64,000 nucleotides of DNA from Candidatus Fervidifonticultor secundus (GTDB lineage: Bacteria > Sysuimicrobiota > Sysuimicrobiia > Sysuimicrobiales > Humicultoraceae). Numbering within the stretch: position 1 is the first letter of the stretch; every line of letters begins with the position of its first letter. A program made the position numbers and the translations under genes. The stretch lies in assembly GCA_031459385.1 (NCBI GenBank), contig JAVKIP010000010.1, forward strand, positions 36,120 to 100,119, written 5' to 3'. This document shows, one piece after another, positions 1-64,000 of the stretch. The notes beneath the pieces were generated by a model. The model was not told where the DNA came from and searched no databases. It worked only from the letters and a program-made list of their open reading frames with translations.

Positions 1-1261
1 AGGGCTCTTTCCACACCCGCTGCTTCCACGCCGCGCTGGGAACGAGGCCGGCCGCCTCGGCGGGCAGATCGATCCCGGTCGGCTGGCCCAGCCCCAGCAT
101 GGTGGCGTAGCGATACAGCCGCTCTTCACCCACGGCCCGGCCGAGGGTCCAGAACATCACGTTGCACGAGACCGCGGTGCCTCGAATGAAGTTCACGGTG
201 CCATACGCCGCAAGGTCGCGGAAGACCCACCCGCCGAGCCTCAGCGCGCCCGTGCAGTGGAACAGGCTGTCGCGCGTGGCCACGCCCTCTGCCAGCGCCG
301 CGAGGCCGGTGACGATCTTGAACACGGAGCCCGGCTCGTAGGTCCCCTCGGTCGCCCGGTTCAGCAGCGGCAGATGGCGGTCGGCGGTCAACCGGCGCCA
401 GGCAGGCGGGCTGATGCCGCCCGCGAAGAGCGCCGGGTCGTACGTCGGACGGCTGACCAGCACCAGGATCTCGCCGGTGCGCGGATCCATGGCGACGACC
501 ACGCCCGTGCGCGCTCCGAGCGCCTGCTCCGCCACCGCCTGCAGGTCGGCGTCGAGGGTCAGCACGAGCGACTGGCCCGGCCGTGCGGTCTCGCGGCTCA
601 GGACCCGCATCGGCCGCCCTGCCGCGTCCACCTCCACGCGCAGGCGGCCCGCTTCCCCGCGCAGCACCGCGTCGTACGTGCGCTCGATACCGGTCTTGCC
701 GATGAGATCCCCGGCACGATAGCCGGGCCGCGTGCGCAATTCGTCTTCGGCGATCTCGCCCAGATAGCCGAAGACGTGGGCTCCGTAGGTGCCTAGCAGG
801 TAGTCGCGGACCGGCTCGGCCTGCACCACGACACCCGGCAGGTCCAGGCGCTGTTCCTCCACGGTGATCACCGCGGTCTTGTCGGCATCGCGCCGCAACG
901 GAACGGGCTCGAACGGGCGCCGGCGACCGGCGTCGATGCGCGCTGTGATGTCCTGCGGCTCGAGCCCGACCAGCGGCGCCAGCCGCTCGGCCAGACGCCC
1001 GGGCTCCTTGACCTCCATGGGCAGCACGCTGATGGTGAACGCCGCCCGATTGGTCACCAGGGGGCGGCCTTTGCGGTCGTAGAGCACGCCCCGCGGAGCC
1101 GGCACCACGTAGTCGCGCAACCGGTTCTGCTCCGACAGGCGCAGGTACATCGGCCCCTGGAGGGCCTGCATCACCCACAGACGGCCCTCGATGAGCACCA
1201 GGAGCGCCAGGAGCGCGGCACCCAGGCGGACGACGCGCTGGCTCCACAGCGGCGGGGTCAT
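1..1261 (-). CDS. mrdA: Penicillin-binding protein 2 (class B PBP), 3' end runs off the window
   Basis: Manual translation from ATG at 1261: MTPPLWSQRVVRLG...LSEQNRLR...APRGVLYDRKG...YEPGSVFKIV (SxxK)...SCNVMFW (SxN). ATGA overlap with the mreD stop. Confidence 0.92.
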   Translation of the reverse strand, partial: MTPPLWSQRVVRLGAALLALLVLIEGRLWVMQALQGPMYLRLSEQNRLRDYVVPAPRGVLYDRKGRPLVTNRAAFTISVLPMEVKEPGRLAERLAPLVGLEPQDITARIDAGRRRPFEPVPLRRDADKTAVITVEEQRLDLPGVVVQAEPVRDYLLGTYGAHVFGYLGEIAEDELRTRPGYRAGDLIGKTGIERTYDAVLRGEAGRLRVEVDAAGRPMRVLSRETARPGQSLVLTLDADLQAVAEQALGARTGVVVAMDPRTGEILVLVSRPTYDPALFAGGISPPAWRRLTADRHLPLLNRATEGTYEPGSVFKIVTGLAALAEGVATRDSLFHCTGALRLGGWVFRDLAAYGTVNFIRGTAVSCNVMFWTLGRAVGEERLYRYATMLGLGQPTGIDLPAEAAGLVPSAAWKQRVWKEP

Positions 1262-1782
1262 CGCACCCCCCGGAAGGGCAGCGCCCGCGCCGGGTAGGAC
1301 CGCCGGCCCGCGCGCTCGGCCCACCTGAGCAGTGTGTCCACCGGCCGCGCAAGCAGGGCGTTCACCGCGGCACCCGCGGTGAGCTGCCAGCCTATCTGCG
1401 GCCACGGCGCCGGGCCCAGGCCGGCCAGCAACAGGATTCCGGTGCCCACTGCCGTCACCAGCAGCGTTGCGGCCACGGCGGTCACCACCGGCCCGGTGGG
1501 CTGATCGTAGTCCAGGCTCGCCATGACCGCGCCAGCCGCGGTACCCACCACGAGGTAGGCGAGCATATACACCCCCAGCGGGCTGCCGGCCACGAGGTCA
1601 CGCAGGTAGCCGGCCACCGCGCCCGCCAGCGCGCCCTGGACGACGCCCTGGCGGACGCCGGTGGTGACGACGAGCAGCAGCAGCACGTCTGGTGGCGCCG
1701 GCAGCGGGAGCCGCGAGAGCCACGCGCCGTCGATCGCCGCAGCCAGCGCCAGCAGCACGCCGAGCAGCAGGGGCCGCCGCAT
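1258..1782 (-). CDS. mreD: Rod shape-determining protein MreD
   Basis: Hydrophobic protein (PDVLLLLVV...GYLRDL...PLGVY) between mreC and mrdA. Start may instead be GTG at 1791. Confidence 0.85.
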   Translation of the reverse strand: MRRPLLLGVLLALAAAIDGAWLSRLPLPAPPDVLLLLVVTTGVRQGVVQGALAGAVAGYLRDLVAGSPLGVYMLAYLVVGTAAGAVMASLDYDQPTGPVVTAVAATLLVTAVGTGILLLAGLGPAPWPQIGWQLTAGAAVNALLARPVDTLLRWAERAGRRSYPARALPFRGVR

Positions 1783-1787
1783 CGCCG

Positions 1788-2648
1788 TCACCGGTCGGCG
1801 CCGCCCTCGATGAGGATCAGCACCTCCTCTAGGTGGTCGAGGCTGACCGCCGGCCGGATCAGGGCCTCCTGGTAGAGCGCGGCCTGCTCGCGGATCACGG
1901 AGACGACCGTCCCCACCGGGATGCCGCGCGGGAAGAGCCCGGTGTGCCCCGAGGTCACGACGGCCTCGCCCAGGGGAATCTCCCGTGCCCGGGAGATGTA
2001 CTTGAGCCGGAGCAGGCCCTGCCCCTGTCCCTCGACGACGCCGGCCTCCCGCGACTGCTGCAGGACCGCGCCGACGGCGCTGCGCGGATCGGAGACGAGC
2101 AGCACCTGCGCGGTGCTGGCCGTCACGGTCAGCACCCGGCCCACGAGCCCCTCGGCCGCCACCACCGGGTCGTTGCGGCGCACGCCGTCGCGCAACCCGC
2201 GGTCGACGAGGACGACGGAGAACCACGCACGGCTGTCCCGGCCGATCACGCGCGCGCCCAGCGCCCGCCCGGGCAGCTGCTGCCGGAACGCCAGGAGGCG
2301 CTCGAGCCGTTGCGTCGCCTGCGCCTGCTCGCGCAGCCGGCCCATCTCGCCCGAGAGGCGCTCGACCTCCTCGCGCAGCCGGGTGTTCTCGGCCCGCAGG
2401 CGACCGATCTCGGTGTAGAGGCGCCAGAACCGTACTACGGCGTCGGCGCCGCGCGCCAGCACGCCCTGCGCTGGCGCCAGCACGCCCAGGACCAGCGTGC
2501 TCAGCGGCCCGACGGCCCGTCGGTCGGGGCGGCGCACCTGGGAGGTGACGAGCACCATCGCCGCCAGGAGCAGGGCGGCCACGACGAGCCAGCGCCGCCG
2601 CACATCGGACGCGCGCGTCAGGACCGTGCGGTGAACTGTCGATGCCAC
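1788..2648 (-). CDS. mreC: Rod shape-determining protein MreC
   Basis: N-terminal TM, coiled coil (LRAENTRLREE), GLVGRV, VVTSG..FPRGIPVG. Start approximate (2648 follows GGAGG; ORF open to 2660). Confidence 0.93.
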   Translation of the reverse strand: MASTVHRTVLTRASDVRRRWLVVAALLLAAMVLVTSQVRRPDRRAVGPLSTLVLGVLAPAQGVLARGADAVVRFWRLYTEIGRLRAENTRLREEVERLSGEMGRLREQAQATQRLERLLAFRQQLPGRALGARVIGRDSRAWFSVVLVDRGLRDGVRRNDPVVAAEGLVGRVLTVTASTAQVLLVSDPRSAVGAVLQQSREAGVVEGQGQGLLRLKYISRAREIPLGEAVVTSGHTGLFPRGIPVGTVVSVIREQAALYQEALIRPAVSLDHLEEVLILIEGGADR

Positions 2649-2679
2649 CCGTGCCTCCACCGCGCCTCGTGCTGCTAGC

Positions 2680-3714
2680 TCACGAGCGCTTGGACGTGAT
2701 CAGCACTTTCTTGAGGACCTCGATCTCCTCCAGCGCCCGGCCCGTGCCCATCACCACCGCGGCCAGGGGATCCTCGGTGACCGTGACGGGCATACCCGTC
2801 TCCTCTGCCAGGAGGCGGTCCATCCCGCGCAGCAGCGACCCGCCGCCCGCCATGACGATGCCCCGCTCGAAGATGTCGGCGGCCAGTTCGGGCGGGGTGC
2901 GCTCCAGCGTCTGCTTGACGGCGTCGACGATCTGCTGCACGGGCTCCGCCATGGCCTCGCGGATCTCCGCGCTGGTCAGGCGCACGGTGCGGGGCAGGCC
3001 CGAGACGAGGTCGCGCCCGCGGATGTCCACGGCACGCTCGTCGCGGTCGGGGAACGCGGAGCCGATGGCGATCTTGATCTCTTCCGCCGACCGCTCGCCG
3101 ATGAGCAGGTTGTACGCGCGGCGCGCGTACTGGATGATCGCCTCGTCCATCTCGTCCCCGCCGACCCGGATCGAGCGGCTGGTGACGATCCCGCCCAGGG
3201 CAATCACCGCCACCTCCGTGGTCCCCCCGCCGATGTCGACGACCATGCTGCCCACGGGCTCGGACACCGGCAGGCCCGCGCCGATGGCGGCAGCCATGGG
3301 CTCCTCGATCAGGTACGCGTCGCGGGCACCGGCCTGGATCGTGGCGTCGATCACCGCGCGCTTCTCCACTTCGGTGCAGCCGGAAGGGATTCCGACCACG
3401 ACCCGGGGCCGAATCCACATGCGGCCGTTGGCCGCGCGCCGGATGAAGTAGGACAGCATCGCCGCGGTGGTATCGAAGTCGGCGATGACGCCGTCGCGCA
3501 GCGGCCGGGTGGCCACGATGTCCCCGGGCGTCCGGCCGAGCATGCGCTTGGCCTCCTCGCCCACGGCCAGCACCTGGCCGTCGTCGACCCGCTTGGCCAC
3601 CACCGACGGCTCGCGGAGGACGATCCCCTGACGCCGCACGTAGACCAGGGTGTTGGCCGTCCCCAGGTCCACGCCCATGTCCCGCCCGAACCTGCCCAGC
3701 AACGCGTCCAGCAT
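2680..3714 (-). CDS. mreB: Rod shape-determining actin-like protein MreB
   Basis: [32 protein letters not shown] motifs. Confidence 0.98.
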
Positions 3715-3771
3715 CCCCTCCGCCTCCTGGCGGGTCGAACCGGCCCGACGCCGGCTCCCCGGCCCCTGACT

Positions 3772-4479
3772 TCAGCGTACCCAACTCTCCCCGCCGAGCG
3801 CCCCACGTTCGCGCAGGCTCACGAAGCGCCCGTCGCCGATGATGACGTGGTCGAGCACCTCGATGCCTACCACCCGACCCGCCTGCTGCAGCCTGGCCGT
3901 GATGCGCAGGTCGTCGGCGCTCGGTTCCGGCTCCCCCGAGGGGTGATTGTGGACCAGGATCACGGCCGCCGCGCTGCGCCGGATCGCTTCCTTGAACACC
4001 TCCCGCGGGTGGATCGGGGCGGCATCGAGTCCCCCGACCGCCACCGCGGCCACCTCCAGCACCTCGTGGCGCGTGTTCAGGAGTATCGCCCGGAAGTGCT
4101 CGCGGTCCAGGTGACGCATCTGCGGACCTATCAACGCTGCCACGTCGCTGGGCGCCCGGATCGCCGGCCGCCGCGCCGGCGGGGCCGCGTGGAGGCGGCG
4201 GCCCAGCTCGAACGCCGCCAGCAGCCTGCAGGCGCGGGAGACGCCGATCCCGCTCTGCCTGGCCAGCTCCTCGGGCCGGGCCTGGCTGAGGGTCTCAAGC
4301 GACCCAAACGCACCCAGTAATGCCCCTGCCAGTTCTGCGGCGCTGGCGGCGCGGGTGCCGGTGCCCAGCAGCACCGCCAGCAACTCCGTGGCGGAGAGGC
4401 TGCCGGGGCCGGCGGAGAGCAGACGCTCCCGGGGCCGGTCTTCTGGCGGTAGCACCTTGACCGACACGCGATGCCCCAC
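3772..4479 (-). CDS. radC: RadC/JAB-domain protein
   Basis: PRERLL..G..LS..ELLA, HPREVFKEAI, HNHPSG..EPS..D, DHVIIG. Start estimated. Confidence 0.93.
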   Translation of the reverse strand: MGHRVSVKVLPPEDRPRERLLSAGPGSLSATELLAVLLGTGTRAASAAELAGALLGAFGSLETLSQARPEELARQSGIGVSRACRLLAAFELGRRLHAAPPARRPAIRAPSDVAALIGPQMRHLDREHFRAILLNTRHEVLEVAAVAVGGLDAAPIHPREVFKEAIRRSAAAVILVHNHPSGEPEPSADDLRITARLQQAGRVVGIEVLDHVIIGDGRFVSLRERGALGGESWVR

Positions 4480-4552
4480 GGACTCGCTCCAGACCTGGCG
4501 CGCTGGGGAAGGCGCAGGCGACCGCGCCGGGCCTGGGGAGCGCGGGGCGGTG

Positions 4553-5194
4553 CTACAGCGGAGGGACGCCTGCCGCGTCGAGCAGGCGTCCCAGCAGCGC
4601 CAGCGGGAGCCCGACAACGCCGAAGTAGTCTCCCTCCAACCGCTCCACGAACAGTGCCGCCCGGCCCTGAATTCCGTACGCCCCCGCTTTATCCATCGGT
4701 TCGCCGGTGGCGATATAGCGGAGGATCTCCTGCCGGCGCAGCGGCCGGAAGCATACCCGCGTCGCGGACGCGTCCACGAGCCAGGTGCCCTGGCGCGTGT
4801 GCGCCACGACCACAGCGGTTGTCACGTCGTGGGCGCGCCCGGAGAGCCGGCCGAGCATCTCCGCCGCCTCATCCGGCGAACGGGGCTTCCCCAGCACCAC
4901 CCCGTCGACGGCCACCATGGTATCGGCGGCGACGACGACCGCGTCCGGCCGCACTGCCGCGGCCAGGCGCGCCTTGTCCTCCGCGCGCCGCTGCGCCTGC
5001 GCCCGCACGGCCTCTGGGGTCCACTCCCCGCCGTCCGGACGGCCGGCGATCGTCCCCCACACCTCAACCTCGGTCCCGCCGGTCCACACCTCGAACGAAA
5101 GGCCGATCTGTCGCAGCAGGTCGGCCCGCCGCGGAGAGGCAGAGGCCAAGACCACCGCAGGCACTCCGCCGCGCACAGGAGCAGACTCGTTCAC
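4553..5194 (-). CDS. maf: Maf/YhdE nucleoside triphosphate pyrophosphatase
   Basis: LASASPRR, ADT, LGKP, DKAGAYGIQG, VVGLP. Start estimated. Confidence 0.95.
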   Translation of the reverse strand: MNESAPVRGGVPAVVLASASPRRADLLRQIGLSFEVWTGGTEVEVWGTIAGRPDGGEWTPEAVRAQAQRRAEDKARLAAAVRPDAVVVAADTMVAVDGVVLGKPRSPDEAAEMLGRLSGRAHDVTTAVVVAHTRQGTWLVDASATRVCFRPLRRQEILRYIATGEPMDKAGAYGIQGRAALFVERLEGDYFGVVGLPLALLGRLLDAAGVPPL

Positions 5195-5226
5195 GCCAGC
5201 GCCAGTATACCGCCGGCTGTGTGCGC

Positions 5227-5487
5227 CTACAACAAGCGGTAGATCCAGACCGCGACGATGACCCCGAGCACCATGGCTAGGTTCAGGCGCACGACGCCCC
5301 CCAGCGTCATCTGTACCATGCGGAGGTTCACCGTGAAGGGTGGATCGATTCCGACGCGCACCTCGCGGGCCAGGAAGCCCAGGACGGGATAGCCTGCCAC
5401 GGCTTCCGCCATGACGCTGCCCAGCAGCCCGCCGAAGAAGAGGATCACGATGAGCACCCACCAGGGGTTGCGGACGCGCCGGGCCAC
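5227..5487 (-). CDS. Small membrane protein, DUF4321-like
   Basis: 86 aa, two hydrophobic segments, GIDPPFTVNL motif, immediately upstream of maf. Confidence 0.7.
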   Translation of the reverse strand: MARRVRNPWWVLIVILFFGGLLGSVMAEAVAGYPVLGFLAREVRVGIDPPFTVNLRMVQMTLGGVVRLNLAMVLGVIVAVWIYRLL

Positions 5488-5529
5488 CCATCACCTCCGC
5501 CGACGGCCGGCACGACCGGTCACGGCAGG

Positions 5530-6264
5530 CTACTCGAGCAGCGCCTGCACCGCTGGCGCCCCGCGAGGCGCCACGAGCCGTGCCAGCCAGATGCTGACCT
5601 CGTAGAGCAGGTAGGTGGGCACTGCCATCAGCAGCTGCGAGACCACGTCAGTCCCGGGGGTGAGCAGCGCGGACGCCACCACGATGGCCAGCAACGCGTA
5701 GCGGCGGCCTCCCGCCAGCGCTGCTGGGCTTACCAGGCCCAGCCGGGCCAGGAACACGATGACGACAGGCATCTGGAAGACGACGCCGAACGCCACGATG
5801 AAGGCCATCATGAACGACAGGGCGGGGCCGATGGTGAGCAGGGGCTGCAGCGTGGCCGTCTGGTAGCTCAGCAGCACGCGCGCGGCCACCGGCATGATGA
5901 CGAACAGCCCGAACGCAGCCCCGAGTACGAAAAGCACCAGCGACGGCGGCAGCAGGCTCATCACGACCTTGCGCTCGCTGTGGGTGAGCCCCACAGCCAC
6001 GAACATCCACAGCTGGTAGAGGATGACCGGCAGGCCGAGGAAGACCCCGATGAGCAGGGCGATCTTCAACCGGATGAACAGGGCCTCAGGAGGTGCCGTG
6101 AAGTAGACCTGGTTGACCTGGAGCTGGCGCAGCAGGAAGTCCAGCACGCGGTCGACGAACGCCCAGCCCAGCACCGTACCGACTCCCAGCGCCCCAAACG
6201 CCTTGAGGAGCCGCGAGCGCAGCTCCTCCAGGTGTTCCACGATGGTCATCGGGCGGTCTTCCAT
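5530..6264 (-). CDS. tatC: Twin-arginine translocase subunit TatC
   Basis: MTIVEHLEELRSRL, YQLWMFV..GL..E, FQMP, LTPG.D..SQ...LYE. Confidence 0.95.
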   Translation of the reverse strand: MEDRPMTIVEHLEELRSRLLKAFGALGVGTVLGWAFVDRVLDFLLRQLQVNQVYFTAPPEALFIRLKIALLIGVFLGLPVILYQLWMFVAVGLTHSERKVVMSLLPPSLVLFVLGAAFGLFVIMPVAARVLLSYQTATLQPLLTIGPALSFMMAFIVAFGVVFQMPVVIVFLARLGLVSPAALAGGRRYALLAIVVASALLTPGTDVVSQLLMAVPTYLLYEVSIWLARLVAPRGAPAVQALLE

Positions 6265-6322
6265 GCCCACCTGCGTGCCACGGCGTGCGCGGCCACGAGC
6301 CGCGCACGCCCCGCGCTGCGGC

Positions 6323-6526
6323 TCAGGCGCCGGGCTTGGTCGGCTGCGACTCCTTCTCGTCGTCCTCGCTCAGGGCCTTGCGGAACTCCTTGATGGTCTT
6401 CCCGGCCGCCGCGCCCAGCCCGGCCAGGCGGCTGGCCCCGAACAGCAGCAGCAGAATCAGCAGGATCACCAGCAGCTCCATGGGGCCGACGTTGCCGATC
6501 ACTGCGGGCGCCACATGTGGGTTCAT
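6323..6526 (-). CDS. tatA: Twin-arginine translocase subunit TatA/E
   Basis: [21 protein letters not shown]...[17 protein letters not shown]. Confidence 0.93.
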
Positions 6527-6547
6527 CGTCGTCTCCCTCCGGTGCCC

Positions 6548-6553
6548 ATTATA
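6548..6553 (-). promoter_or_regulatory. Putative sigma70 -10 element (TATAAT) for tatAC
   Basis: Perfect TATAAT on the minus strand about 20 nt upstream of the tatA ATG, in very GC-rich DNA. Confidence 0.55.
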
Positions 6554-6815
6554 GACCTGGAGTCCCGCGGGGGCCACCGGCGGTCCGCGGGGCGCTAGCG
6601 GCGCGCCTCAGGCGCAGCAGGCGTGCCAGGGTACCCGCCGCGCGCGCGAGGCGGCCGAGGTTGGCCTGCGCCGGCAGGCTGCGCGCCCGGTGTCGCAACT
6701 CGTCGACGCCGGCCTCGATGCGCGCGTGCAGCAGGGCGATCTCGGCAGCGATCTCGGCCAGCGAGCGCCCGTCTGCCGGCGTCAGCTTTCGCGGTGAAAG
6801 AGGTTCCTCAGCCAC
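6549..6815 (-). CDS. Hypothetical protein, DUF3618-like
   Basis: [24 protein letters not shown] amphipathic helix; overlaps the holin-like gene. Confidence 0.5.
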
Positions 6816-7174
6816 CGGACCTCCTCGCCGACCTGGGAGCTCCAGGCCGCTCGCCGCCGGCGCAGCCGCCGGAGGCTCAGCGCCACCAGCCCGGCGCTCG
6901 TCGCCAGCACCAGCACCAGCACGCCCAGCACGGCCAGCCAGGCGGGCAGCCAGAGGGTGAGCACCAGGATCAGCGCGGCCACCGCCAGGGCCGGCACCAG
7001 CGCGGCCAGCGCCAGAGCGGCTCCGGTCATCAGGCTCGCCATCGCGATGTCCCGGCGGGTAGCGCGCGCCTGCGCCCCGAGCGCGTCCCGGTAGGCCTGC
7101 AGGAGGCGGACGACGTCCGCCACCAGGCGGCGGACGACCTCGGCCGTAGGCTGGGGTTCGGGCGCGGTGGCCAT
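6782..7174 (-). CDS. Phage-holin-family (holin-X-like) two-TM membrane protein
   Basis: EVVRRLVADVVRLL, two TM helices with LPAWLA, C-terminal EEVRWL. Confidence 0.65.
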   Translation of the reverse strand: MATAPEPQPTAEVVRRLVADVVRLLQAYRDALGAQARATRRDIAMASLMTGAALALAALVPALAVAALILVLTLWLPAWLAVLGVLVLVLATSAGLVALSLRRLRRRRAAWSSQVGEEVRWLRNLFHRES

Positions 7175-7276
7175 GGGGCTAGTCTTCCGGGTACGGCGAG
7201 GGTTCTCCTCCGGCGCGCTGAAGGCGCGCGGGGGACGGCGCACGCCGTCCCCCGCGCGTCCGCCACCGGTGGCAGG

Positions 7277-7675
7277 TTACGGTACGACCTTCAGGTCGCC
7301 GACCATTTCGGTATGGTACGTGCACTGCATCTTGTACGTCCCTGGCCGGTCGATCTTGACCTTGAACCGGCTCTCCTGGCCGGCGTTCACGGCCACGTCG
7401 GAAGTGATGTCCCCGCCCGGGGCGCCCTGAATGACCAGGTTGTGCACGGTGGCACCCTGGTTGGGCACGACGAACTCGTACTCGGCGCCCGCCTTGATCT
7501 CGACGGTCGCCGGCTCGTACAGATTGTCCTTCATCACGATGGTGATCGTCCCGCCAGCTACCGGTGTCCCGGCGGTCGGCGCCGGCTGCGCCGGCTGCTG
7601 AGGTGCCCGGCCGCCACAACCCGCCGCCACTGCCGCGATCACGACCACGGCTGCCCACGCAAGTGCGGTCCGCAT
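7277..7675 (-). CDS. Cupredoxin (type 1 copper) lipoprotein
   Basis: Lipobox VAAGC; ligands HN ... CTYHTEM (C-x2-H-x2-M). Confidence 0.85.
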   Translation of the reverse strand: MRTALAWAAVVVIAAVAAGCGGRAPQQPAQPAPTAGTPVAGGTITIVMKDNLYEPATVEIKAGAEYEFVVPNQGATVHNLVIQGAPGGDITSDVAVNAGQESRFKVKIDRPGTYKMQCTYHTEMVGDLKVVP

Positions 7676-7841
7676 TCGTCGTCCCCTTTCGCTGGATTGT
7701 CGACCGGCGCGGTCTCTGACCCCGTGCGGCCACGTGCTAGGGTACAACCTTCGCGCGGGCGGGGCAAGGGCACGGCACCTGGCGATGGGGCACCGCCGCG
7801 CGCCGGGCCCGTGCGCGGGCGGAGCATCGGGTGGGCCGGAG

Positions 7842-9065
7842 CTAGCCAGCGGGCTCTAGCACTACCTTGACCGCACGCTGGCCGCGTTTGTCCAGCGCCA
7901 CGGCCAGCGCCTGGCGCGCCAGCCGCAGCGGGAAGCGGTGCGTGATGAGGGGGCGCAGATCCACGCGCCCGGCGGCCAGCAGGTCCATGGCGATATCGAT
8001 CGCGCGCAGGGTCCGCCCGTCGGTGCGCTCCGTGGCGTAGTACGACGTGCCGATCAGGCGGACCTCGCGCAAGAACAGCGGCGTCCAGTCCACCCCCCGT
8101 GGGCTCAGCGTGATGCCCACAGCCACCACCGCGCCGCCGGCCGCGGTCATGCGCAGGGCGTCGTCGAGCGCCCGGCCCGTGCCGGCACACTCCAGGGTCA
8201 CGTCGGCCCCGCCGGTGAGCAGCGGGCGCCCGAAGCGGGGTTGCAGCACCCGCGCGCCCACGAGCCCGGCGACGTCGCGGTAGAGGGTGTGGCCCCGCGA
8301 CGTCAGCACACGGTGCGCGCCCATCTGCTCGGCCAGCGCGGCCTGGTGCGCATACCGCGCCACGGCAACGATCCGCGCCGCGGGCCGCAGCGCCCGCAGC
8401 GCGGCGATCGCCGCGAGCCCCATGGCCCCGATGCCGATCACGAGCACCGTGCCCGCGCGGTCAGGCACGTGGCGGAGGACGGCGTGGACCGCGCACGCCA
8501 GCGGCTCGGCGAACAGCGCCTGCTCGTCGGTCAGCCCGTCGGGCACGGGCACGAGCTGCGACCGATGGGCGACCATCACCTCGCCCCACGACCCACCCAC
8601 GTCCCGGCAGAATCCCTGCCCGAACCCTGGCGGCAGGCGGCCTTCAGCGAACCGCTCGCAGAGGTTGTAGTCGCCGCGGCGACACGCCGGACACAGGTCG
8701 TGGAAGCCGCGCGGCACACAGGGCAGGAGCGGCTCGACCACCACCCGCTGCCCCACGGGCACGCTGGCTGCGGGCCCGGTGGCCGCCACCTCCCCGACGT
8801 TCTCGTGTCCGACCACGAACGGGAACGAGGCGTAGGCCGTGGCCGAGAGGCTCACGTCCTGGTGCACGAGATGGAGGTCGGACCCGCAGATGCCCGCCAG
8901 GCGCACCCGCACGGTCACCCAGTCGGGGCCCGGAAGCGCAGGCTCGGGCACCTCTGCCAGGCGCAGCGGGCTCAGGCGAACCAGCGCCGCGGGCGGCAGC
9001 CAGCGGCCCAGGGTGCGGGCAGCCACGAACCGCGGGACGCTGAGGCCCGCGACGACCGCCCTCAT
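7842..9065 (-). CDS. Zinc-dependent medium-chain dehydrogenase
   Basis: GICGSDLH, GHE, structural Zn Cys cluster, GIGAMG, LITHRFPL. Confidence 0.9.
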   Translation of the reverse strand: MRAVVAGLSVPRFVAARTLGRWLPPAALVRLSPLRLAEVPEPALPGPDWVTVRVRLAGICGSDLHLVHQDVSLSATAYASFPFVVGHENVGEVAATGPAASVPVGQRVVVEPLLPCVPRGFHDLCPACRRGDYNLCERFAEGRLPPGFGQGFCRDVGGSWGEVMVAHRSQLVPVPDGLTDEQALFAEPLACAVHAVLRHVPDRAGTVLVIGIGAMGLAAIAALRALRPAARIVAVARYAHQAALAEQMGAHRVLTSRGHTLYRDVAGLVGARVLQPRFGRPLLTGGADVTLECAGTGRALDDALRMTAAGGAVVAVGITLSPRGVDWTPLFLREVRLIGTSYYATERTDGRTLRAIDIAMDLLAAGRVDLRPLITHRFPLRLARQALAVALDKRGQRAVKVVLEPAG

Positions 9066-9078
9066 GCGGGTCCGGGCA

Positions 9079-10023
9079 TCATGCGCCCCCGGCGCGCTGC
9101 GCGACGGCCGCCTGGACGACGTTGCGCATCAAGACGACGTTCGTCACGGCACCCACGCCGCCAGGGACCGGCGTCACCGCCGCCGCCACGCGGCTCACCT
9201 CGGCGAAGGCCACGTCGCCCACGGTCTCACGGCGAGGCCGGCCGCGCTCGTCCAGCACTGGCCGACCGGCGGCATCGGTCATCGGCCGCACGTTGATGCC
9301 CACGTCCACGACCACGGCACCCGGGCGCACCATGTCACCGCGGATGAACTCGGCGCGGCCCGCGGCGACGATGAGGATCTCCGCGCGGCGCGTGTGGTCG
9401 GTCAGTCGGCCGGCCCGGGAGGTGAAGGAATGGACGGTGGTGGGCGTGGCGTGCCGCTCCAGCGCCAGGAAGTAGGCCGGGCGCCCCACGCTCGGGCTCC
9501 GGCCCACGATGACCAGGTCCTTGCCCGCGAACGCCGTTTTCGGGTCGAGCCCGCGGTCCGCGAAGTACCGCTCCAGCAGCACGAAGCACGCCAGCGGCGT
9601 CGCCGGGACCACTGCCGGCTGTCCCAGGGCCAGCCGGCCGGCGTTGAGGGGATGGAGCCCATCGACGTCTTTGGCCGGATCGAGGGCAAGGAGCACCGCC
9701 GCTTCGGGCAGGGCGGCCGGCATCGGCCGCAGGGGCAGGATGCCGTGGATCGACGGATCCGCAGCCAGCTCGCGCAGCACCGTCTGCACGCGGGCCAGTG
9801 ACGCGTCGGCGGGTAGCGTCACGTCGCGGTAGACGACGCCGACCTCGGCGGCGACCCGCTCGACCTGCCGCCGGTAGACCCGCGCACCCGGATCATCGCC
9901 CACCAGGACCGTGGCCACGGCGGGCGTCACTCCCCGCACGGCCAGCGCCTCGATCTCGGCCCGCAGCTCGGCCTTCAGCGCCTCGGCCACGGCCGCCCCG
10001 TCGATGATGTCAGCGGTCGTCAT
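9079..10023 (-). CDS. folD: Methylene-THF dehydrogenase/cyclohydrolase
   Basis: IIDG, KDVDGLHP.NAG, PATP, VGRS..VGRP, DVGIN, TPVPGGVG. Confidence 0.93.
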   Translation of the reverse strand: MTTADIIDGAAVAEALKAELRAEIEALAVRGVTPAVATVLVGDDPGARVYRRQVERVAAEVGVVYRDVTLPADASLARVQTVLRELAADPSIHGILPLRPMPAALPEAAVLLALDPAKDVDGLHPLNAGRLALGQPAVVPATPLACFVLLERYFADRGLDPKTAFAGKDLVIVGRSPSVGRPAYFLALERHATPTTVHSFTSRAGRLTDHTRRAEILIVAAGRAEFIRGDMVRPGAVVVDVGINVRPMTDAAGRPVLDERGRPRRETVGDVAFAEVSRVAAAVTPVPGGVGAVTNVVLMRNVVQAAVAQRAGGA

Positions 10024-10643
10024 CCGATGCGGCCGTAGGCCTGCTGGACCACCGCGGCCCGCGCGGCCTCCAGCGCGGCCAGCTGCGCCTGGACCTCGGC
10101 CCACAGTTCGTCGCTCCAAGCGCCGCCGATGCCCGCCAGGTTGATGCGGACGTTGAGCGCCGCGCTGGCGGCTGCGGCCTCGGCCATCACCGCGGCCACC
10201 GCCGCGTCGCTGAGCACCTGCGGGTTACCCTGCGCGGCGGCGATGCGAGAGAGGGCGCCGACCTGGCCGCACAGCGCCACGACTTCGGCCGGCACCTCGG
10301 CCGCCTCGCGCAGCGCGGCGCGGGTGGCCTCCCGGCGGGCGGCGCGCTGCTCGTCGGTCTCGCGCGGCAGCCGGTACGCGGCCATGACCCGGCGAAACGC
10401 GTCGGCGTCGCGGTCGATCGCCGCCAGCAGCCGCGCCCGCAGCGTCGCAGCGTCGTCGCGGACCCTGCGCATCTCGTCCTCGACCGCCGCGAACTTCTCC
10501 TTGCCCACCGTCAGGTTGGCCACCATCCCGACCAGGGCGGCCGCCACCGCGCCGACCAGCGCGGCGGCCGCACCGCCGCCGGGCTCGGGCGCGCTGGAGG
10601 CCAGCCGGTCGAGGAACTGCTCGATGGACAGCTCCGGATACAT
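10020..10643 (-). CDS. Cyclodeaminase/cyclohydrolase family protein (FTCD C-terminal/FchA-like)
   Basis: FLDRLASSAPEPGGG, MVANLTVGK, D.DA.AF, GNP...SD, NVRINL. GGAGG RBS. Confidence 0.9.
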   Translation of the reverse strand: MYPELSIEQFLDRLASSAPEPGGGAAAALVGAVAAALVGMVANLTVGKEKFAAVEDEMRRVRDDAATLRARLLAAIDRDADAFRRVMAAYRLPRETDEQRAARREATRAALREAAEVPAEVVALCGQVGALSRIAAAQGNPQVLSDAAVAAVMAEAAAASAALNVRINLAGIGGAWSDELWAEVQAQLAALEAARAAVVQQAYGRIG

Positions 10644-10654
10644 GCCGTCCTCCT

Positions 10655-12007
10655 TCAGGCCCCCGGCACGCCGACGTCGACCGCGGGCGCCGGTTGCGCG
10701 GGCGCCAGCAGGTGCGCGCGCACGGGCCCGGCGACGTGAAACGAGCCGGTGGCGCACACCACATCCTGGCGCCCGGCCGCGGCGATGGCGGCATCGGCCG
10801 CCGCCACCGGATCGTCCACCGTGCGCACACCGGCCACGTGCGGCCGGAACGCCGCCGCCACGGCCTCCGGCGCCAGCGCCCGCGGATCGTCGGCGCGCGC
10901 GGCCCAGACCGTGGTGGCGCGCGGCGCGATGATCCGCGCGATGCCGGCCAGGTCCTTGCTCCCCAGCAGCCCGACCACCAGGTGCACCCGGCGGCCGGGG
11001 AAGACCTCGTCGAGCACCCGCCGCAGCGCGCGGAACGAGACGACGTTGTGCGCGACGTCCACGATCACCACCGGCACGTCGCGCACGACCTCGACGCGCG
11101 CCGGCCACCGCAGCCCGGCCAGCCCGGCGCGGATCGCGTCCCCGTCCACGGTGAAGCCTTCGTCGGCCAGCGCCTCCGCCGCGGCCACGGCGCAGGCGGC
11201 GTTGAGGGCCTGGTGGCGCCCCAGCAGGGGCACGTGCAGGTCCGGGTAGGTCCCGCGCCGGCCGTGCACGGTCACGCGGGTACCATCACGGGCGACGCGG
11301 CGGGTGCGGTAGCGGACGTCACGGCCGACACGCACCAGGCGCGCGCCCAGCCGGGCCGCAGCCGCTTCGAGCACGCGCGCTGCGGCCGGCGCCTGGGCCA
11401 CGGTCACGACGGTGCGGCCGGGACGCATGATCCCGGCGTCCTCCGCCGCGATCTGCGCCAGCCGCGTGCCGACGATCTCCGTATGGTCGTAGTCGATGGT
11501 CGTGATCACGGCCAGACGCGCGTCGAGCACGTTGGTGGCGTCCAGCCGCCCGCCGATACCGACCTCGACCACGCCCAGATCCGCGCCCGCCCGGGCGAAC
11601 GCCAGGAACGCCACCGCAGCAGCCGCTTCGAAGTAGGACGGCGGCCACCCGGGCCCGCCAGCCCCCGCCTCTACGGCCGCGCGGAGGCGGGCCACGAGGG
11701 CTGCAAACGGCTCGGGCGCCAGCCACTGGCCGTCGAGCTGGAACCGCTCGCGGATGTCCACGAGATGCGGTTTCGTGTACAGCCCGACGCGCCACCCCGC
11801 GGCCGTGGCGATCGCCGCGACCATGGCGGCCGTCGACCCCTTCCCCTTGGTGCCGGCGACCAACACCGAGGGAAAGCAGCGCTCGGGGTGCCCGAGCAGC
11901 GCGCACAGCGTCCGCATGCGGTCCAGCTTCAGGGCGCCGGTCGGCTGACCTGGCGGCCGATGCCGCAGCAGCCCGGTGAGGAAGTCGAGGGCCTCAGTGT
12001 AGGTCAT
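10655..12007 (-). CDS. folC: Folylpolyglutamate synthase/dihydrofolate synthase
   Basis: AGTKGKGST, YTKPHL..RER, EVGIGGRLDATN, DVAHN, TGSFH. Confidence 0.93.
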   Translation of the reverse strand: MTYTEALDFLTGLLRHRPPGQPTGALKLDRMRTLCALLGHPERCFPSVLVAGTKGKGSTAAMVAAIATAAGWRVGLYTKPHLVDIRERFQLDGQWLAPEPFAALVARLRAAVEAGAGGPGWPPSYFEAAAAVAFLAFARAGADLGVVEVGIGGRLDATNVLDARLAVITTIDYDHTEIVGTRLAQIAAEDAGIMRPGRTVVTVAQAPAAARVLEAAAARLGARLVRVGRDVRYRTRRVARDGTRVTVHGRRGTYPDLHVPLLGRHQALNAACAVAAAEALADEGFTVDGDAIRAGLAGLRWPARVEVVRDVPVVIVDVAHNVVSFRALRRVLDEVFPGRRVHLVVGLLGSKDLAGIARIIAPRATTVWAARADDPRALAPEAVAAAFRPHVAGVRTVDDPVAAADAAIAAAGRQDVVCATGSFHVAGPVRAHLLAPAQPAPAVDVGVPGA

Positions 12008-12053
12008 CGGCCGCGATCCCGCGCGGGCGGCCTGCCGCAGCCGCCCCGCACTG

Positions 12054-13133
12054 TCACGTCATCGGCACGCGGGTCAGGAGCCGCCCCTCGATCCGCTCGA
12101 GAATATCGGGAATGCTCGGGCCGGTGATGGTGAGGCCGTGGTTGCGCAGGCCTACCACGGCGCGGTTGGGGTCCGGGCTCTGCGCGACCAGCTCGGAGAC
12201 GGCGCGAGCCAGCTCGTAGGTCCCGCACGGGTACTGGATCTGGGTGGACGTCACGCCCTCCATCCAGGCGTGGACGTGGATAATGGCACCCACGCGCGGG
12301 TGCGCGGTGTAGATCATCCAGTGCTCGATGGCATCCACCGAGACCCGGCGCGGTTCGATGTGCGGCGGCACACTGAGCACGATCACGTTGCGGGAGGGCT
12401 CGTACCCTTTGACCATCAGGATGTCCCGCCCGACGGTCTTCAGGTTGCCCTTGTTCACCCCGCTGGCGCTCATCCAGAAGCGCCGGGCGTCCTTGCGGAC
12501 GCTGAGGTTGCCGTAGGAGAGGCCCCCGATGCCGAACAGGCGCTTGACGTGCACCAGGTCGCGCGGTGGCAGCAGCTCCTCGATGGGGAAGGCGGCGGGC
12601 AGCAGCTTGAGCTCGTCCAGACGGCGGCCGGCCTCGGCCAGCTGCCGGGTCAGCGCGTCGCCGTCCCACAGCTCGGGCTCCAGGTCGGGGTGGAACTCGT
12701 TGTTGATGACCAGCTGGGCAGATGCCAGCGGGTAGAGCCGCTCGAAGACCCGTGCGAAGAAGGTCGCGTCGTCGGCTTCGTCGATGAGGAAGTAGCCCTG
12801 CTCGAGGGTCACCACCAGCGCGCGGGCCCGGTGGGCCGCGGCGGGCACCAGGTAGATCACCATGTTGCCCAGGGTGCGGACCAGCAGCGGGTAGACGGCC
12901 GGCAGGATCTCGCCCTCGGGCTGCGGGCCCTCGACGATAGAGACCACGAAGACGGCCTGCGCCTTGCGGCGGAAGGGCCGCGGCGCCTCCCGGTTCGCGA
13001 AGTGCAGGACCACGCGGGGCGAGCGCTCGGGCGTCGTCTCTTCCAACCCCCGGGCCCGCATCACCTGCTGGAGGCCCTGGGCGAACCACTCCTGCACCGG
13101 CGTGCGCGGTGCCCCGGAGCGAGCAAAGGTCAT
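12054..13133 (-). CDS. Class II aldolase/adducin family protein with long N-terminal extension
   Basis: YGNLSVR, SASG..K, IHVH, LRNHG metal ligands in the C-terminal half. Confidence 0.8.
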   Translation of the reverse strand: MTFARSGAPRTPVQEWFAQGLQQVMRARGLEETTPERSPRVVLHFANREAPRPFRRKAQAVFVVSIVEGPQPEGEILPAVYPLLVRTLGNMVIYLVPAAAHRARALVVTLEQGYFLIDEADDATFFARVFERLYPLASAQLVINNEFHPDLEPELWDGDALTRQLAEAGRRLDELKLLPAAFPIEELLPPRDLVHVKRLFGIGGLSYGNLSVRKDARRFWMSASGVNKGNLKTVGRDILMVKGYEPSRNVIVLSVPPHIEPRRVSVDAIEHWMIYTAHPRVGAIIHVHAWMEGVTSTQIQYPCGTYELARAVSELVAQSPDPNRAVVGLRNHGLTITGPSIPDILERIEGRLLTRVPMT

Positions 13134-13226
13134 GGCGCGATCCTCCACGGCGCTGGGCGCATCGGTCTTCGAACTCCGCTCCTTACTCTAGCGCAAAATG
13201 CCGGGCGCCGCCGCAGGCCGTGGCGG

Positions 13227-14198
13227 CTACCGCGCCCGCATCAGCACGAACGACGCCAGTGCCTGCAGGCTCGCCCGGGCCGGTCCGGGCGGCAGCGGGT
13301 GGAGCGCGGTCACGGCCCGGTCGGCGTAGGCCTGCGCCACGTGCAGCGCCCGCCGCACGCCGCCGTAGCGATCCACGAGCGCCTGCAGTTCGGCAAGCCC
13401 CCCGGCCCCACCGCGGACCAGCGCCCGCAGGCGGTCGCGATCCGCCGGGGGGGCCTCGCGCAGCGCGGCGATGACCGGCAGGGTCGTCTTTCCGGTGTCG
13501 ATGTCGCTGCCGATGGGCTTCCCCATGGCCTCGGGGTCGCCGACCAGGTCCAGCGCATCGTCGGTGATCTGGAAGCACATCCCCCAGGCCAGGCCGAAGG
13601 CTTCGAGCGCGTCGGCGACCGCGGGTGTAGCCCCGGCTACCAGCCCGCCCGCCCGGCAGGCCGCCGCGAACAGGCGCGCGGTCTTGCCTTCGATGATGCG
13701 GAAGTAGACGGCGTCGTCGTCGTAGGGCTCGCCGCCGACCTTGGTCGCCAGGATCTCGGCCTCGCTCATGGCCACGGCCGCCCGCGCGATCGTCGGCGCG
13801 ACCTGGGGATGCCGGATCCGGCTCACCAGGTCGAACGCGGTCGCGAAGAGGTAGTCGCCCAGCAGCACGGCGATCTGGTTGCCCCAGAGCACATTGACCG
13901 TGGAGACACCGCGGCGCAGATCGGAGGCGTCGATCACGTCGTCGTGGACCAGCGAGGCGATGTGGATCAACTCCACGGCCCCGGCCAACCAGAGGCGCTG
14001 CTCGTCGGCCCCGCCCGCCGCCGCCGCCGACAGCAGCGCCAGCGCCGGGCGGACCAGCTTGCCGCGCGAGGCCAGCACGTGCTCGACGAGCTCGCCGATG
14101 AAGGGGTCGTCGGTGCGCAGCTCGCGTCGCAGCAGATCGTACAGCCCCTCGAGGTCGTCGGCGACGGGCCGGTAGATCTCCTGGAGATCCAACGCCAC
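13227..14198 (-). CDS. Polyprenyl diphosphate synthase (HepT/IspB-like)
   Basis: GKLVRP, ELIH.ASLVHDDVID....RRG, KTA, FQITDDALD, GKP.G.D. Start estimated. Confidence 0.93.
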   Translation of the reverse strand: MALDLQEIYRPVADDLEGLYDLLRRELRTDDPFIGELVEHVLASRGKLVRPALALLSAAAAGGADEQRLWLAGAVELIHIASLVHDDVIDASDLRRGVSTVNVLWGNQIAVLLGDYLFATAFDLVSRIRHPQVAPTIARAAVAMSEAEILATKVGGEPYDDDAVYFRIIEGKTARLFAAACRAGGLVAGATPAVADALEAFGLAWGMCFQITDDALDLVGDPEAMGKPIGSDIDTGKTTLPVIAALREAPPADRDRLRALVRGGAGGLAELQALVDRYGGVRRALHVAQAYADRAVTALHPLPPGPARASLQALASFVLMRAR

Positions 14199-14200
14199 GC

Positions 14201-14617
14201 TCAACGGTCCACCCTGATGGTCATCGCCATGCCGGCCTCGCGGTGGCCGGGGATGTTGCAGTAGGCGGTGTGCGCTCCCGGCGGCAGCTCGAAGATCGCG
14301 GTCCTGGTCTCCCCTGGCGGCACGCCGTCGATGGCCGCGCCCGGTATCGCGTCGACGACCAGGTTGTGCTCCACCAGCCCCTCGTTCCTGACCCGCACGG
14401 CGATCCGCCCGGCCCGCACCACGACCGAGGGCGGCGCAAACGCCCACTCGCGCGCGACCACCTCCACGGTCGCCGCCGGGGAGCGCTCGGGCGACCCGCT
14501 CCGCGGACCGCAGGCGCCGCCAACCAGTGCCAGCACCAGCAGCGCCGCGCGGTAGGCCCGCAGGCTCCGCCGGTGCCCTGACCCCCTCTCTCCCGGCGAG
14601 AGAAGCCGCCGTCTCAC
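14201..14617 (-). CDS. Cupredoxin (type 1 copper) lipoprotein
   Basis: Lipobox-like GGAC; HNL ... YCNIPGHREAGM (C-x4-H-x4-M). Confidence 0.85.
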   Translation of the reverse strand: MRRRLLSPGERGSGHRRSLRAYRAALLVLALVGGACGPRSGSPERSPAATVEVVAREWAFAPPSVVVRAGRIAVRVRNEGLVEHNLVVDAIPGAAIDGVPPGETRTAIFELPPGAHTAYCNIPGHREAGMAMTIRVDR

Positions 14618-14627
14618 GCCCTAGCCT

Positions 14628-14732
14628 TCAGGCTTCAGCGATGAGGCCGAACGACGCGACGAACGCCAGCAGCAGGAAGAAGAAGACGTAGAAGAGCAGG
14701 TAGGCCAGCCAGACGCGCAGCGGGCGCTTCAT
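14628..14732 (-). CDS. 34-aa single-TM protein
   Basis: MKRPLRVWLAYLLFYVFFFLLLAFVASFGLIAEA. ATGA overlap with the upstream gene, GGAGG RBS, high GC3. Confidence 0.7.
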   Translation of the reverse strand: MKRPLRVWLAYLLFYVFFFLLLAFVASFGLIAEA

Positions 14733-15217
14733 GCCCCTCCCTCCTCCGCAGGCTGGGCGGCGGCCGCCGGCCGCCGCGCGGGCCCCGTGCCGCTGGCTGC
14801 CGGCCCCAGGGCCCGGAGGCGCTCCACCATGGCCGCGATGTCGGCGAGAAACGCCTCCCGGTCGTGGAGCCCATGGGCCAGCATCTGCAGGCGCTCCGGC
14901 GGCACCCTGCGTCGCTGCAGCCGCCGCTGCAACTGGTCCACGCGCTCGCGCATCAGGTAGTTGCCCTCGCGGTTCAGGCAGTCGCCGTAGGGGCACCCGA
15001 CCACGAAGACGCCGTCGGCGCCGGCCTTGAGCGCGTCCTCCAGCCAGCCTGGCCGGATGAAGCCCGAGCACGGGATGCGGATGAGGACCACGGACGGGTG
15101 GGCGAGCAGCCGGCCGGCCGCATCCGCCAGGTCGGTCGTGGCCACCGCCCAGTCGCATACGAAGCCCACGATCCGGGGAGCCCAGGCGCCGTGCGCGGTC
15201 GATGCCTGCGCCGTCAT
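14729..15217 (-). CDS. MvhD/FlpD-like [2Fe-2S] protein
   Basis: GFVCDW, RIPCSG, GADGV.VVGC..GDC...EGN; all four Cys ligands present. Confidence 0.88.
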   Translation of the reverse strand: MTAQASTAHGAWAPRIVGFVCDWAVATTDLADAAGRLLAHPSVVLIRIPCSGFIRPGWLEDALKAGADGVFVVGCPYGDCLNREGNYLMRERVDQLQRRLQRRRVPPERLQMLAHGLHDREAFLADIAAMVERLRALGPAASGTGPARRPAAAAQPAEEGGA

Positions 15218-16389
15218 GCCCGCACCGCCGCTGCCACCTGCACCGCCTCCTGCACGCGCCGCGTCACGTCGGCTTCCAGCAGACCCGGGAGTTCCAGCGC
15301 CTCGAACGGGCACGCGCCGATGCAGATGCCGCACTCGACGCACCGCGAGTCGATGACCACCGCCAGCAGCTTGCGGCTCGCCGCAGCCCGCGACAGGCCG
15401 GGGTGGGGCGACGGGACCATGACGATGGCGTTGTAGGGGCAGTCGTAGTAGCACAACTCGCAGCCCGTGCAGTTGCCGTCGATGACCTGTGCCACACCCG
15501 CGTGCCGCACGCCCATCTCCCGCGGCGTCTCGCGGCTGAGATAGGGGATGACGAACCCCGCCCCCAGCGTCACTGCCACCAGGGCCACCACCAGACCGGG
15601 CGGCACGAAGCCGGCGAGCCAGAACGGCAGCAGGAAGAAGACGTCCAGCGGCATCGCCTGCGGGGCGGTTCCGGGCCGGGCCGGGACCCCGCCGACCGCC
15701 GGGATCACCGCCGCCAGCACCGTTACCAGCCCCAGGCTGACCAGCACCCAGGTGGCAGGCGGCCAGACCTTCGGATGGCGCAGCCGCACGTAGTGCCACC
15801 ACAGCAGCACGTAGAGCAGCGACGCCGGTCCGACGTGCAGCAACAGAATGCGGGGCAGGGTGCCCTCCGACAGCCCGGCGCCGCCCACCAGCAGGCCGGC
15901 CAGCGCGTCGCCGACGGCCGGGATGGCCCGCAGCAGTCGGTCGAACAGGCCCAGCACGGCCAGCGCCCGCTCGTCCCATACCAGGATGTAGCCGGTGGCG
16001 CCCACGAAGCCGCCGAAGATGAGCATGAACATCCCCGAGATCCACGGGGAGTCGCGCGAGAACAGGTACCGGTCGGTGAACCAGTTCCGGAAGAGGTGCA
16101 GCAGGGCTGCCACGATGAACGCATCGGCCGCGTACCGGTGGATGCCCCGGATCAACCCCCCGTACGGCACCTGCTCGGTCAGGTAGACCACCGACGGGTG
16201 CGCGCCGCCGAGGCTCGGCACGTAGTAGAAGAAGATGAAGATCCCGGAGAGGACCAGGATGAACAGGAACAGGTTCGTGAGCCCGCCGGTGTAGTAGAGC
16301 GGATTCCAGTCCGTGGGGTAGATGCGGTTGATGCCCACGTCCAGGCGCAGGGTGAACCGTTGCAGCGCGGTCAGGGCTTTCCGGTACAC
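15214..16389 (-). CDS. Cytochrome b fused to a C-terminal 2x[4Fe-4S] ferredoxin domain
   Basis: Two H-x13-H pairs (HRYAADAFIVAALLH; HVGPASLLYVLLWWH), then CTGCELCYYDCP and CVECGICIGACP. Confidence 0.9.
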   Translation of the reverse strand: MYRKALTALQRFTLRLDVGINRIYPTDWNPLYYTGGLTNLFLFILVLSGIFIFFYYVPSLGGAHPSVVYLTEQVPYGGLIRGIHRYAADAFIVAALLHLFRNWFTDRYLFSRDSPWISGMFMLIFGGFVGATGYILVWDERALAVLGLFDRLLRAIPAVGDALAGLLVGGAGLSEGTLPRILLLHVGPASLLYVLLWWHYVRLRHPKVWPPATWVLVSLGLVTVLAAVIPAVGGVPARPGTAPQAMPLDVFFLLPFWLAGFVPPGLVVALVAVTLGAGFVIPYLSRETPREMGVRHAGVAQVIDGNCTGCELCYYDCPYNAIVMVPSPHPGLSRAAASRKLLAVVIDSRCVECGICIGACPFEALELPGLLEADVTRRVQEAVQVAAAVRA

Positions 16390-16399
16390 AGGGCCCCCC

Positions 16400-16669
16400 T
16401 CACGGCACGGGCTTGACCCACCGCCCGCGCAGGTCGTCCTCCGCCTCGGCGCGGCGCGGCCCGATCGTCCCCAGCTTGCGGAGCAGCAGCAGGATCAGGC
16501 CGTAGACGATGAACAGCACACCCAGGGCGGCGCCGCCGAGCTGCCAGAACACGCGGCGCTCGGCGCTGCCCAGGGCCTCGCCCAGCACGATGAGCGCCGC
16601 GCAGGCCGCACCCACCACCGCGAGCCCCAGGACCCCGCTGGTGTACCTGCGGCTGCTGTCCTCCATCAT
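16400..16669 (-). CDS. Small two-TM membrane protein
   Basis: MMEDSSRRYTSGVLGLAVVG...; translationally coupled within the bc cluster. Confidence 0.7.
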   Translation of the reverse strand: MMEDSSRRYTSGVLGLAVVGAACAALIVLGEALGSAERRVFWQLGGAALGVLFIVYGLILLLLRKLGTIGPRRAEAEDDLRGRWVKPVP

Positions 16670-16947
16670 GCCGATCCGGCACCCCCCTGCGGGCGATCCG
16701 CCCGCCGGTCCAACCAGCGGTCGAACAGCGGCATCGGCCGACGCGTGCGGCCCGCGGTCCGGTCGGCCGCGTAGATGACGAACGCCAGGTACCCCAGGCT
16801 GACCCAGAACGCCGCCATCCAGCCCAGGGCCTCGACCGGCCCGTACAGCCGCTGGCCTTCCAGGGCACTGCGCACCCCCTGCCACAGGCGCGAGAAGCTC
16901 TCCACCGCCACCGCGAACGCCGCCACGGAGCCGCCGAGCCGCAGCAT
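16666..16947 (-). CDS. Small membrane protein
   Basis: 93 aa, hydrophobic (LGWMAAFWVSLGYLAFVIY); starts 3 nt after the cytochrome b stop. Confidence 0.7.
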   Translation of the reverse strand: MLRLGGSVAAFAVAVESFSRLWQGVRSALEGQRLYGPVEALGWMAAFWVSLGYLAFVIYAADRTAGRTRRPMPLFDRWLDRRADRPQGGAGSA

Positions 16948-16950
16948 CGC

Positions 16951-18138
16951 CTAGTGCGCCTCCGCCCGCGCGACCCCGGCGGCTGCCACCGCGCGGCCGG
17001 AGGCGCCGGCCGCTGCCTGCGCCGCGGCGCGCGCCTGCTGCCGGCGGTACCGGAGCTCCCAGACGAACGCCAGCGTCAGCACGACGGTCGTCACCAGCAA
17101 CACCAGCGGCGGCTCGCGCTCGATCACAGCGATGTTGAACAGGATCAACGCCGTGAAGACCAGGAAGTAGACCAGCGCCAGCAGACCCACCACGAAGAAG
17201 AACGGACGCTCCAGGGGCCGGCGGCCCTTGCTGCGGTCGAGAAACGGCACCAGCATTCCGAAGCCGATCAGCAGCCCGGGCCCCAGGCCCGCCCACAGCG
17301 GCGGCGTGTACTTCACGTACTGGTAGAGCGCCAGGAAGTACCAGTCCGAGAGGATGGGCAGCGGAGTGCGGTTGGGATCGGCGCGGCGGCCGAGCTCCGC
17401 CGGCAGCGCCCAGGAGATGTAGACCAGCATGACCGAGAACAGCAGGATCGGAAACAGCGACATGTTCAGGCGCTGCCGCCGCGTGCGGTAGTAGAACACC
17501 TCGATGACGATGAGCAGCACCAGCGAGATCCCGAAGTGCAGGGCGTAGAAGCGCGTGAGGGTGGCGGCGCCGATGGCCGGCCCGCCCAGGAACAGGTAGG
17601 CGATCATGGAGCCGACCTGGAACCGCTCGCCGATGACCGGGATCTTGGCAGTGAGCTCGTCGAAGTACACCGGCACGGTCAGCACCGTCTTGGCCGCCCA
17701 GAACGCCCGCTGGTTCCAGATGAGCAGGTAGCCGGTGATCCCGGAGATCATGGCCAGCACGAGCCCCGCGAACCCCCAGATCCAGCTTAGCTCGCCCGGC
17801 CGTTTGTACTCGCCCAGGAAGTACATGCGGTAGATGCGGAGGATGATGCACAGGATCACGCCGTCGGCCGCGTACTTGTGGACGCCGCGGATCAGCCAGC
17901 CCAGCGGCACCGCGTGCTGGATGTGCAGGATGGAGTTGTACGCGCCCTCGGGCGTCGGCTCGTACCAGAGCATGAGCAGGATGCCGCTGACCACGGTGAC
18001 GAGCCAGAAGTAGTACAGCATCGGGCCCAGCAGGTAGAACGGGTTCGCCTGCCGGGTCACCATCGTCTCGTCGAACAGGTCCAGCCGGCTCCGGCGGTCC
18101 CGGTACCACTCGCGCAGGTTGTCCCACACCCTGGCCAT
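16951..18138 (-). CDS. qcrB: Cytochrome b of a Rieske/cyt b complex, atypical
   Basis: GWLIRGVH, TGYLL.W.Q.AFWA, IPVIG, LTRFYALH, PEWY-equivalent TP..ILSDWYFL. Both bH-side His are absent. Confidence 0.9.
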   Translation of the reverse strand: MARVWDNLREWYRDRRSRLDLFDETMVTRQANPFYLLGPMLYYFWLVTVVSGILLMLWYEPTPEGAYNSILHIQHAVPLGWLIRGVHKYAADGVILCIILRIYRMYFLGEYKRPGELSWIWGFAGLVLAMISGITGYLLIWNQRAFWAAKTVLTVPVYFDELTAKIPVIGERFQVGSMIAYLFLGGPAIGAATLTRFYALHFGISLVLLIVIEVFYYRTRRQRLNMSLFPILLFSVMLVYISWALPAELGRRADPNRTPLPILSDWYFLALYQYVKYTPPLWAGLGPGLLIGFGMLVPFLDRSKGRRPLERPFFFVVGLLALVYFLVFTALILFNIAVIEREPPLVLLVTTVVLTLAFVWELRYRRQQARAAAQAAAGASGRAVAAAGVARAEAH

Positions 18139-18183
18139 CGGTCCTCGCTACGGTGTCTGGTGGGGCGCTGCAGGACCCCGCCC

Positions 18184-18846
18184 CTAGGCGATCCCGCCCG
18201 GCTCGACGTGGCGCACCAGCACCTGGTCGCCCTCGACGGTGTAGAAGAACGTCCGCGGGGGCCGCGGGGCTGGTCCCGACAGCACCCGCCCGGGCTGCTC
18301 GGGATCGGCCGGGTCGTAGATGCTCAGGTGGCACGGGCATCCCATGAGGGCATGCTGGCGGCTCTTGGGCGGGACGTAGCCACCGTAGCCCGCGGTGATC
18401 TCGCGCCAGTCGGCGACGAAGTTGTAGATGCACCCCAGGTGCGGGCAGATCCGGGAGAAGACGATGATCTCGCTCTCGGTGAACTGCGGCGTCTCCCCGA
18501 TGGCGCGCACCCAGTCCCAGGGCATGCGGATCTTGGTCGGCAGGCGGATCGCCACGCCCGGCACCGACGCGCTCCGGAAGCCCTCGGGCGTGTACTGGGG
18601 GTACTTCTGGGTGTAGACAAAGTACTTGAAGTCCCAGGGCTTCTGCAGTTCGGCCAGCGTCGCCGCCACGACCGGCTCGCCCGCCGGCGGATCGTGCTTG
18701 GTCGGCTGCAGCACGTTGAAGGGCTCCACGTTCGGCTTGAGGAAGCGCAAAAGCGGCGAACCGAACGCGACGAGTCCTCCCACCAGCGGCAGCGCCGCAG
18801 CGGCGCGGAGGAAGCGGCGGCGATCCAGGACGCGGTCGTGGGCCAT
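18184..18846 (-). CDS. qcrA: Rieske [2Fe-2S] subunit
   Basis: Tat motif DRRRFLR, CPHLGC, CPCHLSIY, GPAPRP. Confidence 0.93.
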   Translation of the reverse strand: MAHDRVLDRRRFLRAAAALPLVGGLVAFGSPLLRFLKPNVEPFNVLQPTKHDPPAGEPVVAATLAELQKPWDFKYFVYTQKYPQYTPEGFRSASVPGVAIRLPTKIRMPWDWVRAIGETPQFTESEIIVFSRICPHLGCIYNFVADWREITAGYGGYVPPKSRQHALMGCPCHLSIYDPADPEQPGRVLSGPAPRPPRTFFYTVEGDQVLVRHVEPGGIA

Positions 18847-18922
18847 CAGCAAGCTCCCACATCCAGCATACACGGCCGCCACGCGCCCGGGGAAGTGGAC
18901 CCGACCGGACCGGCCATCGGTC

Positions 18923-19858
18923 TCACGGCTGCTGCCCGCGCGGCGGCGCGTAGTCGTACATGAAAGTCCGCACGTAGTCCACCAGTGCCCAGATCTCGTC
19001 CTCCTCGAGCTTGCCCCGGTACGCGGGCATCAGGCCGCGGCCGTCCGCGATACGCTGGAAGAGCTCGGTGGGCTTGCGGGCCGCCAGGAAGTTGGCGTCG
19101 GTGAAGATGCCGGCCCCGACGCGATCCCGCCAGCCCCACACGCCGGCCGCCATCTCCTCGGACAGCCGGCCGCCCCGGCCGTCGCCGGCGGGGCCGTGGC
19201 AGTCGGCGCACGTGGCGACCCGCCCGCCGCCGATGTCCAGCGCCCGGGTCTGATAGATCTCCCTACCGCGCGCGATGGTCTGCGGCGTGGTGGCGAATGT
19301 CCAGGCGTAGAACAGCACGTCCCAGATCTGCTCGTCGGTGAGCGTCGCCGGCCCCTTGTTGGCGCCGTAGGCCGGCTTCCGGCCGAACGCCGGCATGGCC
19401 GTGTGCGGGCGGCCGAGCTTGATCGTCTCGAAGAGCACCCATGGCGCGTTCAGGCGCATCGCGATCTGGTTGTGGAAGTTGGCGGGACGGGACGGGATCC
19501 TCTCACCCTTGATCGCCAAGCCCCAGAGCCTGAAGAAATCGGTGAGGGGGTTCTTCTGCGGCGACGTCAGGCCGCTGGCGGCCGGACCGTCGCCGAACCC
19601 TTCGTCGCCGTGACAGACCGCACAGGTGCGCTCGAACGTGGCCCGCCCGCGCACCGCGGAGGGTTTGAAGCCGGGGGCGCCGTCCACCAGTGGCCGCAGG
19701 ACCGCCTGTTGCCCCAGCCCCGCACCAACCGTCGCCGCGGCGCCGCGCACGCGCACGGTCGGCTGGCATCCCGCGGCGAACACAGCGACAGCGACGATCG
19801 CGGGGAGCACGCGCAGCGCGATCGTCAGCGAGCGGGCGGCTTCCATCGTCAACGGCAT
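18923..19858 (-). CDS. Diheme c-type cytochrome, probable lipoprotein
   Basis: CAVCH...MPAF and CADCH...MPAY; lipobox FAAGC. Start approximate. Confidence 0.9.
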   Translation of the reverse strand: MPLTMEAARSLTIALRVLPAIVAVAVFAAGCQPTVRVRGAAATVGAGLGQQAVLRPLVDGAPGFKPSAVRGRATFERTCAVCHGDEGFGDGPAASGLTSPQKNPLTDFFRLWGLAIKGERIPSRPANFHNQIAMRLNAPWVLFETIKLGRPHTAMPAFGRKPAYGANKGPATLTDEQIWDVLFYAWTFATTPQTIARGREIYQTRALDIGGGRVATCADCHGPAGDGRGGRLSEEMAAGVWGWRDRVGAGIFTDANFLAARKPTELFQRIADGRGLMPAYRGKLEEDEIWALVDYVRTFMYDYAPPRGQQP

Positions 19859-19937
19859 GAACGATTCCACGCCCTGCAGGCAACTCCTCCCCTGGCCCGC
19901 GCGGGGTCCCTGCCACGGTGTCGAGCGGCGGCTCCGA

Positions 19938-20891
19938 TCAGATCCGTCGCCACAGCGTCCATGCGAGCCCGACGGCCAGGAGGCCCGCCAGGGTGCCGGC
20001 CGCGGTCGGTGCCGGCCATCGCCGCACGGGCGGGACGCCCGCGACGGTCAGCACCAGGTCGCCGGGGCGCAGGGCGCGCGCCCAGGCCCGCGCGTACCGC
20101 CTCCCCTCGCTCTCGAGTGGGGGCGCCGGCTGGAACTGCGGGGACCGAATCTCGGCCGGCGCGCCGGCGAACACCACCGCGCGGTCCACCGGCAGCCGGA
20201 GCGGACGATCGAGGACGGCCGCGCCCGCACCCGCCACGGCGTAACTGAACGAGAGCTGGTCGGCGCCGGGGCGCACGACGATCCGGTCGCGGATCTCCCC
20301 GCGCTCCACGCGCGGCTGGTGGAAGCCGGCGTGGTAGCGCACGTACCGCGCTCCCTGCGGCAGGGGGATGCCGACATCGCCGCGGTATGTGCGTACCGTC
20401 GTGTTGCGCAGGTGCCAGACCTCGAAGACGCGCACGTAGCCCGCGTGCACCTCGACCACCATGCCCACCAGCGCCACGCGCAGCGGGACGCCGGATGCCA
20501 CGTCGTACACCAGCAGCTCCACGCGGACCGGCCCACCCGCCACCACGACGTGCGCCGCGTAGACGACGCCGGCGTGGCTCGTCTGGACCAGATAGCGGCC
20601 GTCAGCCAGGCCGCGGAACGCGAAGCGCCCCGCGCCGTCGGTTCGGACCCGACCCACGTCCCGAGATCCGATGGGGCCCACGGACACGAGGAGGACGGCC
20701 TGGCCCGCGGCAGACCGGCCGGTCGTGCCGTTGCGGACGACGCCGGCGATCGCCCCGGCGCTGGCCTCCGGCGCAGGCGACGACCCGGAGGGCAGCGCGC
20801 CGGCTGCCGGTACGGCGGACGCAAAGATCGCAGGCAGCCAGAGCGCGACCAGTGCAGCGGCCAGGGGCGCGCGGCGCGCCGCTCTCCTCAC
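19938..20891 (-). CDS. Exported, membrane-anchored protein with carboxypeptidase-regulatory-like (Ig) domain
   Basis: Signal peptide, GAIAGVVRNGTTG...TDGAGRFAFRGL..GRY, C-terminal TM. Confidence 0.65.
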   Translation of the reverse strand: MRRAARRAPLAAALVALWLPAIFASAVPAAGALPSGSSPAPEASAGAIAGVVRNGTTGRSAAGQAVLLVSVGPIGSRDVGRVRTDGAGRFAFRGLADGRYLVQTSHAGVVYAAHVVVAGGPVRVELLVYDVASGVPLRVALVGMVVEVHAGYVRVFEVWHLRNTTVRTYRGDVGIPLPQGARYVRYHAGFHQPRVERGEIRDRIVVRPGADQLSFSYAVAGAGAAVLDRPLRLPVDRAVVFAGAPAEIRSPQFQPAPPLESEGRRYARAWARALRPGDLVLTVAGVPPVRRWPAPTAAGTLAGLLAVGLAWTLWRRI

Positions 20892-21163
20892 GCGCCGCCT
20901 CCGTCCAGGTGCCGCGCCGCGCGGGCGGCCGCATCTTCGAGCGTCGCCCGCTGTGCGTGGTAGTCAGCGTCGCTCAGCTTGCCCGTGGCCCAGTCGAGCT
21001 CGAGGTCCTGGAGCGCGCGCAGCGCCACGGCGTGCGCGGCCTCCAGGGCCGCGCGCGCGTCGCCAGCCTCCACGGGCGCGCGGCGCCAGGTGGGGGCCAG
21101 CAGGTACCACGCTAGCGCCATGGCGGCGACGAGGAAGGCAGCCGCGGACGCGTCCTCGATCAC
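20888..21163 (-). CDS. CcmI N-terminal-like small protein
   Basis: TM followed by ALQDLELDWATGKLSDADY; coupled to the ccmF stop. Confidence 0.65.
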   Translation of the reverse strand: MIEDASAAAFLVAAMALAWYLLAPTWRRAPVEAGDARAALEAAHAVALRALQDLELDWATGKLSDADYHAQRATLEDAAARAARHLDGGGA

Positions 21164-23154
21164 GGCGCACCCGCCGCCGGCCAGGCTGCGGGCTCCCCCA
21201 GGGGCAGCGCGGCCAGGTGCCGCCGGCGGCGCTCGGGCAGCGCTGCGAGCAGCGCGCCGAGGGCCAGGATCCCGCCACCGGCCCACAGCCAGGACACCAG
21301 CGGATGGATCAGCACGCGCAGCGTCGCACGGCCCTGGGGCGTCCAGTCGGCCAGGATCACGTAGAGGTCTTCACGCGGGGAGGCCCGGATCGCCACCTCG
21401 TGCATCGGCTGCCCCTGGGTCCGGTAGAACAGGCGCCGGGGCCGTAGGTGGCCGAGCGCCCGCTCGCCCCGCCACACCGCCACCGTGGCCTCGACGACGT
21501 CGATCCCCGGCCGCTCGGTTGCGTCCAGCCCCCGGAACTCGAGCGTGTACCCGCCGAACTGGAACCGTTCGCCCGCCCCCACGGTCGCCTGACTCTGCGT
21601 GGCGAAGGCGCTGCTCCCGGCGACGCCCGCCAGCATCAGGAGCACGCCGAGGTGCACCGTGTACCCCCCGTAGCGGCGGCGGTTCCGCCAGACGAGCTGT
21701 CCCAGCGCCCGGGCCACGGGCTCGCCGCGCGCGACGCGCACCCGCATACCGCGCACCGCCTCCAGCCCGATCGTTGCCACGACGAACAGCACCAGGACGA
21801 AGACCAGCAGCGCGCCCGCGGTCCGCACACCCGCAGCGGCAAGGACCGCGCCGCCCAGAAGGGCCGCCGCCGCCGGCCAGGCGAAGTTGCGCGCCAGCTG
21901 CTCGGGCGACGCCCGCCGCCAGGGCAGCAGCGGCCCCACCCCCATGAGCACCAGGAGGCCCACGGCGATGGGCGTCATCACACGGTTGAAGTACGGCGGC
22001 CCGACGTTGCTCTTCACGCCTTCGATCGCCTCGGTCAGCGCGGGGAAGATCGTCCCCACGAAGACCACGGCGGTGGCCACCATGAAGAGCAGGTTGTTGG
22101 CCAGGAAGGCGGTCTCACGGCTCACCACCGCCTCGATGGCCGCCTCGCGCCGCAGCTGGTCCCACCGCCACGCCAGCAGGCCGAAGCCAACCAGCAGCAC
22201 CACCGCCAGGAAGCTCAGGAACGCGGGGCCCACGGCCGACAGCGCGAACGAGTGCACCGACGCGATGATGCCGCTGCGCACCAGGAACGTCCCGAAGAGC
22301 GTCAACCCGAAGGCCAGGATGACGAGCGCCACGTTCCACGTCGCCAGCATGCCGCGGCGCTCCTGGATCTGGATCGAGTGGAGGAACGCGGTCGCCACCA
22401 GCCACGGCATCAGCGCGGCGTTCTCCACGGGATCCCAGGCCCAGTAGCCGCCCCAGCCCAGGACCACGTACGACCACTTGGCGCCGAAGAGCAGGCCGAG
22501 CGAGAGGCACGTCCAGGCCACCAGCACCCAGCGCCGCGCCAGCGCCACCCAGGTTTCGTCGAGCCGGCCGGTCACCAGCGCCGCGATCGCGATCGCAAAG
22601 GGCACGCTCATGCCCACGAACCCCAGGTAGAGCATCGGCGGGTGCGCGGCCATCCACGGGTTGCGCAGCAGCGGGTTCAAGCCCTGCCCGTCGGGCGGCG
22701 GGGGCACCAGGCGTGCGAACGGGTCGCTGGCCCATGCCAGCATGCCCGAGAAGAACAGCGCCACAGCCAGGAGCACCACCGTCGCCGGCGCCTGCAGCGC
22801 CGGATGCCCCCGGAGCGCGCGGATGCCGGCTACCAGATAGCCAGCCAGGATCAGCGCCCACAGCAGCAGGGCGCCGTCGTGCCCGCCCCAGAATGCGGTG
22901 AGCGTGTAGAACAGCGGCTGGGCTGACTCGCTGGCGAGCGCCACGAACCGCACCGAGAAGTCGCGCTGGAGGAGCGCCGTCCACAACGCCGCCGCCGCCA
23001 GCGCCACCAGCAGCGCCCACGCGGTTGCCGCACGGCGCCCGGCCTCCAGCAGGCCGCCGTGCTGACGGCGGATGCCGAGCACGGTGACCACGATGCCGTA
23101 GGCCGCGGTGACCACGGCCGCCAGGACCGCGAACCGGCCCACCTCACCCGCCAT
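21160..23154 (-). CDS. ccmF: Cytochrome c heme lyase CcmF
   Basis: WGGHDG, GLNPLL, HPP.LY.G, WGGYWAWDPVENA, SVHSF. Confidence 0.97.
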   Translation of the reverse strand: MAGEVGRFAVLAAVVTAAYGIVVTVLGIRRQHGGLLEAGRRAATAWALLVALAAAALWTALLQRDFSVRFVALASESAQPLFYTLTAFWGGHDGALLLWALILAGYLVAGIRALRGHPALQAPATVVLLAVALFFSGMLAWASDPFARLVPPPPDGQGLNPLLRNPWMAAHPPMLYLGFVGMSVPFAIAIAALVTGRLDETWVALARRWVLVAWTCLSLGLLFGAKWSYVVLGWGGYWAWDPVENAALMPWLVATAFLHSIQIQERRGMLATWNVALVILAFGLTLFGTFLVRSGIIASVHSFALSAVGPAFLSFLAVVLLVGFGLLAWRWDQLRREAAIEAVVSRETAFLANNLLFMVATAVVFVGTIFPALTEAIEGVKSNVGPPYFNRVMTPIAVGLLVLMGVGPLLPWRRASPEQLARNFAWPAAAALLGGAVLAAAGVRTAGALLVFVLVLFVVATIGLEAVRGMRVRVARGEPVARALGQLVWRNRRRYGGYTVHLGVLLMLAGVAGSSAFATQSQATVGAGERFQFGGYTLEFRGLDATERPGIDVVEATVAVWRGERALGHLRPRRLFYRTQGQPMHEVAIRASPREDLYVILADWTPQGRATLRVLIHPLVSWLWAGGGILALGALLAALPERRRRHLAALPLGEPAAWPAAGAP

Positions 23155-23296
23155 CTGGGCCGCGTGCCGCGCCCGCCGGTCCGCGCGACGTCAGGATGCG
23201 CTCCACGCGCTCGAGGTCGCCGATCAGGCGCCACAGCCCGACGGCCACCGCGACCCACAGCGGCACGAGCACCGCCACCAGCGCGGGCGCGCTCAT
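23144..23296 (-). CDS. 50-aa single-TM protein (CcmD-like), not in the ORF track
   Basis: MSAPALVAVLVPLWVAVAVGLWRLIGDLERVERILTSRGPAGAARGPDGG. GAGG RBS; fills the ccmE-ccmF gap and overlaps the ccmF start. Confidence 0.6.
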   Translation of the reverse strand: MSAPALVAVLVPLWVAVAVGLWRLIGDLERVERILTSRGPAGAARGPDGG

Positions 23297-23300
23297 CGCC

Positions 23301-23690
23301 TCACCGCTCAGGGTACCGCTCCCGGTACTCGGTGGGGTGCGTGGAGATCACCTGCGTGGCCTGGAAGACGCCCCCGCCGACCAGGCGCCCCTCGACCAGC
23401 ACCCCCCGGCCCTCCGCGAACAGATCCGGTAGCGGTCCGGCGAACTCCACGCGGTAGGCGGCGGTCCCATCGGCCAGCGTGAACTGCACGCGCCCGTCGC
23501 CCTTCGCCACCGAGCCAGGCTGCACGGCGCCGGCCAGGCGCACCCGCGCCCCGTGGAGGTCCGGGCGCCTGGCGAACTCGGCCGGCGTGAGGTAGTAGAC
23601 CACAGCCGAGCGCACACCCTGGTAGGCGGCGGCGGCCAGGGCGGCCACCACCAGCGCCCCGGCGATGAGCAGCTTGCGCCGGGCGGTCAC
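23301..23690 (-). CDS. ccmE: Heme chaperone CcmE
   Basis: VYYLTP.E, RVRLAG.V..GS, LPDLF.EG..V.VEG, HPTEY (HxxxY). Confidence 0.93.
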   Translation of the reverse strand: MTARRKLLIAGALVVAALAAAAYQGVRSAVVYYLTPAEFARRPDLHGARVRLAGAVQPGSVAKGDGRVQFTLADGTAAYRVEFAGPLPDLFAEGRGVLVEGRLVGGGVFQATQVISTHPTEYRERYPER

Positions 23691-23863
23691 GGCCCGGTCC
23701 CCCTGCCGCCCCCAGCCGCGGGCGTCGCCGCCGCAGGACCCACGGCGGCGGGCGCCGCGGCCTCGGTCAGTTCGTGGACCAGGCGCTGCCGCGCTGCCAG
23801 CGTGAGCACGTAGCATCCGACGCCCACGACCACGGCCAGGTAGGCCAGCGCCACGAAGGCCAT
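23687..23863 (-). CDS. ccmD: Heme exporter CcmD
   Basis: MAFVALAYLAVVVGVGCYVLTL..RQR, between ccmC and ccmE. Confidence 0.75.
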   Translation of the reverse strand: MAFVALAYLAVVVGVGCYVLTLAARQRLVHELTEAAAPAAVGPAAATPAAGGGRGTGP

Positions 23864-23865
23864 GG

Positions 23866-24522
23866 CTACCCGGCCTCCAGCCGCTCGACCGCGGCGGCCA
23901 GTACGCGCTCCTGCCGCGCCCGCACCCGCAGCAGCGCTGCTGCCAGCACCAGGAACGCGGCGATGTTGACGACCAGGGGCGCCAGCATGCTCGGCGGCAG
24001 GGCTGGGCCCTCGGGGCGGAACACCGTGGCCTGCGGGTGCAGCGTACGCAGCCAGACCACGGACCAGTGGATCAGCGGGACGTCCAGCAGGCCCACGATC
24101 CCCAGCACCGCGGCGGCACGCGCGCCGCGCTCGCCCGGGGCCCATACCCGCAGCGCCAGATACCCCACGTAGACGAACCAGAGGACGAGCGTCGTGGTCA
24201 GGCGCGCGTCCCAGGTCCACCAGACGCCCCACACCGGCCGGCCCCACAGCGCGCCGGTCGCCAGCGTGAGGGTGATGAACAGCACGGCGACCTCGGCCGC
24301 GCCCAGCGCCAGGTGGTCCCACGACGGGTCGCGCCGCCACAGGAAGAGCGCACTCGCCACGCCCACCACGCCCAACGCCAGGTAGGCGGTGAGCACGCTG
24401 GGCACGTGCACGTACATGATGCGCTGCGGGATTCCCTGGATGGCTTCGTCCGGCGCCAGCGCCAGGGCCCAGGTCATGCCCACCACGACCAGGGCCACAC
24501 CGAGGATCAGCAGCAACCGCAC
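23866..24522 (-). CDS. ccmC: Heme exporter CcmC
   Basis: RIMYVHVP, WGRPVWGVWWTWDARLT, W.RTLHP. Start estimated. Confidence 0.95.
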   Translation of the reverse strand: MRLLLILGVALVVVGMTWALALAPDEAIQGIPQRIMYVHVPSVLTAYLALGVVGVASALFLWRRDPSWDHLALGAAEVAVLFITLTLATGALWGRPVWGVWWTWDARLTTTLVLWFVYVGYLALRVWAPGERGARAAAVLGIVGLLDVPLIHWSVVWLRTLHPQATVFRPEGPALPPSMLAPLVVNIAAFLVLAAALLRVRARQERVLAAAVERLEAG

Positions 24523-24550
24523 GAGGGCGCCCCGGACCGGAGGTGAGCGG

Positions 24551-25198
24551 TCATTCCTCGACGAGGTGGTCGAACAGCAGCACGCTGGCTGCGGCAAAGA
24601 GCATAGCAAAGGCCCCCAGCAACTGCAATTGCGGTGCCACGGCCCGCAGCGGTGCGCCGTCCAGGATCTGGGCGGTGGCCGCCGTGGCCGCGGCGAGTAC
24701 GGGCAGCGCCACCGGGAGCAGCAGCACCGGCAGCAGCGCCTCGCGCAGCCGCGTGAAGGTCACCAGGCCGCCGAACAGGGTGCCGGCCGCGGCCAGCCCG
24801 GCTCCGCCCAGGCCCAGGACCGGCGCCAGCCGCAGCGCGTGGCGCCAGACGGCCTCGGAGTAGAGCACCGCAAACGCCGGCAGCGAGATGATCTGCACGG
24901 CTGCCAGCGCCGCCCAGCTGGCCAGGGCCTTGGCGAGCACGACGGTGCCGCCGTCGACCGGGGCCAGGCGCAGCGCGGTCAGGTGGTCACGCTCGAGCGC
25001 GAACAGGCGCGCAAAGGCCAGCGTCGCCGCGAACGCGTAGGTGACCCACATGGCCACCGCCGCGGCGCCGGGCTCTCCCCGCAGCGCGGCCAGCACCACC
25101 ACCAGCAGCAGCGCCAGCAGCGCCATGGCGCCGACCAGCTCGCGGGTGCGCCACTCCACGCGCAGGTCCTTCACCAGCAGCAGCCAGAGGGTCTTCAC
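24551..25198 (-). CDS. ccmB: Heme exporter CcmB
   Basis: KDLRVEWRTRE, F..E, LLPVLLLPVALP. Confidence 0.92.
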   Translation of the reverse strand: MKTLWLLLVKDLRVEWRTRELVGAMALLALLLVVVLAALRGEPGAAAVAMWVTYAFAATLAFARLFALERDHLTALRLAPVDGGTVVLAKALASWAALAAVQIISLPAFAVLYSEAVWRHALRLAPVLGLGGAGLAAAGTLFGGLVTFTRLREALLPVLLLPVALPVLAAATAATAQILDGAPLRAVAPQLQLLGAFAMLFAAASVLLFDHLVEE

Positions 25199-25902
25199 AG
25201 CCGCGCCTCGCGGAACCAGCCGGCCAGCGCGGCGTCGTCGAGCGCGGTTGCCGGGTCCACCGGCACCAGGCGGCCTCCGCGCAGCACCACCGCCCGGTCG
25301 GCGAGGGCGCGGGCCTGTGCGGGGTCGTGGGTCGCGAAGATCACCGTGCGCGCGGCGCGGCCTGCGCGCAGCACCGCGGCCACGCGCGCCGCGGCCTCCA
25401 GGTCGAGGCCCGTGAACGGCTCGTCCAGCAGCAGGAGGGCCGGGTCGTGGAGCAGCGCCCGGGCCACGTCGGCCTGCTGGCGCTGCCCCCGCGAGAGCAC
25501 GCGCGCCCGCCGCCCGCGCAGGGCGTCGAGCCCGAGCGCCTGCAGCGTTTCGGCGACCCGCACGGGCGGCAGCCCGTAGAGCCCGGCGAAGAAGCGCAGG
25601 TTCTCTTCCACTGTCAGCCCGTCGTAGAGCAGGGACTCGTGCGGCACCAGCGCCAGCCGGCGCCGCACCTGGGCGGGCGGCGCTCCCGGCTCCCCGAACC
25701 AGACGACCCCGCCACGGGTGGGCCGCAGCACGGTGGCCAGGATGCGCAGCAGCGTGGACTTGCCCGAGCCGTTCGCGCCCAGCACCGCCACGGTCTCCCC
25801 GGCACGGACGCAAAGGTCCACGCCGCGCAGGACGACCCGGTGGTCGAAGGTCCTGACGACGCCCGCCGCCTCGACCACGCGGGCCGGGCCGTCGGCCGTC
25901 AC
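25195..25902 (-). CDS. ccmA: Heme exporter ATP-binding protein CcmA
   Basis: GANGSGKS, LSRGQ, LLLDEP; first gene of the ccm run. Confidence 0.9.
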   Translation of the reverse strand: MTADGPARVVEAAGVVRTFDHRVVLRGVDLCVRAGETVAVLGANGSGKSTLLRILATVLRPTRGGVVWFGEPGAPPAQVRRRLALVPHESLLYDGLTVEENLRFFAGLYGLPPVRVAETLQALGLDALRGRRARVLSRGQRQQADVARALLHDPALLLLDEPFTGLDLEAAARVAAVLRAGRAARTVIFATHDPAQARALADRAVVLRGGRLVPVDPATALDDAALAGWFREARL

Positions 25903-25909
25903 CCGCGCC

Positions 25910-27520
25910 TCACCTGCGGGCCCCGGCGGGCGCGCTGTCGTCGGCCAGCAGGTCCACCAGGCGGTCGACAGCCTCCACCGGAAAGAGCAGGAACGGATAG
26001 GTGCGTGCCGTGGTCGCCTCGGCGTCCTGCTCCAGGCGGTCGAGGCGCCGCAGCGCGTCCTGCACCGCCGCCACTCGATCTGCGACCTGTACCCGGAGGA
26101 TCTCGTTGATCTCGCGGATCCGCTGCGTGGCCTGCCGCCGCTCGCGGCGCGTGCGGGCCTCCCCGCGCTCCAGCCGGCGGATCAGGGCCCACTTCTCCTC
26201 GACCAGGGCCCGGTGCGGGCCATCGTGGGCCGGGAGGAACCGGTCGGGGTTGTGCTGCAGGTCGAGCAGCTGGCGGTGGAGCCGGCGCCGCTCGTCGGCC
26301 GGATGCGCGCCGCTGGCGAACGGCAGCCACAGCGTTGCGGTCACCGTGGCGTAGGGCGGCGGCGCCACGCCGAAGAAGGCGCGCGCGATGGCATCGGTGG
26401 CCCGGTCGTAGCGCCCGCCGCCGATGCCGTGGATGAACAGGTCGGCCACCCCCAGGCGCACGAAGGCCGTGAGCGTCAGCGCCCGGGGCCGGATCGGCAA
26501 CGCCGCGAACGCCGGCTCGTCGGGGTCCTGGGGGACCAAGCCCACCGGCTCGGCCTCGGCCAGGAGCCGGCCTGTGGCGACCTCCACCATCAGCGGCCGG
26601 CGCCGGCCGTGCCGGACGACCCAGAAGGGCGCCTCGACCACACCGTCCTGAATGAGCAGATCGGGAAACGGCTGGGCGGTGGTGCGCACGCCGTAGTGCT
26701 CCCGGTACGCGGCGAGCGCCGCGTTGTGCACCTCGGCAAAGTGTCGGGCGTCCTGCACGATGGCCCAGCAGAAGCGGCGAAACGCCGCGCTCCGGTGCAG
26801 CCGGGAGACGGGCAGGTCCAGATAGGGGCGCGGTCCCTCCAGCGCGCGCCGGACGAACGTCACGGCACCGGCCAGCCCCGCAGTCGTAGGAGGAGGCGGC
26901 AGCGCCAGCGTCCGCTCCCAGCCGGCCAGCACGGCGGGGACGGCGACGGTCCGGATTCGGGCGTCGATCTCGGCGAGGAAGGCGCGCCACTGCGCTGGCG
27001 TCGGCGCCGGCATCGCCTCGGCGGGCACGTCGGGCGCTGCCTCGGCCAGCACCACACGCGCACGGACCAGCCGGCCATCGGCGACGCATGGCACCTCGGC
27101 CGCGACCACGTCCAGCGCGTCGCTGTCCACGACGCAGTGGAGCCCCACGCCGCCCGCGGGCACCAGCCGGCTCATGGCCAGCACCTTGATCCAGATGCCC
27201 GGATGGGCCAGCACGGGCTGGTGGCCGGTGGCCAGCAACGGCCCGGCGTCGGCCGGGCCAGCCGGCGACGCGCCCGCCCGCGGCGCACTGATCCCCAGGC
27301 TGCGGGTGTAGGCCTCGGCCAGGGCCAGCACCTCGGCCCGCGCCTGGCGCCGCCACGCCCCCAGCGCCACGCCCCCGATGGCGACGGCGGTGCCGGCCAG
27401 CCGGGCGTCGGCGTCGCGCGCCATGGCGAGCCACTGGCCGAACGGCGGGGCTGCCGCGGCCGCAGGCGAAGTGGCGGGGATCTCGAGCTCGAAGGCGGGC
27501 CAGGCGATCGGCGCCGTCAT
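25910..27520 (-). CDS. Hypothetical protein with distant BshC-like motifs
   Basis: ATGHQP..HPGIWIK, VDSD, RPRALTLT, FIHGIGGGRYD, C-terminal coiled coil; coupled to the BshB-like gene. Confidence 0.6.
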   Translation of the reverse strand: MTAPIAWPAFELEIPATSPAAAAAPPFGQWLAMARDADARLAGTAVAIGGVALGAWRRQARAEVLALAEAYTRSLGISAPRAGASPAGPADAGPLLATGHQPVLAHPGIWIKVLAMSRLVPAGGVGLHCVVDSDALDVVAAEVPCVADGRLVRARVVLAEAAPDVPAEAMPAPTPAQWRAFLAEIDARIRTVAVPAVLAGWERTLALPPPPTTAGLAGAVTFVRRALEGPRPYLDLPVSRLHRSAAFRRFCWAIVQDARHFAEVHNAALAAYREHYGVRTTAQPFPDLLIQDGVVEAPFWVVRHGRRRPLMVEVATGRLLAEAEPVGLVPQDPDEPAFAALPIRPRALTLTAFVRLGVADLFIHGIGGGRYDRATDAIARAFFGVAPPPYATVTATLWLPFASGAHPADERRRLHRQLLDLQHNPDRFLPAHDGPHRALVEEKWALIRRLERGEARTRRERRQATQRIREINEILRVQVADRVAAVQDALRRLDRLEQDAEATTARTYPFLLFPVEAVDRLVDLLADDSAPAGARR

Positions 27521-28200
27521 TAGATCAGCCCATCCCACCGCGCCACCCCGATCACCTCGCGGCAGGCGAACGGTTCGCCGAACGGCCGGCCGATGAGCTG
27601 GCCGTAGTAGGCGCACTCCGTGCGGATGGCGTCGAGAATCCAGCTGGTGCCGCGGGAGTCGTTGAACTGCGAAGCGTAGGCGGCGACCGCAGCCATCTTC
27701 GTGTCCATGTACGGCGTGATGTCCACGACGAACGCCGGCTGCGCGTGCAGCCGGTAGTGCGTGCTGAAGAAATGGTAGACGCGCTGGGGGTAGTACGGCT
27801 CGCCGCGCATGTCGGTCTTGGTCAGCTTGGCCCAGAACCGCGCCGCCTCGCCGATGGCACACGCCGCCACGTGGTCGGGGTGCGCGTCGACCCAGTAGGG
27901 GAGGCACAGCACCTGGGGCCGGACCTCGCGGATCACCTCGGCCAGCGCGCGGCGCGCCTCCAGGGTCGGCTCCAGCGCCCGGTTCGGGAAGTCGAGCGTG
28001 ATGCGCCGCACGCCCAGCAGCCTCGCCGCCTCCGCGGCCTCCTGCGCCCGGCGCTCGGGCGTGCCCATGGGTGTCGGCTCGCCATTCGTCAGGTCGCAGA
28101 TCACCACCTCGTGGCCCTGGGCCCGCAGCAGGCCGATGGTCCCGCCCATGCCGATCTCCACGTCGTCGGGGTGCGGCCCTACGGCGAGGACACGAGCCAC
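27520..28200 (-). CDS. PIG-L/LmbE family de-N-acetylase, BshB1-like
   Basis: PHPDDVEIGMGG, DLTNGE, R..EA, HPDH, VDIT...K...AYASQF. GGAGG RBS. Confidence 0.88.
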   Translation of the reverse strand: MARVLAVGPHPDDVEIGMGGTIGLLRAQGHEVVICDLTNGEPTPMGTPERRAQEAAEAARLLGVRRITLDFPNRALEPTLEARRALAEVIREVRPQVLCLPYWVDAHPDHVAACAIGEAARFWAKLTKTDMRGEPYYPQRVYHFFSTHYRLHAQPAFVVDITPYMDTKMAAVAAYASQFNDSRGTSWILDAIRTECAYYGQLIGRPFGEPFACREVIGVARWDGLI

Positions 28201-28892
28201 CGTCGTACCTCCTGCTCGAGCACCGTGTGGTAGTAGCGCCGGCGCACCGCGACGTCGTCGAGCCCGCCCCAGAACCGCCGGTGGGGGTTCTTGTAGATCC
28301 GCGGCACCGCCACCTCCACGACCCGCAGCCGGTGGGCCGCGGCCTGGATCCACACCTGCAGGGGCAACCCGTACGATGGCTCGTCTAACTGGAAAGCGCG
28401 CAGCGCTGTGGCGCGGTACGCCTTGAAGCCGCAGAACGCGTCGGTGAGCGGGTAGCCCGTGAGCTCGCGCAGCCGCGCGGTGATCTCGGCGTTCAGTGCC
28501 CGGCGCTCCGGGGGCGCCGGGTCCCCGCCTGCGGCGGGATCCAGGTAGCGGCTGCCCGAGACGATGTCGGCGTGCTCCAGTGCCTCGAGGAACTGCGGGA
28601 TCTGCTGCGGCTCGTGCTGTGCGTCGCAGTCGATGGTGACCGCGGCCTCGTAGCGCTGGGCCAGTGCGTAGGCGAACCCGTCGATGAGCGACTGCCCGTA
28701 GCCCTGGTTGCGCGGATGGCGCAGCACGGCCAGGTCGGAATGCGCCCGCAGGATCTCCGGGGACCGATCGGTGGACCCATCGTCCACCACCAGCACATCT
28801 GCCTGGGGCGCCGCCGCACGGACTTGAGCCAGCACCTGCGGCAGCGTCGCCTCCTCATTGTACAGCGGCAGGACGATCAGCGTGCGTCGCAT
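28179..28892 (-). CDS. Family 2 glycosyltransferase (DPM1-like)
   Basis: PLYNEE, VDDGSTD, N.GYG, DCDAQH, GSRY, TDAFCGFKAY. Confidence 0.9.
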   Translation of the reverse strand: MRRTLIVLPLYNEEATLPQVLAQVRAAAPQADVLVVDDGSTDRSPEILRAHSDLAVLRHPRNQGYGQSLIDGFAYALAQRYEAAVTIDCDAQHEPQQIPQFLEALEHADIVSGSRYLDPAAGGDPAPPERRALNAEITARLRELTGYPLTDAFCGFKAYRATALRAFQLDEPSYGLPLQVWIQAAAHRLRVVEVAVPRIYKNPHRRFWGGLDDVAVRRRYYHTVLEQEVRRWLVSSP

Positions 28893-28948
28893 CGTCGCGT
28901 TCAACGCCCACGGCGCGCCATGGGATTCCCGGCTGCCGGCACGAGGGG

Positions 28949-29623
28949 TCAGAGGAGCTTCGACCCGTTGATGACCAGCTTGAAGTCGCAGCCCAGGAAG
29001 ACCGCGGCCCGCCGGCACATGATCATTCGGCCCAGGAAGATCTCGAAGTACTCCATCACCTGCGAGATGGTCGTGTCGATGGTCAGCTCCAGGGTGACGG
29101 TCTTGCTCTTCTCGTCGACCCGCAGGAACGAGTGCTGGACGGCGTAGTTCACCCGGTCGTGGATGTCGAACGTGGCGGGGTCGGGGTTGCGGACGCGGGT
29201 ACGGTGGACGTCGGACTTGTCCGCCAGGATCACCGCCGCCCCCACGGCGCTCACAGCCTCCCCGTGGGCTTCCTCGTGGTTTCCGATGGCGCCCATGACC
29301 ACGGCCCGCTCGTCGGCGGGCATGCCCAGACGCTGCAGGATGCGGTCGGCGAGCACGGCGCCGGTGTGCTCGTGGTTCTCCCGGCTCACCAGGTTGCCGA
29401 TATCGTGCAGGTAGGCCGCGATGGCGGCGACCTGCACCGTTCGCTCGTCGTGGCCCAGCCGGCGCAGGACATTGGCCGCGATGTTGGAGGTCAGGGTGGC
29501 GTGCCGGCTGCCGTGCTCCGTGTACCCGATGGCCCCCAGGTACTCGTTGGCCTTCTGGATGAACGCCTCGACCTCGGGGTCCCGCTTGACGTCCTCGAGC
29601 GTGAGGGCTCCCGGCGCCGCCAT
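28949..29623 (-). CDS. HD-domain phosphohydrolase
   Basis: YTEHG.RH, LHDIGN, GNHEE, LADKSDVHRTRVR. Confidence 0.88.
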   Translation of the reverse strand: MAAPGALTLEDVKRDPEVEAFIQKANEYLGAIGYTEHGSRHATLTSNIAANVLRRLGHDERTVQVAAIAAYLHDIGNLVSRENHEHTGAVLADRILQRLGMPADERAVVMGAIGNHEEAHGEAVSAVGAAVILADKSDVHRTRVRNPDPATFDIHDRVNYAVQHSFLRVDEKSKTVTLELTIDTTISQVMEYFEIFLGRMIMCRRAAVFLGCDFKLVINGSKLL

Positions 29624-29925
29624 CACTCCTCGGCCTTCTCGCCTCTGGACCGGACGTAGCTCACCGCGCCGCGGTCGGCCTTCACCCGCACGTTAGGCGC
29701 CAGGTCCAGGGTTAAGACGTCATCCTTGATGTCGGAGATGGTGGCATGCAGGCCGCCGACGGTCACCACGCGGTCGCCCCGCCTGAGCGACCCGAGCATC
29801 TCGCGGCGCTTGCGCTGCTGGACGCGCTGAGGGCGGATCATGAGCACGTAGATCAGCGCGAAGAACAGGACGTAGATAGCAATCAACGGGATCTGGGACT
29901 GCTGGGCCTGCAACAGTGGTGGCAT
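29623..29925 (-). CDS. yajC: Preprotein translocase subunit YajC
   Basis: IRPQ..QQRK, L.RGDRVVTVGGLHA; follows tgt. Confidence 0.95.
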   Translation of the reverse strand: MPPLLQAQQSQIPLIAIYVLFFALIYVLMIRPQRVQQRKRREMLGSLRRGDRVVTVGGLHATISDIKDDVLTLDLAPNVRVKADRGAVSYVRSRGEKAEE

Positions 29926-30018
29926 CGGTCCTCCTTGGATGGCTGCGGCCGGTGCACAGTGTTACCCGCGCGCCCGCCCGTCTCCTTCCCGCAGCGGTAC
30001 CCCCGGGCGGCGACGCAG

Positions 30019-31134
30019 CTACCAGGCGTCCCGGTAGCGCGCCAGGACCTCCGCCCGCCAGCGCTCGTAGGCGCCGGCCGCGATGGCGGCACGGGCCTGC
30101 TGGACGAGGCGCTCCAGGAAGAAGAGGTTGTGGTACGTGGCGAGTCGCGGGCCGAGCATCTCGTCGGCGGTGAAGAGGTGCCGCAGGTAGGCGCGGGTCG
30201 TGCGGGCGCACACCCGGCACGGGCACCCGGGATCCGGCGGGGTCAGGTCGGTGCGGTAGGCGGCGTTGCGGAGGTTCAGGCGCCCCGTCGACGTGAACAC
30301 CACGCCGGTGCGAGCCACCCGGGTCGGGAGCGCGCAGTCGAAGAGGTCCACGCCCCGCCCGATTCCCTCCAGCAGGCCGGGCACACCCCCAACCCCCATG
30401 AGGTAGCGCGGCCGCCCCAGGGGGAGTTCCGCCACCACGATCTCGAGCAGCTCGTACATCAGCGCGGCGGGCTCGCCGACGGAGAGGCCGCCAATGGCAT
30501 ACCCCGGGAAGTCCAGCGCCGCCGTGCGGCGCGCCGCCTCGGCGCGGAGGGCCGGGGCGAACCCGCCCTGGACGATGCCGAACAGCGCCCCGCCACCATC
30601 GCGCGCGTGGTACGCCCGGGCCCGCTCGGCCCAGCGCAGGGTGCGCTCCATGGCCGCGCGGTCCTCCCCAGGCGCGTGCGGGTAGCCCAGCAGGTGGTCG
30701 AGGGGCATGAGGATGTCCGCGCCCAGCCGGCGCTGGATCTCCACGACCCGCTCCGGGGTGAAGCGGTGCGTGCTCCCGTCGACGGGCGACCGGAACGTCA
30801 CGCCGTCGTCGTCCACGTGCCGCATCTTCGCCAGGCTGAACACCTGGTACCCGCCGCTGTCGGTCATGATCGGCCCCGGCCAGGCCATGAAGGCGTGCAG
30901 GCCGCCCGCGCGCTCGATCAGCTCCGGACCGGGGCGCAGGTACAGGTGGAAGGCATTGGCCAGGATCATCTGCGCGCCCGTCTCCGCCACTTCCTCGGGC
31001 GTCAGGGCCCTGACCGTGGCGTTGGTGCCCACGGGCATGAACGCCGGCGTGTCCACGGGGCCATGCGCGGTGTGCAGGCGGCCCAGGCGCGGCCCGCCGG
31101 CGCGCGCTTCGCACAGCACCTCGAAGACCGTCAC
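30019..31134 (-). CDS. tgt: tRNA-guanine transglycosylase
   Basis: TPAFMPVGT, TDSGGYQVFSL, GIVQGG, GGLSVGE, CPCRVC, HN. Confidence 0.97.
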   Translation of the reverse strand: MTVFEVLCEARAGGPRLGRLHTAHGPVDTPAFMPVGTNATVRALTPEEVAETGAQMILANAFHLYLRPGPELIERAGGLHAFMAWPGPIMTDSGGYQVFSLAKMRHVDDDGVTFRSPVDGSTHRFTPERVVEIQRRLGADILMPLDHLLGYPHAPGEDRAAMERTLRWAERARAYHARDGGGALFGIVQGGFAPALRAEAARRTAALDFPGYAIGGLSVGEPAALMYELLEIVVAELPLGRPRYLMGVGGVPGLLEGIGRGVDLFDCALPTRVARTGVVFTSTGRLNLRNAAYRTDLTPPDPGCPCRVCARTTRAYLRHLFTADEMLGPRLATYHNLFFLERLVQQARAAIAAGAYERWRAEVLARYRDAW

Positions 31135-31164
31135 GGCTGGCAGGGAGCGCGAGGCGCCGCCACG

Positions 31165-32439
31165 CTAGGGGTAGATCCCACGGATCGCCAGCGCCTCGGC
31201 GACGCGCTGGACCGCCCGCTGCAGGGCGGCCTGTCGCAGACTCAGGCCGTCGGCGCGGGCCAGCGACGTGACCTGGTGCAGGCTCTGGACCATCAGGCGG
31301 TGCAGGCGGCGGTTGATCTCGGCTTCGTCCCAGAAGAAGGCCTGGAGGTCCTGCACCCACTCGAAGTACGAGACGACCACCCCGCCGGCGTTGGCCAGGA
31401 TGTCGGGCACGACGACGATCCCCTTCCGGTCCAGCACGGCATCGGCCTCGGGCGTCGTCGGGCCGTTGGCGCCTTCGACGATCATGCGCGCGCGGATCTG
31501 CTCTGCGTTGGCGGCGGTGATCTGACCCTCCAGCGCCGCGGGGACCAGCAGCGTCACCGGCAGCGTCAGCAACTCGGCGTTGTCGATGGCCACGGTGCCG
31601 GGGAAGCCCACGACCGAGCCCGTGACCGCCGCGTGCTGCTGCACCGCGGCGACGTCCAGCCCGTCCTCGGCGTAGATGCCGCCCCGGACGTCGCTTATGG
31701 CGACGACGCGGCACCCCTCTTCCCACAGGAACCGCGCGGCCACCGACCCGACGTTCCCGAACCCCTGCACTGCCACGGTCGCGCCTTCCCACGGCAGGCC
31801 GAACAGCCGCGCCGCCTCGCGGGCAACGAGTACCACCCCGCGGCCGGTGGCCTCCGCGCGGCCGACCGACCCACCGACGACCACCGGCTTGCCGGTGACG
31901 ACGGCCGGGACCGAGTACCCGCGGTGCATGCTGAACGTGTCCATGATCCACGCCATGACCTGTGCGTTGGTCCCCACATCCGGCGCGGGGATGTCCCCGT
32001 GCGGATGCATAAAGGCCGAGATCTCGGCTGCGTAGCGCCGGGTCAGGCGCTCGAGCTCGCCAGGGGACAGGGTGCGCGGGTCGACGATCACGCCGCCCTT
32101 GGCACCGCCGAAGGGCAGGTTCATCAGCGAGCACTTCCACGTCATCCACATGGCCAGCGCCCGCACTTCGTTCAGCGACACCGCAGGGTGGTAGCGGATG
32201 CCGCCCTTGGTGGGCCCCAGCACCAGGCTGTGGTGCACCCGGTACCCGGTGAAGACCCGCACCGACCCGTCGTCCATCTTCACCGGGAAGTTCACCGTGA
32301 GCTCCCGCTCGGGGACCATCAGGTACTGCTGGATGCCGCGCTTGAGCCCGACCCGTCGCGCCACCTGCACGAACTGGCGCAGCGCCATCGCCCACGGATC
32401 GTCCGCGGTCTCTACCGTTGCCGCCAGGTGTCGGTCCAC
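31165..32439 (-). CDS. gdhA: Glu/Leu/Phe/Val dehydrogenase (glutamate dehydrogenase)
   Basis: [48 protein letters not shown]. Confidence 0.93.
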
Positions 32440-32598
32440 ACGCCCCGTCCTCCTCCGCCCTGCGCTGGCTGGCCGCCCACGTCGCCGCCCGTCCGGCTAT
32501 TCGACGCGCGCCCGGCGGTTCCGTGCTGACGACGATCGCTCCCGCAGGCCCCTGCCCCCGCGGTGGCCTCGCGCACCGGTGCGGACCGGCGCGCCGGG

Positions 32599-32627
32599 TT
32601 GTCGCCACGCGGTAGCGACGCTACAAT
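32599..32627 (+). promoter_or_regulatory. Putative sigma70 promoter
   Basis: TTGTCG-N17-TACAAT upstream of the AGGAGG RBS of the 32661 gene. Confidence 0.6.
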
Positions 32628-32660
32628 GGCGGGCGAGCACGTCGCCCGCAGGAGGACCGC

Positions 32661-33155
32661 ATGGCCGATCACCCCGCATCTCCTGAGCAGCCAGCCGACG
32701 CCGCCCGGTCGCGCGAGGAGAAGATCGCGGCCCTGCGGGCCAAGGTCGAGGCGATGAAGGCGGCCCGGGCCGCCGCGACCGCCGGGGCGCCGGCCGCGGC
32801 GGCGAAGCCCGCCGCCGCTGTTGACGTCCCCGTCTCCTCGCTCAACCCCGGCGGCCGCCCCGGCTCGCCCCCGAAGGCGGCGACGGTCGAGGCCCTCGGG
32901 ACCATCAACAACAGCGTCGAACTCCGCGCGGAGGCCACCGAGGACGACAACATCAAGAAGCTGCTGGGCGGCCTCGGCGCCTACCAGAACCCGCTGCGCC
33001 GCGGAGTGTGGCAGCTGGACTACCGCTACTACGCCGAGGCGCGCCGGCGGCTGGAGGCCGCCGGCTACACGGTGGTCGGGAAAGACTACCTGGGGCGCCC
33101 GCTCCAGGACTGGACCCCCGTCGCGCGCGGCTGGACCCGCGTGCGGCCCACGTAG
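32661..33155 (+). CDS. Hypothetical protein
   Basis: 164 aa, strong RBS, high GC3, Ala-rich linker then a globular C-terminal part; family not recognised. Confidence 0.8.
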   Translation: MADHPASPEQPADAARSREEKIAALRAKVEAMKAARAAATAGAPAAAAKPAAAVDVPVSSLNPGGRPGSPPKAATVEALGTINNSVELRAEATEDDNIKKLLGGLGAYQNPLRRGVWQLDYRYYAEARRRLEAAGYTVVGKDYLGRPLQDWTPVARGWTRVRPT

Positions 33156-33166
33156 GCGCGCCCCCA

Positions 33167-34171
33167 TCAGAGGATCAGCATCGCGTCCCCGAACGAGTAG
33201 AACCGGTAGCGGGCGCGGATCGCCTCAGCGTACGCCCTGAGGATCAGTTCGCGGCCCGCGAACGCGCTGACCAGCACGAGCAGGGTCGTGCGCGGCAGGT
33301 GGAAGTTCGTCACCAGAACGTCGGTGGCCCTGAACCGGAACCCCGGGTAGATGAACAGCTCGGTCCAGCCTGCGCCCGGCCGCACCCGGCCGTCGTCGCC
33401 CGCCACGCTCTCCAGCGCGCGCACCGTGGACGTGCCCACCGCCACCAGCCGACCCCGGCGCGCGTTGATCGCGGCGGCAGCGTCGGCCGTGAGGACGTAG
33501 GCCTCGCCTTCCATGCGGTGGCCCTCGATCTCCGCGGCGTCGACACGCTGGAACGTCGCCAGGCCGATGTGCAGCGTCAGAGCCACGACGGCGATCCCCT
33601 GCGCCTGGAGCCGCGCCAGCAGCGCGGGTGTGAAGTGCAGTCCGGCGGTGGGCGCGGCCACGGCGCCGTCGGCCCGCGCGTAAACGGTCTGATAGTGTGC
33701 TGGGTCGGTGACGGACCGCCGGATGTACGGCGGCAACGGCAACTCGCCGCACCGGTCCATCAGCGCCACCAGATCCTCGCCCCGCGCCGCACGCACCAGG
33801 CGCCGCCCGTCCGGCAGCCGCTCGCCCACCGTGACGGGGTGCCCGGCTACCTCCACCACCGTGCCAGGCGGCAGCCGCCGGCCCGGCCGCACGAGCGCCT
33901 CCCACGCGTCGCCGGCCGGGCGCAGCAGCAGCAACTCCACGGCGCCGCCCGTGGGGCGCCGTCCCCGCAGCCGGGCGGGCAGCACGCGCGTGTCGTTGAC
34001 CACCAGGACGTCGCCCGCGCGGAGGTAGTCGCCGATCTCGTGGAAGACGCGGTGCTCGAAGGTCCCCGCCGCGCGGTGCACCACCAGCAGCCGCGCCGCA
34101 TCCCGCGGGGAGGCGGGCTGCTGCGCGATCAGCTCGGGAGGCAGGATGTAATCGAACTCGTCGAGTCGCAT
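33167..34171 (-). CDS. queA: SAM:tRNA ribosyltransferase-isomerase
   Basis: FDY.LP.ELIAQ, PLPPYI, YQTVYA, AAPTAGLHF, TNFHLP, YRFYSFGDAM. Confidence 0.98.
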   Translation of the reverse strand: MRLDEFDYILPPELIAQQPASPRDAARLLVVHRAAGTFEHRVFHEIGDYLRAGDVLVVNDTRVLPARLRGRRPTGGAVELLLLRPAGDAWEALVRPGRRLPPGTVVEVAGHPVTVGERLPDGRRLVRAARGEDLVALMDRCGELPLPPYIRRSVTDPAHYQTVYARADGAVAAPTAGLHFTPALLARLQAQGIAVVALTLHIGLATFQRVDAAEIEGHRMEGEAYVLTADAAAAINARRGRLVAVGTSTVRALESVAGDDGRVRPGAGWTELFIYPGFRFRATDVLVTNFHLPRTTLLVLVSAFAGRELILRAYAEAIRARYRFYSFGDAMLIL

Positions 34172-34209
34172 CCCGTAGCGCCCGGCGCGTCATCCCGACG
34201 GGCGGGCGG

Positions 34210-35373
34210 TCAGGGCCGCGCGCCGATCGCCACTCCCGTGTAGTAGTAGCGGAGGATCTCCGGGTAGTCGCGGCCCTGCAGCGCCTGGCCGCGGGCACCC
34301 CACTGGCTCAGACCCACGCCGTGCCCGCTGCCGCGGCCGCTGAAGTCGACGATACCATCGCTGGTCATCTGCACGTCGAAGAGCGTGCTGCGCAGCGTGC
34401 CGGCCCCCACGAGCGCGCGGAACTCGGTGCCCCGCAACTCGACCGCGCCGGCCGCAGCGTGCAGGCGCACCGTCAGGGCACGGCCCGACGGGCTGGTGGC
34501 CGCCACCTCGACCCGCTGCAGGCCGCCGAGGCCTCGACCCGCGTGCTGCAGTCGCGCTTCGATGGCGCTCAGGTCCATGCGCAGCGTCCACCGGTGGGCA
34601 GGCGCGCTCTGCGCGTAGGGGTCGGGCACGCCCCGCAGGTAGGGCTGCGCCACCCCCCACACGTACTCGCTGCTCTCTGTGGCACCGCCCGAGTCGCTGT
34701 GGTAGGCGGCGAACACCGGGCGTCCCTCGTAGAGCATCACGAGCCCCCGCGTCGCGTCCACCGCGGCCGTCGTGCGCGGATCCTCGGCGGCCACCCCGCC
34801 GTAGACCTGGGAATCGGTCGTGGCCCGGACGTCGTAGCCCTCGGCCGCAAAGCGGCCCGCCCAGTAGAGGGCCAGCGACCGGGCCGCGATCGCCTGGGCG
34901 CGCAGAGCGGCCGGCGGCCACCGGGGGTCCATCTCGCTGCGCACCACGCCGTACAGGTACTCCTCCAGGTCGACTTCGTTGATGACGGTGAGTGCACCCT
35001 GCGGCGTCCGGCGCAGTTCCAGCACGCCCCGGTACGGCCGCCCGTCGACAGAGAGGAAGCCGGTGCGGGCGACCAGGCGCACGGGCGCGAGGTAGACCGC
35101 CCCGCCGAGCTCCACGCCCTGCGCCGCCGGCCGCGCCTGCAGGCGCCCGCCCGCCAGCGCCTCGCGCCGGCCAGTCTGGACCTCGACCACGTCCACCGGA
35201 CCGTCGGCGCCGAGCGTGGCAGACTCGACTGCAGGCAGCAGCCCCACGCGCACGACCGCCGCCCCGGCGGGCTGCGCCGCGGCAGGCGTGCCGGCGGGGT
35301 CGGCGCCGCCCGCCGCCACCACCGCCAGGCACAGCCACAGGAAGGGGGACCAGACGCGGCGACCAGCCATCAT
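34210..35373 (-). CDS. SpoIID/LytB domain protein
   Basis: YRG, INEVDLEEYLYGVV..EM, ALRAQAIAARS, QVYGG, GHGVGLSQWGA. Confidence 0.92.
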   Translation of the reverse strand: MMAGRRVWSPFLWLCLAVVAAGGADPAGTPAAAQPAGAAVVRVGLLPAVESATLGADGPVDVVEVQTGRREALAGGRLQARPAAQGVELGGAVYLAPVRLVARTGFLSVDGRPYRGVLELRRTPQGALTVINEVDLEEYLYGVVRSEMDPRWPPAALRAQAIAARSLALYWAGRFAAEGYDVRATTDSQVYGGVAAEDPRTTAAVDATRGLVMLYEGRPVFAAYHSDSGGATESSEYVWGVAQPYLRGVPDPYAQSAPAHRWTLRMDLSAIEARLQHAGRGLGGLQRVEVAATSPSGRALTVRLHAAAGAVELRGTEFRALVGAGTLRSTLFDVQMTSDGIVDFSGRGSGHGVGLSQWGARGQALQGRDYPEILRYYYTGVAIGARP

Positions 35374-35387
35374 GCTCGCGCCGGTGG

Positions 35388-35603
35388 CTACCGGCGGATC
35401 ATCAGGTTGAGGAGCAACGTGAGCAGCACGCTGGCCAGGATCATGGTCCCGATGGGAATGTAGACCGTCAGGTTCGGCCGCTGGATCACGATGTCCCCCG
35501 GCACCCGGGGCAGGCGCGGCAGGAGCGTGAGCGCCAGCCCCACCACCAGCAGCACGATGCCCATCGCGACCAGCGCGCGGCCCAGCGAAGCGAACGGCGT
35601 CAT
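35388..35603 (-). CDS. DUF2905 family membrane protein
   Basis: [26 protein letters not shown]. Confidence 0.85.
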
Positions 35604-36637
35604 GTCGTCCACAGGCTCCCCTGACTGCCCTGCCCCCGCAGGGCCTCGGGCGGCTCGTGGCCGAGGTGCGCGTAGGCCGCGGCCGTGGCGCGACGGCCGC
35701 TGGGTGTGCGCGCGATGAACCCGGCCTTGAGCAGGAAGGGCTCGACCACCTCTTCGAGCGTCTCGGTGTCCTCGTGCAACGACGCGGCCAGGGCCTCGAT
35801 GCCGGCGGGTCCCCCCTGGTAGGTCTGGATCAGCGTCCGCAGCAACTCCCGGTCCAGCGCGTCGAGCCCCAGGTGGTCGACGCCCTCGAACTCGAGCGCC
35901 TCCCGCGCCACCGCCAGGGTGACGACGCCCCGAGCCCGCACCTGGGCGAAGTCCCGCACGCGCCGGAGCAGCCGGTTGGCGATCCGGGGGGTGCCGCGCG
36001 AGCGCCGGGCGATCTCCACGGCGCCGTCGGGCTCGATGGGCACGTCCAGGATCTTCGCCGAGCGCTCCACGATCCGCGTGAGCTCGTCCACGGCAAAGAA
36101 GTCGAGATGGTGGAGGATGCCGAAGCGCTCGCGCAGCGGCGACGAAAGCAGCCCCGCGCGGGTGGTGGCGCCGATGAGCGTGAACGGCCGCAGCCGGTAG
36201 CGCAGCGTACGGGCGTGCTGGCCGCGGTCGAGCACGAAGTTCACGCAGAAGTCCTCCATCGCCGGGTAGAGCAGCTCCTCGACGCTGCGCGGAAGGCGGT
36301 GGATCTCGTCGATGAAGAGCACGTCGCCGGCGTTGAGGTTGGTGAGGATGCCCATGAGGTCGCCCCCGCGCTCGAGGGCGGGCCCGCTGGTCATGACCAG
36401 CTCGGCCCCCATCTCGTGGGCGATGACCCCGGCCAGGGTCGTCTTGCCCAGCCCCGGCGGGCCGTGGAGCAGGACGTGGTCCACGGCCTCGCCCCGGCCT
36501 CGCGCCGCCTCGATACTGATGCGCAAGCCCTCAACCACCCGTTGCTGGCCGATGCACTCGTCCAGGGTGTGGGGACGGAGGCTGCGGAGGACCCGCTCCT
36601 CCTCGGCGGTCTGTGGGTCGAGTCGGTGCCGCGTCAC
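35600..36637 (-). CDS. ruvB: Holliday junction helicase RuvB
   Basis: [40 protein letters not shown]. Confidence 0.97.
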
Positions 36638-37251
36638 GCTGTCGCCTCCCGCTGGAGACGGTAGACTTCCTGAAACAGCGCCTCTGCCGAGTCGAGGTGG
36701 GGCGCGCGGCGCAGCGCCTCCTCCACCATGCGCCGGGCCTCGGTCACGCGGTGCCCCAGCTGTCGCGTCAGCACCTCGACGACCTCTTCCTTGAAATCGG
36801 CCGGCGCGGCCTGCGGAGGGACCTCCTCGCGCAGCAGGGCGTACTTGCCCATCTTCCCGTGGAGCGCGGCGACCACCTTCTCCGCCGTCCGGCTGCCGAT
36901 GCCGGGCAGCCGCTGGAGAAACGCCACGTCGCGTCGCTCGATGGCGTCGGCGATCTCGTGCACCGGCCGGACCATGGCGCGCGCGGCCTTGGTCGGTCCC
37001 AGGCCCTCCACGGTGAGGAAGCGCTCGAAGAACTCCTGCTCCACCTCCCGGAGGAACCCGATCAGCACGGGTCTGGGCTGATTGGCCGTGGCCTGGTACG
37101 AGACGAAGAGCTCCACTTCTCCCTCGTGGTCGGCCGGCAGGTGGGCTTCGACCACCGGCGGGAGGGCCACCTCGTAGCCCACGCCGCCGGCATCCACCAG
37201 GATCGTCCCGTCGCGCCGGCGCCGCACGCGCCCCCGGAGGTACCCGATCAT
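36634..37251 (-). CDS. ruvA: Holliday junction binding protein RuvA
   Basis: MIGYLRG, GGVGYEV, HhH motifs VEGLGP and LPGIG..TAEK. Confidence 0.93.
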
Positions 37252-37799
37252 CCGCGGACCGCTCCCACCCGCAGCAGGCCGGTGTAGGCCAGGGCCAGCG
37301 CATCGGCCGCATGGGCGTTGCCCAGGGCCCGCAGCCGCAGCAGCCGCCGCAGCGCCGCCTGCACCTGCGGCTTGCTGGCGCGACCCGATCCGGTGACCGC
37401 CTGCTTGACGGCAGCCGGCGCCACGGCCAGCGTGCGGACGCCGGCCGCCGCCGCCACGGCGCACAGCACGCCGCGCGCGTGCCCGAGCACGATGGCCGTG
37501 CGCGGGAAGCGCGCGTGGGCGAAGAGGTCCTCGAGGACGACCACGTCGGGCCGCGCATCGCGCAGCAGGGCCTCGACGTCGCGATAGAGCTGGAGCAGGC
37601 GCGCACCCAGATCGCGGCCCTGCGTGGTCAAGACGCCCATGTCGACCACGGCCGGCCGGCCGTCGTCGGCCCGCAGGACCGCGTAGCCGGTCACGCGCAG
37701 GCCAGGGTCGCATCCCAGCACCACGCCGTGCGCTCCACGCGGCCAGGGAGGAGCAGCGGGGGAACGACGGATGCGGAGGAGCTGCGGCGCCGGCGTCAT
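37248..37799 (-). CDS. ruvC: Holliday junction resolvase RuvC
   Basis: LGCDPG...[28 protein letters not shown]. Confidence 0.93.
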
Positions 37800-37819
37800 C
37801 GAACCTGCGTTCGATTATA
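37798..37819 (-). promoter_or_regulatory. LexA (SOS) box of Gram-positive type overlapping a TATAAT -10 element
   Basis: Palindrome ATCGAAC-CTGC-GTTCGAT (37798-37815) matches CGAAC-N4-GTTCG. TATAAT on the minus strand at 37814-37819, directly before the ruvC ATG. Confidence 0.8.
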
Positions 37820-37830
37820 CTACGAGCCGT

Positions 37831-38571
37831 TCAGCCCACCTGCTGCAGGATCTCGTCCGGGATGTCGAAGTTGGCGTAGACCTGTTGCACGTCGTCCAGG
37901 TCCTCCAGGGCCTCGAGCAGACGGAGCACGGCCTGGGCCTCCTTCCCCTCCACCCGGACCGTCGTCTTGGGGGTCATCCGGATCTCGGCCGCGGTCACCG
38001 CCAGGCCGCGCTCGACCAGCGCCTGCTTGACCCGAAAGGTGTCCTCGGGCCGCGTGATGATCTCGAAGCCCTCGTCGGTACGCCGCACGTCCTCTCCGCC
38101 GGCTTCCATCGCGGCCAGCAGCACATCGTCCTCGGTCAGGCCATCGCGCGCCACGGCCACGGTGCCGTGGCGGTCGAACATCCAGGCCACCGATCCGCCC
38201 AGGTTGCCGCCGTGGCGACTGAACACCGCGCGCACCTCGCCGGCCGTCCGATTGCGGTTGTCGGTCAGCGCCTCCACCAGCACCGCGACGCCGCCAGGCG
38301 CGAAGCCCTCGTAGTAGACCGTCTCGTAGTGCGCGCCGGCCAGCTCGCCGGTGCCCCGCTGGATTGCCCGCTGCACGTTGTCGTTGGGCATCCCGGCGTC
38401 GCGGGCGCGCTCGATCGCGGCGCGCAGCCGCGCGTTGGCCTCGGGGTTGCTGCCGCCCTCCCTGGCAGCCACGCTGATCTCGCGGGAGATCTTGCTGAAG
38501 AGCTTCCCGCGCACGAGGTCCATCTGCTGCTTCTTGACGCGAATGTTGTGCCACTTGGAGTGCCCGGACAT
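37831..38571 (-). CDS. yebC: YebC/PmpR family protein
   Basis: MSGHSKW, YEG.APGGVA, TDNRNRT, DDVQQVYAN. Confidence 0.97.
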   Translation of the reverse strand: MSGHSKWHNIRVKKQQMDLVRGKLFSKISREISVAAREGGSNPEANARLRAAIERARDAGMPNDNVQRAIQRGTGELAGAHYETVYYEGFAPGGVAVLVEALTDNRNRTAGEVRAVFSRHGGNLGGSVAWMFDRHGTVAVARDGLTEDDVLLAAMEAGGEDVRRTDEGFEIITRPEDTFRVKQALVERGLAVTAAEIRMTPKTTVRVEGKEAQAVLRLLEALEDLDDVQQVYANFDIPDEILQQVG

Positions 38572-38655
38572 GGCTCCCACCTCCGCCGCCGGTGTGACCG
38601 GACAGCGCTCCTCCGGACCTTATGCTACCGCACGGGGCCCGGGCGCGGGAACGAC

Positions 38656-40971
38656 CTAGCGCGGCCCGACGGTCAGGGTGCGGGACGCCCGGCCGCCGGA
38701 CAGCGCCAGGGCCGAGACGGTGATGACGTATCGGCCGCCGGGCGTGCGCGCGGCCGGGGTGAACTCGTAGGCGAACCGGCCCGCCGCATCGGTCTGCATC
38801 GAGACTTCCACGAGCTTCTGCAGGCCGGCAGCGGTCCACGCCGATACCTCGATGGTCACCATGGCGCCGGGCGCTGACACCCCGGCGACGACGAACGGCG
38901 GCGCCACGGGCTCGCCGTCCCGGGGCTGGGCCAGCGTCAGCGGCACCGGCTCGACGCTCTGCTGATCCGGCTGCGGCTCGCTGTAGGAAGGTGCCGACGC
39001 GCGCGTGAAGACCTCGCGGCGCGGGTGCGGGCAGGCCGGGGTCGCGAGGTCCCACGAGCCGGCGCAGACCGTAGTGATCACCACGCCCTCGGGCGGGGTC
39101 CAGTCGTCGGGCGGATGCGCCTGCGTGGCAGGCTTCATGAAGGCCGCCCAGATCTCCGCGGGCAGGCCGCCGCCGACCACGCGCCGCATCGGCGTGTTGT
39201 CGTCGTTCCCGACCCACACCGCGGCGGCAAGGTACGGGGTGTAGCCGACGAACCAGGCGTTGCGGTAGTCGTCGGTGGTGCCGGTCTTGCCGGCCGCCGG
39301 CCGACCGAGGGCTGCGGCGCGACCGGTGCCCCGCTCGATGACCCCCTTCAGCAGGTCGGTCATGACGTAGGCGACGTCCGGCTCCAGCGCCAGTTCGCGG
39401 CGCGGGCGGTACTCTTCCAGCACCTTGCCCCTGGCGTCGGTCACTTTCAGGATCGCCAGCGGATGGACGCGCAACCCACCGTTGGCCAGGGCGGCGAACG
39501 CCACGCTCATCTCCAGCGGCGTCACGTCGGCCGAGCCCAGCGCCAGCGAGAGCACCGGTTGCAGCGGGCTCTCGATCCCCATCTTCCTGGCCGTGGCCAC
39601 CACGTCTTTGGGCCCCAGCTCGGCGATCATGCGCGCAGCCGGCACATTGATGGACTGCTCCAGCGCCCGGCGCAGCGTCACCGGACCGGAGAACTTCCCG
39701 TCGTAGTTCTTGGGCGTCCACGGCGGGGCGCCGGGCAGTCGGTAGGTGGTCGGCAAGTCCTCCAGGATCCGCGTCGGCGGGATACCGCGGCTGATGGCCG
39801 TCGTGTAGACGAAGACCTTGAACGCCGAGCCCGGCTGGCGGCGCGCCTGCCACGCACGGTTGAACTGCGAGCGGGCGAAGTCGGCGCCGCCGATCATCGC
39901 CCGGATGGCGCCGGTGCGCGGGTCGAGGGCGACCAGGGCCGCCTGCGTGGCGTTGAGGCGCCGCCTCACCGCCGCCTCGAGGCCCCGCCGCACGGCCTGA
40001 TCGGCCAGGGCCTGCAGGCGCGGATCGAGCGTGGTGTACACCTGCAGCCCGCCCTTGTAGACCAGCTCCTCGCCGTAGGTCTCCAGCAGCCGGGTCAGGA
40101 TGAACGAGACGAAGTACGGCGCGCGGATGCCCACCAGCCCGGCGTTGGATGCCGGGGCCAGCGCGATCCGGGCGGCCTGCGCCGCGGCAGCCTGCGCCGG
40201 CGTGATGTAGCCGAGCTGCACCATGCGCTGCAGCACCAGCTCCTGGCGGGCCCTGGCCAGCCCCGGGTTGCGGTAGGGCGAATAGACCGACGGCGCCCGG
40301 ATCAGGCCCGCCAGCAGCGCCGCTTCGCCCAGCGTGACGTCCCGGGCCGGCTTGCCGAAGTAGACCTGCGCGGCCATCTCCACGCCGTAGGCGCCCTGGC
40401 CGAAGTAGACGAGGTTGAGGTAGCGCTCGAGGATCTCGTCTTTGGTCAGGCGCCGCTCGATCTCGATGGCCAGCAGCATCTCGGCGACCTTGCGCGAGAG
40501 GGCTCGCTCCTGGCTGAGGAAGAGGTTGCGGGCCAGCTGCTGGGTGATAGTGCTGCCGCCCTCCACCACGGCGCCCTCGCGCAGGTTGCGCCACAACGCC
40601 CGGGCGATGCCCCGGGGATCGATGCCGCGATGGGTGTAGAACCGCTCGTCCTCGATGGCAATGACCGCCTGGCGCAGCACCAGGGGCACCGCCGTCAGCG
40701 GCACGATCCGCCGGTTCTCGCGGTAGAGCGACGCGATCAACTCGCCGTTCTCGGCGTAGATGCGCGTCGTCTGACTCGGGGGCGCGTAGAGGCGCGAGAC
40801 GTCGTGCACCTGGCGCCCGACGGCGACCGCCACCCCCACCGCGACGCCACCGCCGATGAGTGCAGCGGCACCCACCAGCGCCAGCGCGGCCAGGGCGGCC
40901 ATCCAGGGCAGGCGCCAGGCGCGGGCAACGCGGCGGGAGCGTCGGCGGGCTCGGTCGGATCGCAACGGCAT
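38656..40971 (-). CDS. Class A penicillin-binding protein (PBP1A family) with C-terminal extension
   Basis: EDERFY.H.G, GGSTITQQLARN, RKVAE, QPGSAFK, SIN, KTGT. Confidence 0.95.
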   Translation of the reverse strand: MPLRSDRARRRSRRVARAWRLPWMAALAALALVGAAALIGGGVAVGVAVAVGRQVHDVSRLYAPPSQTTRIYAENGELIASLYRENRRIVPLTAVPLVLRQAVIAIEDERFYTHRGIDPRGIARALWRNLREGAVVEGGSTITQQLARNLFLSQERALSRKVAEMLLAIEIERRLTKDEILERYLNLVYFGQGAYGVEMAAQVYFGKPARDVTLGEAALLAGLIRAPSVYSPYRNPGLARARQELVLQRMVQLGYITPAQAAAAQAARIALAPASNAGLVGIRAPYFVSFILTRLLETYGEELVYKGGLQVYTTLDPRLQALADQAVRRGLEAAVRRRLNATQAALVALDPRTGAIRAMIGGADFARSQFNRAWQARRQPGSAFKVFVYTTAISRGIPPTRILEDLPTTYRLPGAPPWTPKNYDGKFSGPVTLRRALEQSINVPAARMIAELGPKDVVATARKMGIESPLQPVLSLALGSADVTPLEMSVAFAALANGGLRVHPLAILKVTDARGKVLEEYRPRRELALEPDVAYVMTDLLKGVIERGTGRAAALGRPAAGKTGTTDDYRNAWFVGYTPYLAAAVWVGNDDNTPMRRVVGGGLPAEIWAAFMKPATQAHPPDDWTPPEGVVITTVCAGSWDLATPACPHPRREVFTRASAPSYSEPQPDQQSVEPVPLTLAQPRDGEPVAPPFVVAGVSAPGAMVTIEVSAWTAAGLQKLVEVSMQTDAAGRFAYEFTPAARTPGGRYVITVSALALSGGRASRTLTVGPR

Positions 40972-41107
40972 GGGTCACCCGGCCCGGCCGGCACCGGGCT
41001 CGAGGCTTTATTCTAGCATATCCCCCCGTTGCCCCCGTGCGCCTTGACCGCGCGCGCAGCGGCATGCTACGGTCCATTCGATTCCTGGTCCGCTAGCAGA
41101 GGTCCGC

Positions 41108-42235
41108 ATGCCCGACGCTACCCGTCCCCGCCTGGAGTCCTCCCGCCGCCCGATCGTCGTGAAGGTCGGCACCACCACGCTGTGCGGCGACGGGCCGGGG
41201 CCGCGCGCCGACCGGCTGCGGGCCATCACCGCGCAGCTCGCCCGCGCGCACCGCGCGGGACGTCCGGTGCTGCTCGTCACCTCCGGCGCCATCGCCACCG
41301 GCGCGGGCGCGCTGGGCTTGCCCCGGCCGGCCTCGATGCCCGAGCGGCAGGCCCTGGCCGCGGTCGGGCAGCCCGTGCTGATGCGCGAGTACGCCCGGCA
41401 CTTCGCGCGCGCGGGGATCGCCGTGGCCCAGGTGCTGCTCACCGCCGACGACCTGGCGGTACGGCGGCGGTACCTCAACGCCCGCAACACCGTGGCGGCC
41501 CTGCTGCGCCGGCACATCCTGCCCATCGTGAACGAGAACGACACGGTCGCCACCGAAGAGATCCGCATCGGCGACAACGACACGCTCTCCGCGCAGGTGG
41601 CGATCCTGGTAGGGGCCGAGTTGCTGTGCATCCTCTCCGACGTGGACGGCCTCTACACCGGCGACCCGCGGCGCGACCCGGCAGCCCGCCGCATCCCCGA
41701 AGTCCCGGCCATCACCGCCGAGATCGAGCGGCTGGCCCGGCGCACCCCGTCGGGGGTCGGCACCGGCGGCATGATCACCAAGCTCACCGCAGCACGCCTG
41801 GCCACGGCCGCGGGCTGCACCGTGGTCATCGCCGACGGCCGCACACCGCGGGTGCTCGACCGCCTCCTGGCCGGCGAGCGGCTGGGCACCTGGTTCCTGC
41901 CGGTGGCGCGCACCGTCGCCGGCCGCAAGCGGTGGCTGGTGGCCAGCGCCCGCGTCCGCGGCCGGCTCGTGGTGGACGATGGCGCGGCGGCGGCGCTGCG
42001 CGAGCGTGGCCGCAGCCTGCTGCCGTCGGGCATCCGCGAGGTCCACGGCGCCTTCAGCGCCGGCGACCTGGTCGCGGTGCTCGATCCTGCGGGCCGCGAG
42101 ATCGCCCGGGGCATCGTGGCGCACGACCGGACCGTGCTGGAGCAGATGCGCGGCCGGCGCAGCCAGGAGATCGCCCACCTGGCGCGCGGGCGGATCGAGG
42201 CGATCCACCGGGACAACCTGGTCCTCTCGGGCTGA
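41108..42235 (+). CDS. proB: Glutamate 5-kinase
   Basis: VVKVGT, NENDTV, GDNDTLSA, GTGGM.TK, PUA domain. Confidence 0.96.
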   Translation: MPDATRPRLESSRRPIVVKVGTTTLCGDGPGPRADRLRAITAQLARAHRAGRPVLLVTSGAIATGAGALGLPRPASMPERQALAAVGQPVLMREYARHFARAGIAVAQVLLTADDLAVRRRYLNARNTVAALLRRHILPIVNENDTVATEEIRIGDNDTLSAQVAILVGAELLCILSDVDGLYTGDPRRDPAARRIPEVPAITAEIERLARRTPSGVGTGGMITKLTAARLATAAGCTVVIADGRTPRVLDRLLAGERLGTWFLPVARTVAGRKRWLVASARVRGRLVVDDGAAAALRERGRSLLPSGIREVHGAFSAGDLVAVLDPAGREIARGIVAHDRTVLEQMRGRRSQEIAHLARGRIEAIHRDNLVLSG

Positions 42236-42257
42236 CCTGGCCAGGAGGAAACATGCA

Positions 42258-43523
42258 GTGATCGACGTCACGCACGTAGACGCGATGGTGGCGCGGGCGC
42301 GAGAGGCGGCGGCGGCGATGCGGGTGCTGCCCCGGGCGGCCAAGGATGCCGCCCTGCTGCGCCTCGCCGAGCTGCTGGAGGTCGCCACCGACCGGCTGCT
42401 GGAGGCCAACGCCCAGGACGTAGCCGACGCCGAAGCCGGCGGGCAGCGCGCAGCGCTGGTCGACCGCCTCCGCCTGACCCCCGAGCGGATCCGTACCATG
42501 GCCCGCAGCGTGCGCGACGTCGTCGCCCTGCCGGATCCCGTCGGCGAGATCGTGGAGCTGCGCGAGCGGCCCAACGGCATGCGCGTGGGCCGCATGCGGA
42601 CCCCCATCGGCGTCATCCTGATGATCTACGAGGCCCGGCCCAACGTCACCGTGGATGCCGCCGCGCTGTGCGTGAAGGCCGGCAATGCGGCGATCCTCCG
42701 GGGCGGCCGCGAAGCGCGGCGCTCCAATGCGGTGCTGGCTGATCTGCTGGCGCGGGCAGGGCTGCCCGAGGGCACCGTACAGGTGATCGCGCACTCCGAC
42801 CACGACGTCGTGACCGCGCTGCTCCGCGCGCCCGGTATCGACCTCTGCATCCCCCGGGGCAGCGAGCGGCTGATCCGCTCGGTCGTCGAGCACGCCCGCA
42901 TGCCGGTCCTCAAGCACTTCAAGGGCGTCTGCCACCTGTTCGTAGATCGCGACGCCGACCTGGCGATGGCGGTGCGCCTGGCCGTCAACGCCAAGGCGCA
43001 GCGGCCCAGCGTCTGCAACGCGCTGGAGACGCTGCTGGTGGACGCGCCGGTGGCCGCGACGTTCCTGCCGCAGGCGCTGGAGGCGCTGGCCGCCGCCGGG
43101 GTCGAGGTGCGGGCCGACGCAGAGACGCTCGCCATCGCAGCCCGCGCGGGCGGGCCGGCGGCCGCCGCGGTCCGGCCCGCCCGCGACGAGGACTGGGCCA
43201 CCGAGTACCTCGACTACATCCTGAACGTGCGGGTCGTCGATGGGCTGGACGAAGCGCTGGCCCACATCCAGCGCTACAGCACCGGGCTCGCCGACGCCAT
43301 CGTGACCCGCGACGAGGGGCGCGCGCAGCGCTTCCTGGCCGCGGTGGACAGCGCCGCCGTGCTCGTCAACGCGTCGACGCGCCTGGTCGATGGCGGCGAG
43401 TTCGGCCTGGGCGCCGAGATCGGCATCAGCACCGACCGCATCGGTCCCCGGGGGCCCATGGGCGTCGCCGAACTGACCTCGCTGAAGTGGGTGGTGCTCG
43501 GGAGCGGGCAGATTCGGGCGTGA
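42258..43523 (+). CDS. proA: Gamma-glutamyl phosphate reductase
   Basis: YEARPNVT, IPRG, CNALETLL, NASTR..DG.EFG.GAEIGIST, RGPMG. GTG start after AGGAGG. Confidence 0.96.
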   Translation: MIDVTHVDAMVARAREAAAAMRVLPRAAKDAALLRLAELLEVATDRLLEANAQDVADAEAGGQRAALVDRLRLTPERIRTMARSVRDVVALPDPVGEIVELRERPNGMRVGRMRTPIGVILMIYEARPNVTVDAAALCVKAGNAAILRGGREARRSNAVLADLLARAGLPEGTVQVIAHSDHDVVTALLRAPGIDLCIPRGSERLIRSVVEHARMPVLKHFKGVCHLFVDRDADLAMAVRLAVNAKAQRPSVCNALETLLVDAPVAATFLPQALEALAAAGVEVRADAETLAIAARAGGPAAAAVRPARDEDWATEYLDYILNVRVVDGLDEALAHIQRYSTGLADAIVTRDEGRAQRFLAAVDSAAVLVNASTRLVDGGEFGLGAEIGISTDRIGPRGPMGVAELTSLKWVVLGSGQIRA

Positions 43524-43560
43524 CGGGCCAGGGCGTGACGGGCCAGGGCGTGACGGGCTA
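43516..43560. repeat. 15-bp tandem repeat x3 (GGGCGTGACGGGCCA)
   Basis: Two exact units and a third with one mismatch, spanning the stops of convergent proA and M23 genes. Confidence 0.9.
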
Positions 43561-44526
43561 AGGCGCGACTATCGGGCTGCCTGTCCACTGCAGCGGATCG
43601 ACCAGCACGCCGTGCACCCGCACCCCCCAGTGCAGGTGGGGCCCGGTGCTCAGCCCGGTGGATCCCACCTTGCCCACTCGGTCGCCAGCCCGCACCCATC
43701 GTCCCGCGGCGGTAGCGATCGCCGACAGGTGCAGGTAGGTGGTGAACACGCCGGCACCATGGTCCACGACGACCGTCTGCCCGCCCAGCGGCAGCGGCTC
43801 GGCCAGGGTCACGAGCCCGCGCTGCGCGGCCATCACGGGTGTGCCCTCGTCGACGCGGAAGTCCACGCCCAGATGGTAGCCCGCGGGCACCTCGTTGTAG
43901 ACGCTGCGCACGCCGTAGTTGGACACAACCGGGCCGTCCACCGGCAGCCGAAACGGCCCGTCCCACTGCGGGGTCGGCAGCGGGTGCGCCGTCGCCTGCG
44001 CGATCTTGCGCCGCTCCTCGGCGACGAGTGCCGGATCCAGCAGTTGCGGCGGCACCTGCAGCCGCCGCACGCCGAAGGTCCCGGCACGCACCCGCACGGT
44101 CCCCACCAGCGTCGTCTGGCCGCTGCGCTGCAGCCGCACACGCACCACCAGGACCCCGGGCGGCATCAGGGGGCTGGTGCCGACGAACGCCTGGTAGGCG
44201 TCGCCTCGGCGGTGCATCGGCACCCGCCGGCCGCCCACCTCGAGCGCCGGCGGGATGGAGCCGCCGTCGAGCACGCGCACCCGCAGCACCTGCCCTTGCA
44301 CCAGGGTGACCGCACTGAGGACAAGGCGCGGCCGGCCGCCGGGCACGTGTGCGGTGGCCAGCCCCTCTGCCGGCGCCAGGGCCGCCAGCCCCGGTGCCAC
44401 CGGTCCGGGCCCTGCCGGTCCCGGCCCCAGCGGTCCCGGCGTCGCCACCCCCGTGACGACGCCAGCCAGCACACCGCAGGCCCCGGCGGCCAGCACCCGC
44501 GCCCGCCATCCCGGTGCGCCCACCAC
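43558..44526 (-). CDS. M23 family metallopeptidase
   Basis: HLGVD (HxxxD), YLHLS, GSTGLSTGPHLHW. Start estimated. Confidence 0.92.
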   Translation of the reverse strand: MVGAPGWRARVLAAGACGVLAGVVTGVATPGPLGPGPAGPGPVAPGLAALAPAEGLATAHVPGGRPRLVLSAVTLVQGQVLRVRVLDGGSIPPALEVGGRRVPMHRRGDAYQAFVGTSPLMPPGVLVVRVRLQRSGQTTLVGTVRVRAGTFGVRRLQVPPQLLDPALVAEERRKIAQATAHPLPTPQWDGPFRLPVDGPVVSNYGVRSVYNEVPAGYHLGVDFRVDEGTPVMAAQRGLVTLAEPLPLGGQTVVVDHGAGVFTTYLHLSAIATAAGRWVRAGDRVGKVGSTGLSTGPHLHWGVRVHGVLVDPLQWTGSPIVAP

Positions 44527-44702
44527 CGCCCCGCCTCCGCGCACTCTTCCCCTCCGACTGCCTGCCGCCCGTTGCCGCCCTGCTGCCAACGCCTATTCCC
44601 GCCCGGGCCGGCGCCTGCCTGCCGTCATGCCAGGAAGCCACCGGCGCGGCGCGAACTGCACACACCGCAGTCACAGCGCCGCCGGTACGCGAGGAGGTCC
44701 CG

Positions 44703-45140
44703 ATGCCCATCAGGCTGTCTCGCGAACTGAAAGAACACGTCCAGCAGGTCTACACCGGCTTCGCCACCGCCGACCCCCTGCAAACCCGCGGCGTGATCCG
44801 GGTCGCCACGCGGCAGCGCTGGGGTTCTGAGAGGGCGTCCAGTTCGCCCGTGTGGCGGCCATGCGCGACGTCACCCGGGAGAGGCTGGAGTTCCACGTCC
44901 GCGGCTACTACGATTGCCGCGACGGACGCGTGCCCGGCGTACCTAACCTGGGTTTCGAGGAGATCCGCTACGAGATCCAGCTCGAGAGCCCCGAGGAGCC
45001 CGGCCGCATCCGGGCGCTGGTGGAGGAAGCCGAGCGGCACTGTTACGTGCTGCACACTCTGCGGCGCGCCGTCCGCCTGGGCGCCCGCGTGCTGCTGAAC
45101 GGTGCGGTGCTCGATGAGCGCGACGTGCCACCGCCCGATG
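44703..45140 (+). pseudogene. OsmC/Ohr-family gene with UGA at the catalytic Cys position, frameshifted
   Basis: GAGGAGG RBS and ATG 44703 (MPIRLSRELKE...IRVATR). Frame change near 44812 to AALGF-TGA(44828)-EGVQFARVAAMR...GFEEIRYEIQLES...AERHCYVLHTL. No stop before the tRNA. Confidence 0.7.
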
Positions 45141-45156
45141 AGCTTTCGTGTGCGCC

Positions 45157-45232
45157 TGGTGGAGACGAGCGGATTCGAACCGCCGACCCCCTCGTTGCGA
45201 ACGAGGTGCTCTCCCAGCTGAGCTACGTCCCC
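45157..45232 (-). tRNA. tRNA-Ala (anticodon CGC)
   Basis: GGGGACGTAGCTCAGCTGGGAGAGCACCTCGTTCGCAACGAGGGGGTCGGCGGTTCGAATCCGCTCGTCTCCACCA: 76 nt cloverleaf, G3:U70 pair, encoded CCA. Confidence 0.97.
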
Positions 45233-45244
45233 ACGACCAGGGCC

Positions 45245-45274
45245 ATTATACGGAGAAGGCCCCGCGTGACGCAA
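45245..45274 (-). promoter_or_regulatory. Promoter of tRNA-Ala
   Basis: TTGCGT-N18-TATAAT on the minus strand, 12 nt upstream of the tRNA 5' end. Confidence 0.7.
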
Positions 45275-45366
45275 CCGCACGCGCCGCGGGCGCCGCACCG
45301 CAGACCACGCGTCGCCACCCGAGCGGTTGCGGCTGGCTCCCCGCGCGGCTACCGTGGAGGCCGGAG

Positions 45367-46116
45367 ATGGCAGACGACCCCAACCGGTACTCGCTGCCGT
45401 TCCGCGTACGCTACGAGGAGTGCGGGCCGGGCGGCACGCTGCGCGCAGCGGTGTGCCTGCGCTACGCACAGGAGCTGGCGTTCGCCCACTCGGCGGCGCT
45501 CGGCTTCTCCCTGGCCTGGTACGAGGCCCACCGCCGGTTCTGGCTGGTCCGGCGCATCGCGCTGGTGGTGGAGGCGCCGGCCCGCTACGGCGACGACCTG
45601 ATCGGCACCACGCAGGTGCTGGGGATGCGCCGCGTCCTGGCCCGCCGACGCACGACGATCCGCCGCGCAGGCGACGGCGCGCCGGTGGCGTCCGCGGTCG
45701 TGGACTGGATCTTCACCGCCGACGGCACGGCACCGGCGCGCGTGCCCCCGGACCTGGTCGCGGCCTTTCCCGCGCTGGGCCGGGCTGTCACGCTCCTCCC
45801 GCTCCCCGCGCCGGCCACGCCGGAGGGGGCCGTGTGGACCGCGCGCCGCTTCCGCCTGGGCGACCTCGACGCCATGGGCCACGTCAACAACGCGGTCTAC
45901 GTCGACCTGCTCGACGACGCCGTCTGGCGCGCGGGCGCCGGCGCGCTGCTGGAAGGGCACCCGCGCACCTACGACCTGCAGTACCACGCGGCGGCGCGCG
46001 CCGACGAGGTCCTGCGCGAGACGGTCTGGGAGGCTGGCAGCGGCTGGTGGTACCGGCTGGAAACCACCGCAGGCGACCTCCGCGCGCACGGACGCCTGCG
46101 GCCTGACGGCCTCTGA
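45367..46116 (+). CDS. Acyl-ACP thioesterase family (double hotdog fold)
   Basis: FRVRYEE, YAQE.A..HS, DLDAMGHVNNAVY. Confidence 0.85.
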   Translation: MADDPNRYSLPFRVRYEECGPGGTLRAAVCLRYAQELAFAHSAALGFSLAWYEAHRRFWLVRRIALVVEAPARYGDDLIGTTQVLGMRRVLARRRTTIRRAGDGAPVASAVVDWIFTADGTAPARVPPDLVAAFPALGRAVTLLPLPAPATPEGAVWTARRFRLGDLDAMGHVNNAVYVDLLDDAVWRAGAGALLEGHPRTYDLQYHAAARADEVLRETVWEAGSGWWYRLETTAGDLRAHGRLRPDGL

Positions 46117-46141
46117 CCGGATCGGGACTGCTGCCCCGGTT

Positions 46142-47125
46142 CTACAATCCCAGCAACCGGGCGGCGTTCCCGCCCAGGATCGCGGCCCGCGCCGTCTCGG
46201 CCACCGGCAGGGCGCGCAGGCTCTCCAGCATCAGCGGAATGCTGCCGATCTGGTGCGGGTAGTCGCTGCCCGCCAGCAGCCGGTCGGTGCCGGCGAACTC
46301 GGCGGCCAGGGCCAGCGCGCGGGGGTCGAAGTTCACCGTGTCGTAATAGAAGTGCGCGCGCAGGTACTCGCTGGGCGGCCGCGAGATGTGTGCCCGGCAT
46401 TCGCGGAAGGCCCGGTACCCCCGGTCGAGCCGCTCGGCCAGGTATGGAATCGCGCCGCCCAGGTGGCTGAGCACCCACCGGATGCGTGGGAAGCGCTCGA
46501 CGACCCCGGCGAAGACCAGGTGCGCCGCCGCCAGCGTGGTGTCGAACAGGAACCCGACGAGCGGCGCCAGCCAGTAGACGGTCATCGCCTCCACGCCGGC
46601 GGGTGCCGTGGGGTGGATGTGCAGGACCGCAGCGTGCGCGTCCGCCACCTCGTAGAGCGGCCAGAAGCGCCGATCGGCCAGCGGTGTGCCGTTGACGTTG
46701 GCGAAGAGCATCGCGCCAGGCAGGCGCAGCTGCGTCACGCAGCGCTCCAGCTCGCGCGCGGCGGCCGCCGGGTCGTTCAACGGCAGCGTCGCCAGCGCGC
46801 TGAAACGCTGTCCGCGTGCCGCCACGATGGCGGCGAAGGCGTCGTTGACCAGGGCCGCCAGGTCCGCGGCCCGGCGGGGTTCCTCGACGTGGGTACCCGG
46901 CGTGGTCAGGGTCAGCACCTGCCGGTCGATGCCGTGGCGGACCAGAACCTCCTCGCGGTAGGCGAGGTCGCGGTGGCCGCGCACGGCGATGTTGTAGTCG
47001 CCTGGGTAGTGCAGCCTGAGGTTGCCCCCATCGTCTACCGTGAGGCGCACGGCGCCTGGCTGGGCCACGAGCGCGTCCAGATACGCGGGCGGGTAGAAGT
47101 GGGTGTGGACGTCCACGATCGGCAT
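46142..47125 (-). CDS. Amidohydrolase family 2 protein (ACMSD-like decarboxylase)
   Basis: DVHTH, HIHP, SHLGG.IP, YYDT, GSDYP. Confidence 0.88.
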   Translation of the reverse strand: MPIVDVHTHFYPPAYLDALVAQPGAVRLTVDDGGNLRLHYPGDYNIAVRGHRDLAYREEVLVRHGIDRQVLTLTTPGTHVEEPRRAADLAALVNDAFAAIVAARGQRFSALATLPLNDPAAAARELERCVTQLRLPGAMLFANVNGTPLADRRFWPLYEVADAHAAVLHIHPTAPAGVEAMTVYWLAPLVGFLFDTTLAAAHLVFAGVVERFPRIRWVLSHLGGAIPYLAERLDRGYRAFRECRAHISRPPSEYLRAHFYYDTVNFDPRALALAAEFAGTDRLLAGSDYPHQIGSIPLMLESLRALPVAETARAAILGGNAARLLGL

Positions 47126-47318
47126 CGTCGCCTCCCGAGCACCGCGGTGGTCCCGCCGGGCCGCCCGCCCGCAAACGACTCTATCGACCACCTGGTCGGC
47201 AGCCCAGGACGAGTTCCACCTCGTCGGCCCGATGCCTGCGCGCCGCACGGGCCAGGAGAGGAATCCGGCCCCGCGGGCCTAACTGGGCCTGCAGTCGCCT
47301 ACCGGGGGGATGGGACCA

Positions 47319-48395
47319 ATGCTGTCGGAGATCGAACGCGGCTGTCTGGTCCTCACCGACATCACCGGGTACACACGGTACCTCGCCGGCACCGAACTCG
47401 AGCACGCCCAGGACGTGCTGGCGGATCTGATGACTACCGTCGTCGGCGCTCTGCGGCCGCCGCTGCGGCTGGCCAAGCTCGAAGGCGACGCCGTCTTCGC
47501 CTACGCCCCGGCGGGCCGGCTGGACGGCCCGACGTTGCTCGACCTCGCGGAGAGCTGCTACTTCCGCTTCCGGCGTCGGCTCCGCGACATCCGGCAGGCG
47601 ACGACGTGCCAGTGCAACGCCTGCCGGCAGATGCCGCTGCTGGACCTGAAGCTGTTCGCCCACGACGGCGAGTTCGTGCGGCAGCGGGTGGCCGGCCGGG
47701 AGGAACTCGCGGGGGCCGACGTCATCCTGCTGCACCGCCTCTTGAAGAACAGCGTCGCCGAGACGCTGCGTCTGCAGGGCTACGCGCTGTTCACCGAGGC
47801 ATGCGTACGGGCCATGCAGGTGGATCCCGCGACGACAGGCATGCGCGAGCACGTAGAGACCCACGAGCACCTGGGCGCCGTGCGGACGTTTGTCCAGGAC
47901 CTCCATGTGCGCTGGGCCGAAGAGCAGGAGCGGCAGCGGGTCTACATCGGGCCGGGCCAGGCCGAGCTCGAGCTGCCGTTCGAGATCCCGGCTGCGCCGC
48001 CTGTGGTGTGGGACTACCTGACCTCGCCCGCCAGGCGCATGCGCTACCAGCCGGGGACCCACCGGATCGACCAGCAGAACCCCCGCGGCCGGCGCGGACC
48101 CGGCACGACGAACCACTGCGTCCACGGCCACCAGGTAATCGTCGAGGAGATCCTCGACTGGCGGCCCTTCCACTACTTCACCGTGCGGTTCGTCGTCATG
48201 GAAATCATGCTGGAGGAGACCGTCGAGCTCGCGGCCGTCGACGACGGCACACGGGTGACGCTGCGGACGCGGGGGCCCAGGGCCGGGAAAGCCCGCCAGG
48301 CCTGGGAGTCGTTGCGCGAGCAGCACACCGGCTACATGCGCGAGGTCTTCGCGCAGCTGGCCGCGGTCGTCCAAGAGGAGACCGCGGGCGGCTAG
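47319..48395 (+). CDS. DUF2652-like (class III cyclase-like) domain fused to an SRPBCC/START domain
   Basis: TDITGYT, KLEGDA, CQCNAC, H.GE, DVI..HRLLKN; C-terminal APPVVWDYLT...HCVHG...DWRPF.YFT. Confidence 0.75.
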   Translation: MLSEIERGCLVLTDITGYTRYLAGTELEHAQDVLADLMTTVVGALRPPLRLAKLEGDAVFAYAPAGRLDGPTLLDLAESCYFRFRRRLRDIRQATTCQCNACRQMPLLDLKLFAHDGEFVRQRVAGREELAGADVILLHRLLKNSVAETLRLQGYALFTEACVRAMQVDPATTGMREHVETHEHLGAVRTFVQDLHVRWAEEQERQRVYIGPGQAELELPFEIPAAPPVVWDYLTSPARRMRYQPGTHRIDQQNPRGRRGPGTTNHCVHGHQVIVEEILDWRPFHYFTVRFVVMEIMLEETVELAAVDDGTRVTLRTRGPRAGKARQAWESLREQHTGYMREVFAQLAAVVQEETAGG

Positions 48396-48667
48396 GTCAG
48401 CGCGCCCCGGGGTCCGGGCGCCGGATGCTGCGACGATTTGACCGACGCGCCGCAGTTCGCGCACTGCGGCTCCGGTGACCGCAGCAGGATCCCGCATCGC
48501 GGGCACTCCGTCACGACCCTCCCGCCGCAGCCAGGGCACGCGGCCGGCGCGGCCCGCAGGTCTTCCACAGGCGCAGCATACCGGCAGGTTTCCCCGGTGC
48601 AGATGACATAGACCGAGAACGACGCCGGGCCGCGCCTTTCCTCCCCACCTCCACCGCCCGCACCCAC
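48392..48667 (-). CDS. Small Cys-rich double zinc-ribbon protein
   Basis: C-x4-C, CPGC, CPRC, CANC; GTG start after GGAGGAG. Confidence 0.65.
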   Translation of the reverse strand: MGAGGGGGEERRGPASFSVYVICTGETCRYAAPVEDLRAAPAACPGCGGRVVTECPRCGILLRSPEPQCANCGASVKSSQHPAPGPRGALT

Positions 48668-48814
48668 CGATTCTCCTCCATCCCCTCTCCGGCATGAGAT
48701 CCCACTGCAACAAGCATACATCAACGTTGCGGAGCAGGAATAGCGGTACTATACGCAGAAAGGCGCCCACCGGAGCCCCGAGCACAACTCCACACCCCCG
48801 AGGGAGGGACAACC

Positions 48815-48946
48815 ATGAAGGGAACGCTGCGCGTCGTCGTGGCGGCGATCGCCGCTATCCTGCTGTTCGGCACGACCACCCTCAGCGTCGCCAGGCAGGC
48901 CCCGGTCGTCCAGATCGCCGACGGCGATATGGGGGGCGGCCTCTAG
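48815..48946 (+). CDS. 43-aa secreted pro-peptide (putative signalling peptide precursor), not in the ORF track
   Basis: GAGGGAGG RBS; MKGTLRVVVAAIAAILLFGTTTLSVARQAPVVQIADGDMGGGL*. Basic n-region, hydrophobic core, S-V-A cleavage site, high GC3. Confidence 0.8.
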   Translation: MKGTLRVVVAAIAAILLFGTTTLSVARQAPVVQIADGDMGGGL

Positions 48947-49028
48947 GGTCAACGGCGGGGCCGGGGGAGGGCGGCCGGGCCGCTGCGTACCCCCAGGCAC
49001 CTGGCGGGCATGGGGGCTCCGCCGCGGG

Positions 49029-49058
49029 TTGCCGGGGGCGGGCGCTGTGTGCTAGATT
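49029..49058 (+). promoter_or_regulatory. Putative promoter of the HTH-TPR regulator, probably leaderless
   Basis: TTGCCG-N18-TAGATT with an extended -10 TG; ATG 9 nt downstream; no Shine-Dalgarno. Confidence 0.5.
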
Positions 49059-49067
49059 GGGTCCACC

Positions 49068-50450
49068 ATGGCTAAACCCTCCTCCGCCTCGCCCGTCCAC
49101 CAGTCGTGGCTCAAGGAGTTCGGCCGTCGCCTGCGTGCCGCCCGGCACAGGGCAGGCCTGAGCCAGGAGCAGCTCGCGGCGCCCGACCTGACCAAGGGCT
49201 TCGTCAGCCTCCTGGAGAGCGCGCGCTCGTACCCCTCGCTCGAGACGCTCCTGACGTTCGCGCAACGGATGCACACGTCGGTCGGCGCGCTGCTCTTTGG
49301 CGCAGAGGACCTCCGCCGGGAGACGGCGTTCAACCTCCTTCACCTGGCGTGGAACACCGATCCCGCTTCGCGGGGGGCGGATGCACTGCAACTCGTCGCT
49401 GCCGCAGAACTGGTCGCCTCCGACCTGCCCGCAGACCTCCGCGTGCGGGCAGGGCTGGTGCGGGCGCGGATCGCGACGATTGTCGGCCAGCTCGACGACG
49501 CCGGCCGGCACGCCGACGAGGCCGTGACCCTGGCCGAGCAGCAGCGGCTGCCCGGGGCGCTCGGCGCGGCCCTGGCGGTCCGCGGCGCGATTCACGAGCG
49601 CCGGGGCGAGTACGGCCAGGCCGTCGAGACGCTCGAGCGCGCCCTCGACATCATGCGCCGCTCGAAGACCCTGGCGTCCGAGGAAGGTGTATGGGCGCTC
49701 CTGTCCCTGGCCGTGGCGCGCTGGCGCAGGGGGGAACTCGAGGCCTCGGAAGCCGCGAACCGGCGGGCCCTGGCCATCGCCACGGACCTGCAGCTGCCGC
49801 GGTTGCGCGGCCGGGCGCTCAACAATCTGGGGCTGCTGGCCTGGAACCGGGGCCAGCTCGACCGCGCCGTGGAACTCTACAGCCAGGCGTATGCCGTCTT
49901 CGAGCAGACCGAGGATCTCCCCGAGATGGGCCGGGTGCTGAACAACCTGGGCCTCATCCGCCGGACGCAGGGATTCTACGACGAGGCGCTGGCGGTGCTC
50001 GCGAAGGCCCTGCGCATCCGCGAGCGCCAGGGCGACCTGCGTGGCCGCAGCGCGACCTTCGACGAACTTGCCCGGGTCCACCTGGCTTTGGGACACCTCG
50101 ACGAGGCCGCCGATGCCGCAGGCCGTGCGGTGGCCGACGCGCAGGCCGCAGGCGACCGGGGCCGCGAGGCGATCGCGCAGGTCACCCTCGGTCGGGTGCG
50201 CCGCGCGCAGCGGCGTTGGGCCGAGGCCACCGAGATCCTGCGTGCCGCCGTCTCGACGCTCATCAGCCTGCAGATGGCACCGGAGGCGGCAGCCGCCTCA
50301 ACAGAACTCGGGCTCCTCCTCAAGGAGACCGGACAGAGCGCGGAGGCGGCCGAGTTCCTGGCGCAGGCCGTCACGCTCGGCGCCCCTGCCACGGCCCCGT
50401 ACGGCGTGGAGAGCCCCCTCGAGGCGCATCTCGTCCCGCGCGACGCCTAG
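49068..50450 (+). CDS. XRE-family HTH plus TPR-repeat transcriptional regulator (RRNPP-like architecture)
   Basis: FGRRLRAARHRAGLSQEQLA....KGFVSLLE....PSLETL, then TPRs including ALNNLG and VLNNLG. Confidence 0.9.
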   Translation: MAKPSSASPVHQSWLKEFGRRLRAARHRAGLSQEQLAAPDLTKGFVSLLESARSYPSLETLLTFAQRMHTSVGALLFGAEDLRRETAFNLLHLAWNTDPASRGADALQLVAAAELVASDLPADLRVRAGLVRARIATIVGQLDDAGRHADEAVTLAEQQRLPGALGAALAVRGAIHERRGEYGQAVETLERALDIMRRSKTLASEEGVWALLSLAVARWRRGELEASEAANRRALAIATDLQLPRLRGRALNNLGLLAWNRGQLDRAVELYSQAYAVFEQTEDLPEMGRVLNNLGLIRRTQGFYDEALAVLAKALRIRERQGDLRGRSATFDELARVHLALGHLDEAADAAGRAVADAQAAGDRGREAIAQVTLGRVRRAQRRWAEATEILRAAVSTLISLQMAPEAAAASTELGLLLKETGQSAEAAEFLAQAVTLGAPATAPYGVESPLEAHLVPRDA

Positions 50451-51403
50451 CTGACGACGCGCGTCACGCCCCGCGGCCACGCGTCCCGAGGATTCGGCAG
50501 CGGCGTGAGCAGACGCTCCAGCGCCGGCCGCAACGCCTCGTACTGCGGGGGCAGCGACAGACGCTCGCCCAGGTGCTCCGGCGGCTCGTCGGCGGCGAAG
50601 CCGGGACCCAGCGTGGCGATCTCGAACAGCACGCCACCGGGCTCACGGAAGTAGATCGACCGGAAGTAGTAGCGGTCGATGATGGGCGTCGGAGCGCCGC
50701 CCGCCTGTCGCACCCGCCGGCGCCAGGCGTCGTGCTCTTCGTCGGTCGAGCACCAGGCCACGTGGTGGACGGTACCCGCCCCGCTCGCGCCAGGCCGCGC
50801 GGAACGCTCGCAGGCATAGAAGGCGCCGCGCAGCGCGCCGCGGACCTCGAACCAGGCGTCCGGGAGTTCGGTGGCGGGCCGTGGAACGAACCCCAGTCCC
50901 TCCTCCAGGAAGCGGCGGCTGGCGTCGGGTGCCGCGGCGTACGCCTGAACGCCGGCGAAGCCGCGCAGGGCCACCTCCGCGGGGATCTCGGGGTGCACGG
51001 CGACCAGCGGCTCATCGCCGGTCGCGTCGATCGCCAGCGCATGCTCCAGCCCCTCGGGGTCGGCGAAGCGCACCTGGCCGTCCTCACGCCGGACCTGCAC
51101 GCCCTCGCGGACGAGCCGGCGTTCCCAGAACGCCAGGGCGTCGTCGGAGGCCACGCGCCAGGTGATGCGGTGGACCATGCCGGCCCCCGGCGTGCCGCGC
51201 TCGATGCCCGGGTACTCGAAGAACGTGAGGTCGGCGCCCGGACGGCCCTGCTCGTCGCTGTAGAAGAGGTGGTAGGCCGTGGGGTCGTCCTGGTTGACAG
51301 ACTTCTTGACCAGCCGCAGGCCCAGCACCCGCGTGTAGAAGTCGAGGTTGCGCCGGGCGTCGGCGGTAATGGCCGTGATGTGGTGGATTCCGTGGAGCTG
51401 CAT
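50447..51403 (-). CDS. VOC-family ring-cleaving dioxygenase (MhqO-like)
   Basis: GIHHITAI, VKKSVNQDDP..YHLFY, VHHVAW, DRYYFRSIYFREPGGVLFEIAT. Confidence 0.92.
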   Translation of the reverse strand: MQLHGIHHITAITADARRNLDFYTRVLGLRLVKKSVNQDDPTAYHLFYSDEQGRPGADLTFFEYPGIERGTPGAGMVHRITWRVASDDALAFWERRLVREGVQVRREDGQVRFADPEGLEHALAIDATGDEPLVAVHPEIPAEVALRGFAGVQAYAAAPDASRRFLEEGLGFVPRPATELPDAWFEVRGALRGAFYACERSARPGASGAGTVHHVAWCSTDEEHDAWRRRVRQAGGAPTPIIDRYYFRSIYFREPGGVLFEIATLGPGFAADEPPEHLGERLSLPPQYEALRPALERLLTPLPNPRDAWPRGVTRVVS

Positions 51404-51525
51404 CCCGGCACCGTCCAGTTCGTGAGGTGTCGTACACCTTCTTCAACCGCCAGCCGCCTGGTGGTATTTCCCCCGCAGGAAGACACGGCGCGGCGCGCCG
51501 AACCCGTGAGCGGGGAGGCGATCGT

Positions 51526-52893
51526 ATGCTCGAAGAGCTGGACAGAAGGATCGTCGCGGACCTCTACCTGGCGCGCACGGGCCTCGACATCGTAGAGGAA
51601 CTCGTCGAGCGGTTCGGCCCGCGCTTCGGCGGCACCGAGCAGGAACGTCAGGCCGCAGCCTACATCCGCGACCGGTTCGCCGGGCTTGGCGTCGACCGCG
51701 CCGAGGTCGAGCCCTTCACCTGCCACGGCTGGACCCGCCGCGAGACCACGCTGACCGTCACCGCGCCGGTGCGCCGCGACCTGCCGTGCATCGCGCTGCC
51801 GTTCTGCCCGCCCGGCGAGGTCGAAGGGCCGCTGGTCTTCCTGGGCGACGGCGACCCGCAGGCCTACGTCGTCCGGCGCGACGACCTGCGCGGGGCGATC
51901 GCCATGATCACAACGGCCCAGCCGCGCTTCTTCCCGCGCCCCATGCACCGGTGCGAGAAACTGGGGCGCGCGCTGGCCGAGGGCGCCGCGGGCCTCATCT
52001 GGATGCGTGGCGAGCCTGGCGGGCTGCCCGAGACGGGCTCCGCGCGCTTCGGGCACCCCTGCGAAGTACCCGTCGTCGGGATCTCGTACGAGACCGGTCA
52101 GGAACTGGTACGGCTCGACCGCCGCGGGCCCGTGCGGGTGCGTATCACGTCCACCAACGAAACCCACCCCGTCACGTCGCTGAACGTCGCAGCCGAGTTC
52201 CGCGGCGAGCGGCAGCCCGACGAGGTGGTGTTGCTGGGGGCGCACTACGACGGCCACGACATCAGTCAGGCCGCCATGGACAACGCCACCGGCGTGGCGC
52301 TCATGCTGGAGGTGGCCCGGGCGCTGGCGCCGCACCGCGCGCGGTTGCGCCGCACCGTCCGCTTCGTGGCGTTCGCGCAGGAAGAGATGGGTCTGCTGGG
52401 CGCCGACGACTACGCCCGCCGCCACCAGGACGAAGGCCTGCGCTTCATGCTGAACCTCGACGGCGCCGGCCGCGGGCTCAACGCCACGTTTCAACTGCAG
52501 GGGTGGCCCGAGGCCATCCGCTGGTTCCGCGGGCTGTTCGACGAGATGCGCGAGCCCGACGTTGCCGTCGGCGACCAGATCGGGCTGTACTCCGACATGT
52601 TCCCCTTCGCCGTCCGCGGCATCCCCGCCGCCACCTGGAGCTCACAGGCCAACACCACGTCCCCCGCCGCCCCGCGCGGGTTCGGCCACACCGCCATGGA
52701 CTCCCTGGACAAGGTCGGCGCCCGGCCCCTGCAGCTCGAGGCCATCCGCGTCGCGCGGCTCGTGCTGCGTCTGGCCGCCGTCGACGAGATCCCCCTGGCC
52801 CGCAAGAGCCCCGACGCGATGGCGGCGCACCTCACCGCGCTCGGCCTCGACGAGGTGCTGCGCTACGAGGGGCGGCCGCTGCCCGTGACCTGA
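51526..52893 (+). CDS. M28 family aminopeptidase with PA domain
   Basis: GAHYD, DNATG, EEMGLLG, NLD, SD..PF, HT..D. No obvious signal peptide. Confidence 0.88.
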   Translation: MLEELDRRIVADLYLARTGLDIVEELVERFGPRFGGTEQERQAAAYIRDRFAGLGVDRAEVEPFTCHGWTRRETTLTVTAPVRRDLPCIALPFCPPGEVEGPLVFLGDGDPQAYVVRRDDLRGAIAMITTAQPRFFPRPMHRCEKLGRALAEGAAGLIWMRGEPGGLPETGSARFGHPCEVPVVGISYETGQELVRLDRRGPVRVRITSTNETHPVTSLNVAAEFRGERQPDEVVLLGAHYDGHDISQAAMDNATGVALMLEVARALAPHRARLRRTVRFVAFAQEEMGLLGADDYARRHQDEGLRFMLNLDGAGRGLNATFQLQGWPEAIRWFRGLFDEMREPDVAVGDQIGLYSDMFPFAVRGIPAATWSSQANTTSPAAPRGFGHTAMDSLDKVGARPLQLEAIRVARLVLRLAAVDEIPLARKSPDAMAAHLTALGLDEVLRYEGRPLPVT

Positions 52894-53051
52894 ACCCCAC
52901 GCCGCCGGACGCGCGGGGGTCCCGCGCCGGCACTGTAGGCGCGCGGGCCGGATGTTATAACAGTTCGTACAAAGGCCGGAAACTTCTGGGCGCGTGCGGG
53001 AGGCAGGTGTGCGGAGGAGGACCTGAGGCCGTCTGGAGGACGGGTGATCCT

Positions 53052-53105
53052 GGGGTCAGGGCGATCGCGGCGAGCTGGACGGTCGCGGGGTCAGGGCGAT
53101 CGCGG
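53052..53105. repeat. 19-bp direct repeat x2 (GGGGTCAGGGCGATCGCGG)
   Basis: Exact copies at 53052-53070 and 53087-53105. Confidence 0.85.
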
Positions 53106-53129
53106 GGGCCCGAGCGACAAGACCGGTGA

Positions 53130-53747
53130 TCAGACCGGCGTGTCCGGGTGCGCCTCATCAGGCGCATAGGTGCGGCCATCGAGCACCCGCCACACGCCAA
53201 GACGGGCGGCCTGCCGCTCGGCCTCGGGGGTGATGCCCTCTCCGGCCGCGGCGGCGATCGCGGGCAACCCGGTGGCCCGCTGCAGAAGCCGCGCACGGTC
53301 TGCCGCCCGCAGGACGTCGCTCGAGTCCACCGTAGCGGACACCTCGACCGCCAGATATGTCTCCTCGCCGGTGGTCCGCCGGCGTCCGAGCACCACCACG
53401 TCGGTCCAGAGCAACTGCTCCCGCTCGAACGCTGAGAGCACGCCCCGGTCTTCCGCGCTGTCGGCCAGTCGCCCGAGCTCTTCCTTCGGAACGAGCCGGG
53501 GTTGGCGGAGCAGGCGCTGGAAGTAGGCGGGCGCGTTCTCGGTGTAACGCCGCTGGAGGTCGTGGCCCCGCAGGACTGCCAGCCGTTCTTCGGTGCGCAC
53601 CTGCGCCTCGGCCAGCCGGGCCACCGCTTCCTCGAGCCGCGCCAGCCGTTCTTCGGTGCGCACCTGCGCCTCGGCCAGCCGCGCGACTGCGGCCTCGATG
53701 CGTTCCATCAGATGTTCGAGGCGGTCGACCCGCCGATCCGACGCCAT
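53130..53747 (-). CDS. Coiled-coil repeat protein with C-terminal PD-(D/E)xK-like domain
   Basis: RLAEAQVRTEERL occurs twice (63-nt period); DVVV.G....YLAVEVS...DV.RA..RA; TATAAT just upstream. Confidence 0.75.
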   Translation of the reverse strand: MASDRRVDRLEHLMERIEAAVARLAEAQVRTEERLARLEEAVARLAEAQVRTEERLAVLRGHDLQRRYTENAPAYFQRLLRQPRLVPKEELGRLADSAEDRGVLSAFEREQLLWTDVVVLGRRRTTGEETYLAVEVSATVDSSDVLRAADRARLLQRATGLPAIAAAAGEGITPEAERQAARLGVWRVLDGRTYAPDEAHPDTPV

Positions 53748-53778
53748 AGGTCTCATCCCATTATATCGTCACCGAACA

Positions 53779-55104
53779 CTACAGCCGCACGATCTTCTCG
53801 CGCCCCTCCCGCACCCCCGCCGTCGCGTTGCGCACGTCGAACACCAGCCGCGCCGCCCGCACCACGGCCGCGTAGTCCACGCGCGAGTGGTCGGTGAGGA
53901 TCAGCACACAGTCGGCTCCGGCCACCAGGACGTCGGTGAGCGGCTGGCTGGCCAGGCGCCGCCCGCGGACCTCCACCTCCGGCACGTAGGGGTCGTGGTA
54001 AACTACCTCGATGTGTCGCCGCTGCAGCAGGTCAATCACCCGCAGCGCGGGTGAGTAACGCGCGTCGTCCACGTCGCGCTTGAACGCCACTCCCAGCACC
54101 AGCACCCGCTCGCGCCCCCGGCTGCCGTTGTCGTGCAGCAGGGCCAGCAGTCGGTTGACCACGTAGAAGGGCATCTCCTCGTTGACCCGCGCGGCCAGCT
54201 CGATGAAGTCCATGTGGAAGTCGTACTCGCGCGCCTTCCACGCCAGGTAGTACGGGTCGACCGGGATGCAGTGCCCGCCCACCAGGCCCGGCCGGAACGG
54301 CAGGAAGCCGTAGGGCTTGGTGGCTGCGGCGTCCACCACCTCCCATACGTCCAGCCCCATGCGTTCGCACAGCTGCGCCACCTGGTTCACCAGAGCGATG
54401 TTCACGTTGCGGAAGACGTTCTCCAGCAGTTTGGCCATCTCGGCCGCCGCCGGCGACGAGACCGTCACGACCGGCGGCCCCAGGCGCGCCAGCAGCGCGG
54501 CCGCCAGGCGCGTGCTCTCGGGGTCGCACCCACCGACCACCACCGGCACGTCCTCGACGCCGTAGCGCGGGTTGCCCGGATCGATGCGCTCGGGCGCAAA
54601 AGCCAGGAAGACGTCGCGGCCCACCACCCGTCCGGCCGCCTCCAGCGCCGGCCGCACCACCTCGTCGGTCGTCCCGGGGTAGCTGGTGCTGCGCAGCACC
54701 ACCACCTGCCCCGGCCGGCCGCAGCGCGCCACCTGGGCTGCGGCCTCTGCGATGTGGCGGACGTCGGGCTCCTTCTGCTGGGTGAAAGGCGTCGGCACGC
54801 AGATGAAGACAGCGTCACACTCTCCAAGGACAGCCGGATCCGTGCCAACGGCGAGCCGGCCGGCGGCGACCTCCGCCCGCACCGCCTCTGCCGGCACGTC
54901 GCGCAGGTACGACCTGCCCCCCGCCACCGCGGCGACCTTGGCGGCGTCGACGTCGAGCCCGCGCACCGGAAAGCCCCGCCGGGCGTACGCCAGCGCCAGC
55001 GGCAGGCCCACGTAGCCCAGGCCGACGACGCCTACCACCGCCGTCCCGGCGGCGATGCGGGCATCGAGCGGTGCCGCTATGACACCGTCGGCTAGCCTGT
55101 CCAC
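53779..55104 (-). CDS. Nucleotide sugar dehydrogenase (WecC/WbpA-like)
   Basis: GLGYVGLP, CVPTP, PERIDPGN, KLLEN.FR.VNIA, GGHCIPVDP. Start estimated. Confidence 0.93.
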   Translation of the reverse strand: MDRLADGVIAAPLDARIAAGTAVVGVVGLGYVGLPLALAYARRGFPVRGLDVDAAKVAAVAGGRSYLRDVPAEAVRAEVAAGRLAVGTDPAVLGECDAVFICVPTPFTQQKEPDVRHIAEAAAQVARCGRPGQVVVLRSTSYPGTTDEVVRPALEAAGRVVGRDVFLAFAPERIDPGNPRYGVEDVPVVVGGCDPESTRLAAALLARLGPPVVTVSSPAAAEMAKLLENVFRNVNIALVNQVAQLCERMGLDVWEVVDAAATKPYGFLPFRPGLVGGHCIPVDPYYLAWKAREYDFHMDFIELAARVNEEMPFYVVNRLLALLHDNGSRGRERVLVLGVAFKRDVDDARYSPALRVIDLLQRRHIEVVYHDPYVPEVEVRGRRLASQPLTDVLVAGADCVLILTDHSRVDYAAVVRAARLVFDVRNATAGVREGREKIVRL

Positions 55105-55499
55105 ACCTGCACCTGCAGCCCCGGAATCCGCTGGTAGTCGCGAGGGTCCGCCGTCGCCACCTGGAAGTCGGAGGCGATGGCCGTGGACCCGATGAGGAGC
55201 ACGTGTGTCGCCACGGTCTCGCCGCGGGCGGCGAGTTCCGAACACAGGCGGGCGTACACGCGCGCCGCGTCCAGGTCGAATGCGACAACCGGAAACCGCT
55301 CCAGGATCGCGCGGACGAACCGCGCCCGCCGGGCCCGACGCTGCGGGTCGGCGGCCCGGTCGACGCCGCACAGCAGTTCGCAGGCCGTCAGCGCGCTCAG
55401 GGCCACCGGCTCGTCCTCCTGCCCCGCGAGGCGACGGGCCAGTGACAGCCGCCCGCGCTCGGCGGCGAGGAACACGCTGGCGTCGATCAGGATACCCAC
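55092..55499 (-). CDS. vapC: VapC-type PIN domain toxin
   Basis: ILIDASV, EL..G, FD..AA, TADPRDY.RIPGL. Confidence 0.88.
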   Translation of the reverse strand: MGILIDASVFLAAERGRLSLARRLAGQEDEPVALSALTACELLCGVDRAADPQRRARRARFVRAILERFPVVAFDLDAARVYARLCSELAARGETVATHVLLIGSTAIASDFQVATADPRDYQRIPGLQVQVWTG

Positions 55500-55765
55500 G
55501 GCGTGGTCCGGGGCACGGTCTCCCGCCGTACCGCGTCGAGGTCGGCCTCGAAGCGCCCGGCGTCTTCGGCGTCGAGGTGCGGCAGGTCGGCCAGGATCGC
55601 GGGCAACTCTCCAAGACGCACAGGTACCTGCGTCGGCACCAGTTCCGCGACGGGTTTCCCGCCTTTCAGCAGGACGAACCGTTCGCCTTTGTAGCGCACC
55701 CGCCCCAGCAGCTCGGAGAAGTTCCTCACCGCTTCGGTAACCGTGACTCTGCGCCGTCCGGGCAC
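55487..55765 (-). CDS. Phd/YefM family antitoxin
   Basis: VTVTEAVRNFSELL.RV...GE.F...K.GKPVAELVP; overlaps the toxin gene. Confidence 0.88.
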   Translation of the reverse strand: MPGRRRVTVTEAVRNFSELLGRVRYKGERFVLLKGGKPVAELVPTQVPVRLGELPAILADLPHLDAEDAGRFEADLDAVRRETVPRTTPWVS

Positions 55766-55809
55766 GCCCGTCCTACCGCCAGAGGAGGTTCACGTGGCTG
55801 CGCCGCCCC

Positions 55810-57603
55810 TCATACGAGGACGAACCCCGCCACGCGGGCCCGCGCCCCGGCCGCCCGACACGCGCCGACGACCTCCTCGACCACCTCGGGGGGAGCGGAC
55901 GGCACTGCCACCAGCACCTCCTCCACCCCGTAACGGCGGACCAGCTCGCCCAGCTCGCGCCGGCTGCCCAGCACGCGCAGCCCCTGCACCACGGCGCCGC
56001 GCATGCCCGGGTCGTCGTCGACGAAGCCCACCGGCCGGTACCCCAGCGACGGGTTCTGACGCAGTTCCTGAACTAGCAGCACCCCGCCGCTGCCCGCCCC
56101 GAAGATGAGTACGGGCCGGCCGCGCACCGCCTGCGCGACCAGGTACTCGCGGATGATGCGCAGGGAAAAACGACTGGCGCCCAGCAGGACCACCGTGAGC
56201 AGCCAGTCCAGGATCAGCGCCGTGCGGGAGAGCCCCACAAGCCCCGTCCAGACCCACAGGACGGCCACCGCGGCTGCCGACCCGAGCGTCGCGCTCTGGG
56301 CCAGCCGCACGAGGTCTAGGGCTCCGGCGTAGCGCCAGGCGCCGCGGTAGATCCCCATGAGCGCCAGTACAGCCACTTTGACCGCGACCACGAGCGGCAG
56401 CGCCTGCGCCACCGCTCCCGCGACCGTGGGCGGCAGGGTCCCCTCAAAGCGCAACAGGTGGGCGGCGACGAACGCCGTAGGGGCCAGCACCAGGTCGGCC
56501 AGCATGACCGCGATCCATTTCTTCTGCAGGAATGGCGCCGGGAGGGCGGTTTGCCCGTTCAACGGAATGCGTGCGCCCCGGCCGTCCCCGTCGCCTCCGG
56601 CCCCGCCGCCCTCGTACACGCGCACCTCCGCCAGCACCAACCCCAACGCCGCAAACCCCATCGCCAGCAACACGCTCACGATCAGCCCCGTCAGAATGTC
56701 GAGGCCCCTCACCGCCAGCCCCGCCGCTCCCGCCGCCGTGCTGAGGGCGTACAGCAGCACGACAGCTTTCCGCTCTGGCAGGCCCAGGGTGACCAGCCGG
56801 TGGGCAGGGTGGTCGCGGCCGCCCTGGAAGAGGGGCCGGCGGTGCACCAGCCGCAGCACGGTGACCGTGGCGCTATCGAAGATGGGCACCGCCAGAATCA
56901 GGCCGGGCACCAGCACGGTGAGGAGGACGCTGCCGACGTTGCGGTGAGAGCCCAGGACGGCCAGGGTGGCCAGCGTGAAGCCGAGGAAGCCACTGCCGCA
57001 GTCGCCCATGAAGACGCGGGCCGGCGGGAAGTTGTGCGGGAGAAACCCCAGAGCCGTCGCTGCCAGCAGCAGGGCGGGCAGGGCGACGTGCCCGGTCCCA
57101 TCGAGCGACAGAACCAGCAACCCAGCCGCCGCGATCACCGCCACGCCGGCCGCCACCCCGTCCATGTTGTCCAGCCAGTTGAAGGCGTTGGTCGCCCCCA
57201 GGATCCAGAAGGCGGCCAGCGGGACGCCCAGCAGGGGTAGCAACAACTCGAACCGCACGCCCAGCACCACAGGAAGGAAGGCGGAGACGATCAGCAACGT
57301 GAGCTTGGGCCGGTTCTCCAGCGAACGCAGGTCGTCGATGAGACCCACCAGGAAGACAAACGCACCCCCGACGAGCAGAGCCGCCGGGGTTTGTCTGGCG
57401 CCCGGCCCGGTGAAGAGCAACAGGGGTAGCGTGAAGCCCAGGTAGATGGCCACCCCGCCCAGCCGCGGAGCCGGCCGGCGGTGCCAGCGGTCTTCCCGCG
57501 GGCGGTCGACCAGCCCCAGCCGTGGCGCGATCGCACGGATCCCCAGGGTGAGCAGAAAGGTCAGCCCAAAGGCCACAATCGCAGGGATCAGTAACGATGC
57601 CAC
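55810..57603 (-). CDS. WecA/TagO-like (MraY family) sugar-1-phosphate transferase fused to a CapD-N/CoA-binding-like domain
   Basis: PRLGG, GLIDD, NAFNWLDNMDG, NFPPARVFMGD.GS, DH..HRL; then GIYRG.WRY and LIFGAG..G...GFVDDD. Confidence 0.85.
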   Translation of the reverse strand: MASLLIPAIVAFGLTFLLTLGIRAIAPRLGLVDRPREDRWHRRPAPRLGGVAIYLGFTLPLLLFTGPGARQTPAALLVGGAFVFLVGLIDDLRSLENRPKLTLLIVSAFLPVVLGVRFELLLPLLGVPLAAFWILGATNAFNWLDNMDGVAAGVAVIAAAGLLVLSLDGTGHVALPALLLAATALGFLPHNFPPARVFMGDCGSGFLGFTLATLAVLGSHRNVGSVLLTVLVPGLILAVPIFDSATVTVLRLVHRRPLFQGGRDHPAHRLVTLGLPERKAVVLLYALSTAAGAAGLAVRGLDILTGLIVSVLLAMGFAALGLVLAEVRVYEGGGAGGDGDGRGARIPLNGQTALPAPFLQKKWIAVMLADLVLAPTAFVAAHLLRFEGTLPPTVAGAVAQALPLVVAVKVAVLALMGIYRGAWRYAGALDLVRLAQSATLGSAAAVAVLWVWTGLVGLSRTALILDWLLTVVLLGASRFSLRIIREYLVAQAVRGRPVLIFGAGSGGVLLVQELRQNPSLGYRPVGFVDDDPGMRGAVVQGLRVLGSRRELGELVRRYGVEEVLVAVPSAPPEVVEEVVGACRAAGARARVAGFVLV

Positions 57604-57641
57604 GTTCCCCGGGTCCTTCAGGAAGGCACAGTGACGCCAGC

Positions 57642-58628
57642 TCAGACGTGCGCGGCGGTGGCGAGCCTCTGGCGCACGTCCTCGATCACGCGGGCCAGAA
57701 TCCCATCCAGCGACATGCTCGGCTCGTACCCCACCGTTCGACGCAGCCTGGTGATGTCGGGGACGCGGTAGTGGATGTCCTCAAAGCCGCGCCCGTAGGC
57801 TTCCTCATAGGGCACGTACACGATCTCCGAAGCTGACCCGGTCAGCCGGCGGACACGCTCCGCCAGGTCGCGGATGGTCACGGCCTCCTCGGACCCGACG
57901 TTGAAGACCCTGCCCTCCGCCTCCGGCGCTTCCATCAGCCGGATCGCCGCCTCCACCGCGTCCCCCACCCAGGTGAAGGACCGCACCTGGGTGCCATCAC
58001 CGTAGACCGTGATCGGTTGCCCCCGCAGCGCCTGCTCCACGAAGCGGGGCAGGACCATGCCGTATGCCGGCGACTGGCGCGGCCCCACCGTGTTGAAGAA
58101 GCGGGCGATCACCACCGGCAGCCCCTTTTCCTGCCAGTAGGCCCGGGCCAGGAACTCGTCCAGGGCCTTGCTGGTAGCGTAGCACCAGCGCATGGACGGC
58201 CCGATGGTGATGTCGTCGTCCTCGCGGAACCGGTCCGTCCCGTTGCGCACGTCCTTGCCGTAGACCTCGGAGGTGGAGGCCACGAAGACCTTGCGTCCCC
58301 ATCGCAGGCAGGCGTCCAGAACGTGCTGCGTGCCCTGGACGTTGGTCTCCATGGTGCGTACCGGCTGCTCGAAGACCAGCCGCACGCCCACCGCCGCCCC
58401 CAGGTGGTAGACGGCATCCGCGGCGCGCACCGCCCGGTCCACCGCGGCCTCGTCCATGATCGAGCCCAGCACAAACTCGAACCCGGGACGACGCATCAGG
58501 TGGAGGATGTTCTGCAGGCTGCCGGTGGAGAGGTCGTCGAGGACGACCACCTCGTCCCCCCGCGCCAGCAGCGCCTCCGCCAGGTGCGACCCGATGAACC
58601 CCGCCCCGCCGGTGATGAGGGCTGTCAT
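57642..58628 (-). CDS. NAD-dependent nucleotide sugar epimerase/dehydratase
   Basis: GGAGFIG, STSEVYG, YATSK, RFFNTVGPRQ. Confidence 0.93.
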   Translation of the reverse strand: MTALITGGAGFIGSHLAEALLARGDEVVVLDDLSTGSLQNILHLMRRPGFEFVLGSIMDEAAVDRAVRAADAVYHLGAAVGVRLVFEQPVRTMETNVQGTQHVLDACLRWGRKVFVASTSEVYGKDVRNGTDRFREDDDITIGPSMRWCYATSKALDEFLARAYWQEKGLPVVIARFFNTVGPRQSPAYGMVLPRFVEQALRGQPITVYGDGTQVRSFTWVGDAVEAAIRLMEAPEAEGRVFNVGSEEAVTIRDLAERVRRLTGSASEIVYVPYEEAYGRGFEDIHYRVPDITRLRRTVGYEPSMSLDGILARVIEDVRQRLATAAHV

Positions 58629-58700
58629 CCGGACACCTCCTCGCTGCCGGGCACCGGGATCTCCAGGAAGCACGTGCTCCCTACCAGGACTACCTGCGGA

Positions 58701-58823
58701 TGGGTCAGGCGCCATGCCCCCGGCGAAGTCTTCCCGTCCCCCGTTGACGTGGTCCTGAGCGCGGTCGACGTGGTCCAGCCCGACCTGGTCTACGTCTCCG
58801 CTGGGCGGGTCGGCATCATCACC
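58701..58823 (+). pseudogene. Uma2/DUF820 endonuclease fragment
   Basis: WVRRHAPGEVFPSPVDVVLSAVDVVQPDLVYVS..R..II, with neither its own start nor its C-terminal half. Confidence 0.7.
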
Positions 58824-58922
58824 GCCCTACGATGTAAATCTATGCGGCAAGATGCTTGCTACGTGACGCCAGTTTGTTTATATTATGCATGCAGTTTGAT
58901 GCTATCATTGGTGGAGGACACG

Positions 58923-59165
58923 ATGCCCACCTTGACCATCCGAAACCTCCCAGCCGACGTCTACGCCCGGCTCAGGGAGCGTGCCCGGCGCAACCGCCGG
59001 TCCGTCACGCAGGAAGCTGCCATGATCATTGAGGAGGCGCTCCGGCAGGCGGAGGCAGCATCAAACCCCTGGGCCCAGGTGGACAGGATCCGCGAATCCG
59101 TCCGGTCCAGGTACGGCTCATTTCCTGACAGCGCCACGCTCATTCGGGAAGATCGAGAGCGATGA
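58923..59165 (+). CDS. FitA/Arc-like ribbon-helix-helix antitoxin
   Basis: MPTLTIRNLP.DVY.RL.ERARRNRRS...E...I.EEAL; GGAGG RBS. Confidence 0.88.
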   Translation: MPTLTIRNLPADVYARLRERARRNRRSVTQEAAMIIEEALRQAEAASNPWAQVDRIRESVRSRYGSFPDSATLIREDRER

Positions 59166-59599
59166 CCCCGCAACCCCTGGTCGTCGACACCAGCGTCGTC
59201 GTGAAATGGTTCCTGGACGAGCCGCACGCATCTCAAGCCCTTGACGTTCGGCGAGCGATCCAGCAGGGAGCCTATCGCCCCGTGGTTCCCGACCTGGTCT
59301 ATGCCGAATTCGCCAACACGATATGGAAGCACGTGAGACGGTATGGGCTGGATCCGTCAGACGGCGAGGTGATGATCGCGAGCTTCCTCGCTCTGCCGAT
59401 GGACGTGGTCCCGTCACACGCGATCCTCTTGCCGGCCTTCCGGATCGCCTGCGCCACCGGCCGCCCCGTGTACGATGCCCTCTTCCTCGCCTTGAGCCAG
59501 GAAGCCGGTGCCGACATGGTCACGGCAGATGAGCAGCTCTACGAGGCTGTGCGTGCCCACTTTCCTCGGCTGCAACGGCTCGCAGCGTGGGGCGCTTGA
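59162..59599 (+). CDS. vapC: VapC-type PIN domain toxin
   Basis: VVDTSVVVKWF..E, PDL...E..N..WK, YDALFLAL, VTAD; ATGA overlap. Confidence 0.9.
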   Translation: MTPQPLVVDTSVVVKWFLDEPHASQALDVRRAIQQGAYRPVVPDLVYAEFANTIWKHVRRYGLDPSDGEVMIASFLALPMDVVPSHAILLPAFRIACATGRPVYDALFLALSQEAGADMVTADEQLYEAVRAHFPRLQRLAAWGA

Positions 59600-59664
59600 C
59601 CCGGCGTCTGGGTATTGGGGGTCCAGAACCGGCCGCCGGGCTCGCGACTGGCCTCCACCAGACC

Positions 59665-60702
59665 CTACACCACCGCGGGGCGCTCCAGCCGCCCCCGGAA
59701 ATACGCCACCGTCCGGGCCAGCCCGTCCCGCAGCCCCACGCGCGGCGTCCACCCCAGCAGCCGTTGCGCCCGGCGGATGTCCGGCCGCCGCACCCGGGGG
59801 TCGTCCACCGGCCGCGGGTGGAACTCCACGGCACTGGGGCTGCCCGTCACCTCCAGCACCAGCCGGGCCACCTCCAGGACGCCGTGCTCCTCCGGGTTGC
59901 CCAGGTTGATGGGGTGGTGGATGGAGTCCTCGTGCTCGTTGTTGGTGCGGAGGAACGCCCGGTCCGTGCGCTGCTCTGGTGAGCGGTCCGACGGACAGAA
60001 CAGCACCCCCAGGATTCCTTCCACCATGTCGTCCACATAGCAGAAACTGCGGGTCTGGGTCCCGTCGCCGTGCACGGTGAGGGGCCGCCCGGCCAGCGCC
60101 TGCGTGATGAAGGTGGAGATCACCCGCCCGTCCTGCGGGCGCATCCGCGGCCCGTAGGTGTTGAAGATGCGCACGATGCGCGTATCCAGGCCGTGGTAGC
60201 GGTGGTAGGCCATGGTCATCGCCTCGGCGAAGCGCTTGGCCTCGTCGTAGACCCCCCGCGGGCTGATGGGGCTGACGTTGCCCCAGTAGGTCTCGGGCTG
60301 CGGGTTGACCAGCGGGTCGCCGTAGACCTCGGAAGTGCTGGCCAACAGGAACCGCGCCCCCTTGGCCCGGGCCAGCCCCAGGGCCTTGTGGGTGCCGAAG
60401 GCGCCCACCTTGAGGGTGTGGATGGGGTACTCCAGGTAGTCCTTGGGGCTGGCCGGCGAGGCGAAGTGCAACACCGCGTCCACGGGCTCCTGGACGTACA
60501 CGTACTCGCAGACGTTGTAGCGGATGAACCGGAAGCGCGGGTGGCCCAGCAGGTGGGCGATGTTGCGCTCGGTGCCGGTGAGGAGGTTGTCCAGGCACCA
60601 CACCTCGCACCCACGCTCCAGGAGCCGGTCGCAGAGGTGGCTGCCCAGGAAGCCCGCCCCACCCGTGATGAGGACACGCTGCAGGCTGTCCACGCCGGTC
60701 AC
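59665..60702 (-). CDS. UDP-glucuronate decarboxylase (UXS)-like SDR
   Basis: [56 protein letters not shown]. Confidence 0.92.
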
Positions 60703-60732
60703 CTCCAGGATGCACTCATGATCTCGACGCAG

Positions 60733-61410
60733 TCAGCGGCAAACCGGTCCGTAGCGCACCGCGTAGGCGGCGAGCTTCACGTACTCCAGCACCACCGCCT
60801 CTCGAGCCGCATCGTGCCGCCACCACCCGCGGCGGACGAAGCCGCGGTCCTCCACCGCATAGGTCGACGCCTGCAGGCCCATCGGCCTCCATGTGCCGCA
60901 GAAGGCAAGCGTAGCGCGTCGGGTGTGGTACGCGGAGGTAACAACCACGGCACGGCGCCACCCTCGCGCCCGCATCACCCCGACGGCCAGCCGGGCGTCG
61001 TCCACTGTGCTGTGAGCGGCACCGACGAGGACGACGCGCTCGGGCGCGACACCGTGGCGGCGGGCAAAGGCCAGCACCGCGGCCCGCTCGTCGTAGAAGT
61101 CCGGAGGCGTCCCTGTCAGGACGATGACGTGGCGGACAGCCCCGTGGCGGGCGAGGGCCAGCGCAGCCCGCAGCCGGTCCCGCATCGCATCGCCAGACAG
61201 GACCACGGCGGCCTCTCCCGTCGCTCCTGCATCGTGCACGACGAGGAACCCGCCCAGCGCCTCCATCGCGGGTGTGGACAGCGCAAACCCCACCGCGGCC
61301 AGACCGGTCGCCGCGACCAGCGCCACGAAAGCTGCCCGCAGCCGCGTGCTGTCGCTGTGGCGGCCGCGCACCCCCTGCGGCTTGTTCGCGGGTCTGGCTG
61401 TGCTTCGCAC
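60733..61410 (-). CDS. YdcF/DUF218 family protein
   Basis: VVLSG, ST.DDA, VVTSAYHTRRA, WW.......V.LEYVK. Start uncertain because the 5' end is chimeric. Confidence 0.8.
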   Translation of the reverse strand: MRSTARPANKPQGVRGRHSDSTRLRAAFVALVAATGLAAVGFALSTPAMEALGGFLVVHDAGATGEAAVVLSGDAMRDRLRAALALARHGAVRHVIVLTGTPPDFYDERAAVLAFARRHGVAPERVVLVGAAHSTVDDARLAVGVMRARGWRRAVVVTSAYHTRRATLAFCGTWRPMGLQASTYAVEDRGFVRRGWWRHDAAREAVVLEYVKLAAYAVRYGPVCR

Positions 61411-61537
61411 GCGTTCGTGCCCTTAATCACGCGCCCGTCCATGCGCAGGACCCTGGGCAGGCGGGTGGCGAGTGGGTATAGTGAGTGCGGCACAGCACTC
61501 TGCGGCGATCGCATCCAGGGCGAGACGGGGAGATCAC

Positions 61538-61936
61538 ATGGCCGAGCGCAGCCGCGACTGGATTGAGCAGGCGCGAAGGGACCTGGAGAGCGCGCGCCTC
61601 CAGGCGGAGAGCGGGTTCTTCGAGTGGGCCTGCTTCATCAGCCAGCAGGCGGCGGAGAAGGCCGTCAAGGCCGCCTACCAGAAGCTCGGCGGCGAGGCCT
61701 GGGGGCACGCCCTTGGCCCGCTGCTCGAAGGCCTGCGGGAGAAGGTTCCGGTCGCCGACGAGCTCCTGGCCTGCGGGAGGCTGCTGGACCGCTTCTACAT
61801 CCCCGCCCGATATCCGAATAGCTGGGACAGAGGCAGTCCCAAGGACTACTTCACGCGGGAGGATGCCGGGCATGCGCTCCGTTGTGCAGAGTCGATCCTA
61901 CGCTTCTGTGAAGGTCTTCTGGCTCAACAGCGGTGA
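61538..61936 (+). CDS. HEPN domain protein
   Basis: WIEQARRDLE.A, WACF.SQQAAEKAVKA, GH.L, LDRFYIPARYPN. Confidence 0.92.
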   Translation: MAERSRDWIEQARRDLESARLQAESGFFEWACFISQQAAEKAVKAAYQKLGGEAWGHALGPLLEGLREKVPVADELLACGRLLDRFYIPARYPNSWDRGSPKDYFTREDAGHALRCAESILRFCEGLLAQQR

Positions 61937-62237
61937 GGCGCTGGCCCGGTTGCGGGCGGCGGCCGAAAGGTTGCTGGCCGAGCAGGGCGACGTCGCCGCC
62001 GTCTATCTCTTTGGCTCCCTGTCCGAGGATCGCGCCGTGCCGGGCAGCGATGCCGACCTCCTCATCCTCCTCGAGCGCAGCCAGCGGCGCTTCCTCGATC
62101 GTGCAGAGGAGTTCTCGCGCTATTTCTCGGGAATCGGCATGCCAGTCGAGCTGTTCTGCTACACCCGCGAGGAGGCGGAGCGCATCCGGCTGGCCCGGGC
62201 GGCCATCGACCGCGGCATCCTGCTCGCGGGTCGTTGA
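61872..62237 (+). CDS. Minimal nucleotidyltransferase (MNT)
   Basis: YLFGS......PGSDADLLI, ELFCYT.EE; overlaps the HEPN gene. Start uncertain (61863-61908). Confidence 0.88.
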   Translation: MRSVVQSRSYASVKVFWLNSGEALARLRAAAERLLAEQGDVAAVYLFGSLSEDRAVPGSDADLLILLERSQRRFLDRAEEFSRYFSGIGMPVELFCYTREEAERIRLARAAIDRGILLAGR

Positions 62238-62280
62238 CTCTAGACCAGCACGAGTTCCTCCGAAGACGTGGGCGGTAGTG

Positions 62281-62358
62281 ATGGTTCGCACCCAGATCCA
62301 GCTAACGGAGGCTCAGGCGCGGGCATTGAAGCGGATCGCTGCCGAACGCGGAGTATCC
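62281..62358 (+). pseudogene. Truncated CopG/RHH antitoxin
   Basis: MVRTQIQLTEAQARALKRIAAERGVS, breaking off at the duplicated segment. Confidence 0.7.
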
Positions 62359-62812
62359 GGTACCCCAGGGACGGGTTGTGGCGCAGCTCCTGGAGCAGCA
62401 GCACCCCGCCGTCACTGCGGCCGCCGAACCCAGCGTCGCGCCCTGGGCCAGCCTCAGGAGGTCCAGGGCTCCGGCGTAGCGCCAGGCGCCGCGGTAGATC
62501 CCCCATGAGCGCCAGTACAGCCACTTTGACCGCGACCACGAGCGGCAGCGCCTGCGCCATCGCCAGCCCCAGCGCCGCAAACCCCAGCGCCGGCAGTTAC
62601 GCCCACGACCAGCCCCGTCAGGATGTCGAGGCCCGTCACCGCCAGCCCCGCCGCCCTCGCCGCCGCGCTGAGCGCGTACAGCAGCACGACGGCCTTCCGC
62701 TCTGGCAGGCCCAGGGTGACCAGCAGCGTGAGTTTTGGCTGGTTCTCCAGCGGCGCAGGTCGTCACCCGTAATGAGGACACGCTGCAGGCCGTCCACCCT
62801 CCTCACCTCCAG
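62358..62812 (-). pseudogene. Collapsed duplicate made of fragments of the WecA-like and UXS-like genes
   Basis: Blocks match ~56037-56090, ~56269-56411, ~56630-56797, ~57293-57336 and ~60660-60708, in the same order. Confidence 0.85.
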
Positions 62813-62943
62813 TACCATCGCGGCGGCGAGCACAGGGCGGTCCTCTTCTAGAAGCCGTACCGCCCGCGGTCCAGTGGGTTCCCTAAGCTCGTGACAACAT
62901 GGAACTTACTTAGTAACATAACGTTTACAGGAGGGGCAACGGA

Positions 62944-63180
62944 ATGCGAATCACTAAGACGTGGACCATCTCGCTTCCGCCCGAGCTCGTCCGAGAAGCC
63001 GAACGGGCGGCCAAGGCGGAACGCCGCACGAGGAGCGAGCTCGTCCGAGAGGCCTTGCGTTTCTATCTCGAGGAGCGGCAGTGGCGCAGGCTGCAGCGTA
63101 AGACCGCCCTCCAGGCGCAGGCTCTCGGCATCAGAACTGAGGAGGACGTAAATCGGCTCGTTCATGAGCTCCGCAAGTAA
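62944..63180 (+). CDS. CopG/RHH family antitoxin
   Basis: TISLPPEL.......AK.E.RTRSELVREALR.Y...EEDVNRLVHE.R. Confidence 0.88.
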   Translation: MRITKTWTISLPPELVREAERAAKAERRTRSELVREALRFYLEERQWRRLQRKTALQAQALGIRTEEDVNRLVHELRK

Positions 63181-63186
63181 AATCAC

Positions 63187-63597
63187 GTGCGGGTCGTTCT
63201 CGACACCAATGTCCTCGTCTCCGCGCTGGCCTTCCCGGGGAGCAAGCCCGACCAGATCCTGAGCCGTGCTCGCCGCAGGGAACTGGATCTGTACATGTCT
63301 CCCGCCATCGTCTCTGAACTCGATCGAGTCCTACGGGACAAATTCCGTCTAAGCAGACACGAGGTTGCCTTGCGCGTCAGAGCGATCCGCAGGATAGCTT
63401 ATCTGGTCCATCCCACTGAGCGGATCGCTGTTGTCACTGCCAATGACGATGACAATCGCATTCTCGAATGCGCCGTTGCTGCTCGTGCCGAATTCCTTGT
63501 CACGGGAGACAGAGCACATCTCCTTCCGTTGGGGTCTTACCGCGGAACCAGGATCATCGCTCCTGATCAGTTCCTCGAGATCCTCCAGGCTTGTTGA
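63187..63597 (+). CDS. PIN-family putative toxin
   Basis: RVVLDTNVLVSA, E...VL..KF, DDDNRILECA, VTGD. Confidence 0.9.
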   Translation: MRVVLDTNVLVSALAFPGSKPDQILSRARRRELDLYMSPAIVSELDRVLRDKFRLSRHEVALRVRAIRRIAYLVHPTERIAVVTANDDDNRILECAVAARAEFLVTGDRAHLLPLGSYRGTRIIAPDQFLEILQAC

Positions 63598-63617
63598 TCC
63601 CCGATTCGAGTTTGGCC

Positions 63618-63690
63618 TACGCGCCCGACAAATTCGGGCGCCTGAGTCCTCGCGACCTGATCCATCTCGCGACGACGCACGGCCTTCCGG
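63618..63690 (+). pseudogene. PIN-domain gene fragment
   Basis: YAPDKFGRLSPRDLIHLATTHGL resembles the LSxRDxxHxA motif of VapC proteins; no start. Confidence 0.55.
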
Positions 63691-63734
63691 CGTTGGTGAT
63701 GCCATCCCTCGCGGCCCCAGGCCAGGAGGAGTGA

Positions 63735-64000
63735 TCAGGGACCGGCCGCCAAGACCCCGCGGAGCGCCGGGGCGGGGACGGCTCCCTCCGCCGCCTCTTC
63801 CGCGATCCGCCCCGCCCGGCGCAGCTCCCCCTCGATCCAGCGGTAGGTCCGCGCCAGCCCCTCCTCCAGCGGGACCTGGGGCTCCCACCCCAGCACCTGC
63901 CGCAGCCGCGTGTTGTCGCTGTTGCGGCCACGCACCCCCTGCGGCTTGCCCGGATCGTGGCACTTGCGCAGCCGCTTGCCGGCGATGCGGCAGACGATGT
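63735..64000 (-). CDS. NAD-dependent epimerase (GDP-mannose 3,5-epimerase-like), 3' end only
   Basis: IAGKRLRK.HD..KPQGVRGRNSDNTRLRQVLGWEP...LEEGL..TY.WI. Confidence 0.85.
   Translation of the reverse strand, partial: IVCRIAGKRLRKCHDPGKPQGVRGRNSDNTRLRQVLGWEPQVPLEEGLARTYRWIEGELRRAGRIAEEAAEGAVPAPALRGVLAAGP

Follow-up and report, generated by a model that had tools for sequence, protein, structure and literature searches.

A conserved pair of complementary cytochromes b may form an asymmetric 'complex III' linking membrane quinol oxidation to redox chemistry within the cell

The window analysed in this work, a stretch of 64,000 nucleotides from Candidatus Fervidifonticultor secundus, carries on its minus strand nine consecutive genes that run from a dihaem cytochrome c to a membrane-anchored cupredoxin. 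The dihaem cytochrome c (18923..19870, 315 aa), which matched Pfam Cytochrome_CBB3 and Cytochrom_C over two stretches and has two CxxCH motifs, is the first gene of a conserved module, and its ortholog lies upstream of the Rieske gene at the loci of relatives. The Rieske [2Fe-2S] protein (18184..18882) has a twin-arginine leader (RRRFLR) and both cluster-binding boxes (CxHxGC ... CxCH) as CPHLGC and CPCHLS, with a weak Pfam Rieske match (E 0.0047). Its orthologs are located 5' of the next gene in relatives and in metagenome loci, and a Rieske gene was present in all of these loci that reach far enough. This next gene, cytb1 (16951..18138), encodes an eight-helix cytochrome b recognized by PF00033 and PF00032 and alignable to cytochrome b6 structures. 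Two small membrane proteins follow: sm93 (16666..16947, 93 aa), for which no Pfam family was found, and sm88 (16400..16666, 88 aa), whose genes overlap by one base. Both have orthologs at the same position in relatives (by phmmer for sm93), and the place of sm93 between the two cytochromes b is conserved there. The gene of the second cytochrome b, cytb2-Fd (15214..16389, 391 aa), encodes six helices followed by a ferredoxin domain for two [4Fe-4S] clusters, as indicated by Pfam, alignments to PDB chains and an AF2 model. It is followed by an MvhD/FlpD-like [2Fe-2S] protein (14729..15217, 162 aa), by tm34, a single-helix membrane ORF of 34 aa (14628..14732) with phmmer matches at relatives' loci, and by the cupredoxin (14201..14617), which matched Pfam Copper-bind and Cupredoxin_1 and shows the His/Cys/His/Met pattern of type-1 copper. 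The boundaries given in the initial annotation for cytb2-Fd and MvhD were those of the ORFs in the window. The genes are coupled by ATGA or one-nucleotide overlaps, pointing to a single operon. The cupredoxin is a candidate periplasmic electron carrier; it adjoins the module at just 6/20 relatives' loci and is thus no constant component.

The first cytochrome b had been described as lacking haem bH, and our alignments bore this out. In cytb1 Arg101 replaces the helix-B His that would bind this haem, and no His occupies the helix-D bH position. Arg101 was found in 121/121 homologues, the helix-D position was non-His in 120 of them, and metagenome cytb1-like genes had R or K at the helix-B position in 51/51 cases. 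Glu213 was invariant (121/121 and 52/52), and the conserved Arg101/Glu213 pair is predicted to shut the former bH pocket. Three metagenomic homologues (L107-L109) retain the helix-D His; this was counted against the one-complex model presented below. The His pair for haem bL, H87 and H201, was kept in 121/121 sequences, so that cytb1 has two of the four His (bL plus bH) typical of bc1/b6f cytochromes b, whereas cytb2 has all four. The most conserved region of cytb1 is the Qo loop, with a motif of the PEWY/PDWY type in the ef loop, S264-D-W-Y267, that reads SDWY in 120/121 homologues.

The cytb2-Fd ORF matched Pfam Cytochrome_B (E 1.1e-26) and several Fer4 families; the C-terminal half of its cytochrome b was not recognized by PF00032. 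Alignment to the b6 structures identified all four haem ligands that the initial annotation had attributed to it, H84, H98, H185 and H199, and these were present in 21/21 relatives. The two CxxCxxCxxxCP motifs noticed earlier are also there (C307-x2-C310-x2-C313-x3-C317-P and C350-x2-C353-x2-C356-x3-C360-P), and their eight Cys did not vary among 50 aligned sequences. A D-E loop of the [IL]PFxP type, as in the canonical paralogue from the same phylum, was seen in neither cytb1 nor cytb2. The AF2 model of cytb2-Fd (pLDDT 81.7, pTM 0.81) shows six long helices and then the ferredoxin fold, and the top Foldseek matches to this model were bc1 cytochromes b. The protein is N-in and its ferredoxin domain comes after transmembrane helix six, which puts this domain on the cytoplasmic face and not on the outer face of the membrane, in agreement with the K+R tally (11 in the four predicted cytoplasmic segments against 4 in the three periplasmic ones).

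The second cytochrome b had also been credited with a degenerate Qo motif. MPLDVFFL does occupy residues 246-253, in the ef loop, at the site of PEWY in canonical enzymes; however, it represents a drift from the xDWF of its own clade, specific to two families. The motif reads PLDVFF (LDVF here) in the family of the window and in one other, whereas the remaining families have VDWF[FY]. The ef-loop Asp of the clade is kept in 20/21 relatives, and cytb2 may therefore retain a periplasmic-side site of its own, another point weighed against the one-complex model.

In the phylogenetic tree the branch of cytb1 is long (1.18 changes per column); cytb1 groups there with a canonical cytochrome b from the same phylum that has four His and PEWY (support 100/99), and cytb2 groups with FeS-fused forms. 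The tree rejected the idea that the two are recent duplicates; they have different origins in separate cytochrome b lineages. As had been proposed, they are complementary, with opposite losses that are deeply conserved (121 cytb1 and 21 cytb2 sequences, together with the metagenome loci). It could be argued from the two missing haem ligands and the long branch that cytb1 has decayed into a redox-inactive scaffold, cytb2 alone being the real cytochrome b. We consider this very improbable: the bL His pair and SDWY persist at the frequencies given above, TPLPILSDWYFL is near-invariant in cytb1 across loci whose GC content ranges from 33 to 73%, a Rieske protein needs a Qo partner, and the motif that drifts is that of cytb2.

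The PF02662 (FlpD/MvhD) match covers profile positions 1-123 (E 9.1e-30), and the protein aligns over its full length to the solved MvhD 5odc_D (E 1.1e-22), with the cluster Cys C21, C50, C75 and C80 conserved in 21 sequences; it has no leader. Its ATG overlaps the stop codon of cytb2-Fd (ATGA), which confirms the coupling of the second cytochrome b to an MvhD-like gene and makes the two translationally coupled. The MvhD stop codon overlaps the ATG of tm34 in the same manner (ATGA). Matches to tm34 were obtained by phmmer at 18/20 relatives' loci, one of the two misses being at a contig end; its C-terminal FVASFGLIAEA is conserved, and it also follows MvhD in many metagenome loci. It is probably a small subunit.

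The view of this MvhD as an orphan did not hold. Most of the 150 best representatives among the cytb2 relatives are 480-790 aa long, and 13/20 of those scanned with Pfam also carry FlpD in the same chain; the majority of distant relatives are triple fusions of cytochrome b, ferredoxin and MvhD. Since MvhD is fused to the same type of cytochrome b in these proteins, it belongs to the cytb2 module, and its partner at this locus is a cytochrome b and not the hydrogenase or HdrA with which MvhD is associated. The triple fusions have the ef-loop consensus P..DWFYLF, with an invariant Asp. No phmmer match to Rieske was found near them in 76 loci, and COX1 was adjacent in the 7/7 loci scanned with Pfam. 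We also considered whether tandem triple-fusion paralogues show complementary haem loss; none of 9 pairs did, and all 18 proteins keep the four His, which likewise counted against the one-complex model.

The proposal of a partnership implied that the two cytochromes b should occur together, and they do. In a phylum-level set of 94 genomes both genes were found in 80 and neither in 11, and in the three discordant genomes the absent gene falls beyond a contig end. Both are missing from genus g4 (0/8 each) and from g2, indicating joint loss. In the genome under study cytb1 and cytb2 are the only PF00033 cytochromes b, save a truncated syntenic copy on contig C29. The order cytc-Rieske-cytb1-sm93-sm88-cytb2Fd-MvhD was kept at 19/19 relatives' loci reaching far enough, and MvhD lay 3' of the fusion at 20/20. 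The same architecture was found in metagenome loci with a GC content of 33-73%: a cytb1-like gene was upstream in 49/49 of those with 2.6 kb or more of upstream sequence, and MvhD came next in 68/68 of those with downstream sequence. Several of the metagenome clusters bear Obscuribacter/Melainabacteria labels.

Together, these data suggest that the nine genes probably encode one membrane complex, an enzyme of the Rieske/cytochrome b kind with a heterodimeric cytochrome b core and an FeS arm. From them we infer a physical heterodimer and, within it, an inter-monomer electron step, a direction of flow and an acceptor. In such a complex cytb1 would provide the sole working quinol-oxidation (Qo) site and a single haem, bL; cytb2 would provide bL and bH, together with a cytoplasmic wire of two [4Fe-4S] clusters and the [2Fe-2S] cluster of MvhD that replaces the canonical quinone-reduction site. 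The predicted number of b haems is three. Upon quinol oxidation at Qo, the first electron would pass to Rieske, cytochrome c and an oxidase, and the second would cross the membrane from bL of cytb1 to bL of cytb2, then to bH of cytb2, the FeS clusters, MvhD and a cytoplasmic acceptor. There is a precedent for the critical step, as inter-monomer bL-bL transfer was catalytically competent, on the millisecond scale, in the experiments described for an engineered asymmetric bc1 (PMC4330944).

The operon might alternatively specify two co-transcribed complexes, a (Rieske/cytb1)2 quinol:cytochrome c reductase devoid of a Q cycle and a (cytb2Fd-MvhD-tm34)2 module that by itself shuttles electrons between the cytoplasm and either the periplasm or quinone, presumably like its oxidase-linked relatives. 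The triple fusions, which lack a nearby Rieske/cytb1 and stand beside haem-copper oxidase (COX1) genes, the former in keeping with the published account of their clade (PMC4122944), imply that the cytb2 module can work alone, and this counts against a single complex. The origin of cytb1 and cytb2 in different cytochrome b lineages points in the same direction, as does the fact that the solved cytochrome b cores matched here all come from complexes that are, as far as their description in PMC7908018 goes, homodimeric. Nevertheless, we regard separate complexes as improbable. A bL-only cytb1 homodimer would leave the second, low-potential electron of the quinol without an exit, and cytb2 would then be needed; the two cytochromes b are never apart where the assembly permits the test and were lost together in g4 and g2; and the conservation of the Qo loop above all other regions of cytb1 argues for a bifurcating site in need of a low-potential outlet.

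As stated in the initial annotation, the window contains no hydrogenase or HdrA-like gene, none having been found among the 52 ORFs scanned (13 + 39). No gene for a cytoplasmic partner was detected 3' of MvhD, and no linked NAD-binding module, either in the window or at six Melainabacteria-type loci scanned; the absence of a linked partner was also counted against the one-complex model. Elsewhere the genome contains three NiFe-hydrogenase loci, several CCG-domain proteins and six loci of the 2-oxoacid:ferredoxin oxidoreductase type. The hydrogenase loci are on contigs other than that of the window (C13, C14 and C23), and in their ORF listing an Mvh-type arrangement was not evident.

These observations bear on a model in which the same heterodimer takes electrons in through its FeS arm and acts as a built-in ferredoxin:quinone reductase. 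Reduced ferredoxin or a hydrogenase-type donor would feed MvhD, the two [4Fe-4S] clusters and bH of cytb2, and quinone would be reduced at a retained N-side site, with the Qo electrons arriving via bL-bL transfer. A ferredoxin-dependent cyclic route resembling this one has been proposed for b6f. The 2-oxoacid:ferredoxin oxidoreductase-type and hydrogenase loci imply reduced low-potential carriers that need a respiratory entry, MvhD in solved complexes is, by the names of the matched chains, an electron adapter linking a hydrogenase with an FeS protein, transfer from FeS to bH would not have to cross the membrane dielectric, and among the lineages with this architecture are some labelled Melainabacteria, which are sister to the Cyanobacteria with their b6f. 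Moreover, an electron on bH, with the membrane potential already paid, would hardly reduce a low-potential ferredoxin, which leaves either fewer acceptors or the opposite direction. However, electron input requires a working quinone-reduction site in cytb2, whose D-E loop (HYVRLRHPKVWPP) is without an [IL]PFxP-type motif and in which PF00032 was undetected, and none of the lineages examined had a donor gene linked to the operon. We judge the input model rather unlikely, and slightly prefer flow from quinol towards the cytoplasm.

A stronger form of the model with flow towards the cytoplasm, which we put forward tentatively and think less likely than not to be correct, is an obligate heterodimeric complex III without a Q cycle, in which quinol oxidation is bifurcated and the low-potential electron is delivered to a soluble cytoplasmic acceptor, possibly an NAD(P)+-linked or a ferredoxin/thiol-type carrier. 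If true, a whole candidate phylum would have no Rieske/cytochrome b enzyme but this one, which would also serve respiring Melainabacteria as their 'complex III', and cross-dimer electron transfer would be a physiological necessity and not a laboratory curiosity. Whether electrons do pass between the monomers of complex III in the living cell is a long-standing debate based on engineered mutants; what we describe is apparently a natural 'cross-inactivated' enzyme, in which Qo belongs to one monomer and bH exclusively to the other, and it offers a direct test object. Electron exit or entry through FeS clusters on the cytoplasmic face would represent a new coupling of the quinone pool to soluble redox carriers, with a bearing on ways to make or consume reductant that bypass complex I and Rnf.

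Like canonical bc1, b6f and menaquinol:cytochrome c reductases, the system has a Rieske protein (CPHLGC/CPCHLS), a cytochrome c, bc1/b6-matching folds and a Qo loop. In the canonical complexes a single type of cytochrome b, carrying two haems and a quinone-reduction site, forms a homodimer, whereas the present operon encodes two distinct cytochromes b with a predicted total of three b haems, and an FeS arm at the position expected for Qi. The engineered asymmetric bc1 (fused B-B / BS-B; Czapla et al. 2013, PMC4330944) consists, as reported, of laboratory mutants of a homodimeric enzyme that has Qi; the present case is a natural, conserved gene pair with a predicted FeS exit, whose layout would oblige the bL-bL crossing.

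The cytochrome b-FeS-MvhD type of fusion has been known since 2014, when Kao and Hunte described a PDWF-FeS clade in which a single polypeptide unites cytochrome b with a 4Fe-4S binding domain and MvhD, in gene clusters reported without a Rieske protein (PMC4122944). Our cytb2-Fd resembles that clade in joining a bc-type cytochrome b, including the Qo-motif region, to a 4Fe-4S domain, and in its place in the tree with FeS-fused forms; the sister families of cytb2 keep xDWF. It differs in that MvhD is a separate, ATGA-coupled gene, in the Rieske gene upstream in the operon, and in that cytb2, within a Rieske/cytochrome c operon, is invariably accompanied by a bH-less cytochrome b, a combination unmentioned in the account of the clade (PMC4122944). 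Subscription-only papers and supplements aside, we found no description in the literature of a Rieske-linked pair of bH-less and FeS-fused cytochromes b.

That a bc-type cytochrome b can hand the low-potential electron from quinol oxidation over to NAD(P)+ or another acceptor in the cytoplasm has been hypothesized, in the texts cited, for the cytochrome b-[Fe-S](-FAD-NADH) proteins of the Ferrigenium straubiae eNOR operon (bioRxiv 10.64898/2026.01.22.701106) and for the anammox Rieske/cytochrome b complexes, proposed makers of NAD(P)H (PMC12954380). As described there, the eNOR-linked proteins lack a Rieske partner and possess a flavin/NAD module of their own (compare our locus L071), and the account of the anammox complexes mentions neither FeS-fused nor bH-less cytochromes b. 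A cytochrome b-FeS fusion was also sought in 'orf1' of the nitrifier sNOR cluster, a lead that was dropped because the published text, as far as it covers this gene, gave no confirmation.

QmoC- and HdrE-type subunits operate on a similar principle, as dihaem membrane cytochromes b connected with FeS and MvhD/HdrA-type modules in the cytoplasm, and belong to the NarI-type family. As its cytochrome b matched only PF00033 (bc-type) in Pfam, cytb2-Fd is not a member of that group.

On Melainabacteria-labelled contigs the architecture takes the form of a Rieske/cytochrome b module beside genes for a cbb3-type oxidase. The genome papers on these bacteria, as represented by PMC6349859, annotate such genes as plain cytochrome b6f subunits; for the cyanobacterial lineage, arguments on the ancestry of b6f and of aerobic respiration may accordingly rest on a mis-described enzyme.

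Nine tightly packed genes on the minus strand of the window form an operon that runs from a dihaem cytochrome c (18923-19870) to a cupredoxin (14201-14617). Between these lie, in order, a Rieske protein that carries a twin-arginine leader and the boxes CPHLGC and CPCHLS (18184-18882), cytb1, the first of the operon's two cytochromes b (16951-18138), the small membrane proteins sm93 (16666-16947) and sm88 (16400-16666), cytb2-Fd, in which the second cytochrome b is joined to a ferredoxin domain (15214-16389), an MvhD/FlpD protein (14729-15217) and tm34, a 34-aa membrane ORF (14628-14732). ATGA overlaps join the cytb2-Fd stop to the MvhD start and the MvhD stop to the tm34 start. Immediately upstream of the operon are the cytochrome c maturation genes ccmC, ccmE and ccmF. 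A 317-aa protein (weak CarboxypepD_reg match) and a 132-aa protein, encoded between ccmF and the cytochrome c gene (19938-21286, minus strand) and found at the same position in many relatives' loci, may be assembly factors or additional subunits of the complex. About 7 kb downstream of the operon, also on the minus strand, are a second cupredoxin-like protein (Cupredoxin_1, E 4e-15; 7277-7747) and tatA/tatC (5530-6577). Four DNA runs of a single study, labelled hot springs metagenome, contain 89-92% of the sampled words from 14201-19870; these runs may be the source sample, and hence give no independent evidence of habitat.

As the initial annotation had proposed, cytb1 lacks the haem bH ligands: Arg101 occupies the helix-B ligand position and the helix-D position has no His, with the bL ligands H87 and H201 retained. 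Among 121 orthologues (the window's own and 120 database clusters), the bL His pair, the helix-B Arg and Glu213 were present in all, and 120 had a non-His residue at the helix-D position; SDWY was likewise the Qo motif in 120. The invariant Arg101/Glu213 pair would form a buried salt bridge filling the former haem pocket. That cytb1 is merely a decayed cytochrome b fits poorly with this conservation, and we consider it very improbable. Some genomes of the phylum also possess a conventional Rieske/cytochrome b/multihaem cytochrome c cluster whose cytochrome b has four His and PEWY, so the losses of cytb1 are not general in the lineage. Two such clusters (L104:5530-8336 and L105:5036-7855) comprise a small Rieske protein, the four-His PEWY cytochrome b and the multihaem cytochrome c, and the conventional cluster also occurs in genomes of genus g4, which are devoid of the two-cytochrome-b operon. 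The cytb1 homologues of three metagenome loci with a GC content of 65-67% (L107, L108 and L109) combine a retained helix-D His with Arg or Lys as the helix-B bH residue; they may be intermediate in haem bH loss.

The second cytochrome b matched Pfam Cytochrome_B (E 1.1e-26) and several Fer4 families. Alignment to cytochrome b6 structures bore out the presence of all four haem ligands (H84, H98, H185 and H199), retained in 21 of 21 cytb2 sequences. The two CxxCxxCxxxCP motifs are present as well, and their eight Cys were invariant in a 50-sequence alignment. Within the 21 sequences, two families, the window's among them, have PLDVFF as the ef-loop motif; the other families have VDWF[FY]. The AF2 model of cytb2-Fd (pLDDT 81.7, pTM 0.81) showed six long helices followed by a ferredoxin fold and superposed on helices A-F of bc1 cytochromes b; Lys and Arg numbered 11 across the four predicted cytoplasmic segments versus 4 across the three periplasmic ones. 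MvhD (PF02662, E 9.1e-30) matched the solved MvhD subunit 5odc_D (E 1.1e-22) with four Cys aligned, and has no leader peptide. Together, the six-helix model, the charge bias and the leaderless MvhD place the FeS arm, by prediction, in the cytoplasm adjoining haem bH, and not on the outer face, the alternative that the initial annotation had left to topology prediction.

MvhD had been described as an orphan, a view that its relatives contradict. Searching 1.84 billion representatives for the fusion brought up 4124 relatives, among which 219 reached E 1e-30 or better; of the 150 top-ranking ones, most measured 480-790 aa. Thirteen of the 20 relatives scanned with Pfam combined cytochrome b, Fer4 and FlpD in a single polypeptide (two of these with an additional C-terminal cytochrome c domain), which argues that MvhD is a "Rosetta-stone" partner of this FeS-fused cytochrome b type. 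The MAGs that carry such triple fusions are labelled Deltaproteobacteria, Nitrospirota, Nitrospinota, Hydrothermarchaeota and Steroidobacteraceae, among others; the fusions are the PDWF-FeS clade named by Kao & Hunte (2014; PMC4122944), whose clusters, according to that paper, contain no Rieske protein. The fusion type itself is thus already in print there. For Ferrigenium, a 2026 preprint proposes a coupling of such proteins, in an eNOR operon, to NAD+ reduction. Our triple-fusion scan gave 547 confirmed stretches and 76 loci that were kept; in these 76, phmmer found neither a Rieske nor a separate cytb1-type gene near the fusion, and COX1 genes adjoined it in 7 of 7 loci scanned. In contrast, the window type has a separate MvhD, with Rieske and cytb1 upstream. 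Our searches of openly accessible articles returned no description of this pairing, in which the fusion is linked to Rieske and to a cytochrome b lacking bH.

In each of two MAG loci (L036:7974-13579 and L040:6932-11855), a NuoF-like gene (Complex1_51K plus NADH_4Fe-4S) within a haem-copper oxidase cluster has a different triple fusion on either side, a hint that the oxidase-associated relatives are linked to NAD(H); tandem pairs also occur in seven more loci. Unlike the cytb1/cytb2 pair, the tandem paralogues showed no complementary haem loss, all keeping four His. Beside a triple fusion and COX1 genes, L071:2524-4476 and L079:5966-7954 each encode a fusion of cytochrome b with Fer2, FAD-binding and NAD-binding domains, the same architecture as that reported in Alicycliphilus (Kao & Hunte) and Ferrigenium (the preprint). 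In the triple-fusion alignment (columns ~560-757), long forms end in a membrane helix and a ~170-aa domain that matches no Pfam family (motifs DG..F.YE and PG.H); tm34, next after MvhD in the split operon, has a position corresponding to this end.

The two cytochromes b co-occurred, as had been anticipated. In 94 genomes of the phylum, all of one order and seven families, cytb2-Fd was present in 81 and cytb1 in 82: both in 80, neither in 11, with three discordant genomes (G014, G064 and G080), in each of which the missing gene would be located past a contig end. Two unpublished genomes with both genes, G010 and G019, are counted here (78, 11 and 3 of 92 without them); kin genomes are not independent, and the co-losses may amount to two to four events, the 11 genomes lacking both including all eight of genus g4 and the single g2 genome. 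In 20 fetched loci of relatives the order was cytochrome c, Rieske, cytb1, sm93, sm88, cytb2-Fd, MvhD, with cytb1 in 19 of 19 reaching far enough, MvhD in 20, tm34 in 18 and the cupredoxin in only 6. The only PF00033 genes of the window's genome are cytb1, cytb2-Fd and a truncated syntenic copy: outside the window, C29:1-7300 carries a second ccmC-ccmE-ccmF, 317-aa protein, cytochrome c, Rieske and cytb1, the latter 84% identical to that of the window and cut by the contig end. This copy may come from a related population instead of being a true paralogue (estimated contamination of the genome, 5.5%).

The short form with separate MvhD extends to metagenomes, where a recognisable fusion ORF was present in 75 of 80 loci (GC 33 to 73%). 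A cytb1-like gene, preceded by phmmer Rieske matches, lay upstream in 49 of the 49 loci having at least 2.6 kb there, and MvhD in 68 of 68 with downstream sequence. The helix-B bH position was Arg or Lys in all 51 cytb1 homologues, and TPLPILSDWYFL was nearly invariant. By exact-sequence look-up, the mid-GC and low-GC clusters were labelled Candidatus Obscuribacter, Melainabacteria or Cyanobacteriota, and a protein-atlas match agreed. In six Melainabacteria-type loci cbb3-type oxidase genes precede the module; a published genome survey annotates these Melainabacteria genes merely as b6f subunits joined to complex IV (PMC6349859). Two independent complexes, one for each cytochrome b, would sit poorly with these conservation data and seem improbable.

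A maximum-likelihood analysis of 46 cytochrome b core sequences grouped cytb1, on a long branch, with the phylum's canonical four-His cytochrome b (support 100/99). In this tree cytb2 fell among other short FeS fusions, and the triple fusions formed a separate clade with the ferredoxin-flavin-NAD fusions (99/100). These separate positions rule out a recent tandem duplication and indicate that the complex is a chimera of a Rieske-type cytochrome b that lost bH and a recruited FeS-wired cytochrome b.

We consider a heterodimeric core the probable arrangement. Quinol would be oxidised at the Qo site of cytb1, which has an intensely conserved loop and a Rieske partner, and the low-potential electron would have to leave this bL-only subunit. 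The haem pair of cytb2 is the only conserved candidate recipient; the electron would cross the bL-bL bridge of the dimer, reported as catalytically competent in an engineered asymmetric bc1 (PMC4330944), and proceed from cytb2 bL to bH, two [4Fe-4S] clusters and [2Fe-2S]. Alternatively, the FeS arm could serve as an input, with donors of the ferredoxin or hydrogenase type delivering electrons to bH and to a retained quinone site. A bH electron could scarcely be passed on to a low-potential ferredoxin against the membrane potential, for which reason we keep this reading as a doubtful but real alternative; however, the cytb2 D-E loop lacks the canonical Qi-region motif, in comparison with the phylum's canonical cytochrome b, and this leads us to prefer slightly that electrons would be exported to a cytoplasmic acceptor.

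Scanning 52 window ORFs detected no hydrogenase or HdrA-type gene, as first noted, nor a partner gene after MvhD; nothing related followed it in the six Melainabacteria-type loci. The genome as a whole encodes three NiFe-hydrogenase loci, CCG-domain loci (four with full matches, one weak), six 2-oxoacid:ferredoxin oxidoreductase-type loci and one haem-copper oxidase, with no match to RuBisCO. Outside the window, C14:9453-11318 encodes a polyferredoxin of 621 aa that contains an FlpD/MvhD-like domain (E 9.1e-8), beside a TorD-like ORF and between two molybdopterin-oxidoreductase/4Fe-4S/NrfD-type gene sets; with it, the genome has a second use of the MvhD fold, one unrelated to that in the operon.

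Follow-up and report, generated by a model that had tools for sequence, protein, structure and literature searches.

A conserved cytochrome b without haem bH ligands, paired with a ferredoxin-fused cytochrome b of opposite defect, suggests a possible heterodimeric complex III

The window, a 64,000-nucleotide stretch of DNA from Candidatus Fervidifonticultor secundus, encodes a cytochrome b (b1) that retains the ligands of haem bL and a Qo-like motif and has lost both ligands of haem bH, and this loss is a family-wide trait, neither chance nor sequencing error. The finding is real and conserved and, as far as sequences can tell, mechanistically suggestive. We consider it probable, with good confidence, that b1 and the product of a second cytochrome b gene in the same operon (b2) form a heterodimer of some kind. 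Whether this heterodimer bifurcates menaquinol, sending one electron to cytochrome c and the oxidase and one to a cytoplasmic acceptor, seems to us evenly balanced. Our full proposal is tentative: a natural heterodimeric complex III, found in several phyla, in which all low-potential electrons would cross from bL to bL and O2-driven quinol bifurcation, by way of a ferredoxin-MvhD arm like that of HdrA, would supply the cytoplasm with electrons at potentials between those of NAD(P)H and ferredoxin, with no Q-cycle. The genes and residues concerned are listed in Table 1.

Table 1. Genes of the b1-b2 operon and key residues of b1, in window positions
Feature	Position	Strand	Remarks
CcmF	21160..23154	minus	cytochrome c maturation cluster, directly upstream
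Dihaem cytochrome c	18923..19870	minus	membrane-anchored; CAVCH, CADCH
Rieske protein	18184..18846	minus	CPHLGC / CPCHLSIY; S-Y high-potential signature
Cytochrome b1	16951..18138	minus	395 aa; PF00033 and PF00032 above cut-off
b1 bL ligand H87	17880-17878	minus	
b1 bL ligand H201	17538-17536	minus	
b1 bH position R101	17838-17836	minus	codon CGC
b1 bH position F215	17496-17494	minus	
b1 Qo elements			W147-A148, S264-D-W-Y267, Y272
b1 E213			invariant
s1	16666..16947	minus	small membrane protein, 93 aa; no Pfam family; syntenic in close relatives
s2	16400..16669	minus	small two-helix membrane protein, 89 aa; syntenic in close relatives
Cytochrome b2	15214..16389	minus	cytochrome b + 2x[4Fe-4S], 391 aa
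MvhD/FlpD-type protein	14732..15217	minus	[2Fe-2S]; four conserved Cys (21, 50, 75, 80)
s3	14628..14732	minus	34-aa single-helix protein ending SFGLIAE
Cupredoxin	14201..14617	minus	His/Cys/His/Met-type motif; matched in 20/80 loci (best 80 of 229)

Helix B of b1 reads H87-KYAADGVILCIIL-R101 and the helix D sequence is H201-FGISLVLLIVIEV-F215, followed by residues without a His. Among solved chains b1 is closest to cytochrome b6, whose second helix-B His aligns with R101, and a pairwise alignment with b2 that is gap-free through helices B and D sets H87 against H84, R101 against H98, H201 against H185, and F215 against H199. The AlphaFold model of b1 (88-row alignment, mean pLDDT 82, pTM 0.82; a single chain with no haems) has a cytochrome b fold, with bc1 cytochrome b structures as its top Foldseek matches at a TM of about 0.6. 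The initial annotation had described a cytochrome b without either bH ligand that keeps its bL ligands, the cd-helix region (WAAKTVLTVP...IPVIG), and a Qo-like motif reading SDWY at the PEWY position, and each of these points held up, the Qo elements being the best-conserved part of the protein. No haem ci Cys occurs at its position in b1. The protein thus has the cytochrome b fold, the bL His pair, the Qo residues, and an adjacent Rieske protein and c-type cytochrome, and it lacks the bH His pair and a Qi site of either the bc1 His/Asp type or the b6f haem ci Cys type. By these marks b1 is not a canonical Q-cycle cytochrome b, yet it may work like the Qo half of one.

A genome scan for b1 kept the best 80 of 229 loci, of which the 74 with at least 300 aligned residues were counted; selection was by b1, and many of the loci are closely related. 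Arg occupies position 101 in 72 of these 74 and Lys in the remaining two, and H87, W147, A148, H201, E213, the SDWY motif (with Ser in place of Pro), and Y272 are each present in every locus. Position 215 is His in only three of them, each of which has R101, so that close homologues also lack the bH His pair. The protein homologues listed agree, with Arg at position 101 in 119 of 120 and Lys in the other, and with H87, H201, E213, and SDWY in 120/120. The helix-C Gly that we take to pack against haem bH is kept in 6/74 b1 and 67/67 b2 proteins (best 80 of 229 loci) and in all 116 control cytochromes b, which were taken from a profile search and include a few b2-like rows. Since this Gly is mostly gone from b1, the bH pocket itself appears altered and not the ligands alone, and an R101-E213 ion pair probably fills it. 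The initial annotation had further argued that losing both ligands speaks against a sequencing error, which the presence of R/K101 with E213 at all 74 loci (best 80 of 229) confirms, and that b1 alone could not finish a Q-cycle, a prediction that the conserved loss supports.

Of the 41 genomes searched in the order, 37 carry a b1 orthologue with at least 64% identity, two have distant matches only, and two have no match. The best 80 of 229 loci fall in Ca. Sysuimicrobiota (the nearest named relatives, at 84-88%), Armatimonadota, and Melainabacteria, along with one Anaerolineae and one record labelled Bacillota. In a quick tree 24 b1-type rows form one clade with a support of 99, and a deeper PDWY branch (P0137, P0139, P0140) shares the Arg/Glu pattern. 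In two members of that branch, P0139 and P0140, insertions of about 90 and 290 residues lengthen the periplasmic ab loop; the two proteins were considered as b1-b2 fusions and rejected, being single b1-type proteins with an insertion. A plasmid search returned distant ordinary cytochromes b only. One genome that has the b1-b2 pair elsewhere also holds a lone bH-less cytochrome b (L039:8001-9224) without Rieske or b2, adjoining a chromate-transporter-like gene.

The operon runs on the minus strand in the order ccm genes, dihaem cytochrome c, Rieske, b1, s1, s2, b2, MvhD, s3, and cupredoxin, the last probably a periplasmic carrier. Among the best 80 of 229 loci, b2 adjoins b1 in 69 of the 70 with enough flank, MvhD follows b2 in 64/64, and Rieske precedes b1 in 71/72, the lone b1 copy L039 being the exception. 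Upstream of the operon in Melainabacteria and some Armatimonadota lie ccoN-ccoO of a C-family oxidase. The identities of b1 and b2 are correlated (r 0.97), which we do not count as evidence of contact because operon inheritance predicts it. The C-terminal motif of s3, SFGLIAE, also ends the b1 homologue P0125, which suggests that s3 is a subunit of the complex; s1 did not align to the small gene after b1 in one Melainabacteria locus, so homology of s1 to the C-terminal extensions of distant b1 proteins is unsupported.

Directly downstream of the operon, and in several relatives as well, is a polyprenyl diphosphate synthase-like gene (window 13227-14165), followed by a class II aldolase-domain gene (12054-13148). 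Deacetylase-like and glycosyltransferase genes (27520-29018), together with a 665-aa open reading frame (25910-27907), are syntenic with the ccm cluster and resemble genes for the biosynthesis of bacillithiol-type thiols. In one Sysuimicrobiota lineage a CcoN-like haem-copper oxidase subunit I lies directly after MvhD (L060:11365-12756, L080:7577-8986; similar matches in eight more loci). In these two sequences none of the six ligand positions has a His, yet the frames are long and open.

Apart from b1 and b2, the only cytochrome b of this family encoded in the source genome (G000) is a b1 duplicate in a second ccm-cytochrome c-Rieske-b1 region (C29:1-10557; 84% protein identity, GC 69% versus 72%), which ends at the contig end and is perhaps bin contamination. 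None of its cytochromes b combines Qo, bL, bH, and Qi, so a canonical Q-cycle homodimer was not found there. The genome also encodes an A-type oxidase and has a complete nuo operon and a Hox-type hydrogenase locus, and a weak second MvhD-family match (C14:10416-10688) lies inside a molybdopterin oxidoreductase/NrfD-type cluster.

The second cytochrome b shows the reverse pattern. The haem ligands of b2 are H84, H98, H185, and H199, and all four His as well as the helix-C Trp and Gly are present in 67/67 proteins (best 80 of 229 b1 loci). At the position of Rhodobacter capsulatus G158, the numbering of which was moved from 1zrt via a proteobacterial cytochrome b, b1 has A148 (Ala in 74/74 loci) and control cytochromes b have Ala, Gly, or Ser in 108 of 116, while the corresponding position 145 of b2 (V145 here) is Leu, Ile, or Val in 65/67, the b1 and b2 counts being from the best 80 of 229 b1 loci. 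In 63 matched loci (best 80 of 229), conservation of the cd1 and Qo-motif segments is 0.90 and 0.99 in b1 and 0.51 and 0.60 in b2. In sequence, then, the Qo position of b2 is blocked and its Qo motif has decayed, the opposite of the b1 defect. The n-side ends of its helices B and D are conserved (0.83 and 0.79), and R101, W197, and R202 of b2 are invariant. Both proteins share a 65-residue spacing and a GxHxYAAD motif, which suggests that they may have arisen by duplication, although tree support for a common origin is only 33 (two long-branch rows left out).

An AlphaFold monomer of b2, with the fold confirmed, places the ferredoxin after the last membrane helix, which by cytochrome b topology would put it on the cytoplasmic side. 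Ferredoxin and MvhD together match residues about 571-775 of the HdrA2 profile, its C-terminal ferredoxin-MvhD arm. Fused b2-ferredoxin-MvhD proteins exist, other relatives of b2 (two proteins tested) are fused to 2Fe-2S, FAD, and NAD domains, and b2 groups with the fused forms P0271-P0290 in a single clade (support 100). A second scan, started from b2, gave 79 metagenome loci, 45 of them of at least 7 kb; in these 45, an apparent eNOR-type oxidase subunit I occurs in 34, SCO in 39, haem o synthase in 32, and hemerythrin in 26. Only 3 of the 45 carry b1 with Rieske, so b2 does not need b1, and all four b1 genes met from this side lack the bH His. These patterns are consistent with b2 as a portable wire on which b1 depends.

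Most b2-like fusions of this second scan belong to a widespread operon without a Rieske gene (L115:4945-11484 and most of L116-L194), in which the fusion bears a periplasmic domain. The operon comprises CuA subunit II, eNOR-type subunit I (H-x-x-Q-Q-I-N), haem o synthase, SCO, cytochrome b-ferredoxin-MvhD, and hemerythrin. Four clusters (L134, L182, L183, L191) contain two b2-type genes, one with 2Fe-2S/FAD/NAD domains and one with ferredoxin-MvhD, possibly a second kind of cytochrome b heterodimer.

Recognized features of a Qi site are missing from both proteins. The haem ci Cys is absent in b1 and b2, and in both the helix-D bL His and the Qo-motif position are a median of 65 residues apart, versus 88 in 107 controls, the loop after helix D being about 23 residues shorter. 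The pattern P-x(3-6)-[KRH][DE], our own construct standing for the Qi loop, is found in 0/74 b1 and 0/67 b2 proteins (best 80 of 229 loci) and in 76/107 controls. The Rieske signature is S-Y in 63/73 and S-F in 10/73 (best 80 of 229 b1 loci). The available text of PMC4122944 assigns S-Y to high and S-F to upper-middle potential and states that xDWY cytochromes b normally pair with a low-potential Rieske protein and menaquinone. In the source genome menB adjoins a menA-like gene; across the 26 genomes compared, menaquinone genes are patchy, with menB above cut-off in 14 and MqnA/D in 3, which leaves room in some hosts for a high-potential quinone that would make the Rieske signature ordinary. 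Arithmetic from the symmetry rule in the accessible part of PMC12954380 would place bL of b1 near 2(-80)-(260 to 300) = -420 to -460 mV. No NAD(P) oxidoreductase gene was found among the operon genes of the window or in 15 neighbourhoods, and HdrA, the usual partner of MvhD, is present in only 14/41 genomes and was not found in the source genome, so it was rejected as the acceptor there.

We hypothesize that a heterodimer of b1 and b2 replaces the usual homodimer and that menaquinol would be oxidized at the Qo site of b1. One electron would pass through Rieske to the dihaem cytochrome c, perhaps on to the cupredoxin, and then to the terminal oxidase, while the other would travel from bL of b1 to bL and bH of b2, through the two [4Fe-4S] clusters and the MvhD [2Fe-2S] cluster, to a cytoplasmic acceptor and not to a quinone at Qi. 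Candidate acceptors are NAD(P)+ via a flavoprotein, a thiol system, and ferredoxin, with no acceptor gene in the operon; ferredoxin reduction would be marginal, since the electron crosses the membrane against the potential. The heterodimer is favoured by the complementary defects (Qo and bL without bH in b1; bL and bH with a blocked Qo in b2), by the near-constant adjacency of Rieske, b1, b2, and MvhD, and by the engineered G158W/H212N bc1, which turns over through bL-bL transfer according to the portion of PMC4330944 available. Electron export is favoured by the absence of canonical Qi features from b1 and b2, by the fusion of b2 relatives to FAD/NAD-binding domains, and by the high-potential Rieske signature together with the menB and menA-like genes, which lead to the very low bL potential given above. 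The dependence between b1 and b2 is weakened by the b2-like proteins that mostly occur without b1 and by the lone b1 L039, and export by an operon without an acceptor gene in a genome without an HdrA match.

Other readings account for part of this evidence. The heterodimer might complete a Q-cycle at a noncanonical quinone site of b2, with ferredoxin-MvhD feeding electrons in, as in a proposal for cyclic flow through b6f, or sensing redox state. Such a scheme requires no unknown acceptor, fits the conserved n-side helix ends of b2 and hosts that are aerobes with an A-type or C-family oxidase, and is exactly how the engineered cross-inactivated bc1 works in the accessible text of PMC4330944. 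We nevertheless think it unlikely, if a serious contender: b2 is without both recognized Qi architectures (haem ci Cys and K/D loop motif), its conserved n-side residues may just hold bH and the ferredoxin, and running a plain Q-cycle on menaquinone with a high-potential Rieske protein would be wasteful of energy. It is improbable that the two cytochromes b work apart, as homodimers or modules of their own, with b1 acting as a linear quinol:cytochrome c oxidoreductase with bL as a transient store and b2-ferredoxin-MvhD as an independent wire, for example in oxidase or copper-centre assembly. The usual location of b2-like fusions in CuA subunit II-oxidase subunit I-haem o synthase-SCO operons without Rieske, and the lone L039 copy, are what this predicts, but a bH-knockout bc1 has no functional Qo-Qi connection (PMC4330944, in the part available), b2 nearly always adjoins b1 in different phyla, as it does in four more loci reached by the scan for b2, and the two losses are exactly complementary.

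The heterodimer could also run mainly in reverse, a low-potential cytoplasmic electron arriving through MvhD, ferredoxin, bH, and the two bL haems and joining a high-potential one from cytochrome c and Rieske to reduce quinone at Qo. The wiring is symmetric, the source genome carries the Hox-type hydrogenase locus, and the ferredoxin-MvhD arm of HdrA is an input path in methanogens. Against this, many lineages link the operon to O2 reductase genes, which implies flow toward the oxidase, and the host is an aerobe with no Rieske/cytochrome b system besides this one; we regard confurcation as quite improbable. There is only a slim chance that b1 binds a second haem through other ligands (Tyr216/217, Glu213, or a small-subunit residue): E213 is invariant, aromatic residues cluster at 215-217, and His215 occurs in the three loci noted above, but positions 215-217 vary freely (F/Y/L/V/I/Q), the packing Gly is replaced by A, L, S, or F in 68/74 (best 80 of 229), the neighbouring Trp is lost in distant members, and an invariant Arg and Glu at matching depth better fit an ion pair. 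The unusual residues themselves are all that speaks for a sequencing error or a decaying pseudogene, the chance of which is negligible given the intact orthologues in most genomes of the order, the invariant Qo residues, and the well-supported clade; conservation refutes it.

Literature searches, which may have missed a prior mention, returned no account of a cytochrome b without bH ligands that has a ferredoxin-fused cytochrome b as its partner, and the available parts of PMC3509893, PMC7908018, PMC11962464, PMC13343851, and PMC11214002 contain nothing on the b1/b2 pair. The broad survey of Kao and Hunte, in the portion of PMC4122944 at hand, dropped sequences lacking the four His before analysis and noted only a Pyrobaculum exception, so the b1 family would have been filtered out of it. 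Cytochromes b are taken to have four His ligands without exception, a rule from which the b1 family departs. A physiological role of bL-bL transfer has been argued from engineered mutants; b1 and b2 appear to be a natural cross-inactivated layout in which it could be tested in a natural enzyme. If the second electron does go to the cytoplasm, the pair would let aerobes obtain low-potential reductant by way of quinones, a route that has until now been suggested chiefly for anammox. Heterodimeric complex III would then span phyla that include the non-photosynthetic sisters of Cyanobacteria, and the complex III of Melainabacteria would be reinterpreted as something other than a b6f-like Q-cycle enzyme.

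Compared with bc1, b6f, and Gram-positive bc complexes, b1 shares the cytochrome b fold, the bL His pair, the cd helix, the position of the Qo motif, the Y302 equivalent, and the adjacent Rieske protein and c-type cytochrome; it differs in having no bH ligands, no Qi features, an SDWY motif, and a second cytochrome b with MvhD. Natural loss of a bH ligand is known from the Pyrobaculum cytochrome b without a fourth His, which in the text available from PMC4122944 involves one His and not two, is archaeal, and has no partner described. The same source names b2-type fusions the PDWF-FeS clade, without Rieske. With this clade b2 shares a four-His cytochrome b, 4Fe-4S clusters, and an adjacent MvhD, but its operon includes a Rieske gene; the tree used for this comparison contains b2 and the fused forms but not the clade's named Magnetospirillum and Turneriella proteins. 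The cytochrome b-FeS proteins of eNOR operons, for which a quinol:NAD+ role has been proposed (bioRxiv 10.64898/2026.01.22.701106, available portion), resemble b2 in their fusion to 4Fe-4S and MvhD or FAD/NAD domains. As far as the accessible text of these two sources goes, both groups are described without Rieske and without a bH-less partner.

The Melainabacteria operon cited as complex III-IV, in which a C-family oxidase is accompanied by what have been called either two cytochrome bc proteins or subunits of b6f (10.1101/531145; PMC6349859), is very probably the same operon, which appears as ccoN-ccoO-cytochrome c-Rieske-b1-b2-MvhD in L098-L109; the parts of these accounts available mention neither the lost His nor a heterodimer. 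For the anammox complexes Kuste4569-74 and Kustd1480-85, the mismatch of a high-potential Rieske protein with menaquinone has been used, in the available text of PMC12954380, to argue for a very low bL potential and NAD(P) reduction. They may resemble the b1/b2 system in this pairing, which the Rieske signature and the men genes predict for it, and they resemble it in a proposed bifurcation through Fe-S centres to a cytoplasmic low-potential acceptor, but that text models them as homodimers with bN and cN haems and an NAD(P) oxidoreductase, in contrast to a Qo subunit without bH and an operon without a flavoprotein. The cross-inactivated Rhodobacter bc1, as described in the accessible part of PMC4330944, carries the Qo knockout G158W in one half and the bH knockout H212N in the other and turns over via bL-bL transfer, so that, as in b1 and b2, one half has Qo without bH and the other has bH with a bulky residue at G158. 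Whereas that enzyme is a laboratory fusion with a normal Qi end, b1 and b2 bear no Qi marks, occur naturally, are encoded by two genes, and carry their Fe-S clusters on the half that retains bH.

Follow-up and report, generated by a model that had tools for sequence, protein, structure and literature searches.

The window, a 64,000-nt stretch of DNA, contains a two-gene cassette that is conserved in a diderm phylum and reasonably likely to work as a peptide quorum-sensing module of the NprR type. A 43-codon propeptide gene lies 121 nt upstream of a 460-codon HTH-TPR receptor gene on a common strand, as the earlier note on this DNA had described. That note read the pair as a TPR receptor beside an exported propeptide of the RRNPP type. 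The reading is strengthened by the conservation of the pair, by variable and repeated propeptide tails resembling those of RRNPP signals, and by a SigH-type promoter like those of phr and nprX. New beyond the first reading are this SigH-type promoter, a separate near-leaderless receptor promoter, arms that could close the peptide mRNA, and orphan receptors in which the groove Asn is often missing. The features are collected in Table 1.

Table 1. Features of the cassette, with positions counted from the first letter of the window
Feature	Position	Strand	Basis
SigH-type promoter-like motif AGGAA-N17-GAA, propeptide gene	48736..48760	+	Enriched motif; function predicted
5' arm of inverted repeat enclosing the small ORF	48771..48779	+	Pairs with 49013-49021 in MFE and centroid structures
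Shine-Dalgarno of propeptide gene, GGGAGG	48802..48807	+	Sequence; kept in relatives; 7 nt 5' of ATG
Propeptide gene, 43 aa	48815..48946	+	Codon score; orthologous ORFs 5' of receptor relatives
Predicted Sec signal peptide, residues 1-26	48815..48892	+	Basic N-terminus, hydrophobic stretch, cut after S-V-A
Predicted mature signal DGDMGGGL, residues 36-43	48920..48943	+	After Ala35; inferred from relatives' repeat units, alignment A3
Second GGAGGG element 3' of propeptide stop codon	48966..48971 (within 48963-48974)	+	Recurs in close relatives
3' arm of inverted repeat	49013..49021	+	GGGG.C invariant in 13 aligned loci
Sigma-70-type promoter-like site, receptor gene	49029..49058	+	TTGCCG, 18 nt, TG-n-TAGATT; 9 nt before ATG
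Receptor gene, 460 aa, XRE-HTH plus nine TPRs	49068..50450	+	Pfam; AlphaFold2 model
XRE-type HTH domain, residues 17-71	49116..49280	+	PF13560 (HTH_31) over cut-off
TPR superhelix, residues 79-436, predicted peptide groove	49302..50375	+	Helix pattern; R249, N253, R289, N293, E333

A conserved propeptide gene with a predicted Sec signal

The small ORF bears out its earlier description, with a strong ribosome-binding site, coding-like codon use and conservation in relatives. Under a codon model trained on the own genome it scores +14.1, the remaining five frames scoring between -3.7 and -51.3; its GC3 is 0.93. The hydrophobic stretch averages 3.26 across 10 residues, and a polar tail lies behind an S-V-A (-3,-1) site at residues 24-26. 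Judged from this n/h/c anatomy and the S-V-A site, the propeptide is predicted to carry a Sec signal peptide. A Pfam search of the 43-residue protein gave no match. Past the stop codon, the second GGAGGG element has no conserved start codon behind it. Among 45 small secreted-like ORFs genome-wide, the SigH-type motif and an Ala-G/D core occur together only in the two that adjoin receptor genes.

The tails of 70 propeptides are variable and acidic, often with tandem repeats, and they contain many distinct cores. An exact internal repeat of at least 6 residues is present in 34 of the 70, an acidic residue falls within the last 11 positions in 68, and the pattern [AQS]-[GD]-[DGHPE] occurs within the last 16 residues in 57. 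Repeat units begin at or just after Ala, and the final copy often reaches the stop codon; examples are AGDTWPGGG x2 (L113), AGDALPGGG x2 (L155) and APELPGEN x2 (L032). This placement of the units points to a second cut after Ala35, which would make DGDMGGGL the likely mature signal. Repeated pheromones are described for Rap, NprR and AimR propeptides of Bacillota (PMC11343458, PMC9765709). Several propeptides of family f4 have long multi-copy units, such as PQGDDNGPGAVYGVPPLV (L140, L143, L144, L147, L152, L161 and L163), and these mostly lack the SigH-type motif.

The gene pair recurs across the host phylum

The receptor family was detected in 33 of 41 genomes by a single-protein search and in 80 of 94 genomes of the phylum with profile A1; at E 1e-60 the profile found it in none of the 12 genomes of family f5 and not in the one genome of f3. 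The earlier note had proposed looking for small ORFs beside receptor homologues, and such ORFs are there. In the first set, a signal-peptide ORF lies 5' of 45 of 70 receptor matches. These comprise 41 loci that passed our filter (39 with a 5-of-6 and 2 with a 4-of-6 Shine-Dalgarno match), L076, and L038, L051 and L067, which run off contig ends yet show repeated tails and were counted as paired. These counts take L064, L069_1 and L078_1 as paired, and L058 and L069_2 as false.

The 65 further loci consisted of 5 plus 60 picked among about 150 matches listed, with 37 more matches beyond those. After removal of seven loci for which anchoring failed, 58 remained, and a propeptide was found at 37 of them: 32 filter passes minus the false L137, plus six identified by eye that were too long or too far away for the filter (L143, L144, L147, L149, L161 and L163); one other locus was truncated. 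Some of the further receptors are 90-95% identical to first-set ones, so the loci are related and the counts overstate their independence. About one third of receptors have no adjacent peptide.

The filter combined a ribosome-binding site, a basic N-terminus, a hydrophobic stretch and a polar tail, and it was applied to genes preceded by 200 nt or more of free sequence. It was drawn up after the small ORF had been seen, which therefore passes by construction. It matched 5 of 599 genes in the own genome, two of them HTH-TPR genes (the own locus and the C58 paralog), and the background of secreted-like upstream ORFs is thus 3 of 597 genes. Flanking genes vary between loci (40 flanking proteins scanned), which suggests that the cassette travels as a two-gene unit and that its regulatory targets likely lie elsewhere in the genome.

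The expectation of a shared signal peptide with a variable C-terminus was borne out, but co-variation of that C-terminus with the receptor groove could not be told from shared ancestry. Core-peptide similarity correlates with groove identity at rho 0.32 and signal-peptide similarity at 0.26, and the partial correlations are equal (0.21 and 0.21). The core does no better than the signal-peptide control. Cores differ between close relatives, several types occur per genome, and peptide-less paralogs persist.

Beyond the phylum, we found no receptor relatives in viral contigs or phages, and plasmids gave four generic TPR matches. The single-protein search of genome contigs returned only generic TPR matches of other phyla, and a profile search of 1.84 billion representatives was dominated by long multi-TPR proteins.

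Paralogs and orphan receptors

The own genome encodes four full-length members of the receptor family. A paralog at C58:78716 (L078) has 30% identity and follows a gene for a propeptide in which GHGDGE[VI]L occurs three times; its cassette (C58:78487-81200) combines the SigH-type motif with this triple-repeat propeptide. Behind it lies a convergent HTH-TPR gene of divergent sequence without a peptide (C58:81173). The convergent receptor arrangement is also seen at L066, L069, L070 and L071.

An orphan receptor at C12:15241-16566 (L077), with 47% identity, lies between a YerC/TrpR-like gene and glnS. Its groove is altered, with no Asn and with Arg at position 333, and it is a candidate eavesdropper or peptide-independent regulator. 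The peptide-paired receptor L020 of another genus also lies before glnS, which suggests that the C12 orphan lost its peptide. At L019:1200-1500 (G016), the promoter motif and both arms of the inverted repeat are kept and the propeptide ORF is absent, apparently through a deletion between the Shine-Dalgarno and the second GGAGGG; this locus may be a natural non-producer. In both genus mates, a SagB-family dehydrogenase gene lies directly 3' of the receptor gene (L015:2-1435 and L016:2934-4328), and the own genome lacks this arrangement.

The receptor combines an HTH domain with a TPR superhelix

Pfam assigned HTH_31 and many TPR models to the receptor. The AlphaFold2 model has a mean pLDDT of 93.4 and a pTM of 0.86, and its 18 helices behind the HTH correspond to nine TPRs, a number within the range of 5-9 that defines RRNPP receptors. 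No separate three-helix bundle beside the HTH was assigned. The four invariant columns of receptor alignment A1 (S47, E50, P56 and S57) all lie inside the HTH; invariant recognition-helix residues in an XRE-type domain imply DNA binding.

The putative peptide groove in TPR5-7 is lined by R249, N252/N253, R289, N292/N293 and E333, positions set by TPR consensus numbering. Its arginines would suit an acidic peptide. The Asn motifs to which the earlier note had drawn attention are present, ALNNLG at residues 250-255 and VLNNLG at 290-295, but they match the generic TPR consensus, and conservation of N253 is limited to the own genus and other clades. It is N293 that the close peptide-paired relatives keep. 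We therefore dropped the motifs as diagnostic of RRNPP receptors. In sequence searches of the PDB, the receptor best matched consensus-TPR designs, kinesin light chain and LGN.

Groove Asn is partly associated with pairing. In the first set, Asn at position 6 of TPR4, 5 or 6 occurs in 40 of 43 peptide-paired receptors compared with 3 of 24 orphans. Among further loci, the corresponding figures are 36 of 37 and 10 of 20, the latter orphans belonging mostly to one f4 clade. The joint loss of peptide and groove Asn is real but partial. Several f4 receptors beside a tRNA gene have no peptide and keep the groove Asn.

In one metatranscriptome (a single RNA run), 0.11 of words were found, together with an identical 235-nt contig inside the receptor gene at depth 4 and short foreign matches. 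Nothing in this run fell on the peptide gene, and the run is uninformative on expression.

SigH-type and receptor promoter-like sites

The pattern [AG]GGA[AT]-N16-17-GAA is present 5' of 32 of the 38 propeptide genes with 190 nt upstream, compared with 71 of 2,846 other genes (2.5%); it was set after the alignment had been seen and from the SigH consensus. It recurs in 21 of 32 further loci and is missing mainly in family f4. Its shape agrees with the mapped Clostridioides difficile SigH promoters in Table 3 of PMC7438776. SigH itself (TIGR02859) is encoded in the own genome at G000:C11:57690-58283 (L081), scoring 350.8 bits against a cut-off of 294.8, and exceeds the cut-off in 84 of 94 phylum genomes, with family f5, which has no receptors, represented among them. 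SigH promoters are described for nprX and most phr genes (PMC4147580).

At the receptor gene, the TTG and TG.TA...T columns of the promoter-like site are invariant in 13 aligned loci. The receptor gene has no Shine-Dalgarno, and the site ends so close to the ATG that a near-leaderless message is suggested. With a promoter-like site of its own, the receptor would be made independently of the signal. A consensus promoter and terminator scan of the locus found none, the receptor site lying below its threshold.

An inverted repeat encloses the propeptide gene

The helix formed by the two arms exceeds that of shuffled sequences at 16 of 34 loci, with 7 loci skipped for short flanks. At the own locus it is borderline, being reached by 6 of 100 shuffles, and no arms were seen in the GHGDG clade. 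Folding of the whole region was no better than in shuffles (z -0.02). When cognate and non-cognate duplex energies were compared, the cognate pair was best in 4 of 36 cases, and the energies were dominated by length and GC.

The arms differ between clades and include G-U pairs, features that fit a stem in mRNA better than an operator. In the folding model, the arms can close the peptide mRNA through a predicted 5'-3' stem. We regard them as improbable operator sites for the HTH, since they vary by clade while the recognition helix is conserved and since they contain G-T pairs.

The host lineage has diderm markers and lacks a detectable Spo0A

The earlier suspicion that the host is not a member of Bacillota was confirmed. 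The own genome is 97.6% complete with 5.5% contamination. In it, Omp85/BamA and LpxC exceed their cut-offs, and Spo0A_C gave no match. The host phylum comprises 94 genomes, all of a single order divided into seven families. Close receptor homologues bear the source label 'Armatimonadota bacterium'. CSP1-3 is described as one class with one order and seven families (PMC11962464) and has been named Sysuimicrobiota, separate from Armatimonadota (PMC11604079). The host phylum is probably CSP1-3/Sysuimicrobiota.

In the search for an Opp importer, also suggested earlier, the binding-protein family SBP_bac_5 gave 54 matches, an unusually large Opp/Dpp-type set for a 3.3-Mb genome and a source of candidates for uptake of the peptide. 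Opp/Dpp abundance can also reflect peptide feeding (PMC11962464).

Relation to known RRNPP systems

The layout, the timing element and the anatomy of the signal resemble those of NprR-NprX from the Bacillus cereus group; we assign the cassette to no named subfamily, the homology seen being that of generic TPRs. Like NprR-NprX, it pairs an N-terminal HTH and nine TPRs with an adjacent 43-residue propeptide that has an export signal, a predicted one in this case. NprR-NprX has a SigH promoter for the peptide gene, an active peptide of 7-9 residues and import by an oligopeptide permease (PMC4147580). Unlike NprR-NprX, the cassette is found in a diderm-type host without a detectable Spo0A, where no role in a sporulation phosphorelay is expected. 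Its peptide gene lies upstream with a predicted transcript of its own, whereas nprX is downstream and co-transcribed, and its core is acidic, Gly-rich and C-terminal, whereas that of NprX is internal.

Rap proteins are the best bacterial structural matches, and the Rap-Phr systems of Bacillus and its phages share SigH-driven peptide genes, repeated pheromones and orphan receptors (PMC4147580, PMC11343458, PMC9765709). Unlike the protein described here, Rap lacks an HTH, and its targets are response regulators. PlcR-PapR, PlcRa-PapRa and AimR-AimP likewise place an HTH-TPR receptor beside a Sec propeptide; PlcR has fewer TPRs than the own receptor, and AimR is phage-borne. The peptide-before-receptor order, regarded earlier as the reverse of the usual one, is already known: papRa lies just upstream of plcRa (PMC4147580), and RRNPP peptide genes are described on either side of the receptor gene (PMC9765709).

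Structural comparison of the receptor model gave LGN (Z 29.8), Pins (29.0), RapI (28.5; rmsd 4.4, 350 aligned) and phi105 Rap (26.7), followed by NprR (23.9; rmsd 6.4, 338 aligned, 12% identity), MalT domain III (23.5), PlcR (19.2) and AimR (18.9). Foldseek and profile searches also place LGN and consensus TPRs first, and in a single-sequence PDB search RapF and pLS20 Rap were the only RRNPP matches. Since the eukaryotic proteins LGN and Pins tie with or outrank Rap and NprR, these matches point to a TPR fold of the peptide-binding type and do not establish RRNPP descent.

Proposed signaling route and alternatives

We propose that the predicted SigH promoter drives the propeptide gene, and that the propeptide would be exported via its predicted Sec signal and trimmed to an acidic octapeptide, likely DGDMGGGL. 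An Opp/Dpp-type permease would re-import the octapeptide, which would bind in the TPR groove of the neighboring HTH protein and switch its DNA binding. We infer export, the second cut after Ala35, import, binding, action between cells and timing at the transition to stationary phase.

Against this quorum-sensing reading stand the structural ranking of LGN and Pins, the third of receptors without an adjacent peptide, the equal results for core and signal peptide in the co-evolution test, and the 10 of 20 further orphans that keep Asn. Opp/Dpp abundance may reflect feeding on peptides (PMC11962464), and the peptide may fail to cross the outer membrane and so stay in the periplasm. With Omp85/BamA and LpxC present, an exported peptide would first meet periplasmic binding proteins, of which there are 54 matches, and a peptide of 720 Da comes close to the size limit of general porins. 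The same parts might then work within a single cell, which would trim the peptide in its periplasm and take it back, giving a delay timer or a sensor of secretion, of proteolysis in the periplasm or of competing food peptides instead of cell density. We regard this as unlikely: differing cores, coexisting types and peptide-less paralogs resemble, by analogy, a pherotype and eavesdropper pattern (PMC9765709). It is distinctly unlikely that the peptide is an output and not a ligand, that is, a secreted RiPP-like precursor or surface peptide beside its regulator. The SagB-family dehydrogenase genes behind the receptors L015 and L016 would suit such an output, as would a weak match to the RiPP-linked TPR model HaaT (64 bits against a cut-off of 1125), and repeated cores behind a signal peptide do occur in secreted precursor peptides. 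However, no modifying enzyme is conserved among the 40 flanking proteins and none flanks the own cassette, the cores lack the Cys, Ser and Thr used by SagB pathways, and receptors without a peptide often lose the groove Asn.

The RNA itself could also be the functional product: a structured small RNA, driven by SigH and containing a short ORF, that would act on the receptor gene or on other targets. In its favor, pairing of complementary arms that would close the transcript exceeds shuffles at 16 of 34 loci, the arms, which include G-U pairs, vary by clade although the HTH is conserved, and L019 retains promoter and arms without the ORF. Nevertheless, the ORF everywhere retains the anatomy of a signal peptide and repeats at the protein level, whereas the whole-region fold is unremarkable (z -0.02) and arms were not seen in the GHGDG clade; a primary role for the RNA is very unlikely. 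Just as improbable is a peptide that acts through a membrane receptor or other protein while the HTH-TPR protein binds a different ligand. TPR grooves of the same fold hold protein partners in LGN, MalT and others, and two-component genes neighbor some loci (L018 and L021), but these kinase neighbors are unconserved, whereas peptide and receptor genes are strictly adjacent at varying positions in the genomes and across several receptor clades of a quick tree. DNA of 71% GC commonly contains small ORFs, yet codon score, Shine-Dalgarno, conservation and the background of 3 in 597 leave a chance reading frame with negligible probability, and conservation in relatives refutes it as an account of this ORF.

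Implications

A literature search of mainly open-access main texts yielded no description of such a system in phyla other than Bacillota; the RRNPP_detector tables could be relevant here. Nor did we find a report of quorum sensing in CSP1-3; the word 'quorum' is absent from the main text of the PNAS paper on CSP1-3. Surveys, in the sections available, treat RRNPP signaling as a trait of Bacillota and mobile elements and search for it only there (PMC10075063, PMC9765709), and the authors of a structure-based phylogeny of these receptors call for an outgroup (bioRxiv 10.1101/2023.09.19.558401). If true, a phylum-wide version in outer-membrane bacteria lacking Spo0A would widen peptide quorum sensing to diderms, supply that outgroup and demonstrate a link of SigH to pheromone genes that does not depend on sporulation. 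As short unmodified peptides, the predicted signals could be added to enrichments of a phylum for which no communication system has been described.

A broader proposition is that a complete system of SigH-timed peptide communication belongs to the core traits of this non-sporulating diderm phylum, with many strain-specific types of signal, signals in multiple copies and receptors that eavesdrop. We hold it tentatively, as possible but rather less than probable. If it is true, the SigH-propeptide-TPR module is either older than sporulation in Bacillota or has crossed phyla intact, and it works across an outer membrane. The repeat units would then be a readable code of synthetic peptides for manipulating an uncultured lineage abundant in soil and hot springs.

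Other features of the window

The cassette is flanked by an upstream gene for a DUF2652/polyketide-cyclase protein and by a convergent glyoxalase gene, and GC content across the locus is flat. Elsewhere in the window, ARAGORN reported an unassigned tRNA with a four-base anticodon at 20571-20662 (+) and a long tRNA-Cys at 22735-22830 (-), each of which is possibly a false call or an unusual tRNA.
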